Notes: a model not told the origin generated them from the sequence alone. Positions 1-64,000 are shown, counted from the first letter of the stretch. The stretch is 64,000 bases of DNA from an uncultured Bacteroidales bacterium (GCA_944325445.1 CALVAG010000001.1:55652-119651), one strand, 5' to 3'. Translations and numbers: made by a program.

Positions 1-1144
1 GGGTATAGTCGCTCTTTTCATTCCCAGGAATGATATCGTTTACATATTGGGGATTTAAAGACTTGATTGTCTCCAGAGGTATGCCGACAAGCTCGGATAT
101 CTGTTTGAAATGCAGGTTTTTGTGGATTTTAAACGTATCTACCTGTACCGGAAGTTCGGTTTTTGCAGGTTCAAGTTTGTAATCTTTGTAATAGTTTATA
201 AGGTAAAGGGCCCCCACAAATGCCGGCACATAGCCTCTCGTCTCTCGCGGCAAATATGGATAGATGTCCCAGAACTCCCTTGAACCGGCCCTTCTTATGG
301 CCTTGTTCACATTGCCTGCCCCGCAATTGTATGAAGATATGGCAAGCGCCCAATCCCCGAATATGGTATATGCATCGCTCAGATATTTTGCGGCGGCATG
401 TGTGGATTTTATAGGGTCGTATCTTTCGTCTACGAATGAGGTTATTTTGAGATCATATTGCAGCGCCGTCCTGAACATGAATTGCCATATGCCTTTTGCA
501 TTTGCCCTCGACCTTGCGACAGGATTAAGGCCTGATTCTATGATTGCCATGACCTTAAGCTCCTTAGGCATGTTGTACTGGTCTAAAATCTCCTCGAATA
601 TCGGCAGATAATATTGGCTCAATCCCAATATCTGTTCCGAAAATTCGGGCATTTTTTCTGTGTAGAGTATGATGTAGTTTCTTACCACATGATTGTATGG
701 AATAGGAATGAAAGAGTTCATATCCTTGATTTTTTCTATGTAGACAGAGTCCGAAATGTTCGAAAAGTACTCTACGCTATCGGTCTCGGTGATGAAGCGG
801 TCTATGGGAATCGCTTTCTGCCGGTACCAGATGCTCAAAAGCGAATCGGGGTTGCTGCCCGGTTCTGCATTTCCGAAAATCTGGCTGGTCACATAGTCCA
901 GTTCGCCTACATTGAGAGTATCCTCTATCATGGTAGTGTCGGAAAGCGCAATGGCCCCGTCGTTTATAATTATCTGAAGCGAATCTCTCTGTTTTGTGAG
1001 CCGTTCTATCTGGGCTTTCAGCTCTTTTCGGTTCGGTTCTCCGTTTTTCCTGAATATCTTTTTCAGAAATTGCGCATTCGCAATAGCAGGCACCGTTAAG
1101 AATGCAGCCAAAAGCAAAACTGTCGGGAATTTTCTTATAAGCAT
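1..1144 (-). CDS. Lytic murein transglycosylase, MltD-like (SLT catalytic domain, start of a LysM-like region); 3' end runs off the window
   Basis: Absent from the ORF track because it has no stop in the window. Hand translation of the minus strand from ATG at 1144-1142 gives MLIRKFPTVLLLAAFLTVPAIANAQ (signal peptide), then ESGLNPVARSRANAKGIWQFM and SSYNCGAGNVNKA (SLT-type motifs). The frame stays open to position 2. Same strand as parA-parB-DUF5683. Confidence 0.85.
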   Translation of the reverse strand, partial: MLIRKFPTVLLLAAFLTVPAIANAQFLKKIFRKNGEPNRKELKAQIERLTKQRDSLQIIINDGAIALSDTTMIEDTLNVGELDYVTSQIFGNAEPGSNPDSLLSIWYRQKAIPIDRFITETDSVEYFSNISDSVYIEKIKDMNSFIPIPYNHVVRNYIILYTEKMPEFSEQILGLSQYYLPIFEEILDQYNMPKELKVMAIIESGLNPVARSRANAKGIWQFMFRTALQYDLKITSFVDERYDPIKSTHAAAKYLSDAYTIFGDWALAISSYNCGAGNVNKAIRRAGSREFWDIYPYLPRETRGYVPAFVGALYLINYYKDYKLEPAKTELPVQVDTFKIHKNLHFKQISELVGIPLETIKSLNPQYVNDIIPGNEKSDYT

Positions 1145-1168
1145 TTCGTCTCCTTTATTTTATATCGT

Positions 1169-2143
1169 TTAAAAGTTCAAGTTTATTTTCAATCCTACAC
1201 TTTGTACGTAATAGTTGTTCGTGACCGTGCTTTCAGGGGCTATATTCTCTATCATTCCGGGCGCCACATTCAGCGTAATGTCGTCGGATATGTCGAAATC
1301 ATTGAAATAGGCAAAGACGTTGGCATCTATTATATTCAGTACATAGACCAGAACGGTCGCTATAATGGAGTAATCTCTGAAACGGCGGAATTTGTCCCTG
1401 TACCATATCATATTGTCGAGAGATATGGAGCCGTTGTAATCGTCTCCTGCAGCAACTGCATCTATATACATGTTCTTATATCTCTTGTATTGCTTCTGGT
1501 TGAATGCCCAGCAATAGCCAGAGACTGCAAGTCCTCCATAAAAAATGGGAATTTTCCAATAATCCCCGTTATATGCCTGACCGAGGCCGGGGAGCAGCGC
1601 GGAGTATAGGGAAGCTCTCGCCGGCAATGGCTTCTGGTCGCTTTTAAATGATATTACTCCGTCAAGCAGGCTGCCGTAATAGGTGAGAATAGAGCCTGCA
1701 ATCATGAGATTGCGCATGTTTTTCGCACTTGTTTTGCCTGTGCGCTGGTAGTTTACGTTGCAGGCAACGGCACCTCCTATAAACCCTCCTGCAACTCCGT
1801 AAATTATAGGGAGTTTCCATGCCTGCCCGTTGTAGATTTGGGCACTTCCCGGCAATACTACGCTTCCGGCAAACATGTGTGCGATTTTCATGGTATCTTT
1901 ATGCGCCAGAGCCCTGAAGTACATCGGTATGGTAAATGATGGCTTTGTAGCCTCCACAGCGCTGGCCGTGTCGCTCAAATCTGTCTGCATGCTGCCCGCT
2001 CCAGGAACTCCGGCTGCAGTGAATGTACCGGAAGAGAGGTTCCTCTGTGCAGATGCATTTTCCTGCATTGCAAGGAGAAGAACCAGAACGAGCGCAACGA
2101 TTCTGCAAATTTTGCCTGCCGACAAGGCTTTGTAAATATGCAC
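1169..2143 (-). CDS. DUF5683-like membrane protein (conserved partner of parAB in Bacteroidota)
   Basis: 324 aa ORF with an N-terminal signal or TM segment (ICRIVALVLVLLLAMQENASAQ). It has two repeated G/Y-rich membrane segments (LPGSAQIYNGQAWKLPIIYG and LPGLGQAYNGDYWKIPIFYGG). It starts 7 nt after parB. Confidence 0.6.
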   Translation of the reverse strand: MHIYKALSAGKICRIVALVLVLLLAMQENASAQRNLSSGTFTAAGVPGAGSMQTDLSDTASAVEATKPSFTIPMYFRALAHKDTMKIAHMFAGSVVLPGSAQIYNGQAWKLPIIYGVAGGFIGGAVACNVNYQRTGKTSAKNMRNLMIAGSILTYYGSLLDGVISFKSDQKPLPARASLYSALLPGLGQAYNGDYWKIPIFYGGLAVSGYCWAFNQKQYKRYKNMYIDAVAAGDDYNGSISLDNMIWYRDKFRRFRDYSIIATVLVYVLNIIDANVFAYFNDFDISDDITLNVAPGMIENIAPESTVTNNYYVQSVGLKINLNF

Positions 2144-2149
2144 GGTATG

Positions 2150-3052
2150 TTATAAGTTACAGTTATCCAATGCTTTTGTAAAAGAGTCTATTTCATCGTC
2201 TCCCGAGAAACGGATAGTTATGCTTCCCGAACCCTTTTCATCTCTTTTAATGGAGACGTTATTATCAAAATATTTGCCAAGAGTCTCTATTATCTTGAAA
2301 TAGTTCTCTGAAAGTTCTATGGTCTCTTTTTCGGGTCTCTCTTTTTTTGGTCCGTTCATCTTTTGGACTTTAGCCTCCGCATCCCTTACAGATAATCCTT
2401 TTTCTATGATAAGATTGGCGATTTTGAGTTTGTCTTTGTCGCTTTCCAGCCCCAAAATTGATTTTGCATGCCCCATTGTAAGCTTTTTGGCTCTGATTGC
2501 CAACTGGATCTCTGCCGGAAGTTTCAGCAGCCTGAGGTAGTTTGTAACGGTAGCCCTCTTTTTGCCTACTCTTTCCGCCATGGCTTCCTGCGTGAGATTG
2601 CACTCTTCAATGAGACGGCTGAAGCTTACCGCGATTTCAATCGGGTCCAGATCTTCACGCTGAATGTTTTCAATTATGGCCATCTCCAGCATGCCGTTGT
2701 CATCGGTCTCTTTTATATATGCCGGAATAGTCGCAAGGTTTGCCATCCTGCTGGCGCGATATCTTCTCTCACCGCTTATTATCTGATATCTTCCGCCGTT
2801 TATAGGGCGGACTGTAATCGGCTGGATCAGACCTATGGCTTTTATGGAAGCGGCGAGTTCTTCTATTGATTCCTGATTGAATTCGGTTCTCGGCTGGTAT
2901 GGGTTGGGTTCTATCTTATCTATCTCTATCTCCGCCGTATTCAAGAGGGCATTGTCGCTTTTGCTGCTCTTGTCGTGGTTGCTTTTCAAGAAGGCGGCAT
3001 CTGAAATCAACGCCTCCAACCCTCGTCCCAATCCTGTCTGTATCTTTGCCAT
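2150..3052 (-). CDS. parB: Chromosome partitioning protein ParB
   Basis: 300 aa with IEPNPYQPRTEF, GLIQPITVRP and ISGERRYRAS (ParB box and HTH region). Lies directly downstream of parA. Confidence 0.95.
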   Translation of the reverse strand: MAKIQTGLGRGLEALISDAAFLKSNHDKSSKSDNALLNTAEIEIDKIEPNPYQPRTEFNQESIEELAASIKAIGLIQPITVRPINGGRYQIISGERRYRASRMANLATIPAYIKETDDNGMLEMAIIENIQREDLDPIEIAVSFSRLIEECNLTQEAMAERVGKKRATVTNYLRLLKLPAEIQLAIRAKKLTMGHAKSILGLESDKDKLKIANLIIEKGLSVRDAEAKVQKMNGPKKERPEKETIELSENYFKIIETLGKYFDNNVSIKRDEKGSGSITIRFSGDDEIDSFTKALDNCNL

Positions 3053-3083
3053 ATATATATTCTTTCCTTTTAATATTCTGAAG

Positions 3084-3848
3084 TTATTCCCTTGTAAGGA
3101 TTTCCTTTGCCAGACTCAAATAGTTGTTGGAACCGTTCGACATGGCATCATACAGTATTACCGGTTTGCCATGGCTGGGAGCCTCGCTCAAACGCACGTT
3201 TCTGGAGATAATGGTTTCGAATACCATATCGCCGAAATGGCGTTTTACATCTGCCACTACCTGATTGGCGGATTTGAGCCTTGCATCATGCATTGTCAAT
3301 AGGAACCCCTCTATTTCGAGCGACGGATTTAATCTGGTCTGGACTATTTTTAATGTATTCAACAATTTGCCAAGTCCTTCCAATGCAAAGAATTCGCATT
3401 GGACCGGAATAATTACGGAATCCGATGCCGTAAGCGAATTTATGGTTATCAGCCCGAGTGACGGTGAACAATCGATAATGATATATTCGTAATCCGCTTT
3501 TACCGTATTCAGGGCCTTTTTCATTACCGTCTCTCTTTCGGGAAGTTTAAGCATTTCGATTTCCGCCCCAACCAGGTTGATATGAGAGGGAGCGAGATCC
3601 ATATTGGCTATTTCGGTTTTCAATATGATCTCTCTGAACGAGTGCTCGCCTATGAGAACTTCGTAAACCGTCTTTCTCTCTTTTGAATCGGGATTGAAGT
3701 TCAGCCCCGATGTGCTGTTCGCCTGTGGGTCGGCATCTACCAATAAAACCTTTTTCTCCAATACAGCCAGCGATGCCGCCAGATTTATGGCGGTTGTGGT
3801 CTTTCCTACCCCTCCCTTCTGATTTGCAATTGCTATAGTCTTTCCCAT
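3084..3848 (-). CDS. parA: Chromosome partitioning ATPase ParA/Soj
   Basis: 254 aa with the deviant Walker A motif NQKGGVGKTTTAINLA and VLLVDADPQANS. Confidence 0.95.
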   Translation of the reverse strand: MGKTIAIANQKGGVGKTTTAINLAASLAVLEKKVLLVDADPQANSTSGLNFNPDSKERKTVYEVLIGEHSFREIILKTEIANMDLAPSHINLVGAEIEMLKLPERETVMKKALNTVKADYEYIIIDCSPSLGLITINSLTASDSVIIPVQCEFFALEGLGKLLNTLKIVQTRLNPSLEIEGFLLTMHDARLKSANQVVADVKRHFGDMVFETIISRNVRLSEAPSHGKPVILYDAMSNGSNNYLSLAKEILTRE

Positions 3849-3882
3849 GCAGATTATTTTTATATGTGTGAGTGCTATCCTG

Positions 3883-3890
3883 CAAAAATA
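3883..3890 (-). promoter_or_regulatory. Bacteroidota -7 promoter box TATTTTTG for parA
   Basis: Exact TAnnTTTG match on the minus strand, about 35 nt upstream of the parA ATG. Confidence 0.5.
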
Positions 3891-3920
3891 ACAAATCTTT
3901 TTTTAGCAGAGAGTTTTTAT

Positions 3921-3928
3921 TACATTTG
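3921..3928 (+). promoter_or_regulatory. -7 box TACATTTG for the lipid kinase gene
   Basis: Exact TAnnTTTG match, about 37 nt upstream of ATG 3965. Confidence 0.5.
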
Positions 3929-3964
3929 CGGGCGTAAAAATATCAACATATAAACATTTTATAT

Positions 3965-4912
3965 ATGGAGAAGAGCAATGAGGCTTGGCTGGTCATCGTG
4001 AACCCGAAGGCTGGAAGCGGTAGAGGACTCAAGGACTGGCCTATCATCTCCAATCAGATGTACAATAGCAGCTTGCGCTTCACATGCGTCTTTACCGAGC
4101 ATAAATATCATGCCGTAGAACTTACTGTCAAGGCTATAAACGACGGTTTCAGGAATATAGTCGCGGTAGGCGGAGACGGTACGATTCACGAGGTGGTAAA
4201 CGGAATTTTCATTCAGAAAAAGGTCCCGACAACCGATATATCCCTGGCGGTAATACCTACCGGAACGGGAAACGACTGGATCAGGATGTTCGGTATATCA
4301 AAAACATATTCGGAGGCTGTGCGTTCGCTTGTGGAAAAGAGGACGGTTCTGCAGGATGTGGGCAAGGTCAGCTATTACCAGACAAGGGTAAACCATATAC
4401 GTTATATGGCAAATGTTTCCGGTTTGGGATACGATGCTGTCGTAAATCTGATGTACAACAGGATGAAAGATAACGGCCGTTACGGAAAATGGCTCTATAT
4501 CCTGTGTACTATCAGGACATTTTTAGGTTACAGGTCCAAGAAATTCTCGGTTAAGGTGGACGGAAAGGATTTTTATGACGGCATGGTCTTCTCGGGTGCG
4601 GTGGGAATAGGCAAGTATAACGGCGGCGGCATGCAGCAGACTCCGTACGCCCTTTTCGACGACGGGCTAATGGATATGACCATTATAAGGAAAATGTCCA
4701 AATTCAAGATAATAAGAAATTTCGGACTGCTGTTCTCCGGCAGCATATACGATGTGCCGGGTGTCATGCATGTACAGGCAAAAAAAATCGAAATCGGGAC
4801 GGTTCCCGAAAGCAGGATCGAAATAGATGGAGAAGCCGTAGGGAACTCTCCGTTTGTGTTCGAACTGGTCCCCCACGGCATAAGGGTTGTAGTCGGACCT
4901 GATTACGCCTGA
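3965..4912 (+). CDS. Diacylglycerol/lipid kinase family protein (YegS/BmrU type)
   Basis: 315 aa with WLVIVNPKAGSGRG and VAVGGDGTIHEVVNG (DAGK catalytic domain motifs). Confidence 0.85.
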   Translation: MEKSNEAWLVIVNPKAGSGRGLKDWPIISNQMYNSSLRFTCVFTEHKYHAVELTVKAINDGFRNIVAVGGDGTIHEVVNGIFIQKKVPTTDISLAVIPTGTGNDWIRMFGISKTYSEAVRSLVEKRTVLQDVGKVSYYQTRVNHIRYMANVSGLGYDAVVNLMYNRMKDNGRYGKWLYILCTIRTFLGYRSKKFSVKVDGKDFYDGMVFSGAVGIGKYNGGGMQQTPYALFDDGLMDMTIIRKMSKFKIIRNFGLLFSGSIYDVPGVMHVQAKKIEIGTVPESRIEIDGEAVGNSPFVFELVPHGIRVVVGPDYA

Positions 4913-6027
4913 TCTTTAATCACAATCCTCTTTACTCTCTTGGCTACGGAGACGAATACTTCGTATGGAATGGTTCCAAGGATATTTGCAAGTTCGGTAG
5001 CATTGGGATTTTCACCGAAGATAGTTACCGTATCGCCTACCTTGGCATCCACTCCCGTAATGTCGATCATGCACATATCCATGCAGATATTTCCTATAGT
5101 AGGTACAAGCTTCCCGTTAAGCAGGAATTTGGCATTTCCGCGGCCGAGATGGCGGTCGATACCATCGGCGTAACCGAGCGGCAGAGTCGCGGTTTTGGTA
5201 ACGCCTTCGGGGTGCAGTTTCCCGTGCCTGCCATATCCTACAGTTCCGTCTTCGGGCATCAGTTCTTTGATCTGTAATATTTTGCATCTCAATGTGGCGG
5301 CTGGTTTCAAAGCGGAGCCGTTTACGAAACTTATACCGTAGATTCCTATTCCGAGCCTTACCATGTCGAACTGGTATTGTGTGAAACGCTCTATTCCGGC
5401 GGAATTGAGTATATGGTGTATGGGCTTGTAATCCAGTATCGCATCGATTTGTGATGCCATCTTCCGGTATAGTTGTATCTGCCCGAGCGTGAACTCATCG
5501 TGCTGCGGCTCGTCGGCTGCAGCCAAATGCGAGTATATCGATTGTACCCTGATTCTCGGATGGCTCTTGAGAAAATCCAGCAGTGCGGGAAGTTCCTTTT
5601 CCATGAATCCCAACCTGTGCATTCCGGTATCCAGTTTTATATGGACGGGATAGTTTTCTATACCCATCTCCTCCAAAGTGCTGTCGAATATCCGGAGAGA
5701 TTCTATGTTGGGGATTCCGGGTTCAAGGCTGTACTCTATCAAATCCTTATAATTGTCCGTTCCTGCAGTGAGGATTATGACAGGATTTTTTATTCCGCCC
5801 TTTTTCAACTCTATTCCCTCTATCGGATGGGCAACGGCAAAATAGTCGGCGCCGGCCTCTTCCATTATTTTGGCGAATTCCACTCCTCCATGCCCGTACG
5901 AGTTGGCCTTTATGAGAATGAGCAGCTTGGTAGAGGGTTTTAATTTGGATCTGAAATAGTTGTAATTGTGTATGCAGTTGGGATAGCTGATCTCTAACTC
6001 TGCAAATGTGTCGCAGTTTTGTTTCAT
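4903..6027 (-). CDS. alr: Alanine racemase
   Basis: 374 aa with the PLP-lysine motif LIKANSYGHG and the C-terminal ICMDMCMIDIT motif. Stand-alone, not fused to murF. Confidence 0.9.
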   Translation of the reverse strand: MKQNCDTFAELEISYPNCIHNYNYFRSKLKPSTKLLILIKANSYGHGGVEFAKIMEEAGADYFAVAHPIEGIELKKGGIKNPVIILTAGTDNYKDLIEYSLEPGIPNIESLRIFDSTLEEMGIENYPVHIKLDTGMHRLGFMEKELPALLDFLKSHPRIRVQSIYSHLAAADEPQHDEFTLGQIQLYRKMASQIDAILDYKPIHHILNSAGIERFTQYQFDMVRLGIGIYGISFVNGSALKPAATLRCKILQIKELMPEDGTVGYGRHGKLHPEGVTKTATLPLGYADGIDRHLGRGNAKFLLNGKLVPTIGNICMDMCMIDITGVDAKVGDTVTIFGENPNATELANILGTIPYEVFVSVAKRVKRIVIKDQA

Positions 6028-6078
6028 GGCGTTTATTGTATATCTGTTTTTTGATTTGTCAGTTCAAATATACAATAT

Positions 6079-7041
6079 TTATTGTTTCCCGATTTTATAA
6101 AATTCGCAGTACCAATTATAAAATTCCCGTATTCCCTTTTCCAGCGGAGTATTCGGCCTGAATCCGAAATCGCGTGCAAGTTTTGAAGTGTCGGCGTATG
6201 TGGTGTAGACATCTCCCTGCTGCATCGGCACGAACTCCTTGACAGCCTCTTTGCCGGTAACGGTTTCTATTGTCTTGATGAACTCCATTAATTCTACCGG
6301 TGAACTGTTGCCTATATTGTACACTTTGCAGCATCCGCGTTCAGGTACGCTTTCTATGATTTTTACGACTCCTTCTATTATGTCGTCTATGTAACTGAAA
6401 TCTCTGCTGAGATTGCCGTTGTTGAATATCCTGATCTTTTTCCCCTCAAGAATGGAGCGCATGAAGAGGAACGGTGCCATATCTGGTCTTCCCCATGGTC
6501 CGTAAACCGTAAAGAATCTGAGTCCGGTCGTTGCCATATTCCACTGCCTGCTGTAGACATGGGCGATAAGTTCATTCTCCTTTTTGGTGGCGGCATAAAG
6601 GCTTTGCGGGTTGTCTGTCCTGTCGTCTTCTGAAAAAGGGACCTTGTTGTTATTGCCGTATATGCTGCTTGAACTTGCATATATGAAATGTTTTATGGCA
6701 TAGATTCTGCTGAGTTCCATTATGTTGGCAAATCCTACCACATTGGACTGGATGTATGCCGATGGATTTTCGAAAGAGTAGCGCACCCCGGCCTGGGCCG
6801 CAAGATTGCATACGATATCGAATCTTTCCTTTTCAAAAATTTCCCTGAGTTTTGGGAGATCTGTCAGATCCGCCTTATAAAAATTGAATTCTCCCAGCTC
6901 TTTAAGACGGCTGTATTTGAGATTCACATCATAATAAGAGTTTATGTTGTCGAGCCCTGCGACATCGTATCCCGTCTTCATGAGCCTTTTGCAGAGGTGG
7001 AACCCTATAAAGCCGGCCGCTCCTGTAACCAATATCTTCAT
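6079..7041 (-). CDS. NAD-dependent epimerase/dehydratase, UDP-glucuronate 4-epimerase-like
   Basis: 320 aa with MKILVTGAAGFIGFHL (Rossmann fold), LDNINSYYDVNLKYSRL and YAATKKENE (YxxxK). This N-terminal pattern is typical of the UDP-GlcA 4-epimerase clade of extended SDRs. Confidence 0.75.
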   Translation of the reverse strand: MKILVTGAAGFIGFHLCKRLMKTGYDVAGLDNINSYYDVNLKYSRLKELGEFNFYKADLTDLPKLREIFEKERFDIVCNLAAQAGVRYSFENPSAYIQSNVVGFANIMELSRIYAIKHFIYASSSSIYGNNNKVPFSEDDRTDNPQSLYAATKKENELIAHVYSRQWNMATTGLRFFTVYGPWGRPDMAPFLFMRSILEGKKIRIFNNGNLSRDFSYIDDIIEGVVKIIESVPERGCCKVYNIGNSSPVELMEFIKTIETVTGKEAVKEFVPMQQGDVYTTYADTSKLARDFGFRPNTPLEKGIREFYNWYCEFYKIGKQ

Positions 7042-7051
7042 TGCAATAAAA

Positions 7052-8677
7052 TTATCTGAAAATGATTATTGTACTTATTCCGTATCTGTAACTTTCGCGT
7101 CCCTTTATGACTTCGGCCAGTTCCGGGTCTTTTGCAATATGGGTGCTCTTGAGAAAGAGAACGGAGTTGCTCAAACCGGCAATCTCATCTTTTGCAATCT
7201 CATGTATCCGGAACTCCTCTATCTCTTTCCTGCTTTTCCCCTCCTGTTTTAAAAACTCCTTGAAATAGACATCGAAATTCTCGGAAGTGTGAAAATTGTA
7301 ATGTACATACCGGGAGCTTCCGTACTCTTCTGCCTTTTCCATTGCTACCATGCAGCCCTCTTTCATCCCTATATATCTGTTGAACGACGGTATGGAGAGC
7401 GAGGCAAAGAAGATAAAGGCCAACAGGGAGACGGCAATGGAGTCGGTCGCCCTGAAGATGTCGTTTTTGCAGAGCGATGCTATTGCCGCCGCTCCTCCTG
7501 CCAGCAATATGAGTGTATAGCACCACAGAGGTGCCGCCAATTCTATTTCAGGTAATGCAAAGTGTTTGGCCACAGGCTTGAAGAAGCATGATACGGCGAA
7601 TATGATTATAAAGAGTGCGGCAGGGATTGCAACGGAGGCTTTAAATGCCGGATTGGATTTTTTCCCGATGATGATTGCCGTAAAATATATAAGGAAAGGG
7701 AAGGCAGGCAGCAGATAAATCTCCAATTTGGAACTTATAAGCGAAAGCATTACGACGGCTGTCAGGAAAATCGTAATGAAGAATCTGGTAAGGGAGTTGT
7801 TTATCAGCCGTTTCCTGTATGCCGTAATGATTGCCGCGAATGCAAGCAGCGACCATGGCGCCATGGTGAACCAGTAGGTTATGAAGTAGTAATAGATGGG
7901 CTTTTTGTGGTGGAAGGCATCTACGGCCCTGTCTACGGTCTGGTGGAAAAGCAGGTTGTCGAGGTACTCCTTTCCTCCGTCGAAGTAGACTCCTGTAAAC
8001 CAGAGTGCGCACAGAACCAGAAGTATAAGCCAGCATCTCCATCCCAGATACCTTCCGATTGAGCCTAACCGCCTGCTTATGGTCAGAAATACGGTTATTA
8101 CAAGAAGCGGCAATATGAGTCCGACAGGTCCCTTTGAAAACAGGGCAAGGAAAATATAGAGCGGCAGCAGCCACCGCCATCTTCTGTATTGCGGGGTTTT
8201 GTATTCCGGTTCGAGCGAGTTGTATTCGTACATCCGGTAAAAGGTGTAGAGCGCCAGAGTAATGAACATGGTCATGAGCATGTCCATCCTGAGTACGATT
8301 ATGGGCGCCAGAAAGAATGCCGTTGTAAAGAGCATCAGCAGCGTGGAGTTCCTCTCTTTTCCTGTAAGTACGCGTTCGGTGAATCTGCCCATTGTCCATG
8401 CCGTTACAAAGGCCGGAATTACAGAAAGCAGAGATATATACAACATTATATGCTTTCCGAAAAGAATCTTTCCCAACATTACGAACCATAGATAGAGGGG
8501 CGGTTTGTCGGCATACTCGGCTCCATGGTTATAAAAGGCGAATATATGGGAGTTTTCTATCGCTTCATCGGCAATGCTGAGGTATTTCAACTCATTGTCC
8601 GCCGTAAAGTCCCTTAAAAGGAGTATAGGCAGAATTGCAATGAATATCAGGGCAAAGTAGATCCATTGTCTTTTCAT
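7052..8677 (-). CDS. ArnT/PMT-family (GT39/GT83-like) polyprenyl-phosphate-sugar-dependent glycosyltransferase, polytopic membrane protein
   Basis: 541 aa and highly hydrophobic. The N-terminal loop motif is ADEAIENSHIF...YADKPPLYLWF, the D/E...KPPL signature of ArnT/PMT enzymes. The ATGA overlap at 8674-8677 couples it to the upstream gene. Confidence 0.8.
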   Translation of the reverse strand: MKRQWIYFALIFIAILPILLLRDFTADNELKYLSIADEAIENSHIFAFYNHGAEYADKPPLYLWFVMLGKILFGKHIMLYISLLSVIPAFVTAWTMGRFTERVLTGKERNSTLLMLFTTAFFLAPIIVLRMDMLMTMFITLALYTFYRMYEYNSLEPEYKTPQYRRWRWLLPLYIFLALFSKGPVGLILPLLVITVFLTISRRLGSIGRYLGWRCWLILLVLCALWFTGVYFDGGKEYLDNLLFHQTVDRAVDAFHHKKPIYYYFITYWFTMAPWSLLAFAAIITAYRKRLINNSLTRFFITIFLTAVVMLSLISSKLEIYLLPAFPFLIYFTAIIIGKKSNPAFKASVAIPAALFIIIFAVSCFFKPVAKHFALPEIELAAPLWCYTLILLAGGAAAIASLCKNDIFRATDSIAVSLLAFIFFASLSIPSFNRYIGMKEGCMVAMEKAEEYGSSRYVHYNFHTSENFDVYFKEFLKQEGKSRKEIEEFRIHEIAKDEIAGLSNSVLFLKSTHIAKDPELAEVIKGRESYRYGISTIIIFR

Positions 8678-9309
8678 TCCCTCTTTTTGTTTGAATTGCT
8701 TTTGTGCAAAAGTATCAAATTTCTGGTATATGATAAAAATCCGAAGGATTGTCCGAGTATCAATACCGGGTCGAGGCGGATGATTCCATATGAGACTATT
8801 ATGGTGGAGCCGACGAGCGAAATTATCCAGAATCCGGCCGGGAGCAGCGATTCATGGTGTTTTTTCGAATATGCGAACTGATAGACGAATCTCAGGGTAA
8901 AGATTACCTGCCCCATCGAACCGTATATCACCAGCAGCGGCGGGATCTGCGCATTGTTCAGGCACTGTTCTACAAACTGCTGGAAATCCGAAAGGATGTA
9001 TGTGATCCCGGCCACGGGGGTTACTACTATTATCAGCCTGAAGATATACGGGATTTTTTTCCATATATCCTTTTCGTTCAGGTTCCAGATATATACGTAA
9101 TAAGAGATTACCTGTCCGAGCATTATGGCGAAATCGTCTCTGAGGAATCCGTATATGAAGAGCATATAAGAGGCTATGATGCTCAGTATCCAGAATATCG
9201 ACGGCGAAACCACTCTCTTCGCCCTTTCGGACATTACCCACTGTACCAGAATTCTGGCAGAAAAGAGAGCCTGGGCCAAAAAGCCTATGATGTATATGTA
9301 TGCACTCAT
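8674..9309 (-). CDS. Small membrane protein with two LAB_N-type (lipid-A-disaccharide synthase N-terminal-like) repeats
   Basis: 211 aa with two similar halves. Each half starts with an F..R...QW/YQF-type segment (FSARILVQWVMSE and FTLRFVYQFAYSKK). Confidence 0.6.
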   Translation of the reverse strand: MSAYIYIIGFLAQALFSARILVQWVMSERAKRVVSPSIFWILSIIASYMLFIYGFLRDDFAIMLGQVISYYVYIWNLNEKDIWKKIPYIFRLIIVVTPVAGITYILSDFQQFVEQCLNNAQIPPLLVIYGSMGQVIFTLRFVYQFAYSKKHHESLLPAGFWIISLVGSTIIVSYGIIRLDPVLILGQSFGFLSYTRNLILLHKSNSNKKRE

Positions 9310-9319
9310 TCGGGGTGGC

Positions 9320-10066
9320 TTAAGATTCTATGTTGCCGTTTGCCACGGTATAGTTTATATATCTTTTTTTCATCCATCGGTAGGCAAAGCAATCCTTGAA
9401 TGGGGCTATGAGCCTGTTCCAGAGGTTATATTTGGAGACTCCGGCCTGACGGGGGAAGTGCCTTACGGCAATCTGCATCATCTTCCCCCCCTCCTGCAGT
9501 TGGATGAGCGCGGGAAAGAAGCGGTGCATGCCGTTGAACATGGGAATGCGTTTGGCATATTCCGTCTGGAATACCTTCAGGGGGCAGCCCGTGTCTATTG
9601 CGTTGTCGTGGGTCATCATTCTTCTGAATCCGTTTGCGATTTTGGATTGCAGGTTTTTGAAAAAACTGTCTTTTCTGTTGGCCCTTATGCCCATTACCAG
9701 CGGGTACTCCTCTGCATGGGGAAGCAGCAGGTTGAAGTCTTCCGGAGAGGTCTGCAGGTCTGCATCTATGTAGCCCACGTATTTAGACCATGTATTGTCG
9801 AATCCCGCCTTGAGCGCTCCGCTCAGCCCGGTGTTCCTTGCAAGCGATATATAATAGAAGTGTTCGTTCCTTTCACAAACCTCCTTTACCAGTTCAAGTC
9901 CTTTGTCTTTAGAACCGTCATCTATAAAAAGAACGGCTACCGACGGTATGATTGAAATTTTCAAAAAATCTCCGAGTACCTTTTCCAACCTGTATATGTT
10001 ATCCTCTTCATTGTAGAACGGTACGAGGATTGTGAAAGTATATTGTGCTGTCTTGTTCATCTGCAT
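9320..10066 (-). CDS. GT2 glycosyltransferase, polyprenyl-phosphate sugar synthase-like (ArnC/DPM1/GtrB type)
   Basis: 248 aa with FTILVPFYNEEDNI, VLFIDDGSKDKG and YIDADLQTSPEDF (DxD). Confidence 0.85.
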   Translation of the reverse strand: MQMNKTAQYTFTILVPFYNEEDNIYRLEKVLGDFLKISIIPSVAVLFIDDGSKDKGLELVKEVCERNEHFYYISLARNTGLSGALKAGFDNTWSKYVGYIDADLQTSPEDFNLLLPHAEEYPLVMGIRANRKDSFFKNLQSKIANGFRRMMTHDNAIDTGCPLKVFQTEYAKRIPMFNGMHRFFPALIQLQEGGKMMQIAVRHFPRQAGVSKYNLWNRLIAPFKDCFAYRWMKKRYINYTVANGNIES

Positions 10067-10079
10067 CTTTTTGTAAATT

Positions 10080-11792
10080 CTAATGCAATCTTATATTTTT
10101 CTCTTCAAATTGTTGGTAATCATACTTCGTGAGCGGCAACTCATCTATCCTTACACTCTCTTCATGGTCTGTAAGGTATCTTCTTGGCACCGCCCTGAAG
10201 TTTTCAGAGCACAAAGATAATTCAGAATTTAAATATTTTGTCTCAATTGAGGCCAAATCGGCCAAAGTGTGGAAAACGGCGCTGCTGGTAGAGAGGGGGA
10301 GAGCCTTGTTTGCAACCATGTTCTGCCATTTTTTTCCGTAATGTTCCCTGTAGCATCCGGAACTCCATGCTACGAACGGTACATGAATCTGGTAGAATGT
10401 GGGAACGGGCGAGGCGTGCAGGAATCTGTTTCGTTTGTCATCGAACAGATCCTCGCCGTGGTCTGACGTATAAAGAAAGAGGCTGATACAATCCTGCTCC
10501 CTTATGGTTTCGATTATCCGGTAGAGAATCCTGTCTGTACTTATGATGGAGTTGTCGTAAGCGTTTACAAGCTCCTTTTTATATCTTTTGGAGATATTTT
10601 CGGCTACATCTGGCTTGTATACCGCATCTGCACTGTCGTACCGCTGGGTATAATTGAAGTGCGAACCGTAGAGATGGACTATTATGAAAAGGTTGGAGGA
10701 TGTAGTGTCCACTATTTTTCTTAATGGTTCAAGCATTTCGATATCATGGCTGTTCCTTGCCGGATTTTTAACGGAAACGGCAATGTCCGCCTCCTTGAAA
10801 TAATGTGCCATGAATGTATGATGATATTCGTGGTTGGTGAGATATGCAGTCTTGAACCCGGCCTCCTTAAAGAGCGTTATAAGGCTTTTGCATCTGTATG
10901 TCAATGCATAGTTTTCTGCGCTTGCAGGTGTAAGAAGCATGGGAACGCTCTTGTGGGTGGTGTTCGATTGGGAGAGCGCATCTTCGAATTTAAGAAGTCC
11001 CGGCAATGTGTCAAGCATAGGCGTGGTGTTGCGGCTGTAGCCATATAATCCCCAATTGTCGGCGCGGGCAGTCTCCCCTATTGCCAATACATATATTTCG
11101 CGGCCGTTGCCCCTGAGCGAATCGCATCTTGCCGCTTCAAACGTGAAATCCCTTGAAGTGGCTGCGTAATCATTTATTCTGTGCCATTTTTTTATGGCGA
11201 AATCCAGATTGTAAATCACGTTATTGGGATAGAGGTCGTATTTTACGCGGAATCCGTCGGGGTGGCATTTTGCTGCCGCCAGGAACGCTATTCCCAGAGA
11301 TAAAAGCGCGGATCCTGTTATGAGCGCCCTTTTTCTGAACCGTTTTTTTATCGCCATGCCGTTTCTGACCGAAACTACCGCAAAACATATCGACGGGATG
11401 TATATTATCAACATGAATATTATTACCGTGGCAATGCTTCCCAACAACTCTCCCGCCTCTGTCGCACTTGTTGTAACAAGATTCAAAAACATGTCTACGG
11501 CGATTACGGAGTTGCCGTACAGCTTGAGCAGTACAAGCTGGAACGCATCCAGTATAATCTTGGGAAACAGTATCAGAAAGAAGATTCCCGGTTTTTTTGT
11601 CGCTGCGAGCAGCAGCATTTGGGCGGCAAGCGGGATTAGCAGGTAAGCGAATCTTGCATAGATGTTCATCCGCTCCGTGATGAGCAGGCAGCAGTTCGTC
11701 ACCATCAGAACCACGCAAAACAGGATATAGAGCCGTTCCTGATTATGTGCAAGAGCGCTTACCGCTCTTCTTATGTCTGACAAAAATTTCAT
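10080..11792 (-). CDS. Phosphoethanolamine transferase (EptA/sulfatase family)
   Basis: 570 aa with an N-terminal multi-TM region and a periplasmic sulfatase-like domain. The domain carries the nucleophile motif YVLAIGETARADNWGLYGY, plus HLYGSH and TSDHGE. Confidence 0.85.
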   Translation of the reverse strand: MKFLSDIRRAVSALAHNQERLYILFCVVLMVTNCCLLITERMNIYARFAYLLIPLAAQMLLLAATKKPGIFFLILFPKIILDAFQLVLLKLYGNSVIAVDMFLNLVTTSATEAGELLGSIATVIIFMLIIYIPSICFAVVSVRNGMAIKKRFRKRALITGSALLSLGIAFLAAAKCHPDGFRVKYDLYPNNVIYNLDFAIKKWHRINDYAATSRDFTFEAARCDSLRGNGREIYVLAIGETARADNWGLYGYSRNTTPMLDTLPGLLKFEDALSQSNTTHKSVPMLLTPASAENYALTYRCKSLITLFKEAGFKTAYLTNHEYHHTFMAHYFKEADIAVSVKNPARNSHDIEMLEPLRKIVDTTSSNLFIIVHLYGSHFNYTQRYDSADAVYKPDVAENISKRYKKELVNAYDNSIISTDRILYRIIETIREQDCISLFLYTSDHGEDLFDDKRNRFLHASPVPTFYQIHVPFVAWSSGCYREHYGKKWQNMVANKALPLSTSSAVFHTLADLASIETKYLNSELSLCSENFRAVPRRYLTDHEESVRIDELPLTKYDYQQFEEKNIRLH

Positions 11793-12970
11793 TAGAAAGC
11801 CTCGTTTATGCTGAACATGAATCCGGATTGGCCCTTTTTGCCGAATCCGTAATCCAGACGTACATTCATTCTCTTTTTAAATTCCCATCTGTATCCTATT
11901 CCGTAGTTGGGCAGGAAATGATTCCATTGAAACGGATTCTGTTTTCCCCAGATCGTACCGCATCCTCCCCATATGGCAATGCCGTGCCTGTTGTATATTT
12001 TTTGCCTGTATTCTATCTGAAAGGAGAGCGCATTGTCGTCTCTATATCTTCCGTCGTAATAACCTCTCATCCGGTTGGAGCCTCCGAGCGTCGCCTTCAT
12101 TGTCCACGGAACGTTGCCGTATTGCAATTCGGTATAAAAGTCCAAGGCGAATACCGCACCTTTCCATGCCTTTTGGTAAAAGTCGAATGTGGCGGTAGTA
12201 TTGAAAAATGGTTTGCCCTGAAAGTCGGTATATCCCTTTTGAAGCAATTTTACGAAGACTCCCTTGTAGGCATTCGGTATAAAATCCCTTGAATCGTATG
12301 AAATCAAGGCTCCATAACTGAAATATCTGGTTATTCTCTCTTCTCCGTTCAGCAGTGAAAGGCCGAAGTCATCGAAATCTGAACCGTGAATCAGCTGGAA
12401 TCCGACAGATGGGCCCATATAGAATCCGTCCGTGATTTTTATCATGAAGTCGGTCTTTATCTCCGCCTGCTTGCGCATATATTTGCAGGAGTTGTCGTCG
12501 TTGTCTCCGTTTTCGAATCCTATTCCCCAGAATGCGCTGGGAAATGAGAAAAAGTAGAGCGTGTAATCTATTCTCCATTTTTCCCTATGGAAAATATTGT
12601 TGCCCCTTACTCCCAACAGATAAAATCCGGTTGTTGTAATGTCTCCGTACAGGGATACGTTGGAATCGGGCGTCAGGGAATCGCCGCGGTGCGTGTTATA
12701 GACTCCGGCCGCCACCATCCCGAGGCCCAGCTTGGTATCGGTGGAATAGTGCGGCCCTCCTATCAGGCTTATATCGAATTTCTTGTCGCTTGTCTTGTTG
12801 GCATCGGCAAAGTAGCTGTATATTTTTTTCCAGACGCTTCTCTTTTTTACGGTATCCTTTACCGTTATCACCTCAATGGAATCCTGCCCACCGGTATATG
12901 CGGATGTAAAATTATCTGTCCCAAGGAAAAGTGAAAGGAAAAGCAGCAGAGTTATTATATATTGCCTCAT
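11792..12970 (-). CDS. Omp85/BamA-TamA-family outer-membrane beta-barrel without recognisable POTRA domains
   Basis: 392 aa with a signal peptide, alternating beta-strand pattern, the LGGSNRMRGY motif and a C-terminal aromatic residue (SINEAF). Its stop overlaps the eptA-like start (TAATG at 11790-11794). Confidence 0.7.
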   Translation of the reverse strand: MRQYIITLLLFLSLFLGTDNFTSAYTGGQDSIEVITVKDTVKKRSVWKKIYSYFADANKTSDKKFDISLIGGPHYSTDTKLGLGMVAAGVYNTHRGDSLTPDSNVSLYGDITTTGFYLLGVRGNNIFHREKWRIDYTLYFFSFPSAFWGIGFENGDNDDNSCKYMRKQAEIKTDFMIKITDGFYMGPSVGFQLIHGSDFDDFGLSLLNGEERITRYFSYGALISYDSRDFIPNAYKGVFVKLLQKGYTDFQGKPFFNTTATFDFYQKAWKGAVFALDFYTELQYGNVPWTMKATLGGSNRMRGYYDGRYRDDNALSFQIEYRQKIYNRHGIAIWGGCGTIWGKQNPFQWNHFLPNYGIGYRWEFKKRMNVRLDYGFGKKGQSGFMFSINEAF

Positions 12971-12971
12971 T

Positions 12972-13943
12972 TTAATATATAATCTTAATATTGTCTACCC
13001 AGAAACGGTTTACAGGGTCGCCTTCGTATGCTTCTCCATGGCTCGAGGAGAACCTCATGATGATATGGGTGGGAGTATCGTCTGCATCTCCCCACTCTAT
13101 TTCCCTGATGGGAACCGATTCTCCTTTGGAATTTATCGTATAGTTCGACAGTTCGAACGGAATAAGTTCCATGAAATCTTCGTAAAATGGTTCTTTTGTG
13201 ATATCTCCGTAATGAATGGGAAGGAAATAACCGTTGTTCCACGTAGTGTCGGTTTGGGTAAACCGGTGATATGCCGTCCCGACCCTTCTCGAGTAGACAT
13301 TTCCGGCCTCATCTTCCCATCTCTTCTGCAGCATGACCACACAGTCTGCATAGTCGTTGTCATTCAGTTCTTTCGGCGCCCCGAACCCCGTTGCTTTGAG
13401 GCGGGCATGGCCCACTACGACTTTATAATCGAAAGTTATCCCTTTGGGCTTGTCCGTGAAAGGAATCCCGACGTCGAGTTTGGACTGCGGATTTTTCGTA
13501 TTTCTTATGGGTTCCAGCATTTTTCCGAGGAAAATCGTGCCGGATGCTATTACATTCAGGTTTATCAGCCCTATGACCTTTATCCTTTCCAATCTGGTTT
13601 CCAGCCTTACGCAATAGCCGTCGTCTCTCTTTTCAGGGTAAACGGAGCAACTGGTTTTTGTTACCCCCTTTACTATTGCCATGACATTCGAATTCGACCA
13701 GACGCAGCCGTCCGGATTTACATAAGGAATCTCTCCCTTGATGCTGTCCCCTTTTGCTATCTCGTAGAGATGTCTGGTGTTTCCGCCTATTATCCCCGAT
13801 TCTTTTATTTCCCGTACAATCCAATTGTCGAAATTTCCCCATTTTTCTATGAGCTTTGCATTGTCGCACTGCCCATACGCCATATTTAATGACAAGAGGC
13901 TGAACAATATGGCAAAAAAGCAATATTTTATTCTAAAAATCAT
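12972..13943 (-). CDS. PCMD-domain (putative carbohydrate metabolism domain) secreted protein
   Basis: The track ORF is 335 aa (12972-13979). I prefer the internal start MIFRIKYCFFAILFSLLSLNMAYGQ at 13943, which gives a signal peptide and removes the overlap with the divergent gene. The family call rests on overall similarity remembered from Bacteroides PCMD proteins. Confidence 0.5.
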   Translation of the reverse strand: MIFRIKYCFFAILFSLLSLNMAYGQCDNAKLIEKWGNFDNWIVREIKESGIIGGNTRHLYEIAKGDSIKGEIPYVNPDGCVWSNSNVMAIVKGVTKTSCSVYPEKRDDGYCVRLETRLERIKVIGLINLNVIASGTIFLGKMLEPIRNTKNPQSKLDVGIPFTDKPKGITFDYKVVVGHARLKATGFGAPKELNDNDYADCVVMLQKRWEDEAGNVYSRRVGTAYHRFTQTDTTWNNGYFLPIHYGDITKEPFYEDFMELIPFELSNYTINSKGESVPIREIEWGDADDTPTHIIMRFSSSHGEAYEGDPVNRFWVDNIKIIY

Positions 13944-13989
13944 TATTTGAAAATAAATGGTTAACTTAGTAGATTCCAATTACTGTGAA

Positions 13990-16068
13990 ATGAGTTGGCC
14001 GACTAAAACGTTAATTTTTGTAATAATTTGGTTGTTAATATCTTGTATTGCAGCTGATGCGGCAAGGCCACCTGCAAATATAATAAAATATAAACAACCC
14101 GACGGTTCGGTTGTTCTGCTTGCCCCGCATGGCGATGAATATTTCTCTTATTACACTACGCCTGACGGAAATATCGTAACGCCGGGGGGTGACAGTTTTT
14201 TTTATTATGCTACACTCGACAGAAACGGTATACATTCCTCGGGAGTGAGAATAACCTTGCAAAACAATACAAAAAGCTCCACTGTTGCTTCGTCTGAAAA
14301 TCTACATGTTTTGTCTGATTTACGACAAAAGAGAATGTCCGGATTGCAGGGAATCTCCGTACGGGCGTCATCTGCTCTTCCGGAAAGCGGCCCGGGTGGG
14401 AAAAAACTTACATATCTGGTGATACCTGTGCAATTCAAAGATGTGAAATTCACACTGGAAAATCCGAAAGGTTTTTTCAACGATTTTTTTAACTGCAAAG
14501 GATATTCATACGACGGGGCGACTGGCAGCGTTGCCGATTATTTTAACGACAACTTCGGCGGGGCATACGATTTTTCTTTCGTAATATCGGATATGGTAAC
14601 TCTGGATAAGGAGTTGGCCTATTACGGAGGAAGGACGGAAATTGCGGCGGATGCCAATATTGAAGAGCTTGTAGTATCTGCATGCGAGGCCGTTTCGAAA
14701 TCCGGGGCGGATTTTGCGGTATATGATAATAACGGCGACGGGTACGCGGATAATGTCGCTATAGTTTTTGCCGGCGTAAACGAAGCGCAGTCTGCACAGC
14801 CCCAGGCGATATGGCCTCAGAAAGGGGATATTTCGCATAGAGGGGTTTCGTATGGCGGGGTGACTATAGGCAGTTATACCTGCACCTCCGAATATAATTG
14901 TACAGATGCGGGAGAATCGTATCCGGCTACGATAGGGCTGTTCTGCCACGAGTTCGCACATGTTCTTGGACTGCCCGACCTGTATGATGTGAACGGTGAA
15001 ACGGAAGGACTGTCGGATGCTCTGTACGGTTCATTGTCACTGATGGATGGTGGCAGCTATCTTAATGAAGGCAGGACACCTCCATATTTCAACTCATTGG
15101 AAAGGGAGATATTGGGCATAGCGGATGTGGAAGATCTGGTTGCCGGAAATGATTATATCCTTTCGAGCGTGGACAAACAGGGACGGCTGTACAGAATCCC
15201 GTCGGAAAATAGCGGAGAGTATTTTTTGGTAGAGTGCCGTAATGCGGAAAAATGGGACCGCTACTGCGGCGGGGACGGTATAGTCGTATATCATATCGAC
15301 AAGTCGGAAAACGTGTACGGAGGCCTGAGCGCAAGCCGGCGCTGGAGCCTGAATGTGATAAACAGTTATGCAGGGCATGAATGCGCAAGGTCGCTGATGC
15401 CTCCGGGCGAAAATAAGATAAAGGAGTTGAGTTACCGCTCGGCTTTCCCGTTGAGGAATTGGGACGGACGTCCGTTGGGGTTGAAACTGTCGGACATAAA
15501 TTATAACGGTACGGCTTTGAAGTTTACGGTAGAAGATGATACCGAATGGAGCGAGGGGGCGGTAAACATTCTTAATGCAACATGTATCGCATTCGATGAA
15601 GATGCCCATATAAAATGGAGCTTTTCTTCGGAGGCCGATACGGTGGGTGGCGTTACAAATATCTATTGGAGGGATTCGGCAGGCAGTACTGCAGGACAGG
15701 CCGTAAGCAGCGGATGCAATTATCTCATTTCCGGTCTGGAGCCCGGACACCTGTATAATGCCGAGCTTTTTTTTGAAAAAGACGGGGAGGCAGGCAATGT
15801 ATATGGGCTCGAATTCAAGACCGATACCGTAACCTCTCCGTATCCGTATATGAAGATTAAGGGGGAGTACAAAAGCGGGGATATGGTCTATCTGAGGGTG
15901 ATGAACAGAAATGAGGAGATCTCTTCGATAAGATATACGGTAAACTCGGATTATTGCGATGATTATGTCGTATTCGGAAGCAGCGGGACCTATGTGGTCA
16001 TGGCTATAATAGAGTATTCAGACGGTTCCAGGGATATAATTAAAAAAATCGTGAAGGTGACGGAATGA
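13990..16068 (+). CDS. M6-family (immune inhibitor A-like) zinc metalloprotease, secreted
   Basis: Contains the HEXXH motif in FCHEFAHVLGLPDLYD. The start chosen at 13990 (MSWPTKTLIFVIIWLLISCIAADAA) gives a signal peptide; the track start is 13957. The C-terminal ~70 aa resemble a T9SS sorting tail (GTYVVMAIIEYSDGSRDIIKKIVKV), which is tentative. Confidence 0.8.
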   Translation: MSWPTKTLIFVIIWLLISCIAADAARPPANIIKYKQPDGSVVLLAPHGDEYFSYYTTPDGNIVTPGGDSFFYYATLDRNGIHSSGVRITLQNNTKSSTVASSENLHVLSDLRQKRMSGLQGISVRASSALPESGPGGKKLTYLVIPVQFKDVKFTLENPKGFFNDFFNCKGYSYDGATGSVADYFNDNFGGAYDFSFVISDMVTLDKELAYYGGRTEIAADANIEELVVSACEAVSKSGADFAVYDNNGDGYADNVAIVFAGVNEAQSAQPQAIWPQKGDISHRGVSYGGVTIGSYTCTSEYNCTDAGESYPATIGLFCHEFAHVLGLPDLYDVNGETEGLSDALYGSLSLMDGGSYLNEGRTPPYFNSLEREILGIADVEDLVAGNDYILSSVDKQGRLYRIPSENSGEYFLVECRNAEKWDRYCGGDGIVVYHIDKSENVYGGLSASRRWSLNVINSYAGHECARSLMPPGENKIKELSYRSAFPLRNWDGRPLGLKLSDINYNGTALKFTVEDDTEWSEGAVNILNATCIAFDEDAHIKWSFSSEADTVGGVTNIYWRDSAGSTAGQAVSSGCNYLISGLEPGHLYNAELFFEKDGEAGNVYGLEFKTDTVTSPYPYMKIKGEYKSGDMVYLRVMNRNEEISSIRYTVNSDYCDDYVVFGSSGTYVVMAIIEYSDGSRDIIKKIVKVTE

Positions 16069-16481
16069 AGAAGTATATGATTTTCATATTGCTGCTTTTG
16101 GCTGCCAATGCCTGCAGGGATGAGTTTGTCACAGATTCTGAATATGCTGAAAAATTCATCACGTTGAACTCTGCCGGCCTTGTAATGGGCGGAGATTATA
16201 TTTATGAATACAATGACCGGATGTGCCAGAAGGTTATGAATGCAGAGAGAATGGTTTTGCGCTATCAGGATGATGACCAATCCAAATTCGTCCATTTCGA
16301 ATTTTTATCATTCCCCATGTATATGGATTATTCCAGCGGCGCCATAGAGGGCAGAATAACCTTTTCCAGCGATGGAAAGATTGTGACTTATGCGATGTCC
16401 TTTGTAATTCTGAAAGATGAGGCGGATAAGTATTGGCTGTGGAATATGGAAAACAGAATGGGAATCATAGCGGAATTTTAG
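16065..16481 (+). CDS. Small lipoprotein of unknown function, translationally coupled to the M6 protease
   Basis: 138 aa with lipobox LLAANAC. The ATGA start/stop overlap at 16065-16068 couples it to the protease. Confidence 0.6.
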   Translation: MKKYMIFILLLLAANACRDEFVTDSEYAEKFITLNSAGLVMGGDYIYEYNDRMCQKVMNAERMVLRYQDDDQSKFVHFEFLSFPMYMDYSSGAIEGRITFSSDGKIVTYAMSFVILKDEADKYWLWNMENRMGIIAEF

Positions 16482-16494
16482 AGCTATGATTCCC
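16460..16494. terminator. 12-bp perfect hairpin between convergent genes (small lipoprotein / histone H1-like)
   Basis: GGGAATCATAGC (16460-16471) pairs with GCTATGATTCCC (16483-16494) across an 11-nt loop that contains the stop codon of the plus-strand gene. A T-rich stretch follows on the minus strand. Confidence 0.5.
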
Positions 16495-16518
16495 ATTCCG
16501 GAAACTTCCTGTTGCTGA

Positions 16519-16695
16519 TTATTTCTTGCTGGCTTCTACTGAAAGCTTTCTGAATTCTTTCATCATTTTGCTTATTTGCAAAGCTGCTTTTCTTGCACGT
16601 GTGCCTGCGGCTTTATTACCTTTGACTAATTGGGCATCTGCATCTTTTGCAAAAGCTTCCATTTGAGCTTTGATTGAATCAACAAGTTCTTTCAT
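16519..16695 (-). CDS. Histone H1-like small basic DNA-binding protein
   Basis: Lys/Ala-rich 58 aa: MKELVDSIKAQMEAFAKDADAQLVKGNKAAGTRARKAALQISKMMKEFRKLSVEASKK. I chose the start at 16695 because a TAATTTTG -7 box (16729-16736, minus strand) lies inside the longer track ORF. Confidence 0.75.
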   Translation of the reverse strand: MKELVDSIKAQMEAFAKDADAQLVKGNKAAGTRARKAALQISKMMKEFRKLSVEASKK

Positions 16696-16728
16696 TGCGT
16701 TTAATTTTTTAAGGTTAGTTTTACCTTG

Positions 16729-16736
16729 CAAAATTA
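16729..16736 (-). promoter_or_regulatory. -7 box TAATTTTG for the histone H1-like gene
   Basis: Exact TAnnTTTG match on the minus strand, 34 nt upstream of ATG 16695. Confidence 0.5.
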
Positions 16737-16747
16737 ACTATTAATTG

Positions 16748-16755
16748 TATTTTTG
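16748..16755 (+). promoter_or_regulatory. -7 box TATTTTTG for marC (very short leader)
   Basis: Exact match 9 nt before ATG 16765, which implies a near-leaderless mRNA. Confidence 0.35.
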
Positions 16756-16764
16756 CAAAAAAAA

Positions 16765-17346
16765 ATGTTAGTATTCAGCGCAAAAGAGATATTGAGCGCT
16801 TTCATGGTGCTCTTTGCGATAATAGATATTACCGGCTCTATTCCGGTCATACTGGATTTGAAAAACAGAGGCAGCAAAGTTTATCCTTTGCAGGCGGTTT
16901 TGGGATCATTCGCGGTTTTCATTATATTCCTTATTGCAGGAGACGGCTTGCTCTCGCTTTTCGGAGTGGACATAGAATCATTTGCCGCAGCCGGTGCAAT
17001 AGTAATCTTTATTCTGGCGATAGAGATGCTTATGGGGGTGGAACTCTTCAAAAATGACGGTCCGGCCGGAAGTGCCACTGTCGTACCTATAATATTTCCG
17101 CTCATAGCAGGTGCCGGCACTCTTACGACACTGCTTTCACTGCGTGCGGAGTTCAGGGTAGAGAATATAGTAGTAGCCATAATTCTCAATATGGCGGTAG
17201 TCTATATAGTACTTTCAAAATTGGAATGGATAGAGAGGTTCCTGGGCAAGGGGGTGATTTTTGTCCTGAGAAAATTTTTCGGGATTATCCTGCTGGCCAT
17301 GTCGGTGAAACTCTTTGTCACCAATGTCGCGAATCTGTTTTCCTGA
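16765..17346 (+). CDS. MarC-family (UPF0056) integral membrane protein
   Basis: 193 aa, hydrophobic, with FAIIDITGSIPV near the N-terminus. The ATG at 16765 is preferred over the TTG at 16753. Confidence 0.8.
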   Translation: MLVFSAKEILSAFMVLFAIIDITGSIPVILDLKNRGSKVYPLQAVLGSFAVFIIFLIAGDGLLSLFGVDIESFAAAGAIVIFILAIEMLMGVELFKNDGPAGSATVVPIIFPLIAGAGTLTTLLSLRAEFRVENIVVAIILNMAVVYIVLSKLEWIERFLGKGVIFVLRKFFGIILLAMSVKLFVTNVANLFS

Positions 17347-17707
17347 TTCTCCCTTTTCTGCGGCAATATAGATGGATTGTTACCCCTATGGCTATGCCAA
17401 GCAGCAATAGCCTTATGAGGCTGTTGTCTGTCGCAAAGGCAATGCAAAGACCGATACTTGTCCAAAGCAGCAGGATTGTTCTAAGCAGAATAGGGGCATC
17501 GATGCCCTCTTTGGCAAAATAGGAGCGTATATAGGGAGCCAGACAGCGGTTGCGCAGTATCATTTTTATGCCGCTTTTCGATGAGCGCATATACAGGAAT
17601 ATGGCAAGCAGCAGAAAGGGCGTGGTGGGAACAAGCGGCAAAAATATGCCTATAAACGCCGCCCCTACGCAAATCCATGCAAAAAATATGTAAATTTTTT
17701 TATACAT
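17318..17707 (-). CDS. YbaN/DUF454-family inner membrane protein
   Basis: 129 aa with FIGIFLPLVPTTPFLLLAIFLY, typical of YbaN. Its 3' end overlaps marC convergently. Confidence 0.65.
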   Translation of the reverse strand: MYKKIYIFFAWICVGAAFIGIFLPLVPTTPFLLLAIFLYMRSSKSGIKMILRNRCLAPYIRSYFAKEGIDAPILLRTILLLWTSIGLCIAFATDNSLIRLLLLGIAIGVTIHLYCRRKGRIRKTDSRHW

Positions 17708-17712
17708 TTTTT

Positions 17713-17720
17713 TAAATTTG
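17713..17720 (+). promoter_or_regulatory. -7 box TAAATTTG for the AGCS symporter
   Basis: Exact match, 44 nt upstream of ATG 17764. It abuts the divergent box at 17721-17728. Confidence 0.5.
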
Positions 17721-17728
17721 CAAAGATA
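17721..17728 (-). promoter_or_regulatory. -7 box TATCTTTG for ybaN-like gene
   Basis: Exact match on the minus strand, 13 nt upstream of ATG 17707. Confidence 0.4.
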
Positions 17729-17763
17729 GCTTAAAAAAACCTACACTTAAACAATAGTAATCA

Positions 17764-19155
17764 ATGGAGACTTTCGAAAGGGTAGTAGGCCAGATTACGG
17801 ATTTTCTATGGGGCTGGCCTATGATAGTGATGCTGCTCGGCGTCCACATTTTCTTAACGGTCCGTTTAAGATTTCCTCAACTTCAAATTTTCAAGGCCAT
17901 ACGCCTCTCTTTTAAAAAGGATCACGGCGCTTCTGGAGACGTGAGCCAGTTCGGTGCGCTTGCAACATCATTGGCTGCAACTGTCGGGACAGGCAATATA
18001 GTGGGCGTAGCTACCGCTGTGGCACTCGGAGGCCCGGGTGCGGTTCTGTGGTGCTGGCTTACAGGAGTATTCGGAATAGCGACAAAGTATTCAGAGGGGC
18101 TGCTCTCTATAAAATACAGAGTGAGGACGGCAGACGGAACGATGTTGGGCGGCCCGATGTATGCTATAGAGAGAGGGCTTAAGATAAAATGGCTGGCCGT
18201 TGCATTTGCCGTCTTTACGGCTGTTGCAGCCTTGGGTATCGGAAATACGGTTCAGGCAAATGCGATATCCACCTTGCTTTCCGAACCGGGACTTTTCGGA
18301 GAAAACTTCGGCGGAATTTCCACAACTGTATCCGGTCTGGCAATGGCGGTATTGGTGGCGCTCGTAATAATTTTCGGGGTAAAGGGAATAGCGAAGGTCT
18401 GTACGGCTTTTGTCCCTTTCATGGCCATATTTTATGTTTTGGGCTGCCTTATCATCATATTCATGAACTGGAGTTATATGGGTGAGACAATATCGGTAAT
18501 ATTCAGATCTGCCTTCAGCGCTCAGGCTGCGGGAGGAGGATTCATAGGTTCCACCGTTATGATGGCGGCCCGTTACGGTATTGCAAGAGGCCTCTTTTCC
18601 AATGAGTCCGGAATGGGTTCCGCTCCTATAGTGGCAGCTGCCGCAAAAACCAGGAATCCGGTAAGACAGGCTTTGGTTTCGTCTACGGCAACATTCTGGG
18701 ATACGGTAGTGATATGCGCCCTTACCGGTCTGGTGCTTGTAAGCAGTATTATAGCCCATCCCGATATTTCATCTTCGGACGGAGCCAAACTGACCCAACT
18801 TGCCTTCGGGAAAATTCCATATATCGGCTCGATTATTCTCACCATAGGCCTTGTCACGTTTGCATTTTCCACGATATTGGGCTGGTCGTATTATGCCGAG
18901 AAGGCGATAGAGTATCTTGCAGGAAAAAAATTCATAAAAATTTACAGGGTTTTGTGGGTTATACTCGTCTTTGTGGGTGCGGTTGCCGACCTGTCGCTGG
19001 TATGGGATATCGCGGACGGTACAAATGCCCTTATGGCAATACCTAACCTTATATCTCTCGTCTTTTTAAGCGGAGTAATCGTTGCGGAGACAAGGAAGTA
19101 TCTTTGGAACAAGCGTCTCGACGATTACGACGATACCGAAATTCCGCAGATATGA
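17764..19155 (+). CDS. Sodium:alanine (amino acid) symporter, AGCS family
   Basis: 463 aa polytopic protein with SQFGALATSLAATVGTGNIVGVATA and NESGMGSAPI. Confidence 0.9.
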   Translation: METFERVVGQITDFLWGWPMIVMLLGVHIFLTVRLRFPQLQIFKAIRLSFKKDHGASGDVSQFGALATSLAATVGTGNIVGVATAVALGGPGAVLWCWLTGVFGIATKYSEGLLSIKYRVRTADGTMLGGPMYAIERGLKIKWLAVAFAVFTAVAALGIGNTVQANAISTLLSEPGLFGENFGGISTTVSGLAMAVLVALVIIFGVKGIAKVCTAFVPFMAIFYVLGCLIIIFMNWSYMGETISVIFRSAFSAQAAGGGFIGSTVMMAARYGIARGLFSNESGMGSAPIVAAAAKTRNPVRQALVSSTATFWDTVVICALTGLVLVSSIIAHPDISSSDGAKLTQLAFGKIPYIGSIILTIGLVTFAFSTILGWSYYAEKAIEYLAGKKFIKIYRVLWVILVFVGAVADLSLVWDIADGTNALMAIPNLISLVFLSGVIVAETRKYLWNKRLDDYDDTEIPQI

Positions 19156-19173
19156 CCTGCGTGCACGGACAAT

Positions 19174-19208
19174 AAAAAATGCTGACTGAAAAACAGGCAG
19201 CATTTTTT
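19174..19208. terminator. Bidirectional intrinsic terminator between the symporter and DPP3 genes
   Basis: AAAAAATGCTGaCTG-aaaaa-CAGgCAGCATTTTTT. The stem is flanked by an A-run and a T-run, so it reads as hairpin plus U-tract on both strands. Confidence 0.75.
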
Positions 19209-19228
19209 ATATGTGTATGATTCTATCG

Positions 19229-21250
19229 CTACTCGAAAGAGTACTTCTCTCCGTATTCGAGCATTTGTTTCAAATAGTCGTCGTTATAGACGACCTTGTA
19301 ATCCGTTATATTTCCCTTTTTGTCGGTTACAGGCACTATGTCCGGATTGATGAAGCCCTTGTACGGCTTAAGGTCGAGCGAGGCATAACGCTCCAGAACC
19401 TCTTTGTGCAGGTCGTAATCTATATTGACCGCGTATGTCTCTATAAGGTTCTTGCCTGCCTTGTAGTCTCCTTCGGATTTGATTCTCTGAATCTCTTTGA
19501 GCAACTCTCCGTAGAGATTGCGGAGGGCAGGGTAGTCGTTGATTATAAAGTAGGTCTTGCCATCCTTTACAATCTTTTCTATAACATCTTTTTCGGCACC
19601 GATCTTCTCCTTAAGGCCGTTTTCATAGCACCATTGTGCAATCAGTTTACGGTCTTGCATGTGCGCCTGAGTATTTGTCTTGCCGAGTTCCACTCTTGTG
19701 AATTGAGTAAAGAGACCGTTTACTGTCTGGCTCAAATATTCCGCCTTGTACGCCTGGTCGTCGGGTATTATTCCAAGTTCCACCAATTTGGGATCTGCGA
19801 GATAGTATAGCGCGAAGAGGTCTGCTCTTGCCTCTTCCAATGCCGAATTGTATTCACCGAGCGCAGATGAGGATACTCCGGGCAGAAGTTGGCCAGATCC
19901 GTGTCCGAGACATTCGTGCAGGTCTGTATGAAGGTTGTCTGTCAGGTCTCTGTATTTCTTGATAAGCTCCATATCCTGCGTGCTGTAGTAGAATTCTGTC
20001 GTAAGGCTCTTCGGCGACTCTTCGGCAGCCTTGTTGTATGCATCGGTGATATTTGCTATTGTTACGGACTTTGAACCGTAATCTTTTCTTATCCAGTTCG
20101 CGTTAGGCAGGTTTATGCCTATGGGAGTGGAGGGGTAGCAGTCGCCTGCAAGGCATGCTGCCGTTATTACCTTTGCCGAGACTCCCTTTACCTGCTCTTT
20201 CTTGAATCTGTCGTCGATTGGGGAATTGTCTTCGAACCATTGCGCGTTCGCACTTATTATTTCGGTCCTTTTTGAGGCTTCCATGTCTTTGAAATTTACA
20301 AGCCCTTCCCATGTCGCCTTTCTCCCAAGAGGGTCGTTGTAGTCCTCTATGAACCCGTTTACGAAATCTACGACCGATTCCGTATCCTGAACCCATGCGA
20401 CATTGTATTCATCCCATGTCTCGAGTGAACCGGTGTCGTAGTACTTTATCAGCAAATCTATACATTTCGCCTGCGTGGAGTTTTCTGCATACTCTTTTGC
20501 CTTTTCCAAGTGTTTTACAATTTCTCTGATAGTGTTTCCGTAGAGCCCGTCAGCTTTGTAAACCTCTTCCCTTATGATTCCGTTCTCCTTTACAAGGCGG
20601 CTGTTAAGCCCGTATGAAACAGGAGTGGTATCTTTTGGATCCTCCATTTTCGCATAGAACGCATCAGCCTCAGCCCTGGTTATGCCGCCGCTATAGAAAT
20701 TGACCGAAGATTTAAGGAGTTTGTCTCCGCTCTCTCCGGTATATCTGCGCCATGTATAAAGTTCCATGTCGTAAATCACAGGCAGCAGCTCCTCTGCAAC
20801 GGAACCTTGTCCCGTTTCGGAGAGCAGGGTTTCAAAATACTCCCTGCTGCATTCAGGAGTGAATTTTTCCTCTGCATAGTGATGGTGTATTCCGTTGCTG
20901 AAAAATACGCGTTTTGCATAGACCAGAAATTCCTGATACTCTTTTGACGATGTGTCTCCCTTGTACTCTTTGATTATTTTTTCAAGAGCCTTTCTGATTT
21001 TCAGATTGTATTTGAAATTCTGGTCGAAAAGTATGTCGCGCCCGCATTTTGCGGCTTCGCTCAAGTGGTAGATATAGGCTTTCTGCCGGAGCGTGAGCGA
21101 TTCCCATCCCGGTATCTTGTATCTTAATATCTGCAAGTCCGCGAACTGGTCTACCACATATTTGAAGTCCGCCTCTTTCTTAGGTTCGCTGCATGATGTA
21201 GCCAACAGCGAGAGTCCGCATAAAATGGTCATGATTTTTACGATTTTCAT
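19229..21250 (-). CDS. Dipeptidyl-peptidase III-like M49 metallopeptidase, lipoprotein
   Basis: 673 aa with lipobox LLATSC and the M49 zinc motifs HECLGHGSG and EEARADL. Confidence 0.85.
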   Translation of the reverse strand: MKIVKIMTILCGLSLLATSCSEPKKEADFKYVVDQFADLQILRYKIPGWESLTLRQKAYIYHLSEAAKCGRDILFDQNFKYNLKIRKALEKIIKEYKGDTSSKEYQEFLVYAKRVFFSNGIHHHYAEEKFTPECSREYFETLLSETGQGSVAEELLPVIYDMELYTWRRYTGESGDKLLKSSVNFYSGGITRAEADAFYAKMEDPKDTTPVSYGLNSRLVKENGIIREEVYKADGLYGNTIREIVKHLEKAKEYAENSTQAKCIDLLIKYYDTGSLETWDEYNVAWVQDTESVVDFVNGFIEDYNDPLGRKATWEGLVNFKDMEASKRTEIISANAQWFEDNSPIDDRFKKEQVKGVSAKVITAACLAGDCYPSTPIGINLPNANWIRKDYGSKSVTIANITDAYNKAAEESPKSLTTEFYYSTQDMELIKKYRDLTDNLHTDLHECLGHGSGQLLPGVSSSALGEYNSALEEARADLFALYYLADPKLVELGIIPDDQAYKAEYLSQTVNGLFTQFTRVELGKTNTQAHMQDRKLIAQWCYENGLKEKIGAEKDVIEKIVKDGKTYFIINDYPALRNLYGELLKEIQRIKSEGDYKAGKNLIETYAVNIDYDLHKEVLERYASLDLKPYKGFINPDIVPVTDKKGNITDYKVVYNDDYLKQMLEYGEKYSFE

Positions 21251-21262
21251 ATAATTCTGTTT

Positions 21263-23110
21263 TTAATTGTTCTTTCTGTATTTCAAGCATGTTACGGTAC
21301 CGTCCATAGTCATGGCTATAATTCTCTTTTTACCTGTTTTACATAGCGATGTGACAGCGGAATGCGAGACCTTGCGGCTCCAGACTATTGCGCTTCCGTC
21401 GCTTTTTACCGCATGGACGGTTCCGGATTCGGTAGGGATGAAGATAAGTTTTCCGGAACTTTCGATACGGGTCGGCACAAAGTCGCTTTTGTAGGGCATC
21501 TCTATGCTCCATATCTCTTTATATTTCCCTTCTGAAATATCGGCTGCCGTCACTTTGTTCCCTATTCCCTTTATATAAACCGTTTTTTTATCGGGAGAGA
21601 AGCCTATGGATTCGCGACCTCCGGCTTCATCGGATGCCCAGGCTATATTTCCGTCCGCAGGATTGAAACTGCGCAGAAAATTGTCTGAACTCAATACCAG
21701 AACCCGGCTGCCGATAACTTCGGGCCAGCATGCTCCAGGAGAAAAATAGCGTCCTTTCCCGGTGTCGAATTCCCAGACCTTTTTACCGTCGGAACGCCTT
21801 ATAGCATAAAATTTGGCGCCCCATGTACCTATATAGATGTTGCTGCGGTCCATTGCCGGTCTGGCTTCGATATAGCCTTGAAGACCGGCGGATTCCCAGA
21901 CCTGTTCCCCGCTCTCCAAGTCAAGGCAGAGAAATTTGCCGTTACTGCTTCCGATGTAGACGAATCCGTCTGCGGCAACAGGCGAGGCCACTATCGGGTA
22001 ACCTGTATCATACTTCCAAATCAATTTTCCGTTATTGAGCCGTAGGGCATATACATAGCCGTCGCAAGATGTCGTTATCACTTTTCCCTCCGTGACGAAC
22101 GGCGCGGAGAATATCTTGTTCCCTGTTTGAAAACTCCATAGCTCTTTTCCGCTTTTCGCATTTACCGCATGGAGAATTCCGGCCGTGTTTGTGTAGAGGT
22201 ATATATTGCCTTTCGAATCACCTTGAGAGGCGATATCGGAAATCTCTTTTCTGCTCCAGCTCTCTTCGATCTCCGGGTAGCGGAGGTTTACCGAGTAGTC
22301 CGGCCCGGTATAGCTTACCTTATGGGTGGCGGCATTTCCGACAGCAATGGCAGACCATGCCGGTTTTGTCTCCCTTTTTATAATCCTTTCTTTGAAAACA
22401 AGGGTGTCGTTTTTGAGCGAAACGATATTGTATCCGCCTGCAGGGTCGGCCCTTCTGAGGGTGGAGCGCCCTATTATACCCGGTATGCCGTAAGCATCGT
22501 AATTTTTGTTTACATGAAGATGGCCGGAGAGGATGCATTTTACATCTCTCTTTTCCAATATCCGCAGCAGATCTGAAACGTTGCTCAGGTTATCGTCTAT
22601 CGGGAAATGGTTTATGAATATTATCGGCAGTCGGGGAGGGGTTGCCGTAATGGCGGAATCGAGCCATACGAGCTCTTCGCGCGGTATTTGCGGTGGCCCC
22701 ATGCGCAGGGAGGGTCCGGCGCCGCATCCTATGATTCTGTATCCTCCGAAATCGTGGCAGAAGTGAGGCGGACCGAATATCCTGTCGAATGCCGTGCATC
22801 CGTTTTCGCTCCAGTTTACATCATGGTTGCCTGTCGTCATAAAATATGGTCTCTTCAACTCCTTAAGCAGGGTGTCCAGCATCATGAATTCGCGGGTGTC
22901 TCCGAATTCCGTCAGATCTCCGCTCAGAATGACGAAATCAATTTCCGGATTGCAGTTTATATCTTCAATCGCATCCTTGAAATCTTCCTTGGCGTATGCG
23001 AACGAATTGAGATGGATATCGCTCAACCATGCGAAGGAGAATTGTTGGCCGCACAGGCAGGCCGTATAGCTGCAGATAACGGTTAATGCCGTTAGAATTA
23101 TACTCTTCAT
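21263..23110 (-). CDS. Calcineurin-like metallophosphoesterase fused to a PQQ/BamB-like beta-propeller
   Basis: 615 aa. The N-terminal half has DIHL, GDLTEFG and GNHD motifs. The C-terminal half has repeated G.L.A.....G...W blades (e.g. LHAVNAKSGKELW, VYALRLNNGKLIW, FLCLDLESGEQVW, FYAIRRSDGKKVW). Confidence 0.75.
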   Translation of the reverse strand: MKSIILTALTVICSYTACLCGQQFSFAWLSDIHLNSFAYAKEDFKDAIEDINCNPEIDFVILSGDLTEFGDTREFMMLDTLLKELKRPYFMTTGNHDVNWSENGCTAFDRIFGPPHFCHDFGGYRIIGCGAGPSLRMGPPQIPREELVWLDSAITATPPRLPIIFINHFPIDDNLSNVSDLLRILEKRDVKCILSGHLHVNKNYDAYGIPGIIGRSTLRRADPAGGYNIVSLKNDTLVFKERIIKRETKPAWSAIAVGNAATHKVSYTGPDYSVNLRYPEIEESWSRKEISDIASQGDSKGNIYLYTNTAGILHAVNAKSGKELWSFQTGNKIFSAPFVTEGKVITTSCDGYVYALRLNNGKLIWKYDTGYPIVASPVAADGFVYIGSSNGKFLCLDLESGEQVWESAGLQGYIEARPAMDRSNIYIGTWGAKFYAIRRSDGKKVWEFDTGKGRYFSPGACWPEVIGSRVLVLSSDNFLRSFNPADGNIAWASDEAGGRESIGFSPDKKTVYIKGIGNKVTAADISEGKYKEIWSIEMPYKSDFVPTRIESSGKLIFIPTESGTVHAVKSDGSAIVWSRKVSHSAVTSLCKTGKKRIIAMTMDGTVTCLKYRKNN

Positions 23111-23496
23111 TCCGCGGATACCGTTTGGTTCTCTTCCGTATCGTCCCGTTTTTCTTCGTATCCTGCCGTTCCGGCATAGTCTCCTGCATATTGTCGGGGG
23201 GCCTGGTCGCCTTCATGCCGCACGGCCTGCCGTGTGCCAGGCGCTTCGTCCTGTCCGGATTTATGGAAAAGCCCCTTTATAAAATCGTAGGCGGCTGCGA
23301 CATATCTTCCCAGATATCTTAAAGCGTACAGTTTCGTTATGATTTTATGTATATATGTCAGAGGGTTGAAGTAGGCCTTTAATGCCGAATAATTTTCTGC
23401 CAGTTCCTTCTCTTTTGCCTCTATTTTATACCTTATCTCTGTCTGTGCGTTTTTGAGTTGCCCTAAAGTGGTGATTGAGCTGTATTCTGTTGCCAT
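23107..23496 (-). CDS. Hypothetical protein (coiled-coil N-terminus, acidic/Gln-rich tail)
   Basis: 129 aa ORF. The ATGA overlap at 23107-23110 couples it to the downstream phosphoesterase gene, and it starts 7 nt after the upstream small membrane protein. Confidence 0.5.
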   Translation of the reverse strand: MATEYSSITTLGQLKNAQTEIRYKIEAKEKELAENYSALKAYFNPLTYIHKIITKLYALRYLGRYVAAAYDFIKGLFHKSGQDEAPGTRQAVRHEGDQAPRQYAGDYAGTAGYEEKRDDTEENQTVSAE

Positions 23497-23502
23497 ATTG
23501 CG

Positions 23503-23865
23503 CTATTTGGAGTTGCCGTTAAAGAAAATCTGAATGAAAAATTTTACGAAATTGTTTACGAATATCTTGTTTCTGAACAGATACAAGATTATAAAGACAA
23601 TGATGAAGAATGCCCCGACAGCCAGAAACCCGAGGGCATTCGAGCCCAAGTACTCTCCTATTAAAAAGCCGAGCGCCAGCCCCAAAAGCTGAAGCGCGAT
23701 TACGATTGTCATGGCTGCAAGGAAGATAAAGATCATTTTGCTGCAAAGTAGCGACAATCCCTCTACCCCCTTCAGTTTAAGTTCATCAATTTTTAATGCA
23801 ACATACTCTTTTACAGATGAAATCATTTCATCAGCAGCATTTTTGCCTTTACCGTTCTCTTCCAT
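23503..23865 (-). CDS. Small two-TM membrane protein, holin-X/DUF1469-like
   Basis: 120 aa with an amphipathic N-terminus followed by two hydrophobic helices (IFIFLAAMTIVIALQLLGLALGFLIG and FLAVGAFFIIVFIILYLF). Confidence 0.45.
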   Translation of the reverse strand: MEENGKGKNAADEMISSVKEYVALKIDELKLKGVEGLSLLCSKMIFIFLAAMTIVIALQLLGLALGFLIGEYLGSNALGFLAVGAFFIIVFIILYLFRNKIFVNNFVKFFIQIFFNGNSK

Positions 23866-23890
23866 AGCTGAATTTTAAAGTACCAACAGA

Positions 23891-23898
23891 CAAATATA
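23891..23898 (-). promoter_or_regulatory. -7 box TATATTTG for the holin-like/129-aa/phosphoesterase/DPP3 transcription unit
   Basis: Exact match on the minus strand, about 26 nt upstream of ATG 23865. Confidence 0.5.
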
Positions 23899-23910
23899 TG
23901 TTTTTTTTCC

Positions 23911-23918
23911 TACTTTTG
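23911..23918 (+). promoter_or_regulatory. -7 box TACTTTTG for the DMT gene
   Basis: Exact match, 20 nt upstream of ATG 23938. Confidence 0.5.
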
Positions 23919-23937
23919 CGCGCACAATTTTTACGGT

Positions 23938-24306
23938 ATGGGAAAGGGTTTTCTTACAATATTACTGTTGCTTATATCCAACAGTTTTATGACATTGGCA
24001 TGGTATGGCCATCTTAAATTCGATGCATCCAAACTGTTCCCGAAATGGGGGCTGTTTGCAGTAATAGTGACAAGCTGGCTCGTGGCTTTTTTTGAATATT
24101 GCTTTCAGGTTCCGGCCAACAGAATAGGTTTCAAAAACTTCGGCGGGCCTTTTACGCTTATGCAGCTGAAAGTAATCCAGGAGGTAATTACCCTGATAGT
24201 TTTCGTGCTTTTCTCCATGCTGTTTTTCAAGACGGAGACATTCAGGCTGAATCATCTCATAGCGTGCGTTTTTTTAGTATTGGCCGTCTACTTTATCTTT
24301 AAATAA
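23938..24306 (+). CDS. DMT-superfamily small membrane protein (DUF486)
   Basis: 122 aa with LISNSFMTLAWYGHLKF and four predicted TM helices. Confidence 0.7.
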   Translation: MGKGFLTILLLLISNSFMTLAWYGHLKFDASKLFPKWGLFAVIVTSWLVAFFEYCFQVPANRIGFKNFGGPFTLMQLKVIQEVITLIVFVLFSMLFFKTETFRLNHLIACVFLVLAVYFIFK

Positions 24307-24309
24307 TGC

Positions 24310-24317
24310 TATTTTTG
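24310..24317 (+). promoter_or_regulatory. Possible -7 box TATTTTTG just before the C11 peptidase gene
   Basis: Exact match only 4 nt before ATG 24322. The gene may instead be co-transcribed with the DMT gene. Confidence 0.25.
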
Positions 24318-24321
24318 CAGT

Positions 24322-25599
24322 ATGATAAAGTGTTTAAGGAATATCTGCGGGATTCTGCTCTTTCTGGCAGTGTCACTCTCCATTCTGGTTTCGTGCGAGG
24401 GCGTTGATGATAATCCTCCGGTCAGAGAGGAGAAAAACAGAACGCTGCTTATATACATGGCGGCCAATAACGACCTTTCTCCCAATGCTGCAGCAAATCT
24501 TGACGCATTGAAATCCGGATATATCCCGGAAGAGGAGGGGAATTTGGTGGTATATTATCATATTCCCGGTTCCAATCCTTTGCTGCTGCATTTGAATGGC
24601 GGGCAGGGAGCAGTCGCCGTAGATACGGTTTACAGATTCCCTGCGCTCAATTCGGCGACAGGCGAGGCTCTCTCCTCCGCGATGAATGTCACCAGGACCC
24701 TTTTTCCGGCAAAGGATTACGGATTGATTTTGTGGTCGCATGCAACCGGTTGGCTGCCTGAAGGGGTTTACAGCGAATCTGTTTCGGGCGGAAGACATTC
24801 GGCTGCCTCTTTTGCGCAAGGCGTGGAAAGCCAGTCCGGACGTTATGAGCATCTTGTAAAATTGGACAAATCTGCCTTCAAATATGGAGGCTGCGGAGCA
24901 GATACCAGATCCTTCGGCCGTGACGGCGCATCGGAAATGGAGATAACGGAAATGGTGGAAGCGTTGCCCTACAAGGTTTCGTTCGTTATTTTCGATGCCT
25001 GTTTTATGGGAGGTATAGAGGTGGCATATCAAATGAAGGACAGTACGGATTACCTTTTGTTTTCGCCTGCCGAAGTGCTCTCTACCGGGTTCCCTTACGA
25101 TAAGATTGCGCAGCCTCTCTTTGCCGGGACTCCTGATTTGCAAAGCGTGGCTGAGGAGTTTTATAACTTTTACAACAGCCAAAGCGGTGTAATGAGGTCT
25201 GCAACAGTCTCTCTTGTAAGGACAGCCGGATTGGATAGAGTTGCACAAGAGGCAAAAAAGTTATTCGACCTGTATCGCGACAGGATAGAATCTCTGAATA
25301 AAGAGAAAATACAGGGTTATTTCAGACAAAAAAGCGTGCCTTTCTTTTATGACCTTCAGGATTTCATGCAAAATCTTGCCGGCGAGGGCAACTCTATCGC
25401 CGATTTTAGAATTGCGCTCGACGAGGCTGTAATATATAAGGCATCTACACCCTATTTCATAGAACTGTATATAGATAATGACAAATATTCGGGGTTGAGT
25501 TCCTATATTCCGGATTATTCCGATGAGGAGTTGATTTCGTATTATAAGACTCTGGATTGGAATGTAGAGACGCAAATGATTGCAGATGAAGCGTTATAA
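24322..25599 (+). CDS. Clostripain-related C11-family cysteine peptidase, lipoprotein
   Basis: 425 aa with lipobox ILVSC and LLIYMAANNDL. The catalytic His context is LILWSHATGW and the Cys context is VIFDACFMGG. Confidence 0.8.
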   Translation: MIKCLRNICGILLFLAVSLSILVSCEGVDDNPPVREEKNRTLLIYMAANNDLSPNAAANLDALKSGYIPEEEGNLVVYYHIPGSNPLLLHLNGGQGAVAVDTVYRFPALNSATGEALSSAMNVTRTLFPAKDYGLILWSHATGWLPEGVYSESVSGGRHSAASFAQGVESQSGRYEHLVKLDKSAFKYGGCGADTRSFGRDGASEMEITEMVEALPYKVSFVIFDACFMGGIEVAYQMKDSTDYLLFSPAEVLSTGFPYDKIAQPLFAGTPDLQSVAEEFYNFYNSQSGVMRSATVSLVRTAGLDRVAQEAKKLFDLYRDRIESLNKEKIQGYFRQKSVPFFYDLQDFMQNLAGEGNSIADFRIALDEAVIYKASTPYFIELYIDNDKYSGLSSYIPDYSDEELISYYKTLDWNVETQMIADEAL

Positions 25600-26356
25600 A
25601 TATTATCTTTTCGATATAGACAGGACATTGTGGGCTTTCGATGCCAATTCGAAAAGAGTGATTTTCGCCCTTTTGGACTTTTATAATCTGCACGACAGAC
25701 TGTGCGTCTTCTCCAAGGAGGAGTTTTTTAGAAGATACGACAGTGTAAACAGGCTCCTGTGGCAAAAATATGAGGCTGGAATGATTTCTAAGGAGGAGTT
25801 GAGGACCGAGCGTTTCTATCGTACGTTTATCGAGTATGTTGAAGAGGGAGGAGAAGTAGAAAGCGAAATGCTCGACAGAGATGCCTTGCGTGATTTCAGT
25901 TGCAGATTCTCTGAAAATTATCTTTACAGGATGCCTTATGAAAAGGAGCTGGAGCCTGGGGCGCGTGAGGTACTGGAAAAATTAAAAGGCAGAGGGTGCA
26001 AAATCGCTGCGGTGAGCAACGGTTTCAAGGAGATCCAGTATGGCAAGTTGGGCAATTCGGGTATACTGGATTATATGGATACGATTGTAATATCCGAGGA
26101 GGTCGGGGCGCATAAGCCATCTCCGGTTATTTTCAGGACGGCTTTGGAACGGCTGTGCGGCGTTGAAGCGCTCTCTGATAAAGAGCGGCGTGATTTTATA
26201 AAAAGCCAGACGCTTATGGTCGGCGACGATTTTGCGAACGATATAGAGGGAGCCCAGATATTCGGGATAGATCAGTTCTATTACAATCCGTACCATAAGG
26301 AATGCGACGGCGGTCCTACATACGAATCGGACACTCTGCTTTCGCTTTTGGATTGA
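25580..26356 (+). CDS. HAD-superfamily hydrolase (YjjG-like nucleotidase subfamily)
   Basis: 258 aa with YLFDIDRTLW (DxD), VSNG and MVGDDFANDIEGA. The start may be the second Met at 25586. Confidence 0.8.
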   Translation: MQMKRYKYYLFDIDRTLWAFDANSKRVIFALLDFYNLHDRLCVFSKEEFFRRYDSVNRLLWQKYEAGMISKEELRTERFYRTFIEYVEEGGEVESEMLDRDALRDFSCRFSENYLYRMPYEKELEPGAREVLEKLKGRGCKIAAVSNGFKEIQYGKLGNSGILDYMDTIVISEEVGAHKPSPVIFRTALERLCGVEALSDKERRDFIKSQTLMVGDDFANDIEGAQIFGIDQFYYNPYHKECDGGPTYESDTLLSLLD

Positions 26357-26371
26357 ATCCGGAACGGAAGT

Positions 26372-26695
26372 CTACTCGCTCTCATCTATGATAAAGACCT
26401 CTTCATCTGGAGCGTGGAAAAAATATTGCTCCCTGGCGAATTTTTCCAGACTGTCTTTGTTTGAACGCAACTCCTTAAGTTGCTCGTCTCTCTGTTTTAT
26501 GGCATTTTTATAATATTCGATCTGCCGTTGCTGTACCGACAGCTCTTCCAAATCGGAAGCCCACCTTATAATGTTGTTGGAGTCTATGAAAATAATCCAT
26601 ACGAGAAAAGCCACTGTCGCTATCAAATATTTGTTTTTTAGCAATCTGAATAGCGGAGACACTTTTATTTTCTCTTTTATGGATTTGAATGACAT
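26372..26695 (-). CDS. Septum formation initiator family protein (FtsB/DivIC-like)
   Basis: 107 aa with one N-terminal TM (YLIATVAFLVWIIFI) followed by a coiled coil (QQRQIEYYKNAIKQRDEQLKELRSNKDSLEKFAREQY). Confidence 0.7.
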   Translation of the reverse strand: MSFKSIKEKIKVSPLFRLLKNKYLIATVAFLVWIIFIDSNNIIRWASDLEELSVQQRQIEYYKNAIKQRDEQLKELRSNKDSLEKFAREQYFFHAPDEEVFIIDESE

Positions 26696-26735
26696 CAGGT
26701 GTAATTTTACTATACTATTTAAGTATATTTATGAG

Positions 26736-26743
26736 TATATTTG
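26736..26743 (+). promoter_or_regulatory. -7 box TATATTTG for the nucleotidyltransferase gene
   Basis: Exact match, 19 nt upstream of ATG 26762. It abuts the divergent box. Confidence 0.5.
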
Positions 26744-26751
26744 CAAAAGTA
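26744..26751 (-). promoter_or_regulatory. -7 box TACTTTTG for ftsB-like gene
   Basis: Exact match on the minus strand, 49 nt upstream of ATG 26695. Confidence 0.5.
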
Positions 26752-26761
26752 ATAAAATAAA

Positions 26762-27667
26762 ATGAGACCTACATTACTTATTTTGGCTGCCGGAGCCGGC
26801 AGCAGATACGGAGGGCTTAAACAATTGGATGTAGTAGGCCCGAATGGCGAAGCCATAATGGATTATTCTGTATATGATGCCGTAAGAGCCGGTTTCGGCA
26901 AAATAGTTTTTGTAGTAAGGCGTCATTTCAGGGATGAGTTTGAACAGAAAATCGTTTCCAAATATAAAAAAATCGCAGACGTGGTTCTTGTCGAGCAGGA
27001 ACTCGACGATTTGCCTGACGGGTTTGCCGTAAATCCCGCGAGAGAAAAACCTTGGGGAACGGGCCATGCCGTATTGATGGCGGCAGATGTCATAAAGACT
27101 CCGTTCGCCGTTATAAATGCGGATGATTTTTACGGGAAAACCTCTTTTGAGACACTGGCGGATTTTCTTGTCGGGTGCAAGAACAACGGGGAATATTCCA
27201 TGGTTGGATTCTCTTTGGAAAAGACGCTCTCCGAGAGCGGTACAGTTTCCAGGGGAATCTGTTCGGTAGATGCAGGCGGATTCCTGACCGGAGTGGAGGA
27301 GCATCATAATGTAATGGCAGAGGCCGACGGAATTTATGGCGACGGAATGGACGGCAAGAGGTACAGGCTTTGCAGTCATACTCCTACATCCATGAATATG
27401 TGGGGCTTTACTCCGGACATTTTCGAGTTCGGGGAAGAGTTGTTCAAACAGTTCCTTTCTGAATCTGCAGAGGATTTGAAGCGTGAGTTTTATATCCCTT
27501 ATATAGTAAATTGCGCACTGGAGGCTAAAAAGGCTACCGTAAAGGTGCTCTCTACGCCGGATAAATGGTTCGGAGTTACATATAAAGAGGATAAGGCCCT
27601 TGTAATAAGGAAAATATCGGAGATGATAGAGAAGGGAGAATATCCTGCAAATTTGTATAATGTTTAG
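26762..27667 (+). CDS. Sugar-phosphate nucleotidyltransferase family protein
   Basis: 301 aa with LILAAGAGSRYGGLKQ (the G-x-G-t-R-l type NTP-transferase motif) and WGTGHAV. Confidence 0.8.
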   Translation: MRPTLLILAAGAGSRYGGLKQLDVVGPNGEAIMDYSVYDAVRAGFGKIVFVVRRHFRDEFEQKIVSKYKKIADVVLVEQELDDLPDGFAVNPAREKPWGTGHAVLMAADVIKTPFAVINADDFYGKTSFETLADFLVGCKNNGEYSMVGFSLEKTLSESGTVSRGICSVDAGGFLTGVEEHHNVMAEADGIYGDGMDGKRYRLCSHTPTSMNMWGFTPDIFEFGEELFKQFLSESAEDLKREFYIPYIVNCALEAKKATVKVLSTPDKWFGVTYKEDKALVIRKISEMIEKGEYPANLYNV

Positions 27668-28472
27668 AAATATCAATTTTTTTCTCCCGACATTCAGGCA
27701 GTGTTGGATTATCGTCTTCTTCATAGTGGTGGTGGGGAGCCTGCTGGCATTGCCTTTGGCATTGCTTACAGATAATCCTCTTATTTTATATGTGATACCG
27801 TTTGTCCCGGCGTTTGTCTATGTTGCCGTAAAGGGAAAGTATGCGCGCAATGAGTCGGAAGCGGCGGAAATTCCAGTAGAGAATTGCAAATACGGTTCAT
27901 TCAGGCATACGTTCGCTGTCGCATTGATGTTGGGTATTGCGACCATTTTGCTTATTTTCGTTTTGGAACCTCTTTCATCCCTTGTCGAGATTCCGGAATA
28001 CCTGATAGACGGTTTGTATGGAGCGATATTGAGAGAGCCCTTCTGGAATATCGTTTCCGTTGCGGTTGCGGCCCCTGTAATAGAGGAGTTTTTCATAAGA
28101 GGGATAATGCTGAGGGGAATGTTGCGGCAAATGTCTCCGGCAAAGGCCATAGTCTGGAGCGCATTCATATTCGCGGTGATTCATCTCAATTTTTACCAGG
28201 CTTTGGGAGCATTTACAATGGGGCTCTTTCTTGGATGGATTTACTACAAATCAGGCTCGCTGCTGTATGCGATACTTATTCACTTTATAAACAACGGCTT
28301 TAGCGCAGCAATGGTTTTGCTCTTTCCAGATATGGATATGGAGACGACCATGTATGAAATCATAGTGCAAAAATCGGGAGTCATAAGTTATATTTTGTTG
28401 TATCTTATCTCCGTTGCGTTATTCGGAATCATAATATACAGGTTGAATAAAATGTCAGGCGATGCAAAATAA
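27660..28472 (+). CDS. CPBP-family (CAAX) intramembrane glutamic protease
   Basis: 270 aa polytopic protein with the motifs PVIEEFFIRG, FAVIHL and HFINNG. Its start overlaps the upstream gene's stop by 8 nt. Confidence 0.8.
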   Translation: MFRNINFFLPTFRQCWIIVFFIVVVGSLLALPLALLTDNPLILYVIPFVPAFVYVAVKGKYARNESEAAEIPVENCKYGSFRHTFAVALMLGIATILLIFVLEPLSSLVEIPEYLIDGLYGAILREPFWNIVSVAVAAPVIEEFFIRGIMLRGMLRQMSPAKAIVWSAFIFAVIHLNFYQALGAFTMGLFLGWIYYKSGSLLYAILIHFINNGFSAAMVLLFPDMDMETTMYEIIVQKSGVISYILLYLISVALFGIIIYRLNKMSGDAK

Positions 28473-28473
28473 A

Positions 28474-29394
28474 ATGAAGTTATATCCGTTTAAATTCGAG
28501 GATGATATATCTGTCCTCAATAGCGACAGCATCATTGCCAACGGCTTTTTGGCCGAGAACAGTATCGATGATGTTATTGAAACCTATCTAGCGGATCTGC
28601 TCGGTCCAAAGGTTTTGGAATATTATCGCGGGGAATTGCCGGTCACCGTTAGAATTTCTGATATCAACGACAGGCTGCCTGTCATGGCGTGCCCCGACGA
28701 TGCGACTGCACGCGAGCGGTATATGGTGTGGGGACGTCCGTTTCTCTGGTATTTCAGCAAGGTAAAGCCGGGGGCGAAGGTATATTACGGTTTTAAGGAG
28801 GAGATGGATCCCACATCGCTGTATAATGCGGTGATGGACGGAACCGTCAGAGAGAAAATGTACTCTTTTACCCCTCATGAGGGAGATTCCCTATATGTAA
28901 AGGGAGGTATGGCCTTTTCTGCTGACGGCGATATGAGATTGGTGGAGATTTCGCAGAACTCCCCTGTGACATATCACCTGGAAGAGATCCCTGAACTTGG
29001 AGAGGCTATGGATATTTTGGACTATTCTGCCGTGACCGGTGAAAATCCGGCGGTAGGGGAGAGCCATTTTACGGTAAATCTGCGGGATATTTCAAAAGAA
29101 AACAGAATAATACCCTCTTCGTACGAGAGTTTTATCATATATGTATGCGTCGGCGGAGCCGCCCTTATAAAGACCAATGATGATACGATTTATGAGTTGG
29201 GCGACGGGGAGGTGATTTTCATACCTGAGTCCATGGAGGATTTCGTGCTGATGCCTGCAGACGGAAAAGGCGCCAGAGTGATTGAAGTGTACATGACGCA
29301 TCTGGATGAGCCTGAAAAAGACAGTTACACCGGTGAATATATAGATGATGATGTTGATGATGACTGCGGATGCGGCCATCATCACAACCATTGA
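28474..29394 (+). CDS. Type I phosphomannose isomerase-like cupin protein with an Asp/His/Cys-rich C-terminal tail
   Basis: Starts MKLYPFKFE (the track ORF starts 12 nt earlier). Cupin-like C-terminal half. The tail is EYIDDDVDDDCGCGHHHNH. Confidence 0.55.
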   Translation: MKLYPFKFEDDISVLNSDSIIANGFLAENSIDDVIETYLADLLGPKVLEYYRGELPVTVRISDINDRLPVMACPDDATARERYMVWGRPFLWYFSKVKPGAKVYYGFKEEMDPTSLYNAVMDGTVREKMYSFTPHEGDSLYVKGGMAFSADGDMRLVEISQNSPVTYHLEEIPELGEAMDILDYSAVTGENPAVGESHFTVNLRDISKENRIIPSSYESFIIYVCVGGAALIKTNDDTIYELGDGEVIFIPESMEDFVLMPADGKGARVIEVYMTHLDEPEKDSYTGEYIDDDVDDDCGCGHHHNH

Positions 29395-29403
29395 CGTTTT
29401 GCT

Positions 29404-29784
29404 ATGGATGAGGTAAGAATAGACAAGTTTTTATGGGCGATAAGGGTTTTCAAGACCCGCTCGGATGCAGCGGAGGCATGCAGGACCGGTAAAGTCTCCG
29501 TAGGAGGCAATGCTGCAAAATCTTCCAAACAGGTGAGGAGAGGAGATGTCATCGAGGTCAGGAAAGGTGCCGTACACTATAGTTATCAGGTCGTAGAGCC
29601 TGTAGAAAAGAGGCAGGGTGCGCAACTTGTCCCCAACTATGCGCTCGATATAACTCCCCAATATGAATTGGACAAACTTTCCGCCCCGAATGAAACGGTA
29701 TTCCTGAAACGCGACAGGGGCAGCGGCCGTCCTACCAAGCGTGAGAGACGCGAAATCGACAGGTTGCTGGAGAGTTTGGACTGA
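29404..29784 (+). CDS. S4-domain RNA-binding protein (Hsp15-like)
   Basis: 126 aa with RIDKFLWAIRVFKTRSDAAEACRTGKVSVGG (S4 motif). Confidence 0.85.
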   Translation: MDEVRIDKFLWAIRVFKTRSDAAEACRTGKVSVGGNAAKSSKQVRRGDVIEVRKGAVHYSYQVVEPVEKRQGAQLVPNYALDITPQYELDKLSAPNETVFLKRDRGSGRPTKRERREIDRLLESLD

Positions 29785-29793
29785 GAATGGGGT

Positions 29794-29817
29794 TTCCGGA
29801 TTACTCCTTGTCCGGAA
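29794..29817. terminator. Weak hairpin at the hsp15-like/pth convergent junction
   Basis: TTCCGGA (29794-29800) pairs with TCCGGAA (29811-29817), giving a 7-bp stem and 10-nt loop. It overlaps the pth stop and has no clear U-tract. Confidence 0.25.
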
Positions 29818-30391
29818 GGATTTGCGCAGCTTTGGCGTTGCAGATTGTCATGGCTCTGTCGGGGCCCATGGTAATGAATGCCTCTATGGCTTTTACGGCT
29901 CTCTCCAGAATAAACGGAAGTTCTTTCCGCTCTTCATCTCTGAATGTTCCCAATACATAATTTATCTGCGAGCCTTTTGAAAAATTGTCCCCGATTCCGA
30001 CTCTGAGCCGCGCGTAGTCATTCCTTCCGATAGATTCCGTGATGCTTTTCAATCCGTTATGCCCGCCTTCGCTCCCTTGCTTCCGCATTCTGATTGTGCC
30101 TAACGGAAGTGCAAGGTCATCGGAAATTACCAGGAGATTCTCCCTTTCGGTCTTTTTCTCCTTCATCCAGTAATTTACGGCCTTGCCGCTCAAATTCATA
30201 TATGTAGAGGGCTTTATGAGCGTTACCTTGCGTCCCCTTATGGAGATTTCGGCAACGGATGCGTACCTGTTTGAAACAAAAGAGGTGCCGAACTCCTTTG
30301 CAAGGCAGTCCAGCACCATAAATCCAATATTATGACGGGTATTCTGGTATTCGGCACCGATATTTCCCAATCCGGTAATTAAATAGCCCAT
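29801..30391 (-). CDS. pth: Peptidyl-tRNA hydrolase
   Basis: 196 aa with LITGLGNIGAEYQNTRHNIGF and GHNGLKSI. Confidence 0.95.
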   Translation of the reverse strand: MGYLITGLGNIGAEYQNTRHNIGFMVLDCLAKEFGTSFVSNRYASVAEISIRGRKVTLIKPSTYMNLSGKAVNYWMKEKKTERENLLVISDDLALPLGTIRMRKQGSEGGHNGLKSITESIGRNDYARLRVGIGDNFSKGSQINYVLGTFRDEERKELPFILERAVKAIEAFITMGPDRAMTICNAKAAQILPDKE

Positions 30392-30403
30392 ACCCCACTG
30401 ATA

Positions 30404-30991
30404 CTATTTCTCTGTTGTAGCGGCAGCTGCGGCAGCACCGAGAGCGGCACGGGTCATCTTGACAGCGCAGACGATTGTACTCTTGGGAGAGATAATCTGC
30501 AGACCGTCGAATGAGAGGTCGCCTGCAAGTATCGACTTGCCGAGTTGCAGTGTAGTAATATCTATGACAAGTTCATCTGGAAGTTTGTCATAAGGAGCGG
30601 AAACTTTGAGTTTTCTTGCAGAAACCATAAGTTTTCCACCCTGTCTTACACCTTCTGAATTACCTGTAATTTTGATAGGAATATCTATAACGACAGGTTT
30701 TGCTTTCGATATGGCCAAAAAGTCTGCATGCAGGGCCTTGTCTGTTACAGGATGATACTGAATATCGTGGAAAATACAGGTGTACTCTTTAGAGTCTATC
30801 TCTATGTCAATGATATATGACTTTGGTGTGTGTGTAATCTTCTTTAAGTCGTTTTCGCTTACAGAAAAATTGATGTTGCCTACGTTTTGTCCGTAAATGA
30901 CGCACGGAACCATGCCAGAGAGACGGAGCTGTTTAACGCTCTGTTTGTTGCCGATAGTTCTGGCAACTCCTTTAAGTTTGATTGTTTCCAT
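30404..30991 (-). CDS. rplY: 50S ribosomal protein L25/general stress protein Ctc
   Basis: 195 aa with GKQSVKQLRLSGMVPCVIYG-type N-terminus. The conserved pth-rplY pair is present. Confidence 0.93.
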   Translation of the reverse strand: METIKLKGVARTIGNKQSVKQLRLSGMVPCVIYGQNVGNINFSVSENDLKKITHTPKSYIIDIEIDSKEYTCIFHDIQYHPVTDKALHADFLAISKAKPVVIDIPIKITGNSEGVRQGGKLMVSARKLKVSAPYDKLPDELVIDITTLQLGKSILAGDLSFDGLQIISPKSTIVCAVKMTRAALGAAAAAATTEK

Positions 30992-31073
30992 TGTGAAATT
31001 CTAAAAAATGTGTTACTCAGTCCGGATTTTCCGGACCCCATTGCACCAAAAAAGATGCACTTTTTGTAGGGCG

Positions 31074-31081
31074 CAAAGATA
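31074..31081 (-). promoter_or_regulatory. -7 box TATCTTTG for rplY-pth
   Basis: Exact match on the minus strand, about 83 nt upstream of the rplY ATG 30991. Confidence 0.5.
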
Positions 31082-31083
31082 TG

Positions 31084-32391
31084 CTATTTTTTTTTCTTTG
31101 CCAAAACATTCACGCTGTCAAGAACATTTCCATTCCTGTCGAGCAGTTTTACAGTCATCATCCTTTTGTTTGCGCCAAGATGCAGGGCTCCCACGGTATT
31201 CGGTCCTTCGTTCCATCTGAACTTTATAAAATCTCCGTTGTGCAGCGGCGCTCCGGTCACTTTTTCCTGTCCTCTTTCATTATCGGAGGATGGAGTCTGT
31301 ATATATACGGTACCTTTTGTGCCGTCTGTCACTTCTCCGTCATATATGCAGCCTGTCCTTACATATATGTGGTTGTTGCCGGAAAGGGCGAGGTCTACGC
31401 CGCATTCATCGAACAGTTCGCTCCAGCGGCCGTATTGCGAGGTGCTCCCGTCGTTGCCGAAGAACCACTGGTAGTGTTCGCATACTATAATGTATCTTGA
31501 CGGATTTTCGGTTATGACCTTTCTTACCCATTGCATCGCTGCCTCCAGCCCGTCGGTTTCGCGCATATTCTCATTGTTGAGCATAATAAAGAGGGCATCA
31601 TTGTATTTAAAGAAATAGCATACCCCTTCTTCTCCACCGTATCCGTTGCGCGGATAGAAGCTGGCATTCTTGAAGTATTGGTTCGTAAGTTCATATTTAC
31701 GGCTCATGTTGTCGTGGTTGCCGTTCACTCCTGCCCACATGAATTTCTTGAAGTATTCGTTTTCATAGAGATTTTGCCAAAACGAGTAGCTGCCTCCCCA
31801 TGCGCATACATCTCCCAGGTGGAGAACCCAATCTGTCTCTTTATCGTATTCGAAGACTTTGTCCATCATTGCAGATGCGGCTTCGAGACGTCCTGGCAGC
31901 GGGTCGTATGCATGAAAATCCGATATGATGCAGGCGCTCCACTCCTTCGCCCCGGCGGTCTTGAAATGTCTTGCCTCAGAAAGTTCCAGTGCCTCTCTCT
32001 CTTCTTCCGGCTTCTCACCCGGAAGTATCCAATAGATATATTCGCTGTCTGGCTTCAGATTTTTCAGTTCTGCACCGCATTTATAGAATATTACATCCTG
32101 ATAGAAATTTTCGTTTTCGGAGTTTTTCGAATAAATGCCGTTGAATATATCGCAGTATTCCATGGCAGGGGCTGCATATTTTATCCGTTTCAGTTTTTTG
32201 TCTTTCAACTCCGTATAGGCTACAAAACTATGTTTGAGCGATGTATCTGCAGCCCAGCTGATGTTTATTTGCGTAGAGACATTCTCTCCGGGGCAGGCGG
32301 TTATACTGTATATTTTATCCTGCTGGCCGTTGGAAAATATGGAAGTGCATAAAAGCGCACCTGTCATAAAAAGTTTCACTCCTGTTTTCAT
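31084..32391 (-). CDS. Secreted metallophosphoesterase (purple acid phosphatase-like, with N-terminal FN3-like domain)
   Basis: 435 aa with a signal peptide, then ISDFH, LGDVCAWGG, GNHD and VCEHY motifs. Confidence 0.75.
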   Translation of the reverse strand: MKTGVKLFMTGALLCTSIFSNGQQDKIYSITACPGENVSTQINISWAADTSLKHSFVAYTELKDKKLKRIKYAAPAMEYCDIFNGIYSKNSENENFYQDVIFYKCGAELKNLKPDSEYIYWILPGEKPEEEREALELSEARHFKTAGAKEWSACIISDFHAYDPLPGRLEAASAMMDKVFEYDKETDWVLHLGDVCAWGGSYSFWQNLYENEYFKKFMWAGVNGNHDNMSRKYELTNQYFKNASFYPRNGYGGEEGVCYFFKYNDALFIMLNNENMRETDGLEAAMQWVRKVITENPSRYIIVCEHYQWFFGNDGSTSQYGRWSELFDECGVDLALSGNNHIYVRTGCIYDGEVTDGTKGTVYIQTPSSDNERGQEKVTGAPLHNGDFIKFRWNEGPNTVGALHLGANKRMMTVKLLDRNGNVLDSVNVLAKKKK

Positions 32392-32416
32392 TTTACCTGT
32401 TTTAATTGCAGAGGTG

Positions 32417-32424
32417 CAAATTTA
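32417..32424 (-). promoter_or_regulatory. -7 box TAAATTTG for the secreted metallophosphoesterase
   Basis: Exact match on the minus strand, about 26 nt upstream of ATG 32391. Confidence 0.5.
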
Positions 32425-32478
32425 TGGGTAAAAATTCAAAAAAAAGTCATAAAAATTTGCTATTATGAAAAATTGTCT

Positions 32479-32486
32479 TACCTTTG
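32479..32486 (+). promoter_or_regulatory. -7 box TACCTTTG for reverse rubrerythrin
   Basis: Exact match, 78 nt upstream of ATG 32564. Confidence 0.5.
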
Positions 32487-32500
32487 CAATAGATTTTAAA

Positions 32501-32521
32501 AATTATTATTTGCTAATAATT
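32501..32521. promoter_or_regulatory. Perfect 8-bp inverted repeat AATTATTA-N5-TAATAATT just downstream of the rubrerythrin -7 box (candidate operator)
   Basis: AATTATTA at 32501-32508 and TAATAATT at 32514-32521. This sits about 15 nt after the -7 box, at or near the expected transcription start. Confidence 0.35.
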
Positions 32522-32563
32522 AAAATTTAATTCAATAACAATAACAATTAAAAAGTAAAGATT

Positions 32564-33124
32564 ATGAAAAAGAAATTTATCTGCACAGTATGCGGTTATG
32601 TACATGAAGGCGATTCAGCTCCTGAATTTTGCCCGCTTTGCAAGGCTCCGGCAAGTAAGTTCAAAGAGGTAGTGGAAACAGAAGGCGCTCCCGTATGGGC
32701 GGACGAGCACAGACTCGGAGTGGCAAAAGGTTGTGATCCTGAGATTTGGGAAGGTTTGCAGAACCATTTCAACGGTGAGTGTACAGAGGTGGGAATGTAC
32801 CTTGCAATGAGCCGTCAGGCAGACAGGGAGGGTTATCCCGAGGTTGCCGAGGCATTCAAGAGATATGCTTTCGAGGAGGCTGAGCATGCGGCAAGATTCG
32901 CAGAGCTGATAGGCGAGGTAGTATGGGATACCAAGACAAACCTCAAGAAGAGAATGGAGGCCGAGGCCGGTGCATGCGAAGACAAAAAACGAATCGCGAC
33001 AAAGGCAAAACAGTTCAATCTGGATGCCATCCATGATACTGTTCACGAGATGTGCAAGGATGAGGCGCGTCACGGCCAGGGATTCGCAGGTCTCTATAAG
33101 AGATATTTCGGAGAGGAGAAGTAG
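32564..33124 (+). CDS. Reverse rubrerythrin (N-terminal rubredoxin-like CxxC...CxxC, C-terminal diiron ferritin-like domain)
   Basis: 186 aa with [10 protein letters not shown]...CPLCKAP followed by the E..E..H ligand patterns EEAEHAARF and KDEARH. Confidence 0.9.
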
Positions 33125-33206
33125 TATTTCCGGATAAAAGCGTAACGCAAGAGGGTGAATTTTAAGTTAAATCCAAATTTATTTTAAGGTTCACCTCAGA
33201 TTTACC

Positions 33207-33239
33207 GAAGAATGGCTTTGAAAGTCATTCTTCTTTTTT
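33207..33239 (+). terminator. Intrinsic terminator downstream of rubrerythrin
   Basis: GAAGAATGgCTTT-g-AAAGtCATTCTTC followed by TTTTTT (33234-33239). Confidence 0.7.
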
Positions 33240-33342
33240 ATTGATATCCGGAAAGACACCCTTATTTTTCATCAGGCCTCTTATGGATGTGCCAAAAGTG
33301 TGTTCGAACGGAGCGACCCCACACGACCCAAAAGGAGGAATT

Positions 33343-34158
33343 TCAAGGCTTGCTCCTATAACTCTTTATCCATGCGGATATATCGGTCGGTACTCTTGCT
33401 GGGTTTTTGAAGATATAGTGCAGCAGATAGTACAATTTTACTGCAACATATTGCAACATGTTGGAGTGCCGTCTGTAAAAATGGCGCATGGAGCGTTGTA
33501 CAATGGTTTCTCTCTCTAAACTGCTCCATATTGCAGACGTGCTTCCTCCTCCGTAGTGGCAGATTGGAGCATTTGCGTCTTTTATCTTTATGCCGGAACT
33601 GTTTATTGTATAGAAGAGGTCCAAATCTTCTGCATACATGAAATAATCCTCGCACCATTTTCCTATTCTGCGGAAGTTTTCTGCAGAGATAATTACAGAA
33701 GCTCCCTTATACCAGCGGAGAGCCTTGTCACGGTTGAAGTTCCAGCGTAAAATGTTTCCTATGAATGGTAGTGGCATTGCTCCGTTTTCCATTGAACCGT
33801 CTCTGTTTACGAGCGGATTTACATAGACATGCTGCGGGGCTTCCATAATCTCGAGATAATCTCCGTTCAACCTTCCGTCTATTACCGTATCGGGGTTGAG
33901 GAAGTGGAAAATCTCTCCTGTCGCCTTTGCTGCAGCGATATTGTTGGCTTTGGCAAAACCATAATTGCAGCAGAGCGGGAGATAAAGGACCCTTTCATGC
34001 CTCAATTCATTGCAACATTTTGAAAAGGAGTTGTCGGTAGATGCATTGTCGGCCACGATGACCTGATAATCGACTGTCAGGTTCTCCGTGATGCTTTTAA
34101 GGCAATTATATAGCAGATCTCCTGTATTATAATTGACAATGATAATAGAGACAACCAT
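33343..34158 (-). CDS. GT2-family glycosyltransferase
   Basis: 271 aa with VSIIIVNYNTGDLL, ADNASTDNS and LNPDT. Confidence 0.85.
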   Translation of the reverse strand: MVVSIIIVNYNTGDLLYNCLKSITENLTVDYQVIVADNASTDNSFSKCCNELRHERVLYLPLCCNYGFAKANNIAAAKATGEIFHFLNPDTVIDGRLNGDYLEIMEAPQHVYVNPLVNRDGSMENGAMPLPFIGNILRWNFNRDKALRWYKGASVIISAENFRRIGKWCEDYFMYAEDLDLFYTINSSGIKIKDANAPICHYGGGSTSAIWSSLERETIVQRSMRHFYRRHSNMLQYVAVKLYYLLHYIFKNPARVPTDISAWIKSYRSKP

Positions 34159-35639
34159 TACTTTTTCTTTTTTAATGCTTTGAACAGTTGTGCCTTAATG
34201 TCGCAATATTCGCTGTTTTTGTAGATGAACTCGTAAGTGAGTATGATAATGGCAACTCCTGAAACAAGCTGGATTGCAAGTCCGATGAGAGGGTTCATCT
34301 GAACGAAATTGAGCAGATTTATGATACTTCCCATGATTGCGGCCACTGCCAATGGAGGCAGCAGGTCCCTGATCTGTTCGGTAAAACTGTAGCCTATTAT
34401 TTTCGAGACATATAGCGCATGTATGGTAAAGAGTACGGCATGGGTGAAGATCATGCCGTAAAGCAATGCTTCTATGCTTATGAATATGCCGAGAAGGAGC
34501 GGAATGACTGCCAGCAGCGTTTTCAATATCTCCAATATCAGGGTTATATCTGAACGTCCGTCGGAATTTATGACATTTGCACTGCACATTATTACAGGTA
34601 TGAAGAATCCGGAGAAGCAGAGTATCCTTATATAGCGTATCGACGGTATCCATTGTTCGCCGAAGATCCCTACAGTGAAGTTGGAGGCGATGGCCCACAG
34701 ACCGAAAACTGCGGTAAATGCAATTAAAACAGTGGTTTTCAGAACTTTTCTATATACTTCTACTCGGCGTTTCCGTTCATCCTGTACAGATGAGAGTACC
34801 GGAAAACTTACACGCTGCATTACTATGCTTACATTTGAAGAGACCATGTTTTTTGTCTTGTTTGCACGTGTGTACTGTCCCAGCAGCGATGAAGTGTAGA
34901 ACTTTCCTATGATGAACGAATACATTTCTGTCCAGATTGCACTTATGATAGATGTGATCAGCAGTCTGCTTCCGAATGAAAACATCTCCCTGAAACTTTT
35001 GCCGGAAAACAGCAGATGCGGACGCCATCCGGAGATGCCCCACAACATTAATGTGCTTATTACGGATTTGCCCAACTGCAAAACCACGAGACTCCAGACT
35101 CCCATACCCCAAAATGCGGCGCCGATGGCGAGCAATGATGAGGCGACCGAAGAGAGCAGCGATATCTTTGCCTGTGTCTTGAAATCTATTTTTCTTATGA
35201 AAAGGACTTTCTGCACTATGCCCAGGGCATTCACCACAAGCGAAAGCGAGAGGATTCTTATTATGGGCACAAGTATATCTTCGCCAAAAAAATCGGCAAT
35301 ACAGGGGGCGGTGAAAAAGAGAATGGCGTATAGAAGAAAGCTTATAGCCAAATTGAAATGGAAGACAGTGCTCAAGTCGGAATCATCGACCTCTTTCTTT
35401 CTGGTGAGCGCTCCGGTAAATCCGCTGTCTACAAGCGATGTGGAAAGCGTTATGAAGATTGTGGTCATCCCTATGACTCCGAAGTCCGATGGAGTGAGCA
35501 ATCTTGCCAATACGACATTGGCTATCGCCACTATGCCATAATTGAGGAAATTGTCTACAAATCCCCAGCTTACACCTTTGGCGGTCTTGTCTTTAAGCTC
35601 ACTGTTCATATTCGGTAATGCAATTTTTATATGTCTCAA
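34158..35639 (-). CDS. Polysaccharide/O-unit flippase (Wzx, MOP superfamily)
   Basis: 493 aa with about 12-14 TM helices and the N-terminal KGVSWGF..NF motif. The start may be the MNSELKD Met at 35609. Confidence 0.8.
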   Translation of the reverse strand: MRHIKIALPNMNSELKDKTAKGVSWGFVDNFLNYGIVAIANVVLARLLTPSDFGVIGMTTIFITLSTSLVDSGFTGALTRKKEVDDSDLSTVFHFNLAISFLLYAILFFTAPCIADFFGEDILVPIIRILSLSLVVNALGIVQKVLFIRKIDFKTQAKISLLSSVASSLLAIGAAFWGMGVWSLVVLQLGKSVISTLMLWGISGWRPHLLFSGKSFREMFSFGSRLLITSIISAIWTEMYSFIIGKFYTSSLLGQYTRANKTKNMVSSNVSIVMQRVSFPVLSSVQDERKRRVEVYRKVLKTTVLIAFTAVFGLWAIASNFTVGIFGEQWIPSIRYIRILCFSGFFIPVIMCSANVINSDGRSDITLILEILKTLLAVIPLLLGIFISIEALLYGMIFTHAVLFTIHALYVSKIIGYSFTEQIRDLLPPLAVAAIMGSIINLLNFVQMNPLIGLAIQLVSGVAIIILTYEFIYKNSEYCDIKAQLFKALKKKK

Positions 35640-36711
35640 TCATCAGGCCGACATTCTCTTCCCATCTGTAGAGACGTAAAACGCGCTCTCTGCCTGCACT
35701 TCCCATGGTCTGCAGCAGCGACGGCTCTTCTATGAACCTTTCTATTGCCATTGCTGCAAGGTCGATATCTTCCCGGGGAACTATGATGCCGGTGATTCCG
35801 TCTTCAACCACCTCCCTAAAGCCGTCGGCATCGGAAGTTATCACCGGGCACTCGCAAGCCATGGATTCAATGGCGACGACTCCGAAACTTTCGCTCCTCG
35901 AGAGCGAGAGCGTGACTGAAAACGAATTGTATATTTGGGGCAATACAGAGTTTTCCATTTTGCCTGTAAAGCGGATATCTTGTATCGAGAGGGCCTTTGC
36001 CAGGTTTTTGTACTCTTCAAGGTTGGGCCCGTCGCCTACAATCACCATCTTCAACTTCTTTTCGGGATAATGTTCAGCTACCTTTTTAAAAGCCCTGATT
36101 GCAATATCTATTCCATATTTGGGAGACATGGTCTTTACAATTCCTACCACAAAACTTTCCGGGGCAGGTGCGTACTCCTCCATTTTTCTGAACAGGGAGG
36201 TATCTACTCCGAAAGGAATTACGGCAATCTCCCCGTTGTAATATTTTGCAATCTCTTTTGCCATTATATTGGAAGTGGAGCAGACTCTCTCTGCAGTTTT
36301 GAGACAGAATTTTACGCTCAAGCGATTTATTACGGAGAGTTTTGGGAATTCGTATATGTCAGAGCCCCATACGGAGATTACCAGCGGATGGAATTTTGCC
36401 AGTGCAGCTATGAGGGCATAGCTTGTAAGATAGTGAGCATGAAGCAGCTCCGGCTGTTCGATTTTTATAGCCTTTTTCAGGGCGCGCACAGCACCTATGT
36501 GCCTGAAGAGTTTTTTTACCGGTGCGGATATTCCGCTCCCCTTGTAATCGAACAGGTCATAGAAGTATGTTTTTATGCCCTCTTTCCTAAAAAAGTCATC
36601 AGAAATCAGGTTCGGAGAAAACAACACGACTTTCACTCCCGCATCATTCAGGGATTTCACCCATCTTCTGGTATGTGTGCTCCTGGCATCTGAAACTATC
36701 AGGATTTTCAT
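35599..36711 (-). CDS. GT4-family (GT-B) glycosyltransferase
   Basis: 370 aa with the C-terminal ESFGVVAIESMACECPVITSDADGFREVV (E-x7-E region). Confidence 0.85.
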   Translation of the reverse strand: MKILIVSDARSTHTRRWVKSLNDAGVKVVLFSPNLISDDFFRKEGIKTYFYDLFDYKGSGISAPVKKLFRHIGAVRALKKAIKIEQPELLHAHYLTSYALIAALAKFHPLVISVWGSDIYEFPKLSVINRLSVKFCLKTAERVCSTSNIMAKEIAKYYNGEIAVIPFGVDTSLFRKMEEYAPAPESFVVGIVKTMSPKYGIDIAIRAFKKVAEHYPEKKLKMVIVGDGPNLEEYKNLAKALSIQDIRFTGKMENSVLPQIYNSFSVTLSLSRSESFGVVAIESMACECPVITSDADGFREVVEDGITGIIVPREDIDLAAMAIERFIEEPSLLQTMGSAGRERVLRLYRWEENVGLMIETYKNCITEYEQ

Positions 36712-36732
36712 CTATATATGGCCGGTTTTCTG

Positions 36733-38076
36733 TTATTTGCCCGTGTAATTACGGGGGGTAATCGAGAGAAGTTCCTTTTTTACGGGTTCAGGTATCTCAA
36801 GTCCATTTACAAACTCCCGGATACTCTCTTCCGTTATGCCGTTGTTGCCTCTGGTGAGTGCTTTCAATGTTTCGTACGGGTTAGGATAGCCTTCTCTGCG
36901 CAGTACATTCTGAATCCCTTCGGCTACGACAGCCCAGTTCGCTTCCAGGTCCGCATTCAGTTTTGCCTCGTTGAGGATAAGTTTGTCCAATCCTTTCAAA
37001 AGCGATTTAAAGGCTATGATGGAGTGTGCGACGGGAACTCCTATGTTTCTCAGAACCGTTGAATCCGTGAGGTCTCTCTGCATTCTCGAAATCGGGAGTT
37101 TGCCGGCCATGTGGCCGTATAGCGCGTTGGCCACGCCGAGGTTGCCCTCTGCATTCTCGAAGTCTATCGGATTTACCTTGTGGGGCATTGCAGATGAACC
37201 TACCTCGCCGGCTTTGATCTTCTGTCTGAAATATTCCATGGAGATGTATGTCCATATATCCCTGGAAAGATCTATCAGAATGGTATTTATTCTTTTAAGA
37301 CAATCGAACAGAGCTGCGATGTTGTCGTAATGCTCGATCTGCGTTGTGGGAAAAGATCTCTTCAGGTGGAGTTTTTCGCTTACGAAACGGTCTGCGAATG
37401 AATGCCAGTCTATCTGTGGATAGGTAAAATAGTGGGCATTCATGTTGCCTGTGGCACCCCCGAATTTTGCGGAGTGTGGAATCTGCTCCAATTGTTTGAG
37501 CTGCTCCCTGATTCTTACTGCAAAAACCATTATCTCTTTGCCCAGGCGGGTAGGTGAGGCAGGCTGCCCGTGTGTATGGGCCAGCATGGGAACATCTTTC
37601 CACTGTTGTGCATATTCCTCCAGTTTTTCAACAACCTTGTCGAGTTGCGGCATATATGAGCGGTTTATCCCCTCGCAAAGTGAAAGCGGAATAGAGGTGT
37701 TGTTTATATCCTGCGATGTCAGGCCGAAATGTACGAATTCTCCGAACCGCTCTATCCCCAGCTCTTTGAAACGCCCTTTTATGAAATATTCCACAGCCTT
37801 TACATCGTGGTTGGTGGTCTTCTCTATCTCTTTTATTCCCACAGCATCTTCAATAGAAAATTTACGATAGATATCTCTCAGTTTTTCAAAATTTTTGCTG
37901 TCGAAAGATTCCAATTGTTCAAGGGGTATTTCGCAGAGTGCTATGAAATACTCTATTTCAACTCTTACTCTATATTTTATAAGGGCATATTCAGAGAAAT
38001 AGTGCTCCAGCTCTTTTACTTTGTCGTGATATCTGCCATCTACCGGAGAAATGGCGGTAAGTGCGTTGTCGAACAT
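36733..38076 (-). CDS. purB: Adenylosuccinate lyase
   Basis: 447 aa with LTAISPVDGRY and GSSAMPHKVNP (fumarate lyase signature). Confidence 0.95.
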   Translation of the reverse strand: MFDNALTAISPVDGRYHDKVKELEHYFSEYALIKYRVRVEIEYFIALCEIPLEQLESFDSKNFEKLRDIYRKFSIEDAVGIKEIEKTTNHDVKAVEYFIKGRFKELGIERFGEFVHFGLTSQDINNTSIPLSLCEGINRSYMPQLDKVVEKLEEYAQQWKDVPMLAHTHGQPASPTRLGKEIMVFAVRIREQLKQLEQIPHSAKFGGATGNMNAHYFTYPQIDWHSFADRFVSEKLHLKRSFPTTQIEHYDNIAALFDCLKRINTILIDLSRDIWTYISMEYFRQKIKAGEVGSSAMPHKVNPIDFENAEGNLGVANALYGHMAGKLPISRMQRDLTDSTVLRNIGVPVAHSIIAFKSLLKGLDKLILNEAKLNADLEANWAVVAEGIQNVLRREGYPNPYETLKALTRGNNGITEESIREFVNGLEIPEPVKKELLSITPRNYTGK

Positions 38077-38122
38077 GATTGTTTTTATAATTAATGCTGT
38101 ATAATAGCTTTAGACCGCAAAT

Positions 38123-38980
38123 TTAAGAATCTTTATCAAGATAAGGGTACAGTTGGTTGTAAAGTTTTACGCATTCCACCCCTTCCGCGACATCGTGCAC
38201 TCTCAAAATATCGCCTCCCAGCAGGAGCGCTTGCAGATTAAGGGCCGCAGTGGGGCATAGGGCTTCCTGAGGGGTTATCCCCAATGGCTTCCATATCATG
38301 CTTTTTCTCGACAGACCTATCAATATGGGGGCCGGTATACTGCTTTTCAATTTCCCGATTCCGGCCAGTAATTGATAGTTTTGTTCGACTGTCTTTGCAA
38401 ATCCGAATCCCGGATCTATGATATATTCGTTTATGCCGTATTTCTGAGCCTTGGCCTGGAAATTTTTAAAGTACTCTATGACTTCGGTAACGACTCCTCT
38501 TTGGTAATCGCATCTTTGCTGCATATCCAGGGGACTGCCTTTTTTGTGCATTGCAATATATGGCAGTTTCAATCTGCCGGCCAGCGGCAGCATTTCCGGG
38601 TCATCTTCTCCGGCGCTGATGTCGTTTACAGTAAATTCACCTATAAAATCATACGCCCGTTTTACAATCGAGCTTCTGAAAGTATCTATCGACAGCGCAT
38701 TGCGCTGCCCTTTGCGTTTGAACAGCCGGCTGCATGCAGAATCACTCTTTTTAAGCTCATCTTTTATAACGGACAGGGCGAGTTTTATCCCGTTCCATTC
38801 GCACTCTTCGCTTACAGGCATCGAGCCGGGTCTTGTGGAACATGCTCCGAAATCCAGAATGTCTGCCTGCTGTCCAATCATCTGCTCTACCTTTTGTCTT
38901 ATTTCAACGGGAGTGGAGCAGCGGCTTCCTCTGTAGAAGGAATTGTCGTTAACATTTATTATACCCATTATCTGTTTCAT
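38123..38980 (-). CDS. folP: Dihydropteroate synthase
   Basis: 285 aa with IMGIINVNDNSFY, DIGACSTRPG-like DFGACSTRPG and IDPGFGFAKT. Confidence 0.9.
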   Translation of the reverse strand: MKQIMGIINVNDNSFYRGSRCSTPVEIRQKVEQMIGQQADILDFGACSTRPGSMPVSEECEWNGIKLALSVIKDELKKSDSACSRLFKRKGQRNALSIDTFRSSIVKRAYDFIGEFTVNDISAGEDDPEMLPLAGRLKLPYIAMHKKGSPLDMQQRCDYQRGVVTEVIEYFKNFQAKAQKYGINEYIIDPGFGFAKTVEQNYQLLAGIGKLKSSIPAPILIGLSRKSMIWKPLGITPQEALCPTAALNLQALLLGGDILRVHDVAEGVECVKLYNQLYPYLDKDS

Positions 38981-39006
38981 ATCGGTATAAAGTTGTCTTG
39001 CCGCGG

Positions 39007-39014
39007 CAAATTTA
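39007..39014 (-). promoter_or_regulatory. -7 box TAAATTTG for folP
   Basis: Exact match on the minus strand, 27 nt upstream of ATG 38980. Confidence 0.5.
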
Positions 39015-39044
39015 GAGATTTAAACTCAATTGAGTTAATTTTTG

Positions 39045-39052
39045 TAATTTTG
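39045..39052 (+). promoter_or_regulatory. -7 box TAATTTTG for tmk
   Basis: Exact match, 26 nt upstream of ATG 39078. Confidence 0.5.
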
Positions 39053-39077
39053 TCCTGCGAAAAATCTGAATAGAGAT

Positions 39078-39755
39078 ATGTTAATTGTAATAGAGGGGCT
39101 CGACGGTGCCGGAAAAAGCACTCAGGTAAAATTGATAAAGGAGTATATAAAGGAGTCGGGAAAGGAGTTGGAATATCTGCACTTTCCAAGATTCGACGCT
39201 CCGGTTTACGGCGAATTGATTGCAAAATTCCTGCGCGGGGAATTCGGAAAAAACGAGATGGTCCATCCGCAGCTTGTGGCATTGCTTTTCGCCCAGGACA
39301 GGGCCGATGCATCCGGAATGATTAAAGAATGGCTCTCTGAGGGTCGCTGTGTCCTGCTGGACCGTTATGTCTATTCCAATATTGCATATCAATGCTCTAA
39401 ATTAAAAGATGAAAATGAGGCAAAAGAGTTGAAAAAGTGGATTCTTGAACTTGAATACGGAACTTTTGCCATTCCCAAACCGGATGTCAATATCTTTTTG
39501 GACGTGCCCATCTCTTTTGTAGATAGGAAGCTGAAGGAAAACCGTGAAGGAAATGACAGGGGTTATCTTAAGGGTAAAACGGATATTCACGAGGCGGATA
39601 TTGCATTTCAGATAGGGGTGAGGGAGATATATCTGGAGCAATGCCGCGAAGATGAAAATTTTATCAGGGTTGAATGTGCAGACGGCGATGGGGAGATGCT
39701 GCCGGCGGAGGTGATATTCGGTTCCATAAGGAATATCATAGGTAAATTGATGTAA
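39078..39755 (+). CDS. tmk: Thymidylate (dTMP) kinase
   Basis: 225 aa with IVIEGLDGAGKSTQ (P-loop) and LLDRYVYSNIAYQ. Confidence 0.9.
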   Translation: MLIVIEGLDGAGKSTQVKLIKEYIKESGKELEYLHFPRFDAPVYGELIAKFLRGEFGKNEMVHPQLVALLFAQDRADASGMIKEWLSEGRCVLLDRYVYSNIAYQCSKLKDENEAKELKKWILELEYGTFAIPKPDVNIFLDVPISFVDRKLKENREGNDRGYLKGKTDIHEADIAFQIGVREIYLEQCREDENFIRVECADGDGEMLPAEVIFGSIRNIIGKLM

Positions 39756-39760
39756 CGCAG

Positions 39761-40975
39761 ATGAATGTATTGCAGAATATTTGCAGGATTATAGCAGGAA
39801 TCGTTTTTCTGTTATCGGGGTTTCTGAAGGCTTTGGACCCTGTCGGCGGCGCGCTGAAAATCGAAGAATATCTGAGAGCATTTCATCTGCAGTTTTTTGA
39901 CTTCGTCTCGCTGCCGGCTGCAATAATATTGTGCTGTGCAGAGTTTGTGACGGGAATAGCCTTCCTCAAAGGCATGAAGATGCGCCTGTTCTCTTCGCTG
40001 GCGTTGATTCTGATAAGTTTTTTTACACTTCTGACCCTTTATTCCGCAATTTTTAATCCCGTTGAGGATTGCGGCTGTTTCGGAGAGGCATTCCATCTGT
40101 CGAATTGGGAGACTTTCTTTAAAAATATAATCCTTTTTGCCGCCGTACTGCTGGTATATATACGCAGAAAAACTTTTTCTCCAATAGCATTGCCGTTGTG
40201 GGAATTGGTATATACTTTATGTTATACGGCATTTATATTTTATATAACCGTATTGGCGATAATATATCTGCCAAAGATAGACTTTACCCCGTACAAGGCC
40301 GGGACCGATTTGCTGGAAGTTTTGGAAAATCCTCCTGAAAGGGTGTATGAAACGGTATTTGTCTACTCCAAAGAGGGGGAATCGAGAGAATTTACGATCG
40401 ATAATCTGCCGGATTCTACATGGAGTTATCTCTCTTCTGAAACAAAACTCATATCGGGCGGCGATGAGCATGGCCAGATAACGGATTTCGTTCTGAAAGA
40501 CGCTTCGGAAAATTATGTGGCAAAAGAGCTGCTCTCGACAGATTCGCCCATCTTTTTCATTATCGTTCATAATGCCGGGAATATAGGAAACGGCGAGTGC
40601 AGAAGAATAATGAGGCTTGCGCAGATAGCGGCGGAAAACGGTGCGGAGCTCTATATCATAAGCGGCGACGGAAAGCAGCTGCCGTTGGATATCCCTATGC
40701 TATATACGGATTATAAAACAGCCCTCTCCTTAAACCGCTCCAACGGAGGATTGGTTTACATGAAGAGAGGGCTTATTGTAAACAAATGGTCTAAATTCGA
40801 TTACCCTTTTAATGGAATAGCGAGGATTCTCAGCAGGGATTATGAAGAGATCACCGCAAACCAGACGATAGAGGCCCAGCTCTTTTTACAGGTTACGCTG
40901 CTTGTAATCCTCTTCATGGTCTTTATCGTCAGATATGTCTCAAAGAGAATCTATTGGAAAAGGAAGAGATTATAG
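39761..40975 (+). CDS. MauE/DoxX-family membrane protein with an extracytoplasmic C-terminal domain and terminal TM anchor
   Basis: 404 aa with an N-terminal 4-TM region containing the DCGCFGE motif, a soluble middle domain and a final TM ([14 protein letters not shown]). Confidence 0.6.
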
Positions 40976-43687
40976 TACCCTTTTAATCTTTACGATTTCG
41001 TAAGCTTCGATAATGTCTCCGACCTTTATATCGTTATATCCGGCGATATTCAGTCCGCAATCATATCCGCTTTGTACCTCTTTTACATCATCCTTGAAAC
41101 GTTTCAGCGAGCCGAGTTCTCCGGCATAGATTACAATGCCGTCTCTTATGACCCTCACTTTGGCCGTTCTGGCAAGTTTTCCCTCTTTTACGATACATCC
41201 GGCTATGGTACCGACCTTTGATATCTTGAAAATCTCCCTTACCTCGGCGGTTGCTGTAACCTCCTCTTTTTCTTCAGGCGCGAGCATACCTTCTATACCG
41301 CTCTTGACTTCGTTTATCGCATCGTATATTATAGAGTAAAGCCTGATCTCTATATCCTCTTTCTCGGCGAGCTTGCGTGCGGAAGCGGACGGCCTTACCT
41401 GGAATCCGATGATGATGGCATTGGATGCGGCAGCCAAAAGTACATCCGATTCCGAGATCGCGCCTACGGCTTTGTGTATTACATTTACCACAATCTCCTC
41501 CGTAGACAGCTTTATAAGCGAGTCTGACAGAGCCTCGATAGAACCGTCTACATCACCTTTTACAATTATATTCAGCTCCTTGAAGTTGCCTATCGCAATC
41601 CTTCTTCCTATCTCTTCCAGGGTTATATGTTTCTGTGTCCTCAATCCCTGTATTCTCAACAGCTGTTCACGCTTGTTGGCTATCTCTTTTGCCTCCTTCT
41701 CATCTTCGAATACATTGAAATTCTCACCTGCGGTAGGGGCGCCGTTCAGACCGAGAATCGAAACGGGAGTGGACGGACCTGCCTCGGCGACTTTCTGCCC
41801 ACGCTCATTGAACATGGCCTTTACCTTGCCGGTATAGCACCCGCTCAATATCACATCGCCGACTCTCAATGTTCCGCCCTGCACCAGAATGGTGGCAAGA
41901 TATCCCCGTCCCTTATCGAGCGAAGACTCTATTACGGAGCCCATCGCCCTTTTGTTGGGATTGGCTTTCAATTCCAGCAGGTCGGCTTCCAGAAGCACTT
42001 TATCCAGCAGCTCCTCCACACCTGTACCCTTTTTTGCGGATATTTCCTGGCATTGGTATTTACCGCCCCAGTCCTCTACCAGGATATTCATGTTCGCAAG
42101 CTGCTCCTTTATTTTTTCGGGATTGGCTCCCGGTTTGTCTATCTTGTTGATTGCAAAGATCATCGGTACACCTGCCGCCTGCGCATGATTTATGGCTTCA
42201 ACGGTTTGAGGCATTATTGCGTCATCGGCAGCGATGATTATAATGGCAAGGTCGGTAATTTTTGCACCGCGGGCACGCATGGCAGTAAACGCCTCGTGGC
42301 CCGGAGTATCGAGGAATGTAATGCGTCTTCCGTTCGGAAGCTCCACATTATATGCTCCTATATGCTGGGTTATGCCTCCTGCCTCGCCGGCAATCACATT
42401 CGATTTTCTGATGTAATCCAAAAGCGAAGTCTTACCATGGTCTACATGTCCCATTACAGTGACGATAGGGGGCCTCTCCTGCATATCTTCAGGTTTGTCC
42501 ACATCGTTTTCCTCCTTGATCGTTTCCTGAATGTCCGCCGTCACAAACTCGACCTTGTATCCGAATTCTTCGGCGACAAGGACCAGCGCTTCTGCATCAA
42601 GCCTCTGGTTTATCGAGACCATAAGACCAAGGTTCATGCAGGCTTCTATTACCTTTGTCACAGGTACGCCTATCATGATAGAGAGGTCATTTACAGTTAC
42701 GAATTCAGTCACCTTCAGGATATTGCTGTCGCGCTGCTGTTGCTGCTCCTCTTCAATCATTTTCTGGGTATTCAGCTCTCTCTTTTCCTTTCTGTATTTT
42801 GAGCCCTTGCTTTTACCCTTGCCCTCAACCATCCTCTGGTAAGTCTCTTTTATCTGTCTTTGAACTTCATCTTCATCGACTTCTATCTTTACTGGCTTGA
42901 ACTTGTCCTTTTTATGTTTGCCGCCGCCCTGCTGCTGATTTTTAAGGTCGCTGTTCTGATTCTTCCCGCTATTTTGCTGGTGTTGCCTGTTGCCGGCCTT
43001 TCCGGCCTCCTGCATAATGTCTACGCGCTCTTTCTGTTTGTGTATGCGCTCTCTCTTGCCTTTGTTTTTATTCTCTTTATTTCTTTCAAATTGCGAGAGA
43101 TCTATGCTTCCGCTTATTTTAGGGCCGGTAAGCTTTTCGACTTTTGTCTCGATATGTTCGATTACCGGATGCCGCTCTTTGGTCTGCTCCGGTGCAGGCT
43201 CTGCATGTGCCTTTTCTTCTGCGCCGTGTATGACCGCGCTCTCCTTCTGGGGAGCCGTTTCTGTTTTCGGTTTTACTTCAACCGGTCTGCTTTCCGGGAC
43301 AGGAGACGGCTTTGCCTCGGCTTTTTCGGACGCGCTGTTTACTGCCGTCTTGTTGCGGCTGTTCAAATCTATCTTGCCAACGATTTTAGGCCGTTTTTCT
43401 TCTATTGTGGTTTTGATGAAGATCTCCCTTGGAGCCTCTTCTTCAACCTGTTTCTCTGTTTCGGTAATATCTTTTACCTTGATTGCCACTTTTTTAGACT
43501 CCTCTTTGACTATCTGCTCTTTGCGAAATTCTGCCTCTGTGAGCGAATATGCCTCGGCAGAGAGTTTGGCATTCGGATTCGCATCGACTGTAATACCTTT
43601 CTTCTGCAAGAATTCCATAAGAGTCCCCATCCCGATATTGAACTCTTTTAATACTTTACTGATTCTTATGTTTTCGTTTACTGCCAT
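40970..43687 (-). CDS. infB: Translation initiation factor IF-2
   Basis: 905 aa with a Lys/Glu/Gln-rich N-terminus. G-domain motifs are [19 protein letters not shown] and NKID. Confidence 0.97.
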
Positions 43688-43719
43688 AATGTTCCTCCCG
43701 GAGTTTAATTGATAAAATA

Positions 43720-44955
43720 CTACTCAAATTCAGCCCTTAAAATGCGCTGTACTTCAACTACGGTCTCTTCTTCGAGATCGGCTCTCTTTACTATATCCGC
43801 TACAGGCAGAGCCAGTACGCTCTTTGCCGTATCGCATCCGATAGACTTGAGTGCGTCGATAATCCACTGATCTATTTCATCACTGAATTCTGTGAGAAGC
43901 ACATCCTCTTCTCCTTCGCCCTCTTCCAATTCTCTGAACACTTCAATCTCCTTGCCGACGAGCATTCCTGCCAGTTTGATATTGCTTCCTCCCTTTCCTA
44001 TGGCCAAAGAGACCTCGGAAGATTTGAGTGAAACATATATTTTATTGTCCTCTTCGCTTATTTTGATCGATGAGACCTTGGCCGGGCTGAGCGCTCTCTG
44101 GATAAGAAGCTGTGTGTTGCTTGTCCAGTTTATTATATCTATGTTCTCATTTCTGAGTTCTCTCACTATGCCATGGATTCTGGAACCTTTTACGCCTACA
44201 CAAGCTCCTACCGGGTCTATCCTTTCGTCGTATGATTCTACGGCGACTTTAGCCCTCTCTCCCGGGATTCTTACTATTTTCTTGATTGTAATTAGCCCGT
44301 CGAATATCTCCGGCACCTCCTGCTCGAACAGCCTCTCCAAAAATTTCGGAGAAGTTCTGGACAGGATTATTACAGGAGAGTTGTTCTTCATCTCGACTCT
44401 TGAAATGACGGCCCTTACGGAATCTCCCTTATGGAAAAAGTCAGACGGAATCTGTTCGCTTTTGGGCAAAAGCAACTCATTGCCGTCTTCGTCCATTACA
44501 AGCGTCTCTTTCTTCCATGCCTGATAAACTTCTCCTACGAGAATTTCGCCTACCTTCTCCTTATACTTGTTGTAGAGGTTGGCCTTTTCTATATCGGCAA
44601 TTCGCGCCTGCAGATTTTGACGCAGGTTCAGAATCCCCCTGCGTCCGAAACTTGCCAGGCTTACCGGTTCTACGAATTCCTCGCCTATCTCATAGGAACT
44701 GTCTATCTTGTCTACATCCTCTTTTGAAATCTGGGTATTCGGATCCTCCACATTTTCCACTACGGTCCTGTTTCTCCAGATTTCAAAATCGCCTTTATCT
44801 ATATTGATAATGATGTCGAAGTTGTCGGCGCTGCCGTACATCCTTGCAAGTTGCGTACGGAAAATGTCTTCCAAAACGCTCATCATCGTAGGACGATCGA
44901 TATTTTTAAGCTCTTTAAATTCTGCAAATGTGCTTACTAAGTTTAGCCCTTCCAT
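43720..44955 (-). CDS. nusA: Transcription termination/antitermination factor NusA
   Basis: 411 aa with S1 and KH regions ([22 protein letters not shown]). Lies between rimP and infB. Confidence 0.97.
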
Positions 44956-44977
44956 TGTATCTGTTTTTTTAATATTT

Positions 44978-45454
44978 CTACTTGAATCTGATTACCGGCT
45001 TGCACTCTTTTATCTCGCTTAACGGATAGAGAAGTGTCTGCTTCTGCTCTACCTTTTTCTTCATCCCTTCCATCTTCACCATTTTGGAGAGTGTAATCTC
45101 TATGCTTTTTGTATCGTCGCAGTATTTCGACAGAATCCCTTTTATCCTGCCGCCTTTCTTAAGTGTGATTTCAACTTCGCTTCCGGTAAATTTGATATAC
45201 TGTTGAGCGACCTTGAAAGGCTGGTCCAGCCCGGCGGAAGTGACAGTAAGGGAATAGTCTTCCGCATCTTTGTCGAAATGGCCTGTCACTATGCTGTCTA
45301 TTGCAGTGCAATTGTCGAGAGTTACCGAACCGTCGTAACTTTCTATCGTAACCACGATGTCGTTTTCTCTGGAAATATCGATATCTACCAAAAAAAGTCC
45401 GTTCCCGGCAAGGTAATCGGCTATAAGACCGGCTATGCTCTCATTCGTAATCAT
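44978..45454 (-). CDS. rimP: Ribosome maturation factor RimP
   Basis: 158 aa, first gene of the rimP-nusA-infB arrangement, with LTVTSAGLDQP-type motif. Confidence 0.9.
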   Translation of the reverse strand: MITNESIAGLIADYLAGNGLFLVDIDISRENDIVVTIESYDGSVTLDNCTAIDSIVTGHFDKDAEDYSLTVTSAGLDQPFKVAQQYIKFTGSEVEITLKKGGRIKGILSKYCDDTKSIEITLSKMVKMEGMKKKVEQKQTLLYPLSEIKECKPVIRFK

Positions 45455-45466
45455 TCCTTTCTTTCT

Positions 45467-45504
45467 ATAAAACTTGAGGGCAACCGTTCCCGGTCACCCT
45501 CAAG
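45467..45504 (-). terminator. Strong intrinsic terminator/attenuator in the rimP-nusA-infB leader
   Basis: The minus strand reads CTTGAGGGTGACCG-GGAA-CGGTTGCCCTCAAG-TTTTAT. That is a 14-bp stem (two G-U pairs) with a GNRA loop and a U-tract, ending 12 nt before the rimP ATG. There is no co-directional upstream gene to terminate. Confidence 0.6.
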
Positions 45505-45624
45505 CCCACATTTCATTTCTCGCGCAAAGAAAATATTTTTTTGGTTAAAATGCAAATTCTTCGCTTTTTTTCTTCTGTTTTCCCTCATTTGGAAATAAAA
45601 TGGGTGCAGATAGACATATTTTCT

Positions 45625-45632
45625 TAAATTTG
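45625..45632 (+). promoter_or_regulatory. -7 box TAAATTTG for lpxD
   Basis: Exact match, 33 nt upstream of ATG 45665. Confidence 0.5.
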
Positions 45633-45664
45633 TAAGATTTTAAACAGAATAAATATTAAAAGGT

Positions 45665-46657
45665 ATGGAAATTACGGCCGAGAGAATAGCGCAACATTTC
45701 AACGGCGAAATTATAGGCGATCCTCAGGTAAAGGTCTCTTCTGTAGCCAAGATAGAGAGCGGAAAGAGTGGGAATATCTGTTTTCTTGCAAATCCCAAAT
45801 ATGAGAAGTATCTGTATACGAGCAAGGCAAGCATAATTATTATAAACCGGAGTTTCAAACCGGCAAAGGATGTGACGCCCACGCTGATACTGGTCGATAA
45901 TGCATATGAGGCGGTAGCTTCTCTGCTCGATTTGCTTAATGCTTTGAAAAAAGCCAGAAAGAGCGGACGTTCACTGCTTTCAAGGAGGGCATGGAGCAGT
46001 AAAATAGGAAAGGGAGTCTATATCGGCTCTTTCTCTTATGTGGGACGTAAAAGCGTGGTAGGGAAGGGAACCCAAATATATCCTCAGGTCTACATAGGCA
46101 ACGATGTGCAGATAGGCGAAAATGTGACGCTTTATCAGGGCGTTAAAATCTATGACGGTTGTAAGATAGGGGACAATTGCATCATCCATGCAAATGCCGT
46201 TATCGGTTCCGACGGCTTCGGTTTTGCCCCGACCGCTGACGGTTCATATAAAAAGATCCCGCAAACCGGGAACGTAGTGGTGGAAGAGAATGTGGAGATA
46301 GGTGCGAATACGGTTATCGACCGTGCTACAATGGGCTCTACGATAATAAGGAAAGGGGTGAAATTGGACAATCTTATCCAGGTCGCCCATAATGTGGAGA
46401 TAGGGGAGAATACCGTCATTGCAGCCCAGACTGGAATTGCCGGTTCTACAAAAATAGGCCGCGGATGCCAGTTCGGCGGCCAGGTGGGAATAATAGGGCA
46501 TGCTACAATCGCCGACGGAGTGCAGATAGGAGCGCAGGCGGGAGTGCAGGGCAGCGTAAGGCGCGAAAAGGCGACATTGTTGGGAACTCCGGCGATAGAT
46601 TACATGGAGTATATGAGGGCCTATGCTTTATTCCGTAAAGCGGCTCAAAATAAATAA
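45665..46657 (+). CDS. lpxD: UDP-3-O-acylglucosamine N-acyltransferase
   Basis: 330 aa with an N-terminal LpxD domain ([11 protein letters not shown]) and long hexapeptide repeats. Confidence 0.93.
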
Positions 46658-46663
46658 AATTTA

Positions 46664-46671
46664 TATCTTTG
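46664..46671 (+). promoter_or_regulatory. -7 box TATCTTTG for lpxC-fabZ-lpxA
   Basis: Exact match in the 44-nt lpxD-lpxC spacer, 31 nt upstream of ATG 46702. Confidence 0.45.
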
Positions 46672-46701
46672 TAGACTTAAACCTATTAATATATAGCTTA
46701 A

Positions 46702-47628
46702 ATGCGTGATAATCAGCATACTCTAAAGAAAAAATATATATTTTCCGGAAAAGGCCTCCATACGGGCAAAAGCGTGAGAATGACATTGGAGCCTGCCCCT
46801 GCCGGTTTCGGAATAAAATTCAAACGTGTGGATTTGGGTGATGAGGCGGTAATAGATGCCTCGGTAGATTATGTTACCACTACCTCGAGGGGAACTACTT
46901 TGGAGAAAGGAGATGTCAAGATTTCAACTCTGGAACATTTGATGGCCTCTCTTTACGGGCTTAAAGTTGATAATGCCCTTATATGTATAGATTCCCAGGA
47001 GGTGCCCATTCTGGACGGCAGCGCACTCCCATATGTAAGTGAAATTACCAGAGACGGACTGGCCGAACAGGATGCAGGGAGAATCTATTTTACTCCCGCT
47101 TCAAAGATTTGCTACAGGGATGAGCATTCCGGGTCCGAACTGGTAGTGATGCCGGATGATGATTTCAGTATAGACCTGATGATAGATTTTAATTCCAGAG
47201 TGCTCGGAAATCAATATGCAAGATTGACTCCTTCCACCGAATTCGCATCTGAAATAGCTCCATGCAGGACGTTCGTCTTTTTCCATGAGTTGGAGCCCCT
47301 TTTCAAGAATAACCTGATAAAGGGCGGCGATTTGGATAATGCGATAGTGATAGTCGAGCATCCGGTGGCTCAACAGGAGCTGGACAGGCTGGCGACCCTT
47401 TTCAATGCGCAGAGTCTCGAGAGAGCGCCGGAGGGTTATTTGAATCATCTTGAATTGCGTTTTTCGAATGAGTGTGCCCGCCATAAGCTGCTGGATATAA
47501 TGGGAGATTTCTCGCTTATCGGCATGCCCCTTAAAGCCAAGGTAATAGGGTATAAGACCGGGCATAAGATCAATACCAGTGTAGCAAGAATGATAAGAGA
47601 AGCGATAAGAAAAAGTAATAACAATTAA
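46702..47628 (+). CDS. lpxC: UDP-3-O-acyl-N-acetylglucosamine deacetylase (stand-alone)
   Basis: 308 aa with GKGLHTGKSVRMTLEPA, TLEHLMASL, FFHELE and HKLLD. Ends at TAA 47626-47628. Confidence 0.93.
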   Translation: MRDNQHTLKKKYIFSGKGLHTGKSVRMTLEPAPAGFGIKFKRVDLGDEAVIDASVDYVTTTSRGTTLEKGDVKISTLEHLMASLYGLKVDNALICIDSQEVPILDGSALPYVSEITRDGLAEQDAGRIYFTPASKICYRDEHSGSELVVMPDDDFSIDLMIDFNSRVLGNQYARLTPSTEFASEIAPCRTFVFFHELEPLFKNNLIKGGDLDNAIVIVEHPVAQQELDRLATLFNAQSLERAPEGYLNHLELRFSNECARHKLLDIMGDFSLIGMPLKAKVIGYKTGHKINTSVARMIREAIRKSNNN

Positions 47629-47639
47629 AAAAAAGAGCT

Positions 47640-48122
47640 ATGACATTAGAGGATATACCCCATTTCGATCCGAACAAGGCGCCTGTTGTGGATATTAACG
47701 GCATAAAGGAACTTTTACCCCACCGTCCGCCATTTTTGATGGTAGACAGAATAGTGGAGATGGGGGATGATTATGTAGTCGGAATAAAGAATATCGGTAT
47801 AAACGAAGGATTCTTTATAGGCCATTTCCCCGATGAACCTGTCATGCCGGGAGTCCTTATTATCGAGTCGATGGCACAGACAGGAGGAATATTGTGCTTG
47901 CGCCAGGTGGATGAGCCTAAAAAATATTCTACATATTTTGCGAAGATAGACAATACCAAATTCAAGAGGAAAGTGGTGCCGGGGGATACGCTGGTTCTGA
48001 AGTTGATATTGACACAGCCTGTAAGGCACTCCATGGTAAGCATGCACGGTCAGGCGTATGTAGGCGACACGCTTGTGTGCGAAAGCGATATGATAGCCCA
48101 GATTATAAAGAATAAGGAGTAA
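47640..48122 (+). CDS. fabZ: 3-hydroxyacyl-ACP dehydratase (stand-alone)
   Basis: 160 aa with LPHRPPFLMVDRI and GHFPDEPVMPGVLIIESMAQ. Confidence 0.95.
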   Translation: MTLEDIPHFDPNKAPVVDINGIKELLPHRPPFLMVDRIVEMGDDYVVGIKNIGINEGFFIGHFPDEPVMPGVLIIESMAQTGGILCLRQVDEPKKYSTYFAKIDNTKFKRKVVPGDTLVLKLILTQPVRHSMVSMHGQAYVGDTLVCESDMIAQIIKNKE

Positions 48123-48127
48123 GTAAA

Positions 48128-48928
48128 ATGGAGAATAACTCTTTCATACATCCAAACGCCAAGATCGGTGCCAACGTGCAAATCGGCCCTTTTTGCTATA
48201 TAGCAGAGAATGTAGAGATTGGCGATGGCTGCCAGATAGGCCCGCACGCCACTATTTTCGATTATGTGAAAATGGGGAAGAATTGCAAAGTGTTTCCGGG
48301 CGCCGTAATCGGAGCTGTCCCCCAGGATATGAAGTTCCATGGAGAGATAACATATGTGGAGATAGGGGATAACGTTACGATAAGGGAGTGTGCAACGATA
48401 AACAGGGGCACCGAAGCGAGCGGAAAAGGCATTACCAAAATAGGGAACAATACGTTGGTTATGTCCTATGTACATGTGGCGCACGATTGCGTTGTGGGGA
48501 ATAATTGCATATTGGTAAGTTTTGTCGGGCTGGCCGGTGAAACGGACGTGGATGATTATGCAATCATAGGCGGAAGCTCGGCCGCACACCAATTCTCGAA
48601 GATAGGGAAACATGCCATGCTTTCCGGCGGTTCTATGGTCGGGAAGGATGTGCCTCCGTATGCATTGGCAGGAAAACGTCCTTTGTCGTATGTGGGAATC
48701 AATATAGTAGGTTTGAGAAGACGAGGCTTTTCCGTTGAACAGATAGAGAGGATAAGAGATATATACCGGGTAATATACGACAGCGATTTGAATGTTTCGG
48801 ACGCATGCAGAAAGGTGGAGGCAGAGTTCGAGGAGAGTGAGGAAAAGAGGACTATTCTCGATTTTATAGCTTCGTCCAAACGCGGTATCATAAAACGGAA
48901 TCCTACCGTCATTGCAGATGAAGATTGA
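48128..48928 (+). CDS. lpxA: Acyl-ACP--UDP-N-acetylglucosamine O-acyltransferase
   Basis: 266 aa with hexapeptide repeats from the N-terminus and a C-terminal helical domain. Follows fabZ by 5 nt. Confidence 0.95.
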   Translation: MENNSFIHPNAKIGANVQIGPFCYIAENVEIGDGCQIGPHATIFDYVKMGKNCKVFPGAVIGAVPQDMKFHGEITYVEIGDNVTIRECATINRGTEASGKGITKIGNNTLVMSYVHVAHDCVVGNNCILVSFVGLAGETDVDDYAIIGGSSAAHQFSKIGKHAMLSGGSMVGKDVPPYALAGKRPLSYVGINIVGLRRRGFSVEQIERIRDIYRVIYDSDLNVSDACRKVEAEFEESEEKRTILDFIASSKRGIIKRNPTVIADED

Positions 48929-49571
48929 TACGGTATTGCTCTCTACCGCCTATTTCCCGCCGATAGAGTATTTTGCGGCAATTGCAAATGCAGGTGCCGT
49001 GTTGCTTGAAAGGTGCGAAACATTCCAGAAACAATCCTATAGAACCCGTTGCAACATATATGGTGCCAACGGGTTGCTTTCTTTGATAGTTCCTGTAAAG
49101 CGGGACCCTACCCATAAAACAGGAATAGAGAGCGTTGAGATAGATTACAAGACTCCTTGGATTTTGCAGCATAAAAGAGCGATGGAGGCGGCATATATGA
49201 CCACTCCCTTTTTTGAATATTACATGGATGATATCTATGCGCTGCTTGACAGAAAGGAGAGTTCCCTCTTTTCGTTGAATCTCTCTATAATAGAACTCTT
49301 TTCCAATCTTGCAGGAATAACTTGCAACATTTCGCTTACGGAAGAGTATTATAAGGGCGAACGGCTGAAGGATATGGGGATAACGGATTTGAGGGAGCGG
49401 ATACATCCTAAATATAAAGGTATGTCGCTGCTGCAGGAGCTGAAAATAGAAAAGCCTTACTATCAGGTTTTCTCCGACAAGCAAGGCTTTATACCGAATT
49501 TGTCCATGTTGGATCTGCTCTGTAATGAAGGGCCCAATGCCATCTCCTATTTAAAAGCGTATTCCGACTGA
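48912..49571 (+). CDS. WbqC-family protein
   Basis: 219 aa with LLSTAYFPPIEYF, FQKQSYRTRC and PYYQVF. The start may be the Met at 48918. Confidence 0.75.
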   Translation: MQMKIDTVLLSTAYFPPIEYFAAIANAGAVLLERCETFQKQSYRTRCNIYGANGLLSLIVPVKRDPTHKTGIESVEIDYKTPWILQHKRAMEAAYMTTPFFEYYMDDIYALLDRKESSLFSLNLSIIELFSNLAGITCNISLTEEYYKGERLKDMGITDLRERIHPKYKGMSLLQELKIEKPYYQVFSDKQGFIPNLSMLDLLCNEGPNAISYLKAYSD

Positions 49572-51116
49572 TACAAGCAATTTCCAATTCATATATCTGT
49601 TTGTCCCGACAGGTGCAGCTTCAATGCCGTCGCTATATATTATATCATCGTATAGCGAGAAGTTTTCGCTGCTCTTTTTCAGTCTCTGCTGATATGTGGC
49701 GTCGATGAACAGGCCGCTCTCTCCGACGTATCCTATACCTACAGATCCGATTTGCGTCTTGAGATCGTCGTATCTGTATCCTTCGTTATAGTATTGGTAG
49801 CCTGCCCTGAGTGCAAATTGGGGCGTAAGGTGCAATTCCGCACCGGCCCTGAAAATGTCGGCTGTTGCAAAGTCATTGCTTATGGCCATGTTGTCTTCGG
49901 AGAAATAGCCCGGATAGTCGTAATCGGTAAGTTTCATTTTTGAGTAGTTTACACTCTCGTAATCTACGCTGACAGCGGCAAAATGCCCTATCGTATATGC
50001 CACTCCGACATTCCATCTGAACGGGGTATTCAGTCTGTAGTCATATTGTCCCAAGGGTGAAAGCAGATCCTGTGAATATCCGTCGTTGAAGCTGGATGTC
50101 ACTCTCTCTTCCCACTCTTCCGTAAGGTAGAGCCATGTAGGGGTGGAGATGCTGGCACCGATTCTCAGCCCCTTGAAAGGCAGATATATTATGCCTGCTT
50201 TGAGATTTACACCGGTTCCAGATGTCTTTTGTCTGTAATGACGTGTAAATGATTGGAATCCAGAATCGAAATTACGGGAATCGACAGCGCTCTCGGAATA
50301 GGATTCGTTATAGTTGTACCATACGTTTACAATGCCGAGGTTTACACCGAAATAGAATTTGTTGGAGATGTTTCCTCCGAAATTGAGTACAGCCTCGGAG
50401 ATATTTCCTGTCTGCTCGCGTACATAGTATTGATTGACAGGTCCTCCCATACTTATATTGTATCCGTTGAGATTCTCTGTGGCCGCATAGTAATCATATC
50501 CTGAATCCGGCAGAGTATCCAGAAGGGAGGTGTTCCATGCCAAAATGGATTGCCATGATGCGTTTGTATTGAAAAACGGGTCCGAAGTGGGGTTCATATC
50601 CAAATTGGTAGCATGCAGTCCGTTCAATCCCTGTGCGATGCTCTGCAGGTAGCTGCTTCCGGCAGATGTGCCTTGCGCGCTCATCCTGTCGGTGAAATTA
50701 TTGGTCTTATTGAAAACCAGAGACAGATTCCAGCTTACAAGACCTCTGCTTTGTCTTGTATTGAATGTAGATACGAATCCGAAGTTGGGGACTCCGAACC
50801 TTGTCTTGCCGGTACTGGTTCTGGTGCCAAGGTAATCTGTCCGGTTATCTGCTACTGTTATTGAAGGAGTGAAAATGAACTCGTTGTATGTATAGACTCC
50901 CGATGCTGCCGGATTTATCGATATGGCTCCCATATCTCCTCCGAGAGCGACCATGGCATTACCCATTGCCACGCTTCTGGCTGTCCCTTCATTGAACTGT
51001 TGGGAGTATCTGTATGCATCCCACATGTTCTGACCGTAAACAGGTGCGGCTGCAGAACCCGCCAGGAAGGCAAGCATGACAGCCATGACTGTTTTCATGC
51101 GTCTGTTTTGTCTCAT
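49551..51116 (-). CDS. FadL/PorV-like outer-membrane beta-barrel protein
   Basis: 521 aa with signal peptide AFLAGSAAAPVYGQ and the N-terminal hatch-type motif GTARSVAMGNAMVALGGD. It has Gly/Tyr/Asn-rich alternating strands and a terminal aromatic (VSVGIRF). The start may be the Met at 51098. Confidence 0.7.
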   Translation of the reverse strand: MRQNRRMKTVMAVMLAFLAGSAAAPVYGQNMWDAYRYSQQFNEGTARSVAMGNAMVALGGDMGAISINPAASGVYTYNEFIFTPSITVADNRTDYLGTRTSTGKTRFGVPNFGFVSTFNTRQSRGLVSWNLSLVFNKTNNFTDRMSAQGTSAGSSYLQSIAQGLNGLHATNLDMNPTSDPFFNTNASWQSILAWNTSLLDTLPDSGYDYYAATENLNGYNISMGGPVNQYYVREQTGNISEAVLNFGGNISNKFYFGVNLGIVNVWYNYNESYSESAVDSRNFDSGFQSFTRHYRQKTSGTGVNLKAGIIYLPFKGLRIGASISTPTWLYLTEEWEERVTSSFNDGYSQDLLSPLGQYDYRLNTPFRWNVGVAYTIGHFAAVSVDYESVNYSKMKLTDYDYPGYFSEDNMAISNDFATADIFRAGAELHLTPQFALRAGYQYYNEGYRYDDLKTQIGSVGIGYVGESGLFIDATYQQRLKKSSENFSLYDDIIYSDGIEAAPVGTNRYMNWKLLVSVGIRF

Positions 51117-51149
51117 ATCTTTTTCTTTTTTGCAATTACATAATTATTA

Positions 51150-52142
51150 TTATCTCCGGTATGAAGAGCCGCCTGAACGGGATGCTCCGCCGGAATATCC
51201 GCTTCCGGAACTTCTTCCGCTTGAGAAGCTGCCGCTGCTGCTGCGTGAAACGCTGTACGATGAGTTGTAGCTGTTCTCACTGTTTCTGCTTCTGCTGTAA
51301 GAGGTACTTCTGCGCTGACTCTGGGTCCTGCCGCTATTGTAATAATTCTGGCTCTGAGTTCCTGAAGAACTGTTGTAATTGGTCGTCACATGAGCTCTTC
51401 TGTATGTGCTTCCGCTTTTCGTTCCGCTATTGGAATTCAGATTGTAGTTCCCGTAACCGTTGTTTGTGGCGGGATAGTTCCTTCTGTAGGAAGAGCCGTT
51501 GTTCCGCGAACCGTATATCGTATTGTTGTATGATGGCGATGAATCTCTTCTTCCGTAGTAGATATCCCTTGCAGGATAGTGGTGGTGCGGCCAATATCCG
51601 TGTCCGTGCCACCATGGATCAGACCACCATCCGTAATAGTGGTAGTGATACCATGGAGTGGGCCAGTACCAGTCCCAATACCATGACCATGACGGGCTGC
51701 CGTACCAGTGCCAGTATGGATCCCCGAACCAGTACGAGGCATAATAACCTCCCCAATACGGGTTGTACCAGCCTGTTCCCCAATACCATGCAGGACGGTG
51801 CCAATAATTGTCGTACCATAAGTCATCCAAATCTATATTGTACACATAGACAGGAGAGTCGAATTTTCTCAATCTCGATTCGTAGCTCTCACCGTCTGTC
51901 AGGTAGTATGTATTGTCTGTATTTCCGTACTCATTGATGTTGATGACAGAGGCGTTCGTTTCGTTTTGCAACTGTGCCAGCCTTTCGTTTTCCCTTGCCT
52001 GATAGAGGGCATCTTTCTCCTGAGGCGTAACATATATGCCGTTGGTGAATCTGCCGGAAGTTTGTTGCGACACAAAGAGTGAACTGCACCCCGAAAAGAG
52101 AAAAATCGCTGGAACCAATATAAATAAAGTTCTGTTTTTCAT
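51150..52142 (-). CDS. Lipoprotein with an extreme Trp/Tyr/His-rich central block and a Ser/Asn/Arg/Gly/Tyr-rich C-terminal tail; function unknown
   Basis: 330 aa ORF with lipobox IFLFSGC (Cys19). A canonical SD, GGGAGGTG, ends 4 nt upstream of the ATG. Same strand as the barrel gene and 33 nt upstream of it. See findings for composition. Confidence 0.6.
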   Translation of the reverse strand: MKNRTLFILVPAIFLFSGCSSLFVSQQTSGRFTNGIYVTPQEKDALYQARENERLAQLQNETNASVININEYGNTDNTYYLTDGESYESRLRKFDSPVYVYNIDLDDLWYDNYWHRPAWYWGTGWYNPYWGGYYASYWFGDPYWHWYGSPSWSWYWDWYWPTPWYHYHYYGWWSDPWWHGHGYWPHHHYPARDIYYGRRDSSPSYNNTIYGSRNNGSSYRRNYPATNNGYGNYNLNSNSGTKSGSTYRRAHVTTNYNSSSGTQSQNYYNSGRTQSQRRSTSYSRSRNSENSYNSSYSVSRSSSGSFSSGRSSGSGYSGGASRSGGSSYRR

Positions 52143-52146
52143 TTTT

Positions 52147-52154
52147 CACCTCCC
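52147..52154 (-). promoter_or_regulatory. Canonical Shine-Dalgarno GGGAGGTG for the Trp/Tyr-rich lipoprotein gene
   Basis: The plus strand reads cacctccc. On the minus strand this is GGGAGGTG, followed by AAAA and then ATG (52142). Confidence 0.6.
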
Positions 52155-52171
52155 ATTTTTAATTTATTTAT

Positions 52172-52179
52172 TATTTTTG
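52172..52179 (+). promoter_or_regulatory. -7 box TATTTTTG for proS
   Basis: Exact match, 71 nt upstream of ATG 52250. Confidence 0.45.
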
Positions 52180-52190
52180 CCATTCGAAAA

Positions 52191-52198
52191 CAAAAGTA
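52191..52198 (-). promoter_or_regulatory. -7 box TACTTTTG for the Trp/Tyr-rich lipoprotein / FadL-like barrel unit
   Basis: Exact match on the minus strand, 49 nt upstream of ATG 52142. Confidence 0.5.
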
Positions 52199-52249
52199 TC
52201 AAAAATTATTCCAAAATAGTACATATTTAGACCAAGGATTTTACATAAA

Positions 52250-53728
52250 ATGGCAAAAGAGGTAACAAATAAAGAGGAAAATTATTCACAGTGGTATAAT
52301 AATTTGGTTGTCAAGGCAGATTTGGCCGAAAATTCGGCGGTAAGGGGATGTATGGTAATCAAACCCTACGGATATGCCATTTGGGAAAAGATGCAACACC
52401 TTATGGATAAAATGTTTAAAGATACGGGACATCAGAATGCATACTTCCCGCTCTTTATTCCCAAATCTTTTCTCAGCAAGGAGGCCGAACATGTCGAGGG
52501 CTTTGCGAAGGAGTGTGCTGTGGTGACCCATCACAGACTGATGCTCAATCCGAACGGTCCCGGAGTAGTAGTCGATCCCGAGGCCAAATTGGAGGAGGAG
52601 CTGGTTGTAAGGCCTACCTCTGAGACCATAATCTGGAATACGTATAAGAACTGGATAACTTCATACCGCGATCTTCCCATTTTGTGCAACCAATGGGCCA
52701 ACGTCGTAAGATGGGAGATGCGTACAAGGCTGTTTTTGAGAACGGCGGAGTTTTTATGGCAGGAGGGTCATACTGCACATGCCACCAGGGAGGAGGCTAT
52801 GGAGGAGACCGAAAAAATGGTGCAGGTGTATGCGAAATTCGCCCGCGACTATATGGCACTGCCTGTCATAGTGGGCAAAAAAACGGAGAGCGAGAAGTTT
52901 GCCGGAGCGGTAGATACTCTTTGTATCGAGGCGATGATGCAGGACGGCAAAGCTCTTCAGGCCGGTACTTCGCATTTTCTCGGACAGAATTTTGCAAAGG
53001 CGTTCGATGTGAAATATACTACGAAGGAGGGAACTCAGGAGTATGTATGGGCAACTTCCTGGGGAACGTCTACCAGACTTATGGGAGCATTGATAATGGC
53101 GCATGGCGACAATAACGGTCTGGTCCTTCCTCCCAAACTTGCCCCTATCCATGTGGTTATGGTCCCGATATTCAAGACCGACGAGGAGCATGCCGCAATA
53201 ATCGCTGTGATGGAGGCTCTTGCAGAGAAGCTGAAGGCGGCGTCTCTTTCTGTAAAGATAGATGACAGAGACAATGTGAGAAGCGGTTTCAAATATGCGG
53301 AATGGGAGCTCAAGGGCGTACCTGTAAGGATATCGATAGGCCCAAGGGATCTGCAGAACGGTACTGTAGAGATAGCAAGGCGGGATACCCTTGCAAAGGA
53401 GTTCGTAAATGCCGATGCCGCGGCAGGCAGGATTGTTGACCTTATGGATGAGATCCAGAATAATATTTACAACAAGGCACTTAAATTCAGAGAGGAAAAT
53501 ACCTATGTCGTGGATACGTGGGATGACTTCAAGGAGAAGATAGAGAAAGGAGGTTTCCTGCTGTGCCATTGGGACGGGACAAGAGAGACAGAAGAGAAGA
53601 TAAAAGAGCTTACGAAAGCCACGATAAGGTGCATCCCTATGGATACGGACGTTATGAAGGAGGAGGGCAAGTGCGTATATTCCGGAAAGCCGTCAAAACA
53701 GAGGGTCATTTTTGCAAGGTCATACTGA
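52250..53728 (+). CDS. proS: Prolyl-tRNA synthetase (archaeal/eukaryote-like type)
   Basis: 492 aa with [37 protein letters not shown] and C-terminal FARSY. Confidence 0.97.
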
Positions 53729-53749
53729 TAATCTATAATTGGAACCTAT

Positions 53750-54451
53750 ATGGGACTGGATCAGCAGATATTAAAGACATTGAATGAAAAGGCCACGGTA
53801 AAGGCTTCGATTTTCGAACGCTGTCTCGATTTGTTCAATCAGCTCAAGGATGTTCTCAGTGAATTGAGCAACGATTTCAACGAACTTCTGGAGACATCGG
53901 AAGGCAATACCAACAAAAGGGTCAGATTGGAATATAGGGATAAGGGCAAATTCGAGGCGGAGCTTAAATTTGCAGATGATGTCCTTGTATTCAGCATGCA
54001 TACGGATATATTCCAGTTCGACAGGGACCATGCGATATGGAAGAATCCTTATGCAAAGGAGAATAAACTCAATACATATTGCGGTGTCGTAAGCGTGTAT
54101 AATTTTCTGTCCGACTCATTCAAATATAACAGGAATGATGATTTGGGATATCTGGTGGCGAGAATGTTTATAAATCGCGAAAATTACTTTTTCATAGAGG
54201 GTAAACGTCAAAAAAGGCATCAGACCTCCGCATTCGGAAAATATAAGATTACCAAGGAGGAACTTATAGCCTTTGTGCAGTCCGCCATGCTCTATACGCT
54301 GGAGTTCGATTTGCTTGTACCTCCTTACGATTTGGTAAAAGTGGTAACCGTAGATCAGATCAACACGAAAATTGAAAATTCAAAAATGAAAACTGGCAAA
54401 CGGATGGGTTATAAGTATAATTCAGACGATGTGCTTGAAGAGGGTGAATAG
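53750..54451 (+). CDS. Hypothetical cytoplasmic protein, no family recognised
   Basis: 233 aa ORF with ordinary composition and no signal peptide. Tightly packed: 21 nt after proS, and the next gene starts at the base after its stop. Confidence 0.55.
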   Translation: MGLDQQILKTLNEKATVKASIFERCLDLFNQLKDVLSELSNDFNELLETSEGNTNKRVRLEYRDKGKFEAELKFADDVLVFSMHTDIFQFDRDHAIWKNPYAKENKLNTYCGVVSVYNFLSDSFKYNRNDDLGYLVARMFINRENYFFIEGKRQKRHQTSAFGKYKITKEELIAFVQSAMLYTLEFDLLVPPYDLVKVVTVDQINTKIENSKMKTGKRMGYKYNSDDVLEEGE

Positions 54452-55447
54452 ATGAAATCGTTGAGAAAATCAGTATTGTCGATAATCTTCTCTTTTACGG
54501 TTTTTGCTTTATCGGCACAGGTAGACACCGTTTCTGTTGTTGAGCAGCCGTTAAGCAGAGAGCAGGAGCTGTGCCGTATCATAGGTGCGGAATTTCCTGT
54601 CCCGGTAGTGAATTATACTCCTGTCACCCCACCCAAATTCTGGAAAAAAGGCGCTCTTACAGAGTTGGGCTTCTCTCAGGTGTCGCTTACCAACTGGGCT
54701 GCCGGAGGATCTGGGTCGGTCGCTTTCAACGCGCACATAAATGCCCATATAAATTATGAGAAAGGGAGCATTTTCTGGGAAAACCGCGGGCAGTTCTCCT
54801 ATGGTTTTGTGCAGTCATTCGAAGACGGATATAGAAAAAGCGACGATAAACTCATATTGGACAGTAAGTTCGGATTGCAGGCGTATGACAATCTCTATTT
54901 TTCTTCAGTATTTAATTTTACTTCGCAGTTCTCTCCGGGTTTCGAGTATTCCGATGACGGCGCTTCTACGATGGTTTCAAAGTTTTTTGCACCTGCAACC
55001 GTTACGTTGGGTCTCGGTATCGACTATAAGTTGAAAAACAATCTGCTCTCGTTGAACTTCGCTCCGCTGACGGGCAATATAGTGGTCGTGACAGACAAGG
55101 AATTGAGGACAAAATACGGAAACAAGGAGGATCAGACGACGCGTTTCGAATTCGGTGCCCAGCTAAAGGCTACTTTCAACTATTCTCCATTCGATAATTT
55201 GAAGTTGAACTCGACTTTGAACCTCTTTTCGGATTATCTCGACAAGCCGCAGAATATTCAGGTAAAGTGGGATTTTCAGGCGGATTTCAGAATAAATAAA
55301 TTTCTGACCTCTTCATTGAGAACGAATCTCATATATGACGATAAAGTGCTGATAGCAGATAAAAACGGCCATTCTGCACCGAGAGTCCAGTTTAAGGAGG
55401 TGCTCAGCCTGTCATTTTCATATACGTTCGGAGAGTTTAAAAAATAA
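54452..55447 (+). CDS. DUF3078-family outer-membrane protein
   Basis: 331 aa with a signal peptide, LGFSQVSLTNWAAGGSGSVAFNAH and a beta-strand pattern. Confidence 0.7.
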   Translation: MKSLRKSVLSIIFSFTVFALSAQVDTVSVVEQPLSREQELCRIIGAEFPVPVVNYTPVTPPKFWKKGALTELGFSQVSLTNWAAGGSGSVAFNAHINAHINYEKGSIFWENRGQFSYGFVQSFEDGYRKSDDKLILDSKFGLQAYDNLYFSSVFNFTSQFSPGFEYSDDGASTMVSKFFAPATVTLGLGIDYKLKNNLLSLNFAPLTGNIVVVTDKELRTKYGNKEDQTTRFEFGAQLKATFNYSPFDNLKLNSTLNLFSDYLDKPQNIQVKWDFQADFRINKFLTSSLRTNLIYDDKVLIADKNGHSAPRVQFKEVLSLSFSYTFGEFKK

Positions 55448-55449
55448 TT

Positions 55450-56880
55450 ATGCTGTATAGGTTTAATAAGAATCTGGCACAGCTTACGGGCGGCGGCGAT
55501 TGCCGTATAATAGCGGCTGTAAGCGGAGGCCCGGATTCTGTCTGTATGCTGCATCTGCTGTGCCGTTCCATACCTAAGGAGAATCTGGTTATCGCACATG
55601 TGAATTTTAACCTGAGAGGAGAAGATAGCGATGCAGATGAAGCCTTCGTAAGAGATTTGGCCAGGGAAATGGGTGTGGAGGCATATTTTAAAAGCGTCGA
55701 TACGCTCTCTTATGCCGGAGTTCACTCCATTTCCGTGGAGATGGCGGCAAGGGATCTGAGATATGCATGGTTCGGAGAGTTGAGAAGCCGTCTCGGATTT
55801 GATTATGTGGCAGTGGCGCATAATGCCAATGACAATGCAGAGACGCTTTTGCTGAACCTGTGCAGGGGAACCGGTTTAAAGGGAGTCTGCGGCATGAGCA
55901 TGGTGGATTGCAGGGGGATTCTAAGACCGCTTTTACCCTTTTCCCGCAGCGAAATCGAAAAGTATATCGAATCCAACGGGCTTCCATACAGAATAGACAA
56001 GACCAACGCAAGCAATGATTTTTCCAGAAACAGAATAAGGAACAGGGTCATCGAGGAGTTGCGCCGCATAAACCCATCCGTAATATCTACTCTCAACGAA
56101 GATATCGGGCGTTTTCGCCAGGCATATCTTTTGCTGGAGGGGTTGGTGGAGAGATGCCGTTTGAAATCCCTTGTCTCTCCTGAAATATATTTTGACAGAT
56201 TAAAGGATGAGAGCAAGGCATTTCCGATAATCCATGCCCTGTCGGAGTCCTTTATGGTCGCTGCAGTCGATATAGCTTCACTTACAGCGACGGAAAAGGA
56301 GGCGTGCGGATATCTGCTGCATGATATGCTTTCGGAGTACGGTTTCAATCCGGCGCAGTGTTCCGATATGGCATTCAATCTGGAAAAGGCCGGAATAAAA
56401 AAAATCGGATCTTCGGATTTTGTCGCAATAAAGGAACGCGGATATATTAAAATATACCGCACTGCCGTTGCGGATGATATTTTGCCGGCAGAGGTCGGGA
56501 AACCGTTGCCCGGAAAGAGTGTCGAGATAAATTACGGAGAGTTGAGGTTGCGTTTCGAAATTTTGCGGAATGAATGTTGTCGCGGAGAGGGGCGCGGGGA
56601 TGGCGTGCTTTTCGTATCGGCGGACAATCTCTCTTTTCCGTTGCAGCTGAGGGCCGCCTGCCCCGGTGAAAGGTTTTCCCCGTTCGGATTGAAAGGAAGC
56701 AAAAAACTGTCGGATTACTATACCGACATGAAAATCGATAATGCCGTAAGGGGGCGCATTCCGCTTCTTGTGACAAAAAAAAGCCCCGGCGCTATCGTCG
56801 CTTTGCCGGGACTTCAGGTCTCTGAACAGTTCAAGGTTACCGGTGAATCCGCTTTTTTGTTGAAAATAACCTTGCTGTGA
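55450..56880 (+). CDS. tilS: tRNA(Ile)-lysidine synthetase
   Basis: 476 aa with the PP-loop AAVSGGPDSVCMLHLL and AHNANDNAETLLLNLCRGTG. Confidence 0.9.
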   Translation: MLYRFNKNLAQLTGGGDCRIIAAVSGGPDSVCMLHLLCRSIPKENLVIAHVNFNLRGEDSDADEAFVRDLAREMGVEAYFKSVDTLSYAGVHSISVEMAARDLRYAWFGELRSRLGFDYVAVAHNANDNAETLLLNLCRGTGLKGVCGMSMVDCRGILRPLLPFSRSEIEKYIESNGLPYRIDKTNASNDFSRNRIRNRVIEELRRINPSVISTLNEDIGRFRQAYLLLEGLVERCRLKSLVSPEIYFDRLKDESKAFPIIHALSESFMVAAVDIASLTATEKEACGYLLHDMLSEYGFNPAQCSDMAFNLEKAGIKKIGSSDFVAIKERGYIKIYRTAVADDILPAEVGKPLPGKSVEINYGELRLRFEILRNECCRGEGRGDGVLFVSADNLSFPLQLRAACPGERFSPFGLKGSKKLSDYYTDMKIDNAVRGRIPLLVTKKSPGAIVALPGLQVSEQFKVTGESAFLLKITLL

Positions 56881-56884
56881 TTTT

Positions 56885-58648
56885 TTAATAGGCGAACTCA
56901 TAAAGGTAGGGTACACGTGCCAGATGTTCTACCTTGTTCTGTTCTTTAAGGTATGAGTAGCTTTGCATTATGAATTCCATAGGGTCGAGCGATATCGTGC
57001 TTTCTCCGCCTTCGATCACCTTGAGGAATTTATCCATCGAACTCTCGATGTACGGGTACTCTACTATTCTGTATTCGGTAACGCCGCTATGCAGTGCCGC
57101 GTATTCGACAGCATCCTTTATCCCGCCGATCTGATCTGCCAATTTGAGTTCCTTGGCCATGGAGCCTGCCCATACCCTGCCTTGTCCGACGGAATCGACG
57201 TACTCTACGCTCAGATTTCTTCCATCGGAAACCAAAGATGTAAATTTTGTGTATATATCTTCCACTGCCTGGCGGAAGTAGTCGATTTCGGCGGAATTGA
57301 GCGGCCTTATCCCCATGAATGCATCGGAATGGTTATGGGTTTTCAATGATACCGAATTTATATTCAAATGCTTGTCTAATAATCTTCCGTAATTCATGGC
57401 CATGCTGAATACCCCTATTGAACCCGTAAGTGTGGTCTTGTCCGTGAAGATGTAATCCGAGCAGGCCGAGATCCAATATCCTCCGCTTGCCGCATAATCT
57501 CCGAAACTTACTATGACCGGTTTGTTCTGTCTGAGATTCTGCAGTTCCAGATTTATAAGTTCGGCGGCCATCGCATCGCCTCCCGGCGAGTTCACCCTCA
57601 ATACTACGGCTTTTACAGAGGAGTCTTCGGCAACCTTTTTTATGACCGGACAGATTTTTCTTGCAGCCAGACCTTCAGGGGCGTTCATGCTTATCTCTCC
57701 TGCCGCATATATTACGGCTATCTTATTTTTTGCCTTCAGATTCTGTTTTACGGCAGCCTTTGCATATTTCGCAAGTGTTATGAACTCCAGTTCATCCTCA
57801 TCCTCTACGCTCGACAGCGTGCAGAGAGCCTCTATCATTTCCTGCTCGGTAACAGCTTCATCTATAAGATTATATTTCTTCATGCTTTCTGCATTCCCGA
57901 GACTCAGATTATCTATGAGAGAGTTGAAATCATCCGTATCCAGTTCTCTGCTCCCGCATATTTCGGACGCCCAGCTGTCCCATATGGCATCCATCATTGC
58001 CTGATTCTGTTCCCTGTTTGCCTCACTGATGTTGTTCGATACGAACTGTTCTGCCGCAGCCTTGAATTTGCCGTGGCGGATAAGCTGCACTTCTACTCCG
58101 AGTTTGTCGAGCAGATCCTTAAAAAACATGAGATTCATTCCGATTCCGGTCATCATTGCCTGTCCGTCTCGGTTCATATAGATTTTATCCGCAACGGATG
58201 CTATGTAATAGCCTCCCTGGGAAAAATTGTCTGCATATGCCACTATCGGCTTGCCGGAATCACGGAATTTTACAAGTGCGCTCCTTACCTCTTCGAGGGC
58301 CGTCATTCCAAGGGCGACGCCGCTTGCATTTATATATATGAATTTTATTCTCGGGTCGGCGGCGGCATTCTCTATTGCCGTAACGGCTGTCAGTATGCCG
58401 GTAGACTCCTCAGCCATTCTGAACGAGGTAAGCGATATGGATGAAAACGGATCGTTGTTGCTTCTTTCTGTAATGGGTTTGGAGAGATCCAATTTCAGGA
58501 TAGCCTCTCCGGTAAATGATGAAGTTTCGCTCTTTTGGCCGATACTTATCAAAACGCTTGCCATGCCAAGGAGAATGACAAACGAAACAGCTATGGCTGC
58601 CAATGCTCCTACGAATGCAGCCAATAAGGTTTTAAGAAAACTTTTCAT
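56885..58648 (-). CDS. sppA: Signal peptide peptidase SppA, 67K type
   Basis: 587 aa with an N-terminal TM and duplicated ClpP/crotonase-like halves (ADNFSQGGYYIAS and FGDYAASGGYWISA). Confidence 0.9.
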   Translation of the reverse strand: MKSFLKTLLAAFVGALAAIAVSFVILLGMASVLISIGQKSETSSFTGEAILKLDLSKPITERSNNDPFSSISLTSFRMAEESTGILTAVTAIENAAADPRIKFIYINASGVALGMTALEEVRSALVKFRDSGKPIVAYADNFSQGGYYIASVADKIYMNRDGQAMMTGIGMNLMFFKDLLDKLGVEVQLIRHGKFKAAAEQFVSNNISEANREQNQAMMDAIWDSWASEICGSRELDTDDFNSLIDNLSLGNAESMKKYNLIDEAVTEQEMIEALCTLSSVEDEDELEFITLAKYAKAAVKQNLKAKNKIAVIYAAGEISMNAPEGLAARKICPVIKKVAEDSSVKAVVLRVNSPGGDAMAAELINLELQNLRQNKPVIVSFGDYAASGGYWISACSDYIFTDKTTLTGSIGVFSMAMNYGRLLDKHLNINSVSLKTHNHSDAFMGIRPLNSAEIDYFRQAVEDIYTKFTSLVSDGRNLSVEYVDSVGQGRVWAGSMAKELKLADQIGGIKDAVEYAALHSGVTEYRIVEYPYIESSMDKFLKVIEGGESTISLDPMEFIMQSYSYLKEQNKVEHLARVPYLYEFAY

Positions 58649-58693
58649 AAACTTTTTATATTTATTTTTCCTGTTGATTTACTCATGATGCGA

Positions 58694-58701
58694 CAAAATT
58701 A
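58694..58701 (-). promoter_or_regulatory. -7 box TAATTTTG for sppA
   Basis: Exact match on the minus strand, 46 nt upstream of ATG 58648. Confidence 0.5.
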
Positions 58702-58738
58702 AGAAAATAATATTGTTTGAAAAAATAGGGTAAATTAG

Positions 58739-58746
58739 TACTTTTG
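58739..58746 (+). promoter_or_regulatory. -7 box TACTTTTG for the GH9-CE4 gene
   Basis: Exact match, 32 nt upstream of ATG 58778. Confidence 0.5.
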
Positions 58747-58777
58747 TCGGTCGAACCATCGTAAAAACAGAGTTGAA

Positions 58778-61288
58778 ATGAAGAATTTTTTTATAACGTT
58801 ATCGCTGTTGTTTCTGATGTTGTCTGTCCCGTGTTCTTTTTTCGGGCAGCAATGGGTAAGGGTAAATCAATTGGGGTACATGCCGCAGAGTATAAAAGTG
58901 GCAGTCTATATCTCCACGGATAATGCGGATGCCGGTGAATTTCATCTGTGCGATGCTGCAACCGGAGCGGTTGTCTATACGGGAAAGGCATCGAAAGCTG
59001 CGGATGCGGCGAAATGGGGAATGCAGAGCGCATACCGTCTGAACTTCTCGGAATTCGACAAATGCGGAGGCTATTATGTAGAGTTCAACGGAGTGAAGTC
59101 TGATAATTTCAGGATAGATTATGACGTTTATGACGGGACTGCGGACTTCATGCTTGTATATATGAGACAGCAAAGATGCGGTTACAATCCGTACAATGAC
59201 ACTCTTTGCCATCAGCATGACGGCTATATCGTAGATCATCCGACCCGCAGCGGCGAAAAGATAGATGTCAGGGGCGGCTGGCACGATGCAACGGATTATC
59301 TGCAATATCTGACCACTTCCGCAACGGCAACATACCACATGATGTTCGCCTATGCGCAGCAGAAGGACAAATCTGTATTCAAGGACAGGTATGATGCGGA
59401 CGGCAGGCCCGGCTCCAACGGTATTCCCGATATTCTGGACGAAGCGAGATGGGGGCTTGAGTGGATGTTGAAGATGAACCCGGAAGATAAAGTGATGTTC
59501 AATCAGATTGCAGACGACAGGGATCATGCGGGATTCAGATTGCCCTATAAAGACAGTGTCGATTATGGTTGGGGCAAAGGAACGGGGCGTCCTGTATATT
59601 TTGTAACGGGAGAACCCCAGGGTTTGGGCAGATGGATAAACAGAACTACAGGCGTTGCTTCTACAGCCGGCAAGTTCGCCTCGACGTTTGCGCTCGGCGC
59701 AGATCTGTTCAAGAAACTCGATAAGGAATTCTCGGAAAAAATGGCCATTAAGGCGGAGCAGGCATTCCGTTTTGCAGAGGAGCGTCCGGGAAATACCCAA
59801 ACGGCCTGCCTTGTATCTCCCTATTTTTATGAGGAGGATACATATACCGACGACATAGAGTTGGCAGCCGCTACGTTTTATGATTTGACGGATGGAGATT
59901 ATTGGCTTAAAAGGGCCGATTATTGGGGCGAACTGGAACCTGTCACACCATGGATGGAACTCGGCCGCGGCAGACATTATCAATATTATCCCTTTATCAA
60001 TCTGGGGCATTACTATCTGGCCTCTTCCGATGATGCAGCAGTGGCAAAGAAGTATGGCGAATTTATGAGGCTTGGGCTGGAGGCTCTCAGAAAAAGGGCC
60101 GAGGGGGACCCGTTCATGAACGGCATACCCTATATATGGTGCTCCAACAACCTTACTTCCGCTGCAATTACCCATGCAAGGCTTTATAATAAGGTTACGG
60201 GCGATTCCACATATGTGGAAATGGAAGCTGCATTGAGGGATTGGCTATTCGGCTGTAATCCATGGGGCACGAGCATGATTGTAGGGCTTCCCGAAGGGGC
60301 CAGGGACCTGCCTGTGCAGCCGCACTCTTCATATACTGTAGTCAATGGAGATTTGACATACGGCGGTTTGATAGACGGGCCCGTCTATAATACGGTATTC
60401 CAGGAGAGGGCAGGCAATTCCTTGAGAAATCCTGACGCTTTTGCCGTATTGAACAAAGGCATAGCTGTTTATCATGACGATATAGGCGATTATGCAAGCA
60501 ATGAGCCTACGATGGACGGTTCCGCAGGGCTGACATACTATTTTGCGGCTATGGAGAATGAGGGACGGGCTGCCCGCGAACTGGATCTGGTGAGAGATGA
60601 GTGGGGCGCGGTTGTCAGGATAGAGCCGCAAAAGAGGAACATATATCTTGTCTTTACCGCAGACTCGCTTTTCCAGGGAGGTGAGAAGATATTGAAGACA
60701 TTGAAAAGCGAAAGGATAAAGGGCTCCTTTTTCCTTACGGGAAATTGCCTCAGGCTTGCAGAGCACAAAAACCTGATAGAAAAGATAATCAAGGACGGGC
60801 ATTATCTCGGCGGCCATTCCAACAGGCATCTGCTTTATGCGGAGTGGGGGAACAGGGATTCATTGATAGTCTCAGCCGACTCTCTTGTGGAGGATATCAG
60901 GGCTAATGCAAAAGAACTGGAGAAATTCGGAATTTCCAAGGAGGAGTCCGGATGGTTCCTCCCTCCTTACGAATATTACAACAGGGAGAGTGTTTTCCTT
61001 ACCGAGGCATTGGGATACAGAGTTCTCAATTATACTCCAGGTACGGCAACTCCTGCCGACTACACGGACCCGTCGATGGCAAATTATGTCTCTTCCGAAA
61101 AATTGATAGGCAGACTATACAATTTCGAGAAAGCCAACGGGCTCGACGGTGCGATAATCCTTATCCATCCGGGCGTGAATGAGGCGCGGACAGACCGCTT
61201 ATATAACAGATTGGGGGAAATAGTGAAAAATCTTAAATCGAAGGGCTACTCGTTTAAGTCTCTTAATGAGATAGAGAGCGACATATAA
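58778..61288 (+). CDS. Fusion protein: Ig-like CelD_N domain + GH9 glycoside hydrolase + CE4/NodB-type polysaccharide deacetylase
   Basis: 836 aa with a signal peptide. VRVNQLGYMPQSIKVAVY marks the GH9 N-terminal Ig-like domain and RGGWHDATDYLQY the GH9 catalytic motif. The C-terminal ~220 aa carry IYLVFTADS, GHYLGGHSNRH and ILIHPG (NodB-like motifs). Confidence 0.85.
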   Translation: MKNFFITLSLLFLMLSVPCSFFGQQWVRVNQLGYMPQSIKVAVYISTDNADAGEFHLCDAATGAVVYTGKASKAADAAKWGMQSAYRLNFSEFDKCGGYYVEFNGVKSDNFRIDYDVYDGTADFMLVYMRQQRCGYNPYNDTLCHQHDGYIVDHPTRSGEKIDVRGGWHDATDYLQYLTTSATATYHMMFAYAQQKDKSVFKDRYDADGRPGSNGIPDILDEARWGLEWMLKMNPEDKVMFNQIADDRDHAGFRLPYKDSVDYGWGKGTGRPVYFVTGEPQGLGRWINRTTGVASTAGKFASTFALGADLFKKLDKEFSEKMAIKAEQAFRFAEERPGNTQTACLVSPYFYEEDTYTDDIELAAATFYDLTDGDYWLKRADYWGELEPVTPWMELGRGRHYQYYPFINLGHYYLASSDDAAVAKKYGEFMRLGLEALRKRAEGDPFMNGIPYIWCSNNLTSAAITHARLYNKVTGDSTYVEMEAALRDWLFGCNPWGTSMIVGLPEGARDLPVQPHSSYTVVNGDLTYGGLIDGPVYNTVFQERAGNSLRNPDAFAVLNKGIAVYHDDIGDYASNEPTMDGSAGLTYYFAAMENEGRAARELDLVRDEWGAVVRIEPQKRNIYLVFTADSLFQGGEKILKTLKSERIKGSFFLTGNCLRLAEHKNLIEKIIKDGHYLGGHSNRHLLYAEWGNRDSLIVSADSLVEDIRANAKELEKFGISKEESGWFLPPYEYYNRESVFLTEALGYRVLNYTPGTATPADYTDPSMANYVSSEKLIGRLYNFEKANGLDGAIILIHPGVNEARTDRLYNRLGEIVKNLKSKGYSFKSLNEIESDI

Positions 61289-62142
61289 TGTACAGGATAG
61301 TAGAAAAAAAGATTCTGAACAGCTCGATTGTTCTTATGAAGGTCGAGGCGCCGCGTATTGCCAAATCGGCGAAACCCGGACAATTTCTGATAGTGAGGAC
61401 AGGCGAGAGGGGCGAGCGTATTCCGCTTACGGTTTGCAATTACGATGCCGAATCCGGAACGGTTACGATTGTAGTGCAGGTAGTAGGAGCTTCAAGCAGA
61501 AAAATATACCATTTGAACGAGGGCGACAGTTTTACCGATGTGGCCGGACCGCTCGGAAGGCCGTCGGAGTTTATGAATATGGAGAGGGAACGCCTCAAAA
61601 ACATGCGCTTTCTTTTTATAGCGGGAGGTGTGGGGGCTGCACCGGTTTATCCCCAGGCCAGATATCTTCATGCGGCAGGTGCAAAGGTCGATATAATACT
61701 CGGAGCCAAGAGTGGGGAGATGCTTATTCTGGAGGAAAACCTTAAATCCGTTTCCGATAACCTTTATATATGTACGGACGACGGTTCAAAGGGAGAAAAG
61801 GGAATGGTTACATCTGTAATGGAGAGGTTGTTGGAAAGTGGCCGGAACTATGATTGCGCTGTTTCGATAGGGCCTATGATTATGATGAAATTCGTCACTC
61901 TTGCCGCCAAAAAATATAATCTGCCGCTTATAGTAAGCCTGAATACTCTTATGGTAGACGGTACGGGGATGTGCGGGGCCTGCCGTGTCTCTATTGGCGG
62001 AAAGACGAAATTCGCCTGCGTGGACGGCCCGGAGTTCGACGCTTATCTTGTAGATTTCGATGAAGCGATGCTCAGGCAGACAATGTATAAATCAATGGAG
62101 GCGGAGGCCGACCATAAATGCCGGATAGGCTTGGGAGAGTAG
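61288..62142 (+). CDS. NfnA/SudB-like FAD/NAD(P)-binding [2Fe-2S] subunit (ferredoxin-NADP reductase-like)
   Basis: 284 aa with KPGQFLIVR, RIPLTV and the C-terminal cluster MCGACRV...FACVDGPEF. Confidence 0.8.
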   Translation: MYRIVEKKILNSSIVLMKVEAPRIAKSAKPGQFLIVRTGERGERIPLTVCNYDAESGTVTIVVQVVGASSRKIYHLNEGDSFTDVAGPLGRPSEFMNMERERLKNMRFLFIAGGVGAAPVYPQARYLHAAGAKVDIILGAKSGEMLILEENLKSVSDNLYICTDDGSKGEKGMVTSVMERLLESGRNYDCAVSIGPMIMMKFVTLAAKKYNLPLIVSLNTLMVDGTGMCGACRVSIGGKTKFACVDGPEFDAYLVDFDEAMLRQTMYKSMEAEADHKCRIGLGE

Positions 62143-62146
62143 AAAT

Positions 62147-63532
62147 ATGGCTGTAAATATATCGCGTGTCCCTGTAAGGGAGCAAAGTCCGTCTGTCAGA
62201 AGAAAAAATTTCGATGAGGTCAGTTACGGTTATAATGAACAGGAGGCTCTGCTGGAGGCTTCGCGTTGTTTGAATTGCAAGAATCCGGCCTGCGTTGCGG
62301 CATGTCCGGTCTCTGTAAAGATACCATTGTTCATAAAGGAGATTGTAGCCGGAGATTTCAGGCAGGCCGCCGCGGTAATAGCTGCGGACAGCTCTTTGCC
62401 GGCGGTGTGCGGCAGGGTTTGCCCCCAGGAGTCGCAATGTGAAGGGGCCTGCATAAGAGGAGTGAAGTCTGAGCCCGTGGCAATCGGAAAGCTGGAGCGT
62501 TTCGTAGCCGACTGGAGCAGAGAACATGGGGTGAATTTTACAGAGAAGGCCCGTAGCAACGGTATCAAAATCGCCGTTATAGGCAGCGGACCGAGCGGAT
62601 TGGCCTGCGCGGCCGATTTGGCCAAAGCCGGTTATGATGTCACTGTATTCGAGGCGCTTCATAAGGCGGGAGGAGTTTTGCAGTACGGTATTCCAGAATT
62701 CCGTCTCCCCAAGGAGAGCGTAGTCGCACATGAGATAGAGAACCTCAAGTCGATGGGGGTTAAAATCGAAACGAATGTGATTATAGGCAAAACGGTTACC
62801 GTAGACCAGCTTATGGGGGAAGAGGGATTCAAGGCGATATTTATAGGACAGGGGGCAGGATTGCCCAAATTCATGAATATTCCGGGAGAGAATTTGAACG
62901 GGGTCTTTTCTGCAAATGAGTTTTTGACGAGAAACAATCTGATGCAGGCATACCGGGAAGATGCGGATACCCCTATTTATGCAGGCCGTAAGGCAATAGT
63001 GGTCGGCGGCGGGAATGTCGCAATGGATGCGGCGAGAACGGCGCTGCGGCTCGGAGCGGAAGTCACGATTGTCTATCGCAGAACCGAAAGGGAGCTGCCT
63101 GCCCGTTTGGAGGAGGTGGAGCATGCAAAAGAGGAGGGGATAGAGTTCAGTTTCCTTACCAACCCCATTGAGATTATTTCGGACGGGCATGGACGTGTAA
63201 AGTCTGTAAGGTGCGAAAAAATGGAACTCGGGGCCCCTGATGAGAGCGGCAGAAGATCTCCTAAGCCGATAGAGGGTTCCGAATATGACGTGGAGACGGA
63301 TGTCGTTATAATGGCGCTCGGGACAGTTCCGAATCCGCTCCTCGCAGCAAAAGGCATAGAACTTAACAAAAGAGGCGGAATAATGGCCGACGAGAGTGGC
63401 GTGACCACCCGCGAGGGGGTATTTGCCGGGGGTGATGTAGTTACCGGTTCTGCTACAGTTATTCTGGCAATGGGTGCCGGCCGCAAAGCTGCAACTTCTA
63501 TAGATAATTATATTAAGAGTTTGATCAAGTAA
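62147..63532 (+). CDS. NfnB/GltD-like NADPH-dependent oxidoreductase subunit (glutamate synthase small-chain family)
   Basis: 461 aa with RCLNCKNPACVAACPV, CGRVCPQESQCEGAC, VIGSGPSGLACA and VVGGGNVAMD. Confidence 0.85.
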   Translation: MAVNISRVPVREQSPSVRRKNFDEVSYGYNEQEALLEASRCLNCKNPACVAACPVSVKIPLFIKEIVAGDFRQAAAVIAADSSLPAVCGRVCPQESQCEGACIRGVKSEPVAIGKLERFVADWSREHGVNFTEKARSNGIKIAVIGSGPSGLACAADLAKAGYDVTVFEALHKAGGVLQYGIPEFRLPKESVVAHEIENLKSMGVKIETNVIIGKTVTVDQLMGEEGFKAIFIGQGAGLPKFMNIPGENLNGVFSANEFLTRNNLMQAYREDADTPIYAGRKAIVVGGGNVAMDAARTALRLGAEVTIVYRRTERELPARLEEVEHAKEEGIEFSFLTNPIEIISDGHGRVKSVRCEKMELGAPDESGRRSPKPIEGSEYDVETDVVIMALGTVPNPLLAAKGIELNKRGGIMADESGVTTREGVFAGGDVVTGSATVILAMGAGRKAATSIDNYIKSLIK

Positions 63533-63538
63533 CAGAAA

Positions 63539-64000
63539 ATGGCTCAGAAACCTACTATACCTAAGGGAACAAGGGATTTCGGCGCAAAAGAGATGGCCGG
63601 AAGAAATTACATATTCGATACGGTCCGTTCCGTGTTCAAAAAATACGGTTATACCCCATTGGAAACTCCCTCTATGGAGAATCTCTCGACACTGTTGGGC
63701 AAATATGGAGATGAAGGGGACAAACTCCTCTTTAAAATATTGAATTCCGGAGATGCCTTCGCCGGAGTAGAGCCTCAAATGCTGCAGAACAGCAATGCCT
63801 TGGCCATGAGGGTCTGTGAAAAGGGACTGCGTTATGATCTGACTGTCCCGTTTGCAAGATATGTGGTACAGCACCAAAGCGAATTGGCTTTCCCCTATAA
63901 GAGGTATCAGATCCAGCCTGTCTGGAGAGCCGACAGGCCGCAAAAAGGCCGGTACCGTGAGTTCTACCAGTGCGATGTAGATGTCGTAGGAAGCAACTCT
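63539..64000 (+). CDS. hisS: Histidyl-tRNA synthetase, 5' part (runs off the window)
   Basis: Not in the track because it has no stop in the window. Hand translation from ATG 63539 gives [19 protein letters not shown]...[12 protein letters not shown]...[25 protein letters not shown] (class II motifs). Confidence 0.93.

Follow-up and report, generated by a model that had tools for sequence, protein, structure and literature searches.

In the genome of an uncultured Bacteroidales bacterium, of which a stretch of 64,000 nt was analysed (GCA_944325445.1 CALVAG010000001.1:55652-119651; hereafter the window), a lipoprotein gene with a Trp/Tyr-rich, low-complexity core lies next to a gene for a FadL-like barrel, which raises the question of what such a protein might have to do with an outer-membrane barrel. 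Both genes are on the minus strand; the 330-aa lipoprotein, here called the partner, is encoded by the open reading frame at 51150..52142 and the 521-aa barrel by that at 49551..51116, with a spacer of 33 nt (51117..51149) in between. Upstream are a Bacteroides-type -7 promoter box, TACTTTTG (52191..52198, minus strand), which fits the consensus TAnnTTTG, and a Shine-Dalgarno-like GGGAGG (52149..52154, minus strand) 6 nt ahead of the partner's ATG. The initial annotation had read this arrangement as a two-gene operon with promoter and Shine-Dalgarno site and without a terminator in the spacer; all its coordinates hold, and no terminator-like site is found on the minus strand of the spacer. In 56 of 77 related loci a -7 box precedes the start of the partner by no more than 120 nt, mostly by 45-65 nt, as compared with a background of only 6% of random 120-nt windows; its presence upstream of the partner is beyond chance.

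The partner gene is located directly upstream of the barrel gene in every Bacteroidales locus with enough DNA (78/78), the median spacer across the family being 20.5 nt, and dN/dS ratios from unsaturated pairs (0.06-0.16 for the partner, 0.045-0.08 for the barrel) show both genes to be under strong purifying selection; the initial annotation would have been refuted by a lipoprotein frame not conserved even in close relatives, and the opposite was found. Part of this adjacency is owed to common descent, as most of the 80 loci have the whole neighbourhood in common, which in the window is a housekeeping region with lpxD, lpxC, fabZ, lpxA and proS. That the two genes are mere co-inherited neighbours without a functional link is nevertheless very improbable: the pair is still found at barrel identities of 26-32% and in unrelated gene contexts, and is retained in distant relatives with other neighbours, namely the loci L082 (beside ilv genes), L087, L088 and, in Bacteroides fragilis, L092; the lpx and proS genes are gone in B. 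fragilis and L082, and the pair is kept there. In addition, the spacers of around 20 nt and the single upstream promoter box speak against mere neighbours, as does the region that varies between B. fragilis strains, which takes in the barrel gene together with the 3' portion of the gene upstream, so that the two vary together (PMC4999547). The two genes form a real outer-membrane module that is widely conserved among gut Bacteroidales, and they are best explained as encoding an obligate outer-membrane pair.

The barrel, for which 725 homologues and 524 genome loci were found, carries a signal peptide ending in VYG/QN, its mature form beginning with Gln. The database entry P0084 is 100% identical to it and has 515 aa, six residues fewer than the reading frame in the window, a length that would fit a start at Met7. 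Its AF2 model (pLDDT 89.9) was matched by Foldseek to FadL, TodX, TbuX and BamG (E 1e-17 to 1e-15 for FadL, TodX and BamG), by which it is confidently predicted to be a FadL-fold outer-membrane barrel, in agreement with the FadL/PorV-type barrel with a hatch proposed at the outset. The N-terminal hatch (aa 29-78; 50883..51032, minus strand) has 19 invariant columns and contains GTARSVAMGNA, then NPA; N68, P69 and A70 do not vary among 36 barrel sequences, and NPA is the hatch motif of FadL, as the PDB entries among the Foldseek matches listed include N33A, P34A and delta-NPA mutants of FadL. Between strands 3 and 4 of the AF2 secondary structure lies a conserved acidic insert (aa 152-226; 50439..50663, minus strand), the 75 residues of which include not a single Lys or Arg and carry a net charge of -6 (family median -7, range -12 to -3); P180, W188, L192, W194, N195, D200, L202, E214 and N215 are invariant. 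By analogy with FadL topology and with B1R of B. fragilis, for which an extracellular domain is described (PMC12853789), this insert would be extracellular.

No Pfam, NCBIfam or PDB entry matches the partner, which bears out the earlier impression of a lipoprotein unlike any recognised family; there are 83 homologues, and the partner profile matches 1040 clusters at 50% identity. With a mean pLDDT of 51.7 and structure confined to two helices in its AF2 model, the partner is predicted to be essentially disordered, and it is best explained as a series of short, conserved motifs split by low-complexity segments (all coordinates that follow are on the minus strand). A signal peptide with the lipobox LFSG/C (aa 1-19; 52086..52142; Cys19 invariant) is followed, at a distance of 13-17 residues past the Cys that is constant across the family, by the linear motif FTNGIYVTP (52023..52049; family pattern [FY]x[ND]xIYYxP; Y37 invariant, I36 nearly so), which in variants with a type-I signal peptide stands almost directly after the cleavage site. 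The sole long confident helix (aa 40-69; 51936..52025; AF2 pLDDT of the block 86-91 over most of its length) precedes the motif ESYESRLRKFDSPVYVYNI (aa 85-103; 51834..51890), in which E85, S86, R90, L91, K93, F94, P97, Y99 and N102 are kept in at least 90% of the partner sequences and the B. fragilis counterpart of which is DDYEYAERIIRFRNPRF. The core (aa 105-192; 51567..51830) consists of 88 residues with 22.7% Trp and 20.5% Tyr (43% Trp+Tyr), 10% each of His, Pro and Gly and a net charge of -4; it is 83% identical to that of the closest relatives, and across the family its composition is conserved while its position is not. After the motif RDIYYGRR (aa 192-199; 51546..51569; Y196, G197 and R199 invariant, Y195 in at least 90%) there follows a tail rich in Ser, Asn, Arg, Tyr and Gly (aa 200-330; 51153..51545), in which YRR occurs at residues 219, 247 and 328; computed from residue 193 onward, the tail has 29% Ser, 13% Asn and 12% Arg and a net charge of +15 (family median +19). 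It ends in SSYRR (51153..51167; R329 and R330 invariant), the hallmark of the family: RR stands at the C-terminus of around 187 of 208 family representatives, and 128 of 305 partners end in S[ST]YRR(R).

These properties bear on several of the first suggestions. An amyloid is unlikely, as Pro, Gly and Asp abound in the core and beta structure is absent from the AF2 model; a classical surface lipoprotein finds no support, as the acidic lipoprotein export signal (at least two acidic residues among the six after the Cys) occurs in none of 272 family lipoproteins, 267 of which have no acidic residue in these positions, five have one and none has two; the partner of the window has none there. Neither does this partner have a C-terminal domain for type IX secretion. 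In about 6 of 208 family members, as in the B. fragilis partner, the signal peptide is of the ordinary kind and the lipid anchor is missing; in one relative a FISUMP domain stands at the C-terminus. An analogy with SusC/SusD was likewise not sustained, there being no Plug, TonB_dep_Rec or SusD Pfam match on either protein and the predicted fold being of FadL type; such a pair was rejected, since TonB dependence is not a property of the barrel and the partner is without a folded SusD-like domain.

The module had initially been put forward as something undescribed, which holds for the partner, whose family has no curated annotation, and not for the barrel, whose family contains the BSAP-1 receptor OmpS/B1R of B. 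fragilis (PMC4999547; PMC12853789). OmpS/OmpR, that is, B1R or BF9343_1563 / BF638R_1645, is the receptor of the MACPF toxin BSAP-1 (PMC4999547; PMC12853789). BF9343_1563 was located via the published cloning primer; the family profile of the window barrel aligns its positions 1-511 with residues 1-556 of this protein (E 2e-59, Z = 1e6), and BLASTP with the window barrel gives 30% identity (E 2e-36), which shows that both belong to one family. The gene upstream of BF9343_1563 matches the partner profile (E 9e-21 at full length; 3e-15 for its N-terminal 170 residues alone), and of 30 B. fragilis contigs 29 have a partner-family gene upstream; judged by these matches, the two B. fragilis genes belong to the partner and the barrel family. 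The window partner's own narrow profile misses the B. fragilis partner, and the homology of the two rests on intermediate sequences.

In B. fragilis, a mutant of the barrel grows normally in rich medium and colonises the mouse gut poorly (PMC4999547). The Arg-rich, disordered C-terminal peptide of BSAP-1 binds a negatively charged extracellular groove of the barrel (PMC12853789), for which Y369 and the terminal arginines of the peptide matter (bioRxiv 10.64898/2026.08.05.742979); a role in this binding is published for Y369, R370, R371, R366 and R358. The barrel alone makes other Bacteroides species sensitive to BSAP-1 (PMC4999547; PMC12853789), which means that the groove is accessible and that folding of the barrel does not require its own partner. 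OmpS and OmpR, alleles of about 70% identity, differ in BSAP-1 recognition (bioRxiv 10.64898/2026.08.05.742979); as recognition is strain-specific even inside B. fragilis, nothing suggests the window barrel as a toxin target.

It is quite possible, if somewhat short of probable, that the barrel serves as a dedicated dock for the partner, which would be secreted and, in this genome, lipid-anchored. The cationic Tyr/Arg tail, chiefly its C-terminal S-(S/T)-Y-R-R, would bind the acidic insert in the same way as the ...RSTYRRP end of BSAP-1 binds in the acidic groove of the B. fragilis barrel, and BSAP-1 would be a mimic of the barrel's own partner; both the binding of the tail to the barrel and the side of the membrane on which it would occur we infer. 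The charges are complementary (an insert of -6 without Lys or Arg versus a tail of +15), and there is precedent in other FadL-like barrels of Bacteroidota that hold protein partners, BamG with BamH, and PorV (PMC12578637; PMC12611786). BSAP-1's C-terminal domain (residues 335-372) is, like the partner tails, disordered, devoid of acidic residues and rich in Arg, Ser, Asn, Gly and Tyr, and its end (STYRRP) is the terminal motif of the partner family; it differs from a partner in being 38 residues that end a pore-forming toxin, and similarity between the toxin peptide and the partner gene is absent at the DNA level. The peptide aligns in order with the tail of the B. fragilis partner (GAVRSNS / TSSY / RRVIG / RRSTYTRP), which with lenient gap costs is the best of 305 partners at a score reached by 0 of 3000 shuffles and with standard gap costs has a p of about 0.01; the top rank is obtained only under gap costs picked, from two schemes, after seeing the data, and both sequences are of low complexity. 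The toxin-like block RRSTYTRP is internal in the B. fragilis partner, the end of which is SRGRR and not STYRR. Also counting against docking, the partner has neither the acidic export signal nor a type IX secretion domain, and no known route brings its tail to the cell surface. Of the earlier ideas, that of a partner for which the barrel provides export or anchorage comes closest to docking; the initial interpretation as a whole is partly supported.

Without an export signal, the lipid anchor would be on the periplasmic side, and this suits a rather unlikely alternative in which the barrel works as a canonical FadL-type channel that takes up a hydrophobic compound (for example fatty acids, bile acids or quinones), the role that is assumed in the BSAP-1 papers; the aromatic-rich partner would then be a periplasmic cargo acceptor anchored in the inner leaflet, and it would be by coincidence, through its composition, that it resembles the toxin peptide. 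The FadL fold with its invariant NPA hatch motif agrees with such a channel, a segment with 43% Trp+Tyr could bind hydrophobic or aromatic ligands, and normal growth of the barrel mutant in rich medium with poor colonisation of mice fits a role in nutrition or stress. FadL, however, needs no partner, its cargo leaving sideways into the membrane, and the partner here has no folded binding pocket; uptake also leaves the invariant C-terminal RR, the tail charge of +15 to +19 and the insert without basic residues unexplained. Furthermore, those FadL-like barrels of Bacteroidota whose role is described in the papers cited here, BamG and PorV, bind proteins (PMC12578637).

The disorder of the partner throughout its length would suit another explanation, to be judged unlikely and slightly more so than uptake, according to which the barrel serves for export or threading, comparable to two-partner secretion or to RcsF threaded through OmpA, and the partner passes through or alongside it to end as a sticky, self-associating Tyr/Arg surface coat. 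Tyr/Arg-rich tails such as this one fit the sticker-and-spacer grammar of self-associating disordered proteins; the anchor-free members imply that something besides lipid must hold them, and the relative with the FISUMP domain also agrees with export. We know of no FadL-family barrel that exports proteins, though, and the lumen is plugged by the highly conserved hatch. A polypeptide does pass through the lateral opening of the FadL-like barrel BamG (PMC12611786). Export overlaps with docking, the main difference being the claim of translocation.

The known systems with which the pair may be compared also differ from it. The best structural matches are E. coli FadL and Pseudomonas TodX/TbuX (PF03349, channels for hydrophobic compounds; TM-score 0.56-0.64, target-normalised), which have the N-terminal hatch with NPA in common with the window barrel and differ from it by an identity of about 12%, by some 100 residues fewer without the acidic insert and, in the case of FadL, by the lack of a dedicated partner gene. 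The Toluene_X model PF03349 does not match the window barrel at E up to 1 and matches 4 of 36 barrel relatives (best E 1.8e-8).

BamG is structurally as similar as FadL (Foldseek; chains 9hiv_F, 9hjm_F and 9n2d_B), and as a FadL-fold barrel that holds a lipoprotein, with BamG2-BamH2 as a gene pair in one operon (PMC12578637; PMC12611786), it invites the idea that the pair belongs, as an accessory, to a known Bacteroidota machine, being either BamG/BamH-like in barrel assembly or, like PorV/PorQ, an adaptor in type IX secretion. The housekeeping location would suit this idea, which is nonetheless improbable, as the lpx/proS neighbours are lost in B. fragilis and L082 with the pair kept, and type IX secretion genes are absent within 8 kb. 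The NCBIfam BamG model NF053685 misses the window barrel and, of 36 relatives, matches only 1; BamH, a surface lipoprotein, is folded into a crescent and has an acidic export signal, whereas the partner is predicted to be disordered and has no such signal. NPA is at mature positions 40-42 in the window barrel versus 33-35 in FadL (the latter taken from PDB mutant names), an N-terminus about 7 residues longer; in BamG the extension beyond FadL is of around 10-12 residues. PorV/PorQ is the nearest curated sequence family, with weak matches in 33 of 36 family barrels, and PorV is likewise a FadL-like barrel that binds a protein partner (PMC12578637); the window barrel reaches 27.6 bits with the model NF033709 against a cutoff of 90, distant relatives reach at most 44.5 bits, and PorV is not among the 50 Foldseek matches listed.

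In OmpS/B1R a FadL fold comes with a hatch and an extracellular domain (PMC12853789), as would be the case in the window barrel, yet OmpS/B1R belongs to a distant subfamily, has 556 aa and carries a longer insert. The partners differ as well, that of B. fragilis having an ordinary signal peptide and the end SRGRR, that of the window a lipobox and the end SSYRR; and the B. fragilis pair adjoins a 286-aa open reading frame with methyltransferase-like motifs, whereas the pair of the window adjoins lpx genes and proS.

The lipoprotein gene, here called the partner (52142..51150, minus strand; 330 aa, N-terminus MKNRTLFILVPAIFLFSGC), is separated by 33 nt from the barrel gene that follows it on the same strand (51116..49551; 521 aa, with a signal peptide and the motif GTARSVAMGNA). 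A -7 box, TACTTTTG (52198..52191, minus strand), fits the Bacteroides consensus TAnnTTTG, a Shine-Dalgarno-like GGGAGG is found upstream of the partner's ATG with a gap of 6 nt, and no terminator-like site was found on the minus strand in the region scanned; the two-gene module proposed in the initial annotation is thus borne out. A sigma-70 promoter scan of the region (9 sites versus 6.1 expected) is uninformative for Bacteroidota. A WbqC-like gene (48912/48918..49571, plus strand) runs towards the barrel gene, and its 3' end shares 21 nt (49551-49571) with the last codons and the stop of the latter, which leaves no space for an intrinsic terminator of either gene. A database protein 100% identical to the window barrel (P0084) has 515 aa, six residues fewer, which is compatible with a start at Met7 (51099-51116); in that case the spacer could measure 51 nt instead of 33. 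The low-complexity partner gene also contains spurious long ORFs of 258, 129, 66 and 62 aa in other frames or on the other strand (for example 51161-51937, plus strand, and 51437-51826, minus strand), so that an ORF-length filter by itself would mis-annotate this stretch.

As had been supposed when the lipoprotein was said to be of no recognised family, neither the partner by itself nor its family as a whole finds a match in Pfam, NCBIfam or the PDB sequence set. The family is real and conserved all the same: a word-indexed search returned 83 homologues, and a profile of 25 members matches 1040 clusters at 50% identity with E ≤1e-3 (299 with E ≤1e-10). The partner's dN/dS of 0.06-0.16 in unsaturated pairs is near that of the barrel (0.045-0.08) and indicates that the low-complexity ORF is truly coding; the concern that it might not be conserved even in close relatives is thereby removed. 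The alignments consist of short conserved motifs, between which are stretches that keep composition, not positions: at the N-terminus the lipobox Cys is followed 13-17 residues on by [FY]x[ND]xIYYxP; further motifs are ESYExRLRKFDSPxYxINI, ahead of the core, and RDIYYG[KR]R, between core and tail; in the window residues 105-192 form the Trp/Tyr/His/Pro/Gly core (22.7% W, 20.5% Y); and the Ser/Asn/Arg/Tyr/Gly tail has a net charge of +15 in the window (family median +19). The C-terminus is RR in about 187 of 208 family representatives and S[ST]YRR(R) in 128 of 305 members; in the window the ending is SSYRR, and STYRR is found at twelve of 78 loci. AlphaFold2 (84 sequences; mean pLDDT 51.7) models a helix at 40-69 and a short helix at 87-94 as the sole structured elements apart from the signal peptide, and the protein is predicted to be almost wholly disordered; a strongly selected envelope protein of this kind, with a core of 43% Trp+Tyr, is unusual. 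In one 566-aa family member (P0300) a C-terminal FISUMP domain (Fib_succ_major, TIGR02145; 76.7 bits, cutoff 41.65) takes the place of RR at the end, either through an assembly artefact or through a natural fusion that hints at the destination of the tail.

The FadL/PorV-like nature ascribed to the barrel holds at the level of structure. The AlphaFold2 model (36 sequences; pLDDT 89.9) matches, by Foldseek against the PDB, E. coli FadL, TodX, TbuX and a P. aeruginosa FadL homologue as well as the BamG chains of three Bacteroidota BAM structures, all with E of 1e-17 to 1e-15 at about 12% identity; unrelated porins form the next tier. By sequence the barrel is under the threshold of every curated family in Pfam and NCBIfam: it reaches 27.6 bits with PorV/PorQ NF033709 (cutoff 90 bits; 33 of 36 family members match weakly) and 19.5 bits with Pfam UPF0164 (cutoff 21.4 bits; 11 of 36 match), and it does not match Pfam Toluene_X or NCBIfam BamG, which are matched by four and one of the 36, respectively; against solved structures its sequence gives weak matches to TbuX and Opa, nothing stronger. 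Conservation is highest in two parts: the hatch or N-terminal plug, where 19 columns are invariant (N68-P69-A70 among them), and an insert of 75 residues that separates strand 3 from strand 4, contains no Lys or Arg and has a net charge of -6 (family median -7). The hatch segment NEGTARSVAMGNAMVALGGDMGAISINPAASG (50883-51032, barrel aa 29-78) shows weak matches to amidase-signature enzymes (PDB amidases, E 0.013-0.04; NCBIfam PRK12470, E 0.009); both have Gly/Ala-rich motifs, and the likeness is probably due to chance.

The structural matches bear on two rival explanations. The barrel might be a canonical hydrophobic-uptake channel, with the partner as periplasmic acceptor; the FadL, TodX and TbuX matches are those of such a channel, and the acidic insert and cationic tail are features it leaves unexplained. 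Alternatively, the pair might be an accessory of BAM or of type IX secretion; to its credit are the BamG chains and the weak PorV/PorQ scores, and on the other side stand the missing match to the BamG family and the absence of a type IX secretion C-terminal domain from the partner. As to the membrane side, acidic residues after the Cys are a criterion applied to Bacteroidota surface lipoproteins (PMC12578637); two such residues in the six positions after the Cys occur in none of 272 family lipoproteins, and 267 of the 272 have none at all, so that by this rule the lipid anchor would face the periplasm, where the uptake model places its acceptor. The lipobox is missing in about six of 208 partners, in which DDIYYxP comes almost directly after the signal-peptide cleavage site.

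Barrel relatives were found in at least 524 loci of species-level genomes in a scan of one genome per species. The labels of the best 80 of the 524 are Bacteroidales or unclassified (among them Candidatus Egerieousia, Egerieisoma, Coprenecus, Rikenellaceae MAGs and Bacteroidales bacterium CF) except for two bins, labelled Acutalibacteraceae (L042) and Eggerthellaceae (L044), whose module-carrying contigs are most likely binning contamination. A Trp/Tyr-rich partner-type protein lies directly upstream of the barrel in all 78 loci with enough upstream DNA, an affirmative answer to the co-occurrence check proposed for the pair; these proteins end in RR in all loci except one (L079), most carry a lipobox, and the median spacer to the barrel is 20.5 nt. 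At the exceptional locus the upstream protein (4435-5601) ends in ...VEERVNR, 400 nt away from the barrel, and may be a frameshifted or truncated partner. Of 77 loci, 56 have a -7 box no more than 120 nt ahead of the partner's start (mostly at 45-65 nt), versus 6% of background windows.

Most loci share a neighbourhood of nusA, rimP, lpxD, lpxC, fabZ, lpxA, a WbqC-like gene, the barrel-partner pair, proS, a DUF3078 gene and tilS, and there the adjacency of the pair could be inherited synteny; distant pairs keep the arrangement in other contexts, namely L081 (barrel 32% identical), L082 (26% identical, adjoined by ilv genes), L087, and L088 and L090, whose partners have a type-I signal peptide. 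The proS gene lies within a few kb of the pair in the window, L081, L083, L087 and L088, even where the lpx side is replaced, and this linkage is lost in B. fragilis (L092); in L081, L083 and L087 the DUF3078 gene directly adjoins proS. In the window a 233-aa ORF without a Pfam match (53750-54451) lies between the two, and a homologue is present within 6 kb in 65 of the 80 loci. While lpxC and fabZ are fused in many Bacteroidota, they are separate adjacent ORFs in the window (46702-47628, 308 aa; 47640-48122, 160 aa), and L083 has a stand-alone LpxC of 324 aa too.

The 5' end of BF9343_1563, taken from a published cloning primer, led to 30 B. fragilis contigs from metagenomes. The barrel encoded there (556 aa, L092:3682-5352) is the receptor of the MACPF toxin BSAP-1; it matches the window-family profile over its entire length (E 2e-59), and its identity to the window barrel is 30%. 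The window barrel adds a distant member to a family of which one representative has been studied and is known solely as a toxin receptor. This receptor has 14 strands, a FadL-like fold, a hatch and an extracellular domain whose negatively charged groove is bound by the 38-residue disordered Arg-rich C-terminal domain of BSAP-1 (PMC12853789), with contributions from Y369, R358, R366, R370 and R371 (bioRxiv 10.64898/2026.08.05.742979). Each B. fragilis strain has one allele, OmpS or OmpR; the strain-variable region takes in the genes for toxin and barrel together with the 3' portion of the upstream gene, BF638R_1644 / HMPREF1080_01555, and deletion of the barrel leaves growth in rich medium normal and impairs colonisation of gnotobiotic mice (Roelofs et al., PMC4999547). 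The upstream gene was tested there solely for conferring BSAP-1 sensitivity, and neither it nor mimicry is mentioned in PMC12853789 or bioRxiv 10.64898/2026.08.05.742979.

The protein encoded directly upstream of the B. fragilis barrel (444 aa, starting MKKIVLL) has the partner architecture: a signal peptide, NDDLYFVP, DDYEYAERIIRFRNPRF, a W/Y/G core with HHHH, and an S/T/R-rich tail of charge +27 ending in GRR. It is the top match (E 3e-15) of a profile restricted to the first 170 residues of six signal-peptide-type partners, the remaining matches of which are all lipoprotein-type partners, and a full-length profile of distant partners finds it with E 9e-21. The narrow profile of the window family and BLASTP (including versus P0320) missed it, and detection needed profiles of intermediate variants that carry a type-I signal peptide, which makes the homology a transitive one. 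Of the 30 contigs, 29 have a partner gene upstream of the barrel, with hardly any variation in its tail.

The BSAP-1 peptide has the composition of a partner tail, contains no acidic residue and ends in STYRR+P, that is, in the C-terminal motif of the partner family. Residues 263-335 of the B. fragilis partner can be aligned with it block by block in the same order (GAVRSNS / TSSY / RRVIG / RRSTYTRP). Two gap-cost schemes were tried: with standard costs the score is 59, which about 1% of composition-preserving shuffles reach and which is not the best among 305 partners; with lenient costs, picked after seeing the data, it is 84.3, the best of the 305 (decoy mean 54.1, maximum 71.5) and reached by none of 3000 shuffles. 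We take the alignment as a lead. A recent duplication of the partner gene as source of the toxin peptide is rejected, as the DNA of the two shows no similarity (343 of 1000 codon shuffles score as high); the likeness, if real, would accordingly reflect mimicry or an ancient origin, not a recent copy.

Of the readings considered, a dedicated complex of the two proteins is the best supported: with its acidic insert the barrel would bind the partner's cationic Tyr/Arg tail, the contact, membrane side and role being putative. This reading draws on the conservation of the pair across contexts, the complementary charges of the two proteins, and the published binding of a like peptide by a homologous barrel via Tyr and terminal Arg. 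Its main difficulty is topology: the groove is extracellular, and no known route would bring the partner to the cell surface. One way out is that the barrel itself gives the disordered chain passage, through or beside it; the other is that tail and groove do not come together at all and the likeness is one of composition. For the former there is a partial precedent in BamG, whose lateral opening is passed by its own tail and whose strands hold the N-terminus of BamH wedged between them (PMC12611786, PMC12578637); the same precedent, along with the predicted disorder of the partner, would suit a rival in which the barrel is itself an export or threading device.

Going beyond the complex, one may propose that the acidic extracellular domain exists to hold the cationic tail of the barrel's own operon partner, that the partner surfaces via the FadL-type barrel and that BSAP-1 kills by mimicry; taken together we consider this rather unlikely, and we know of no protein that reaches the cell surface through or alongside a FadL-type barrel. 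If true, it would give the BSAP-1 receptor a physiological partner and explain both the strain-level specificity of a 38-residue disordered peptide and why, in B. fragilis, the upstream gene varies at its 3' end together with the barrel. Gut colonisation and toxin-mediated strain exclusion both involve the B. fragilis barrel, and a conserved partner with a tail like the toxin's binding peptide makes its normal role experimentally approachable, in a family of at least 524 species-level genomes (one scan) whose partners fall into about 1000 sequence clusters.

The literature searched describes, to our knowledge, neither the partner family nor the conserved two-gene module nor the resemblance of toxin peptide and tail, and nothing on the barrel-partner pair was found in it; the MAFF genes BT2268/2269 were rejected as a precedent, being a SusC/D pair, and the 'FadL' match connected with them is the name of an author. 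Set beside the Bacteroidota FadL-like barrels that have a cognate protein partner, the module of the window is a system of the same kind.
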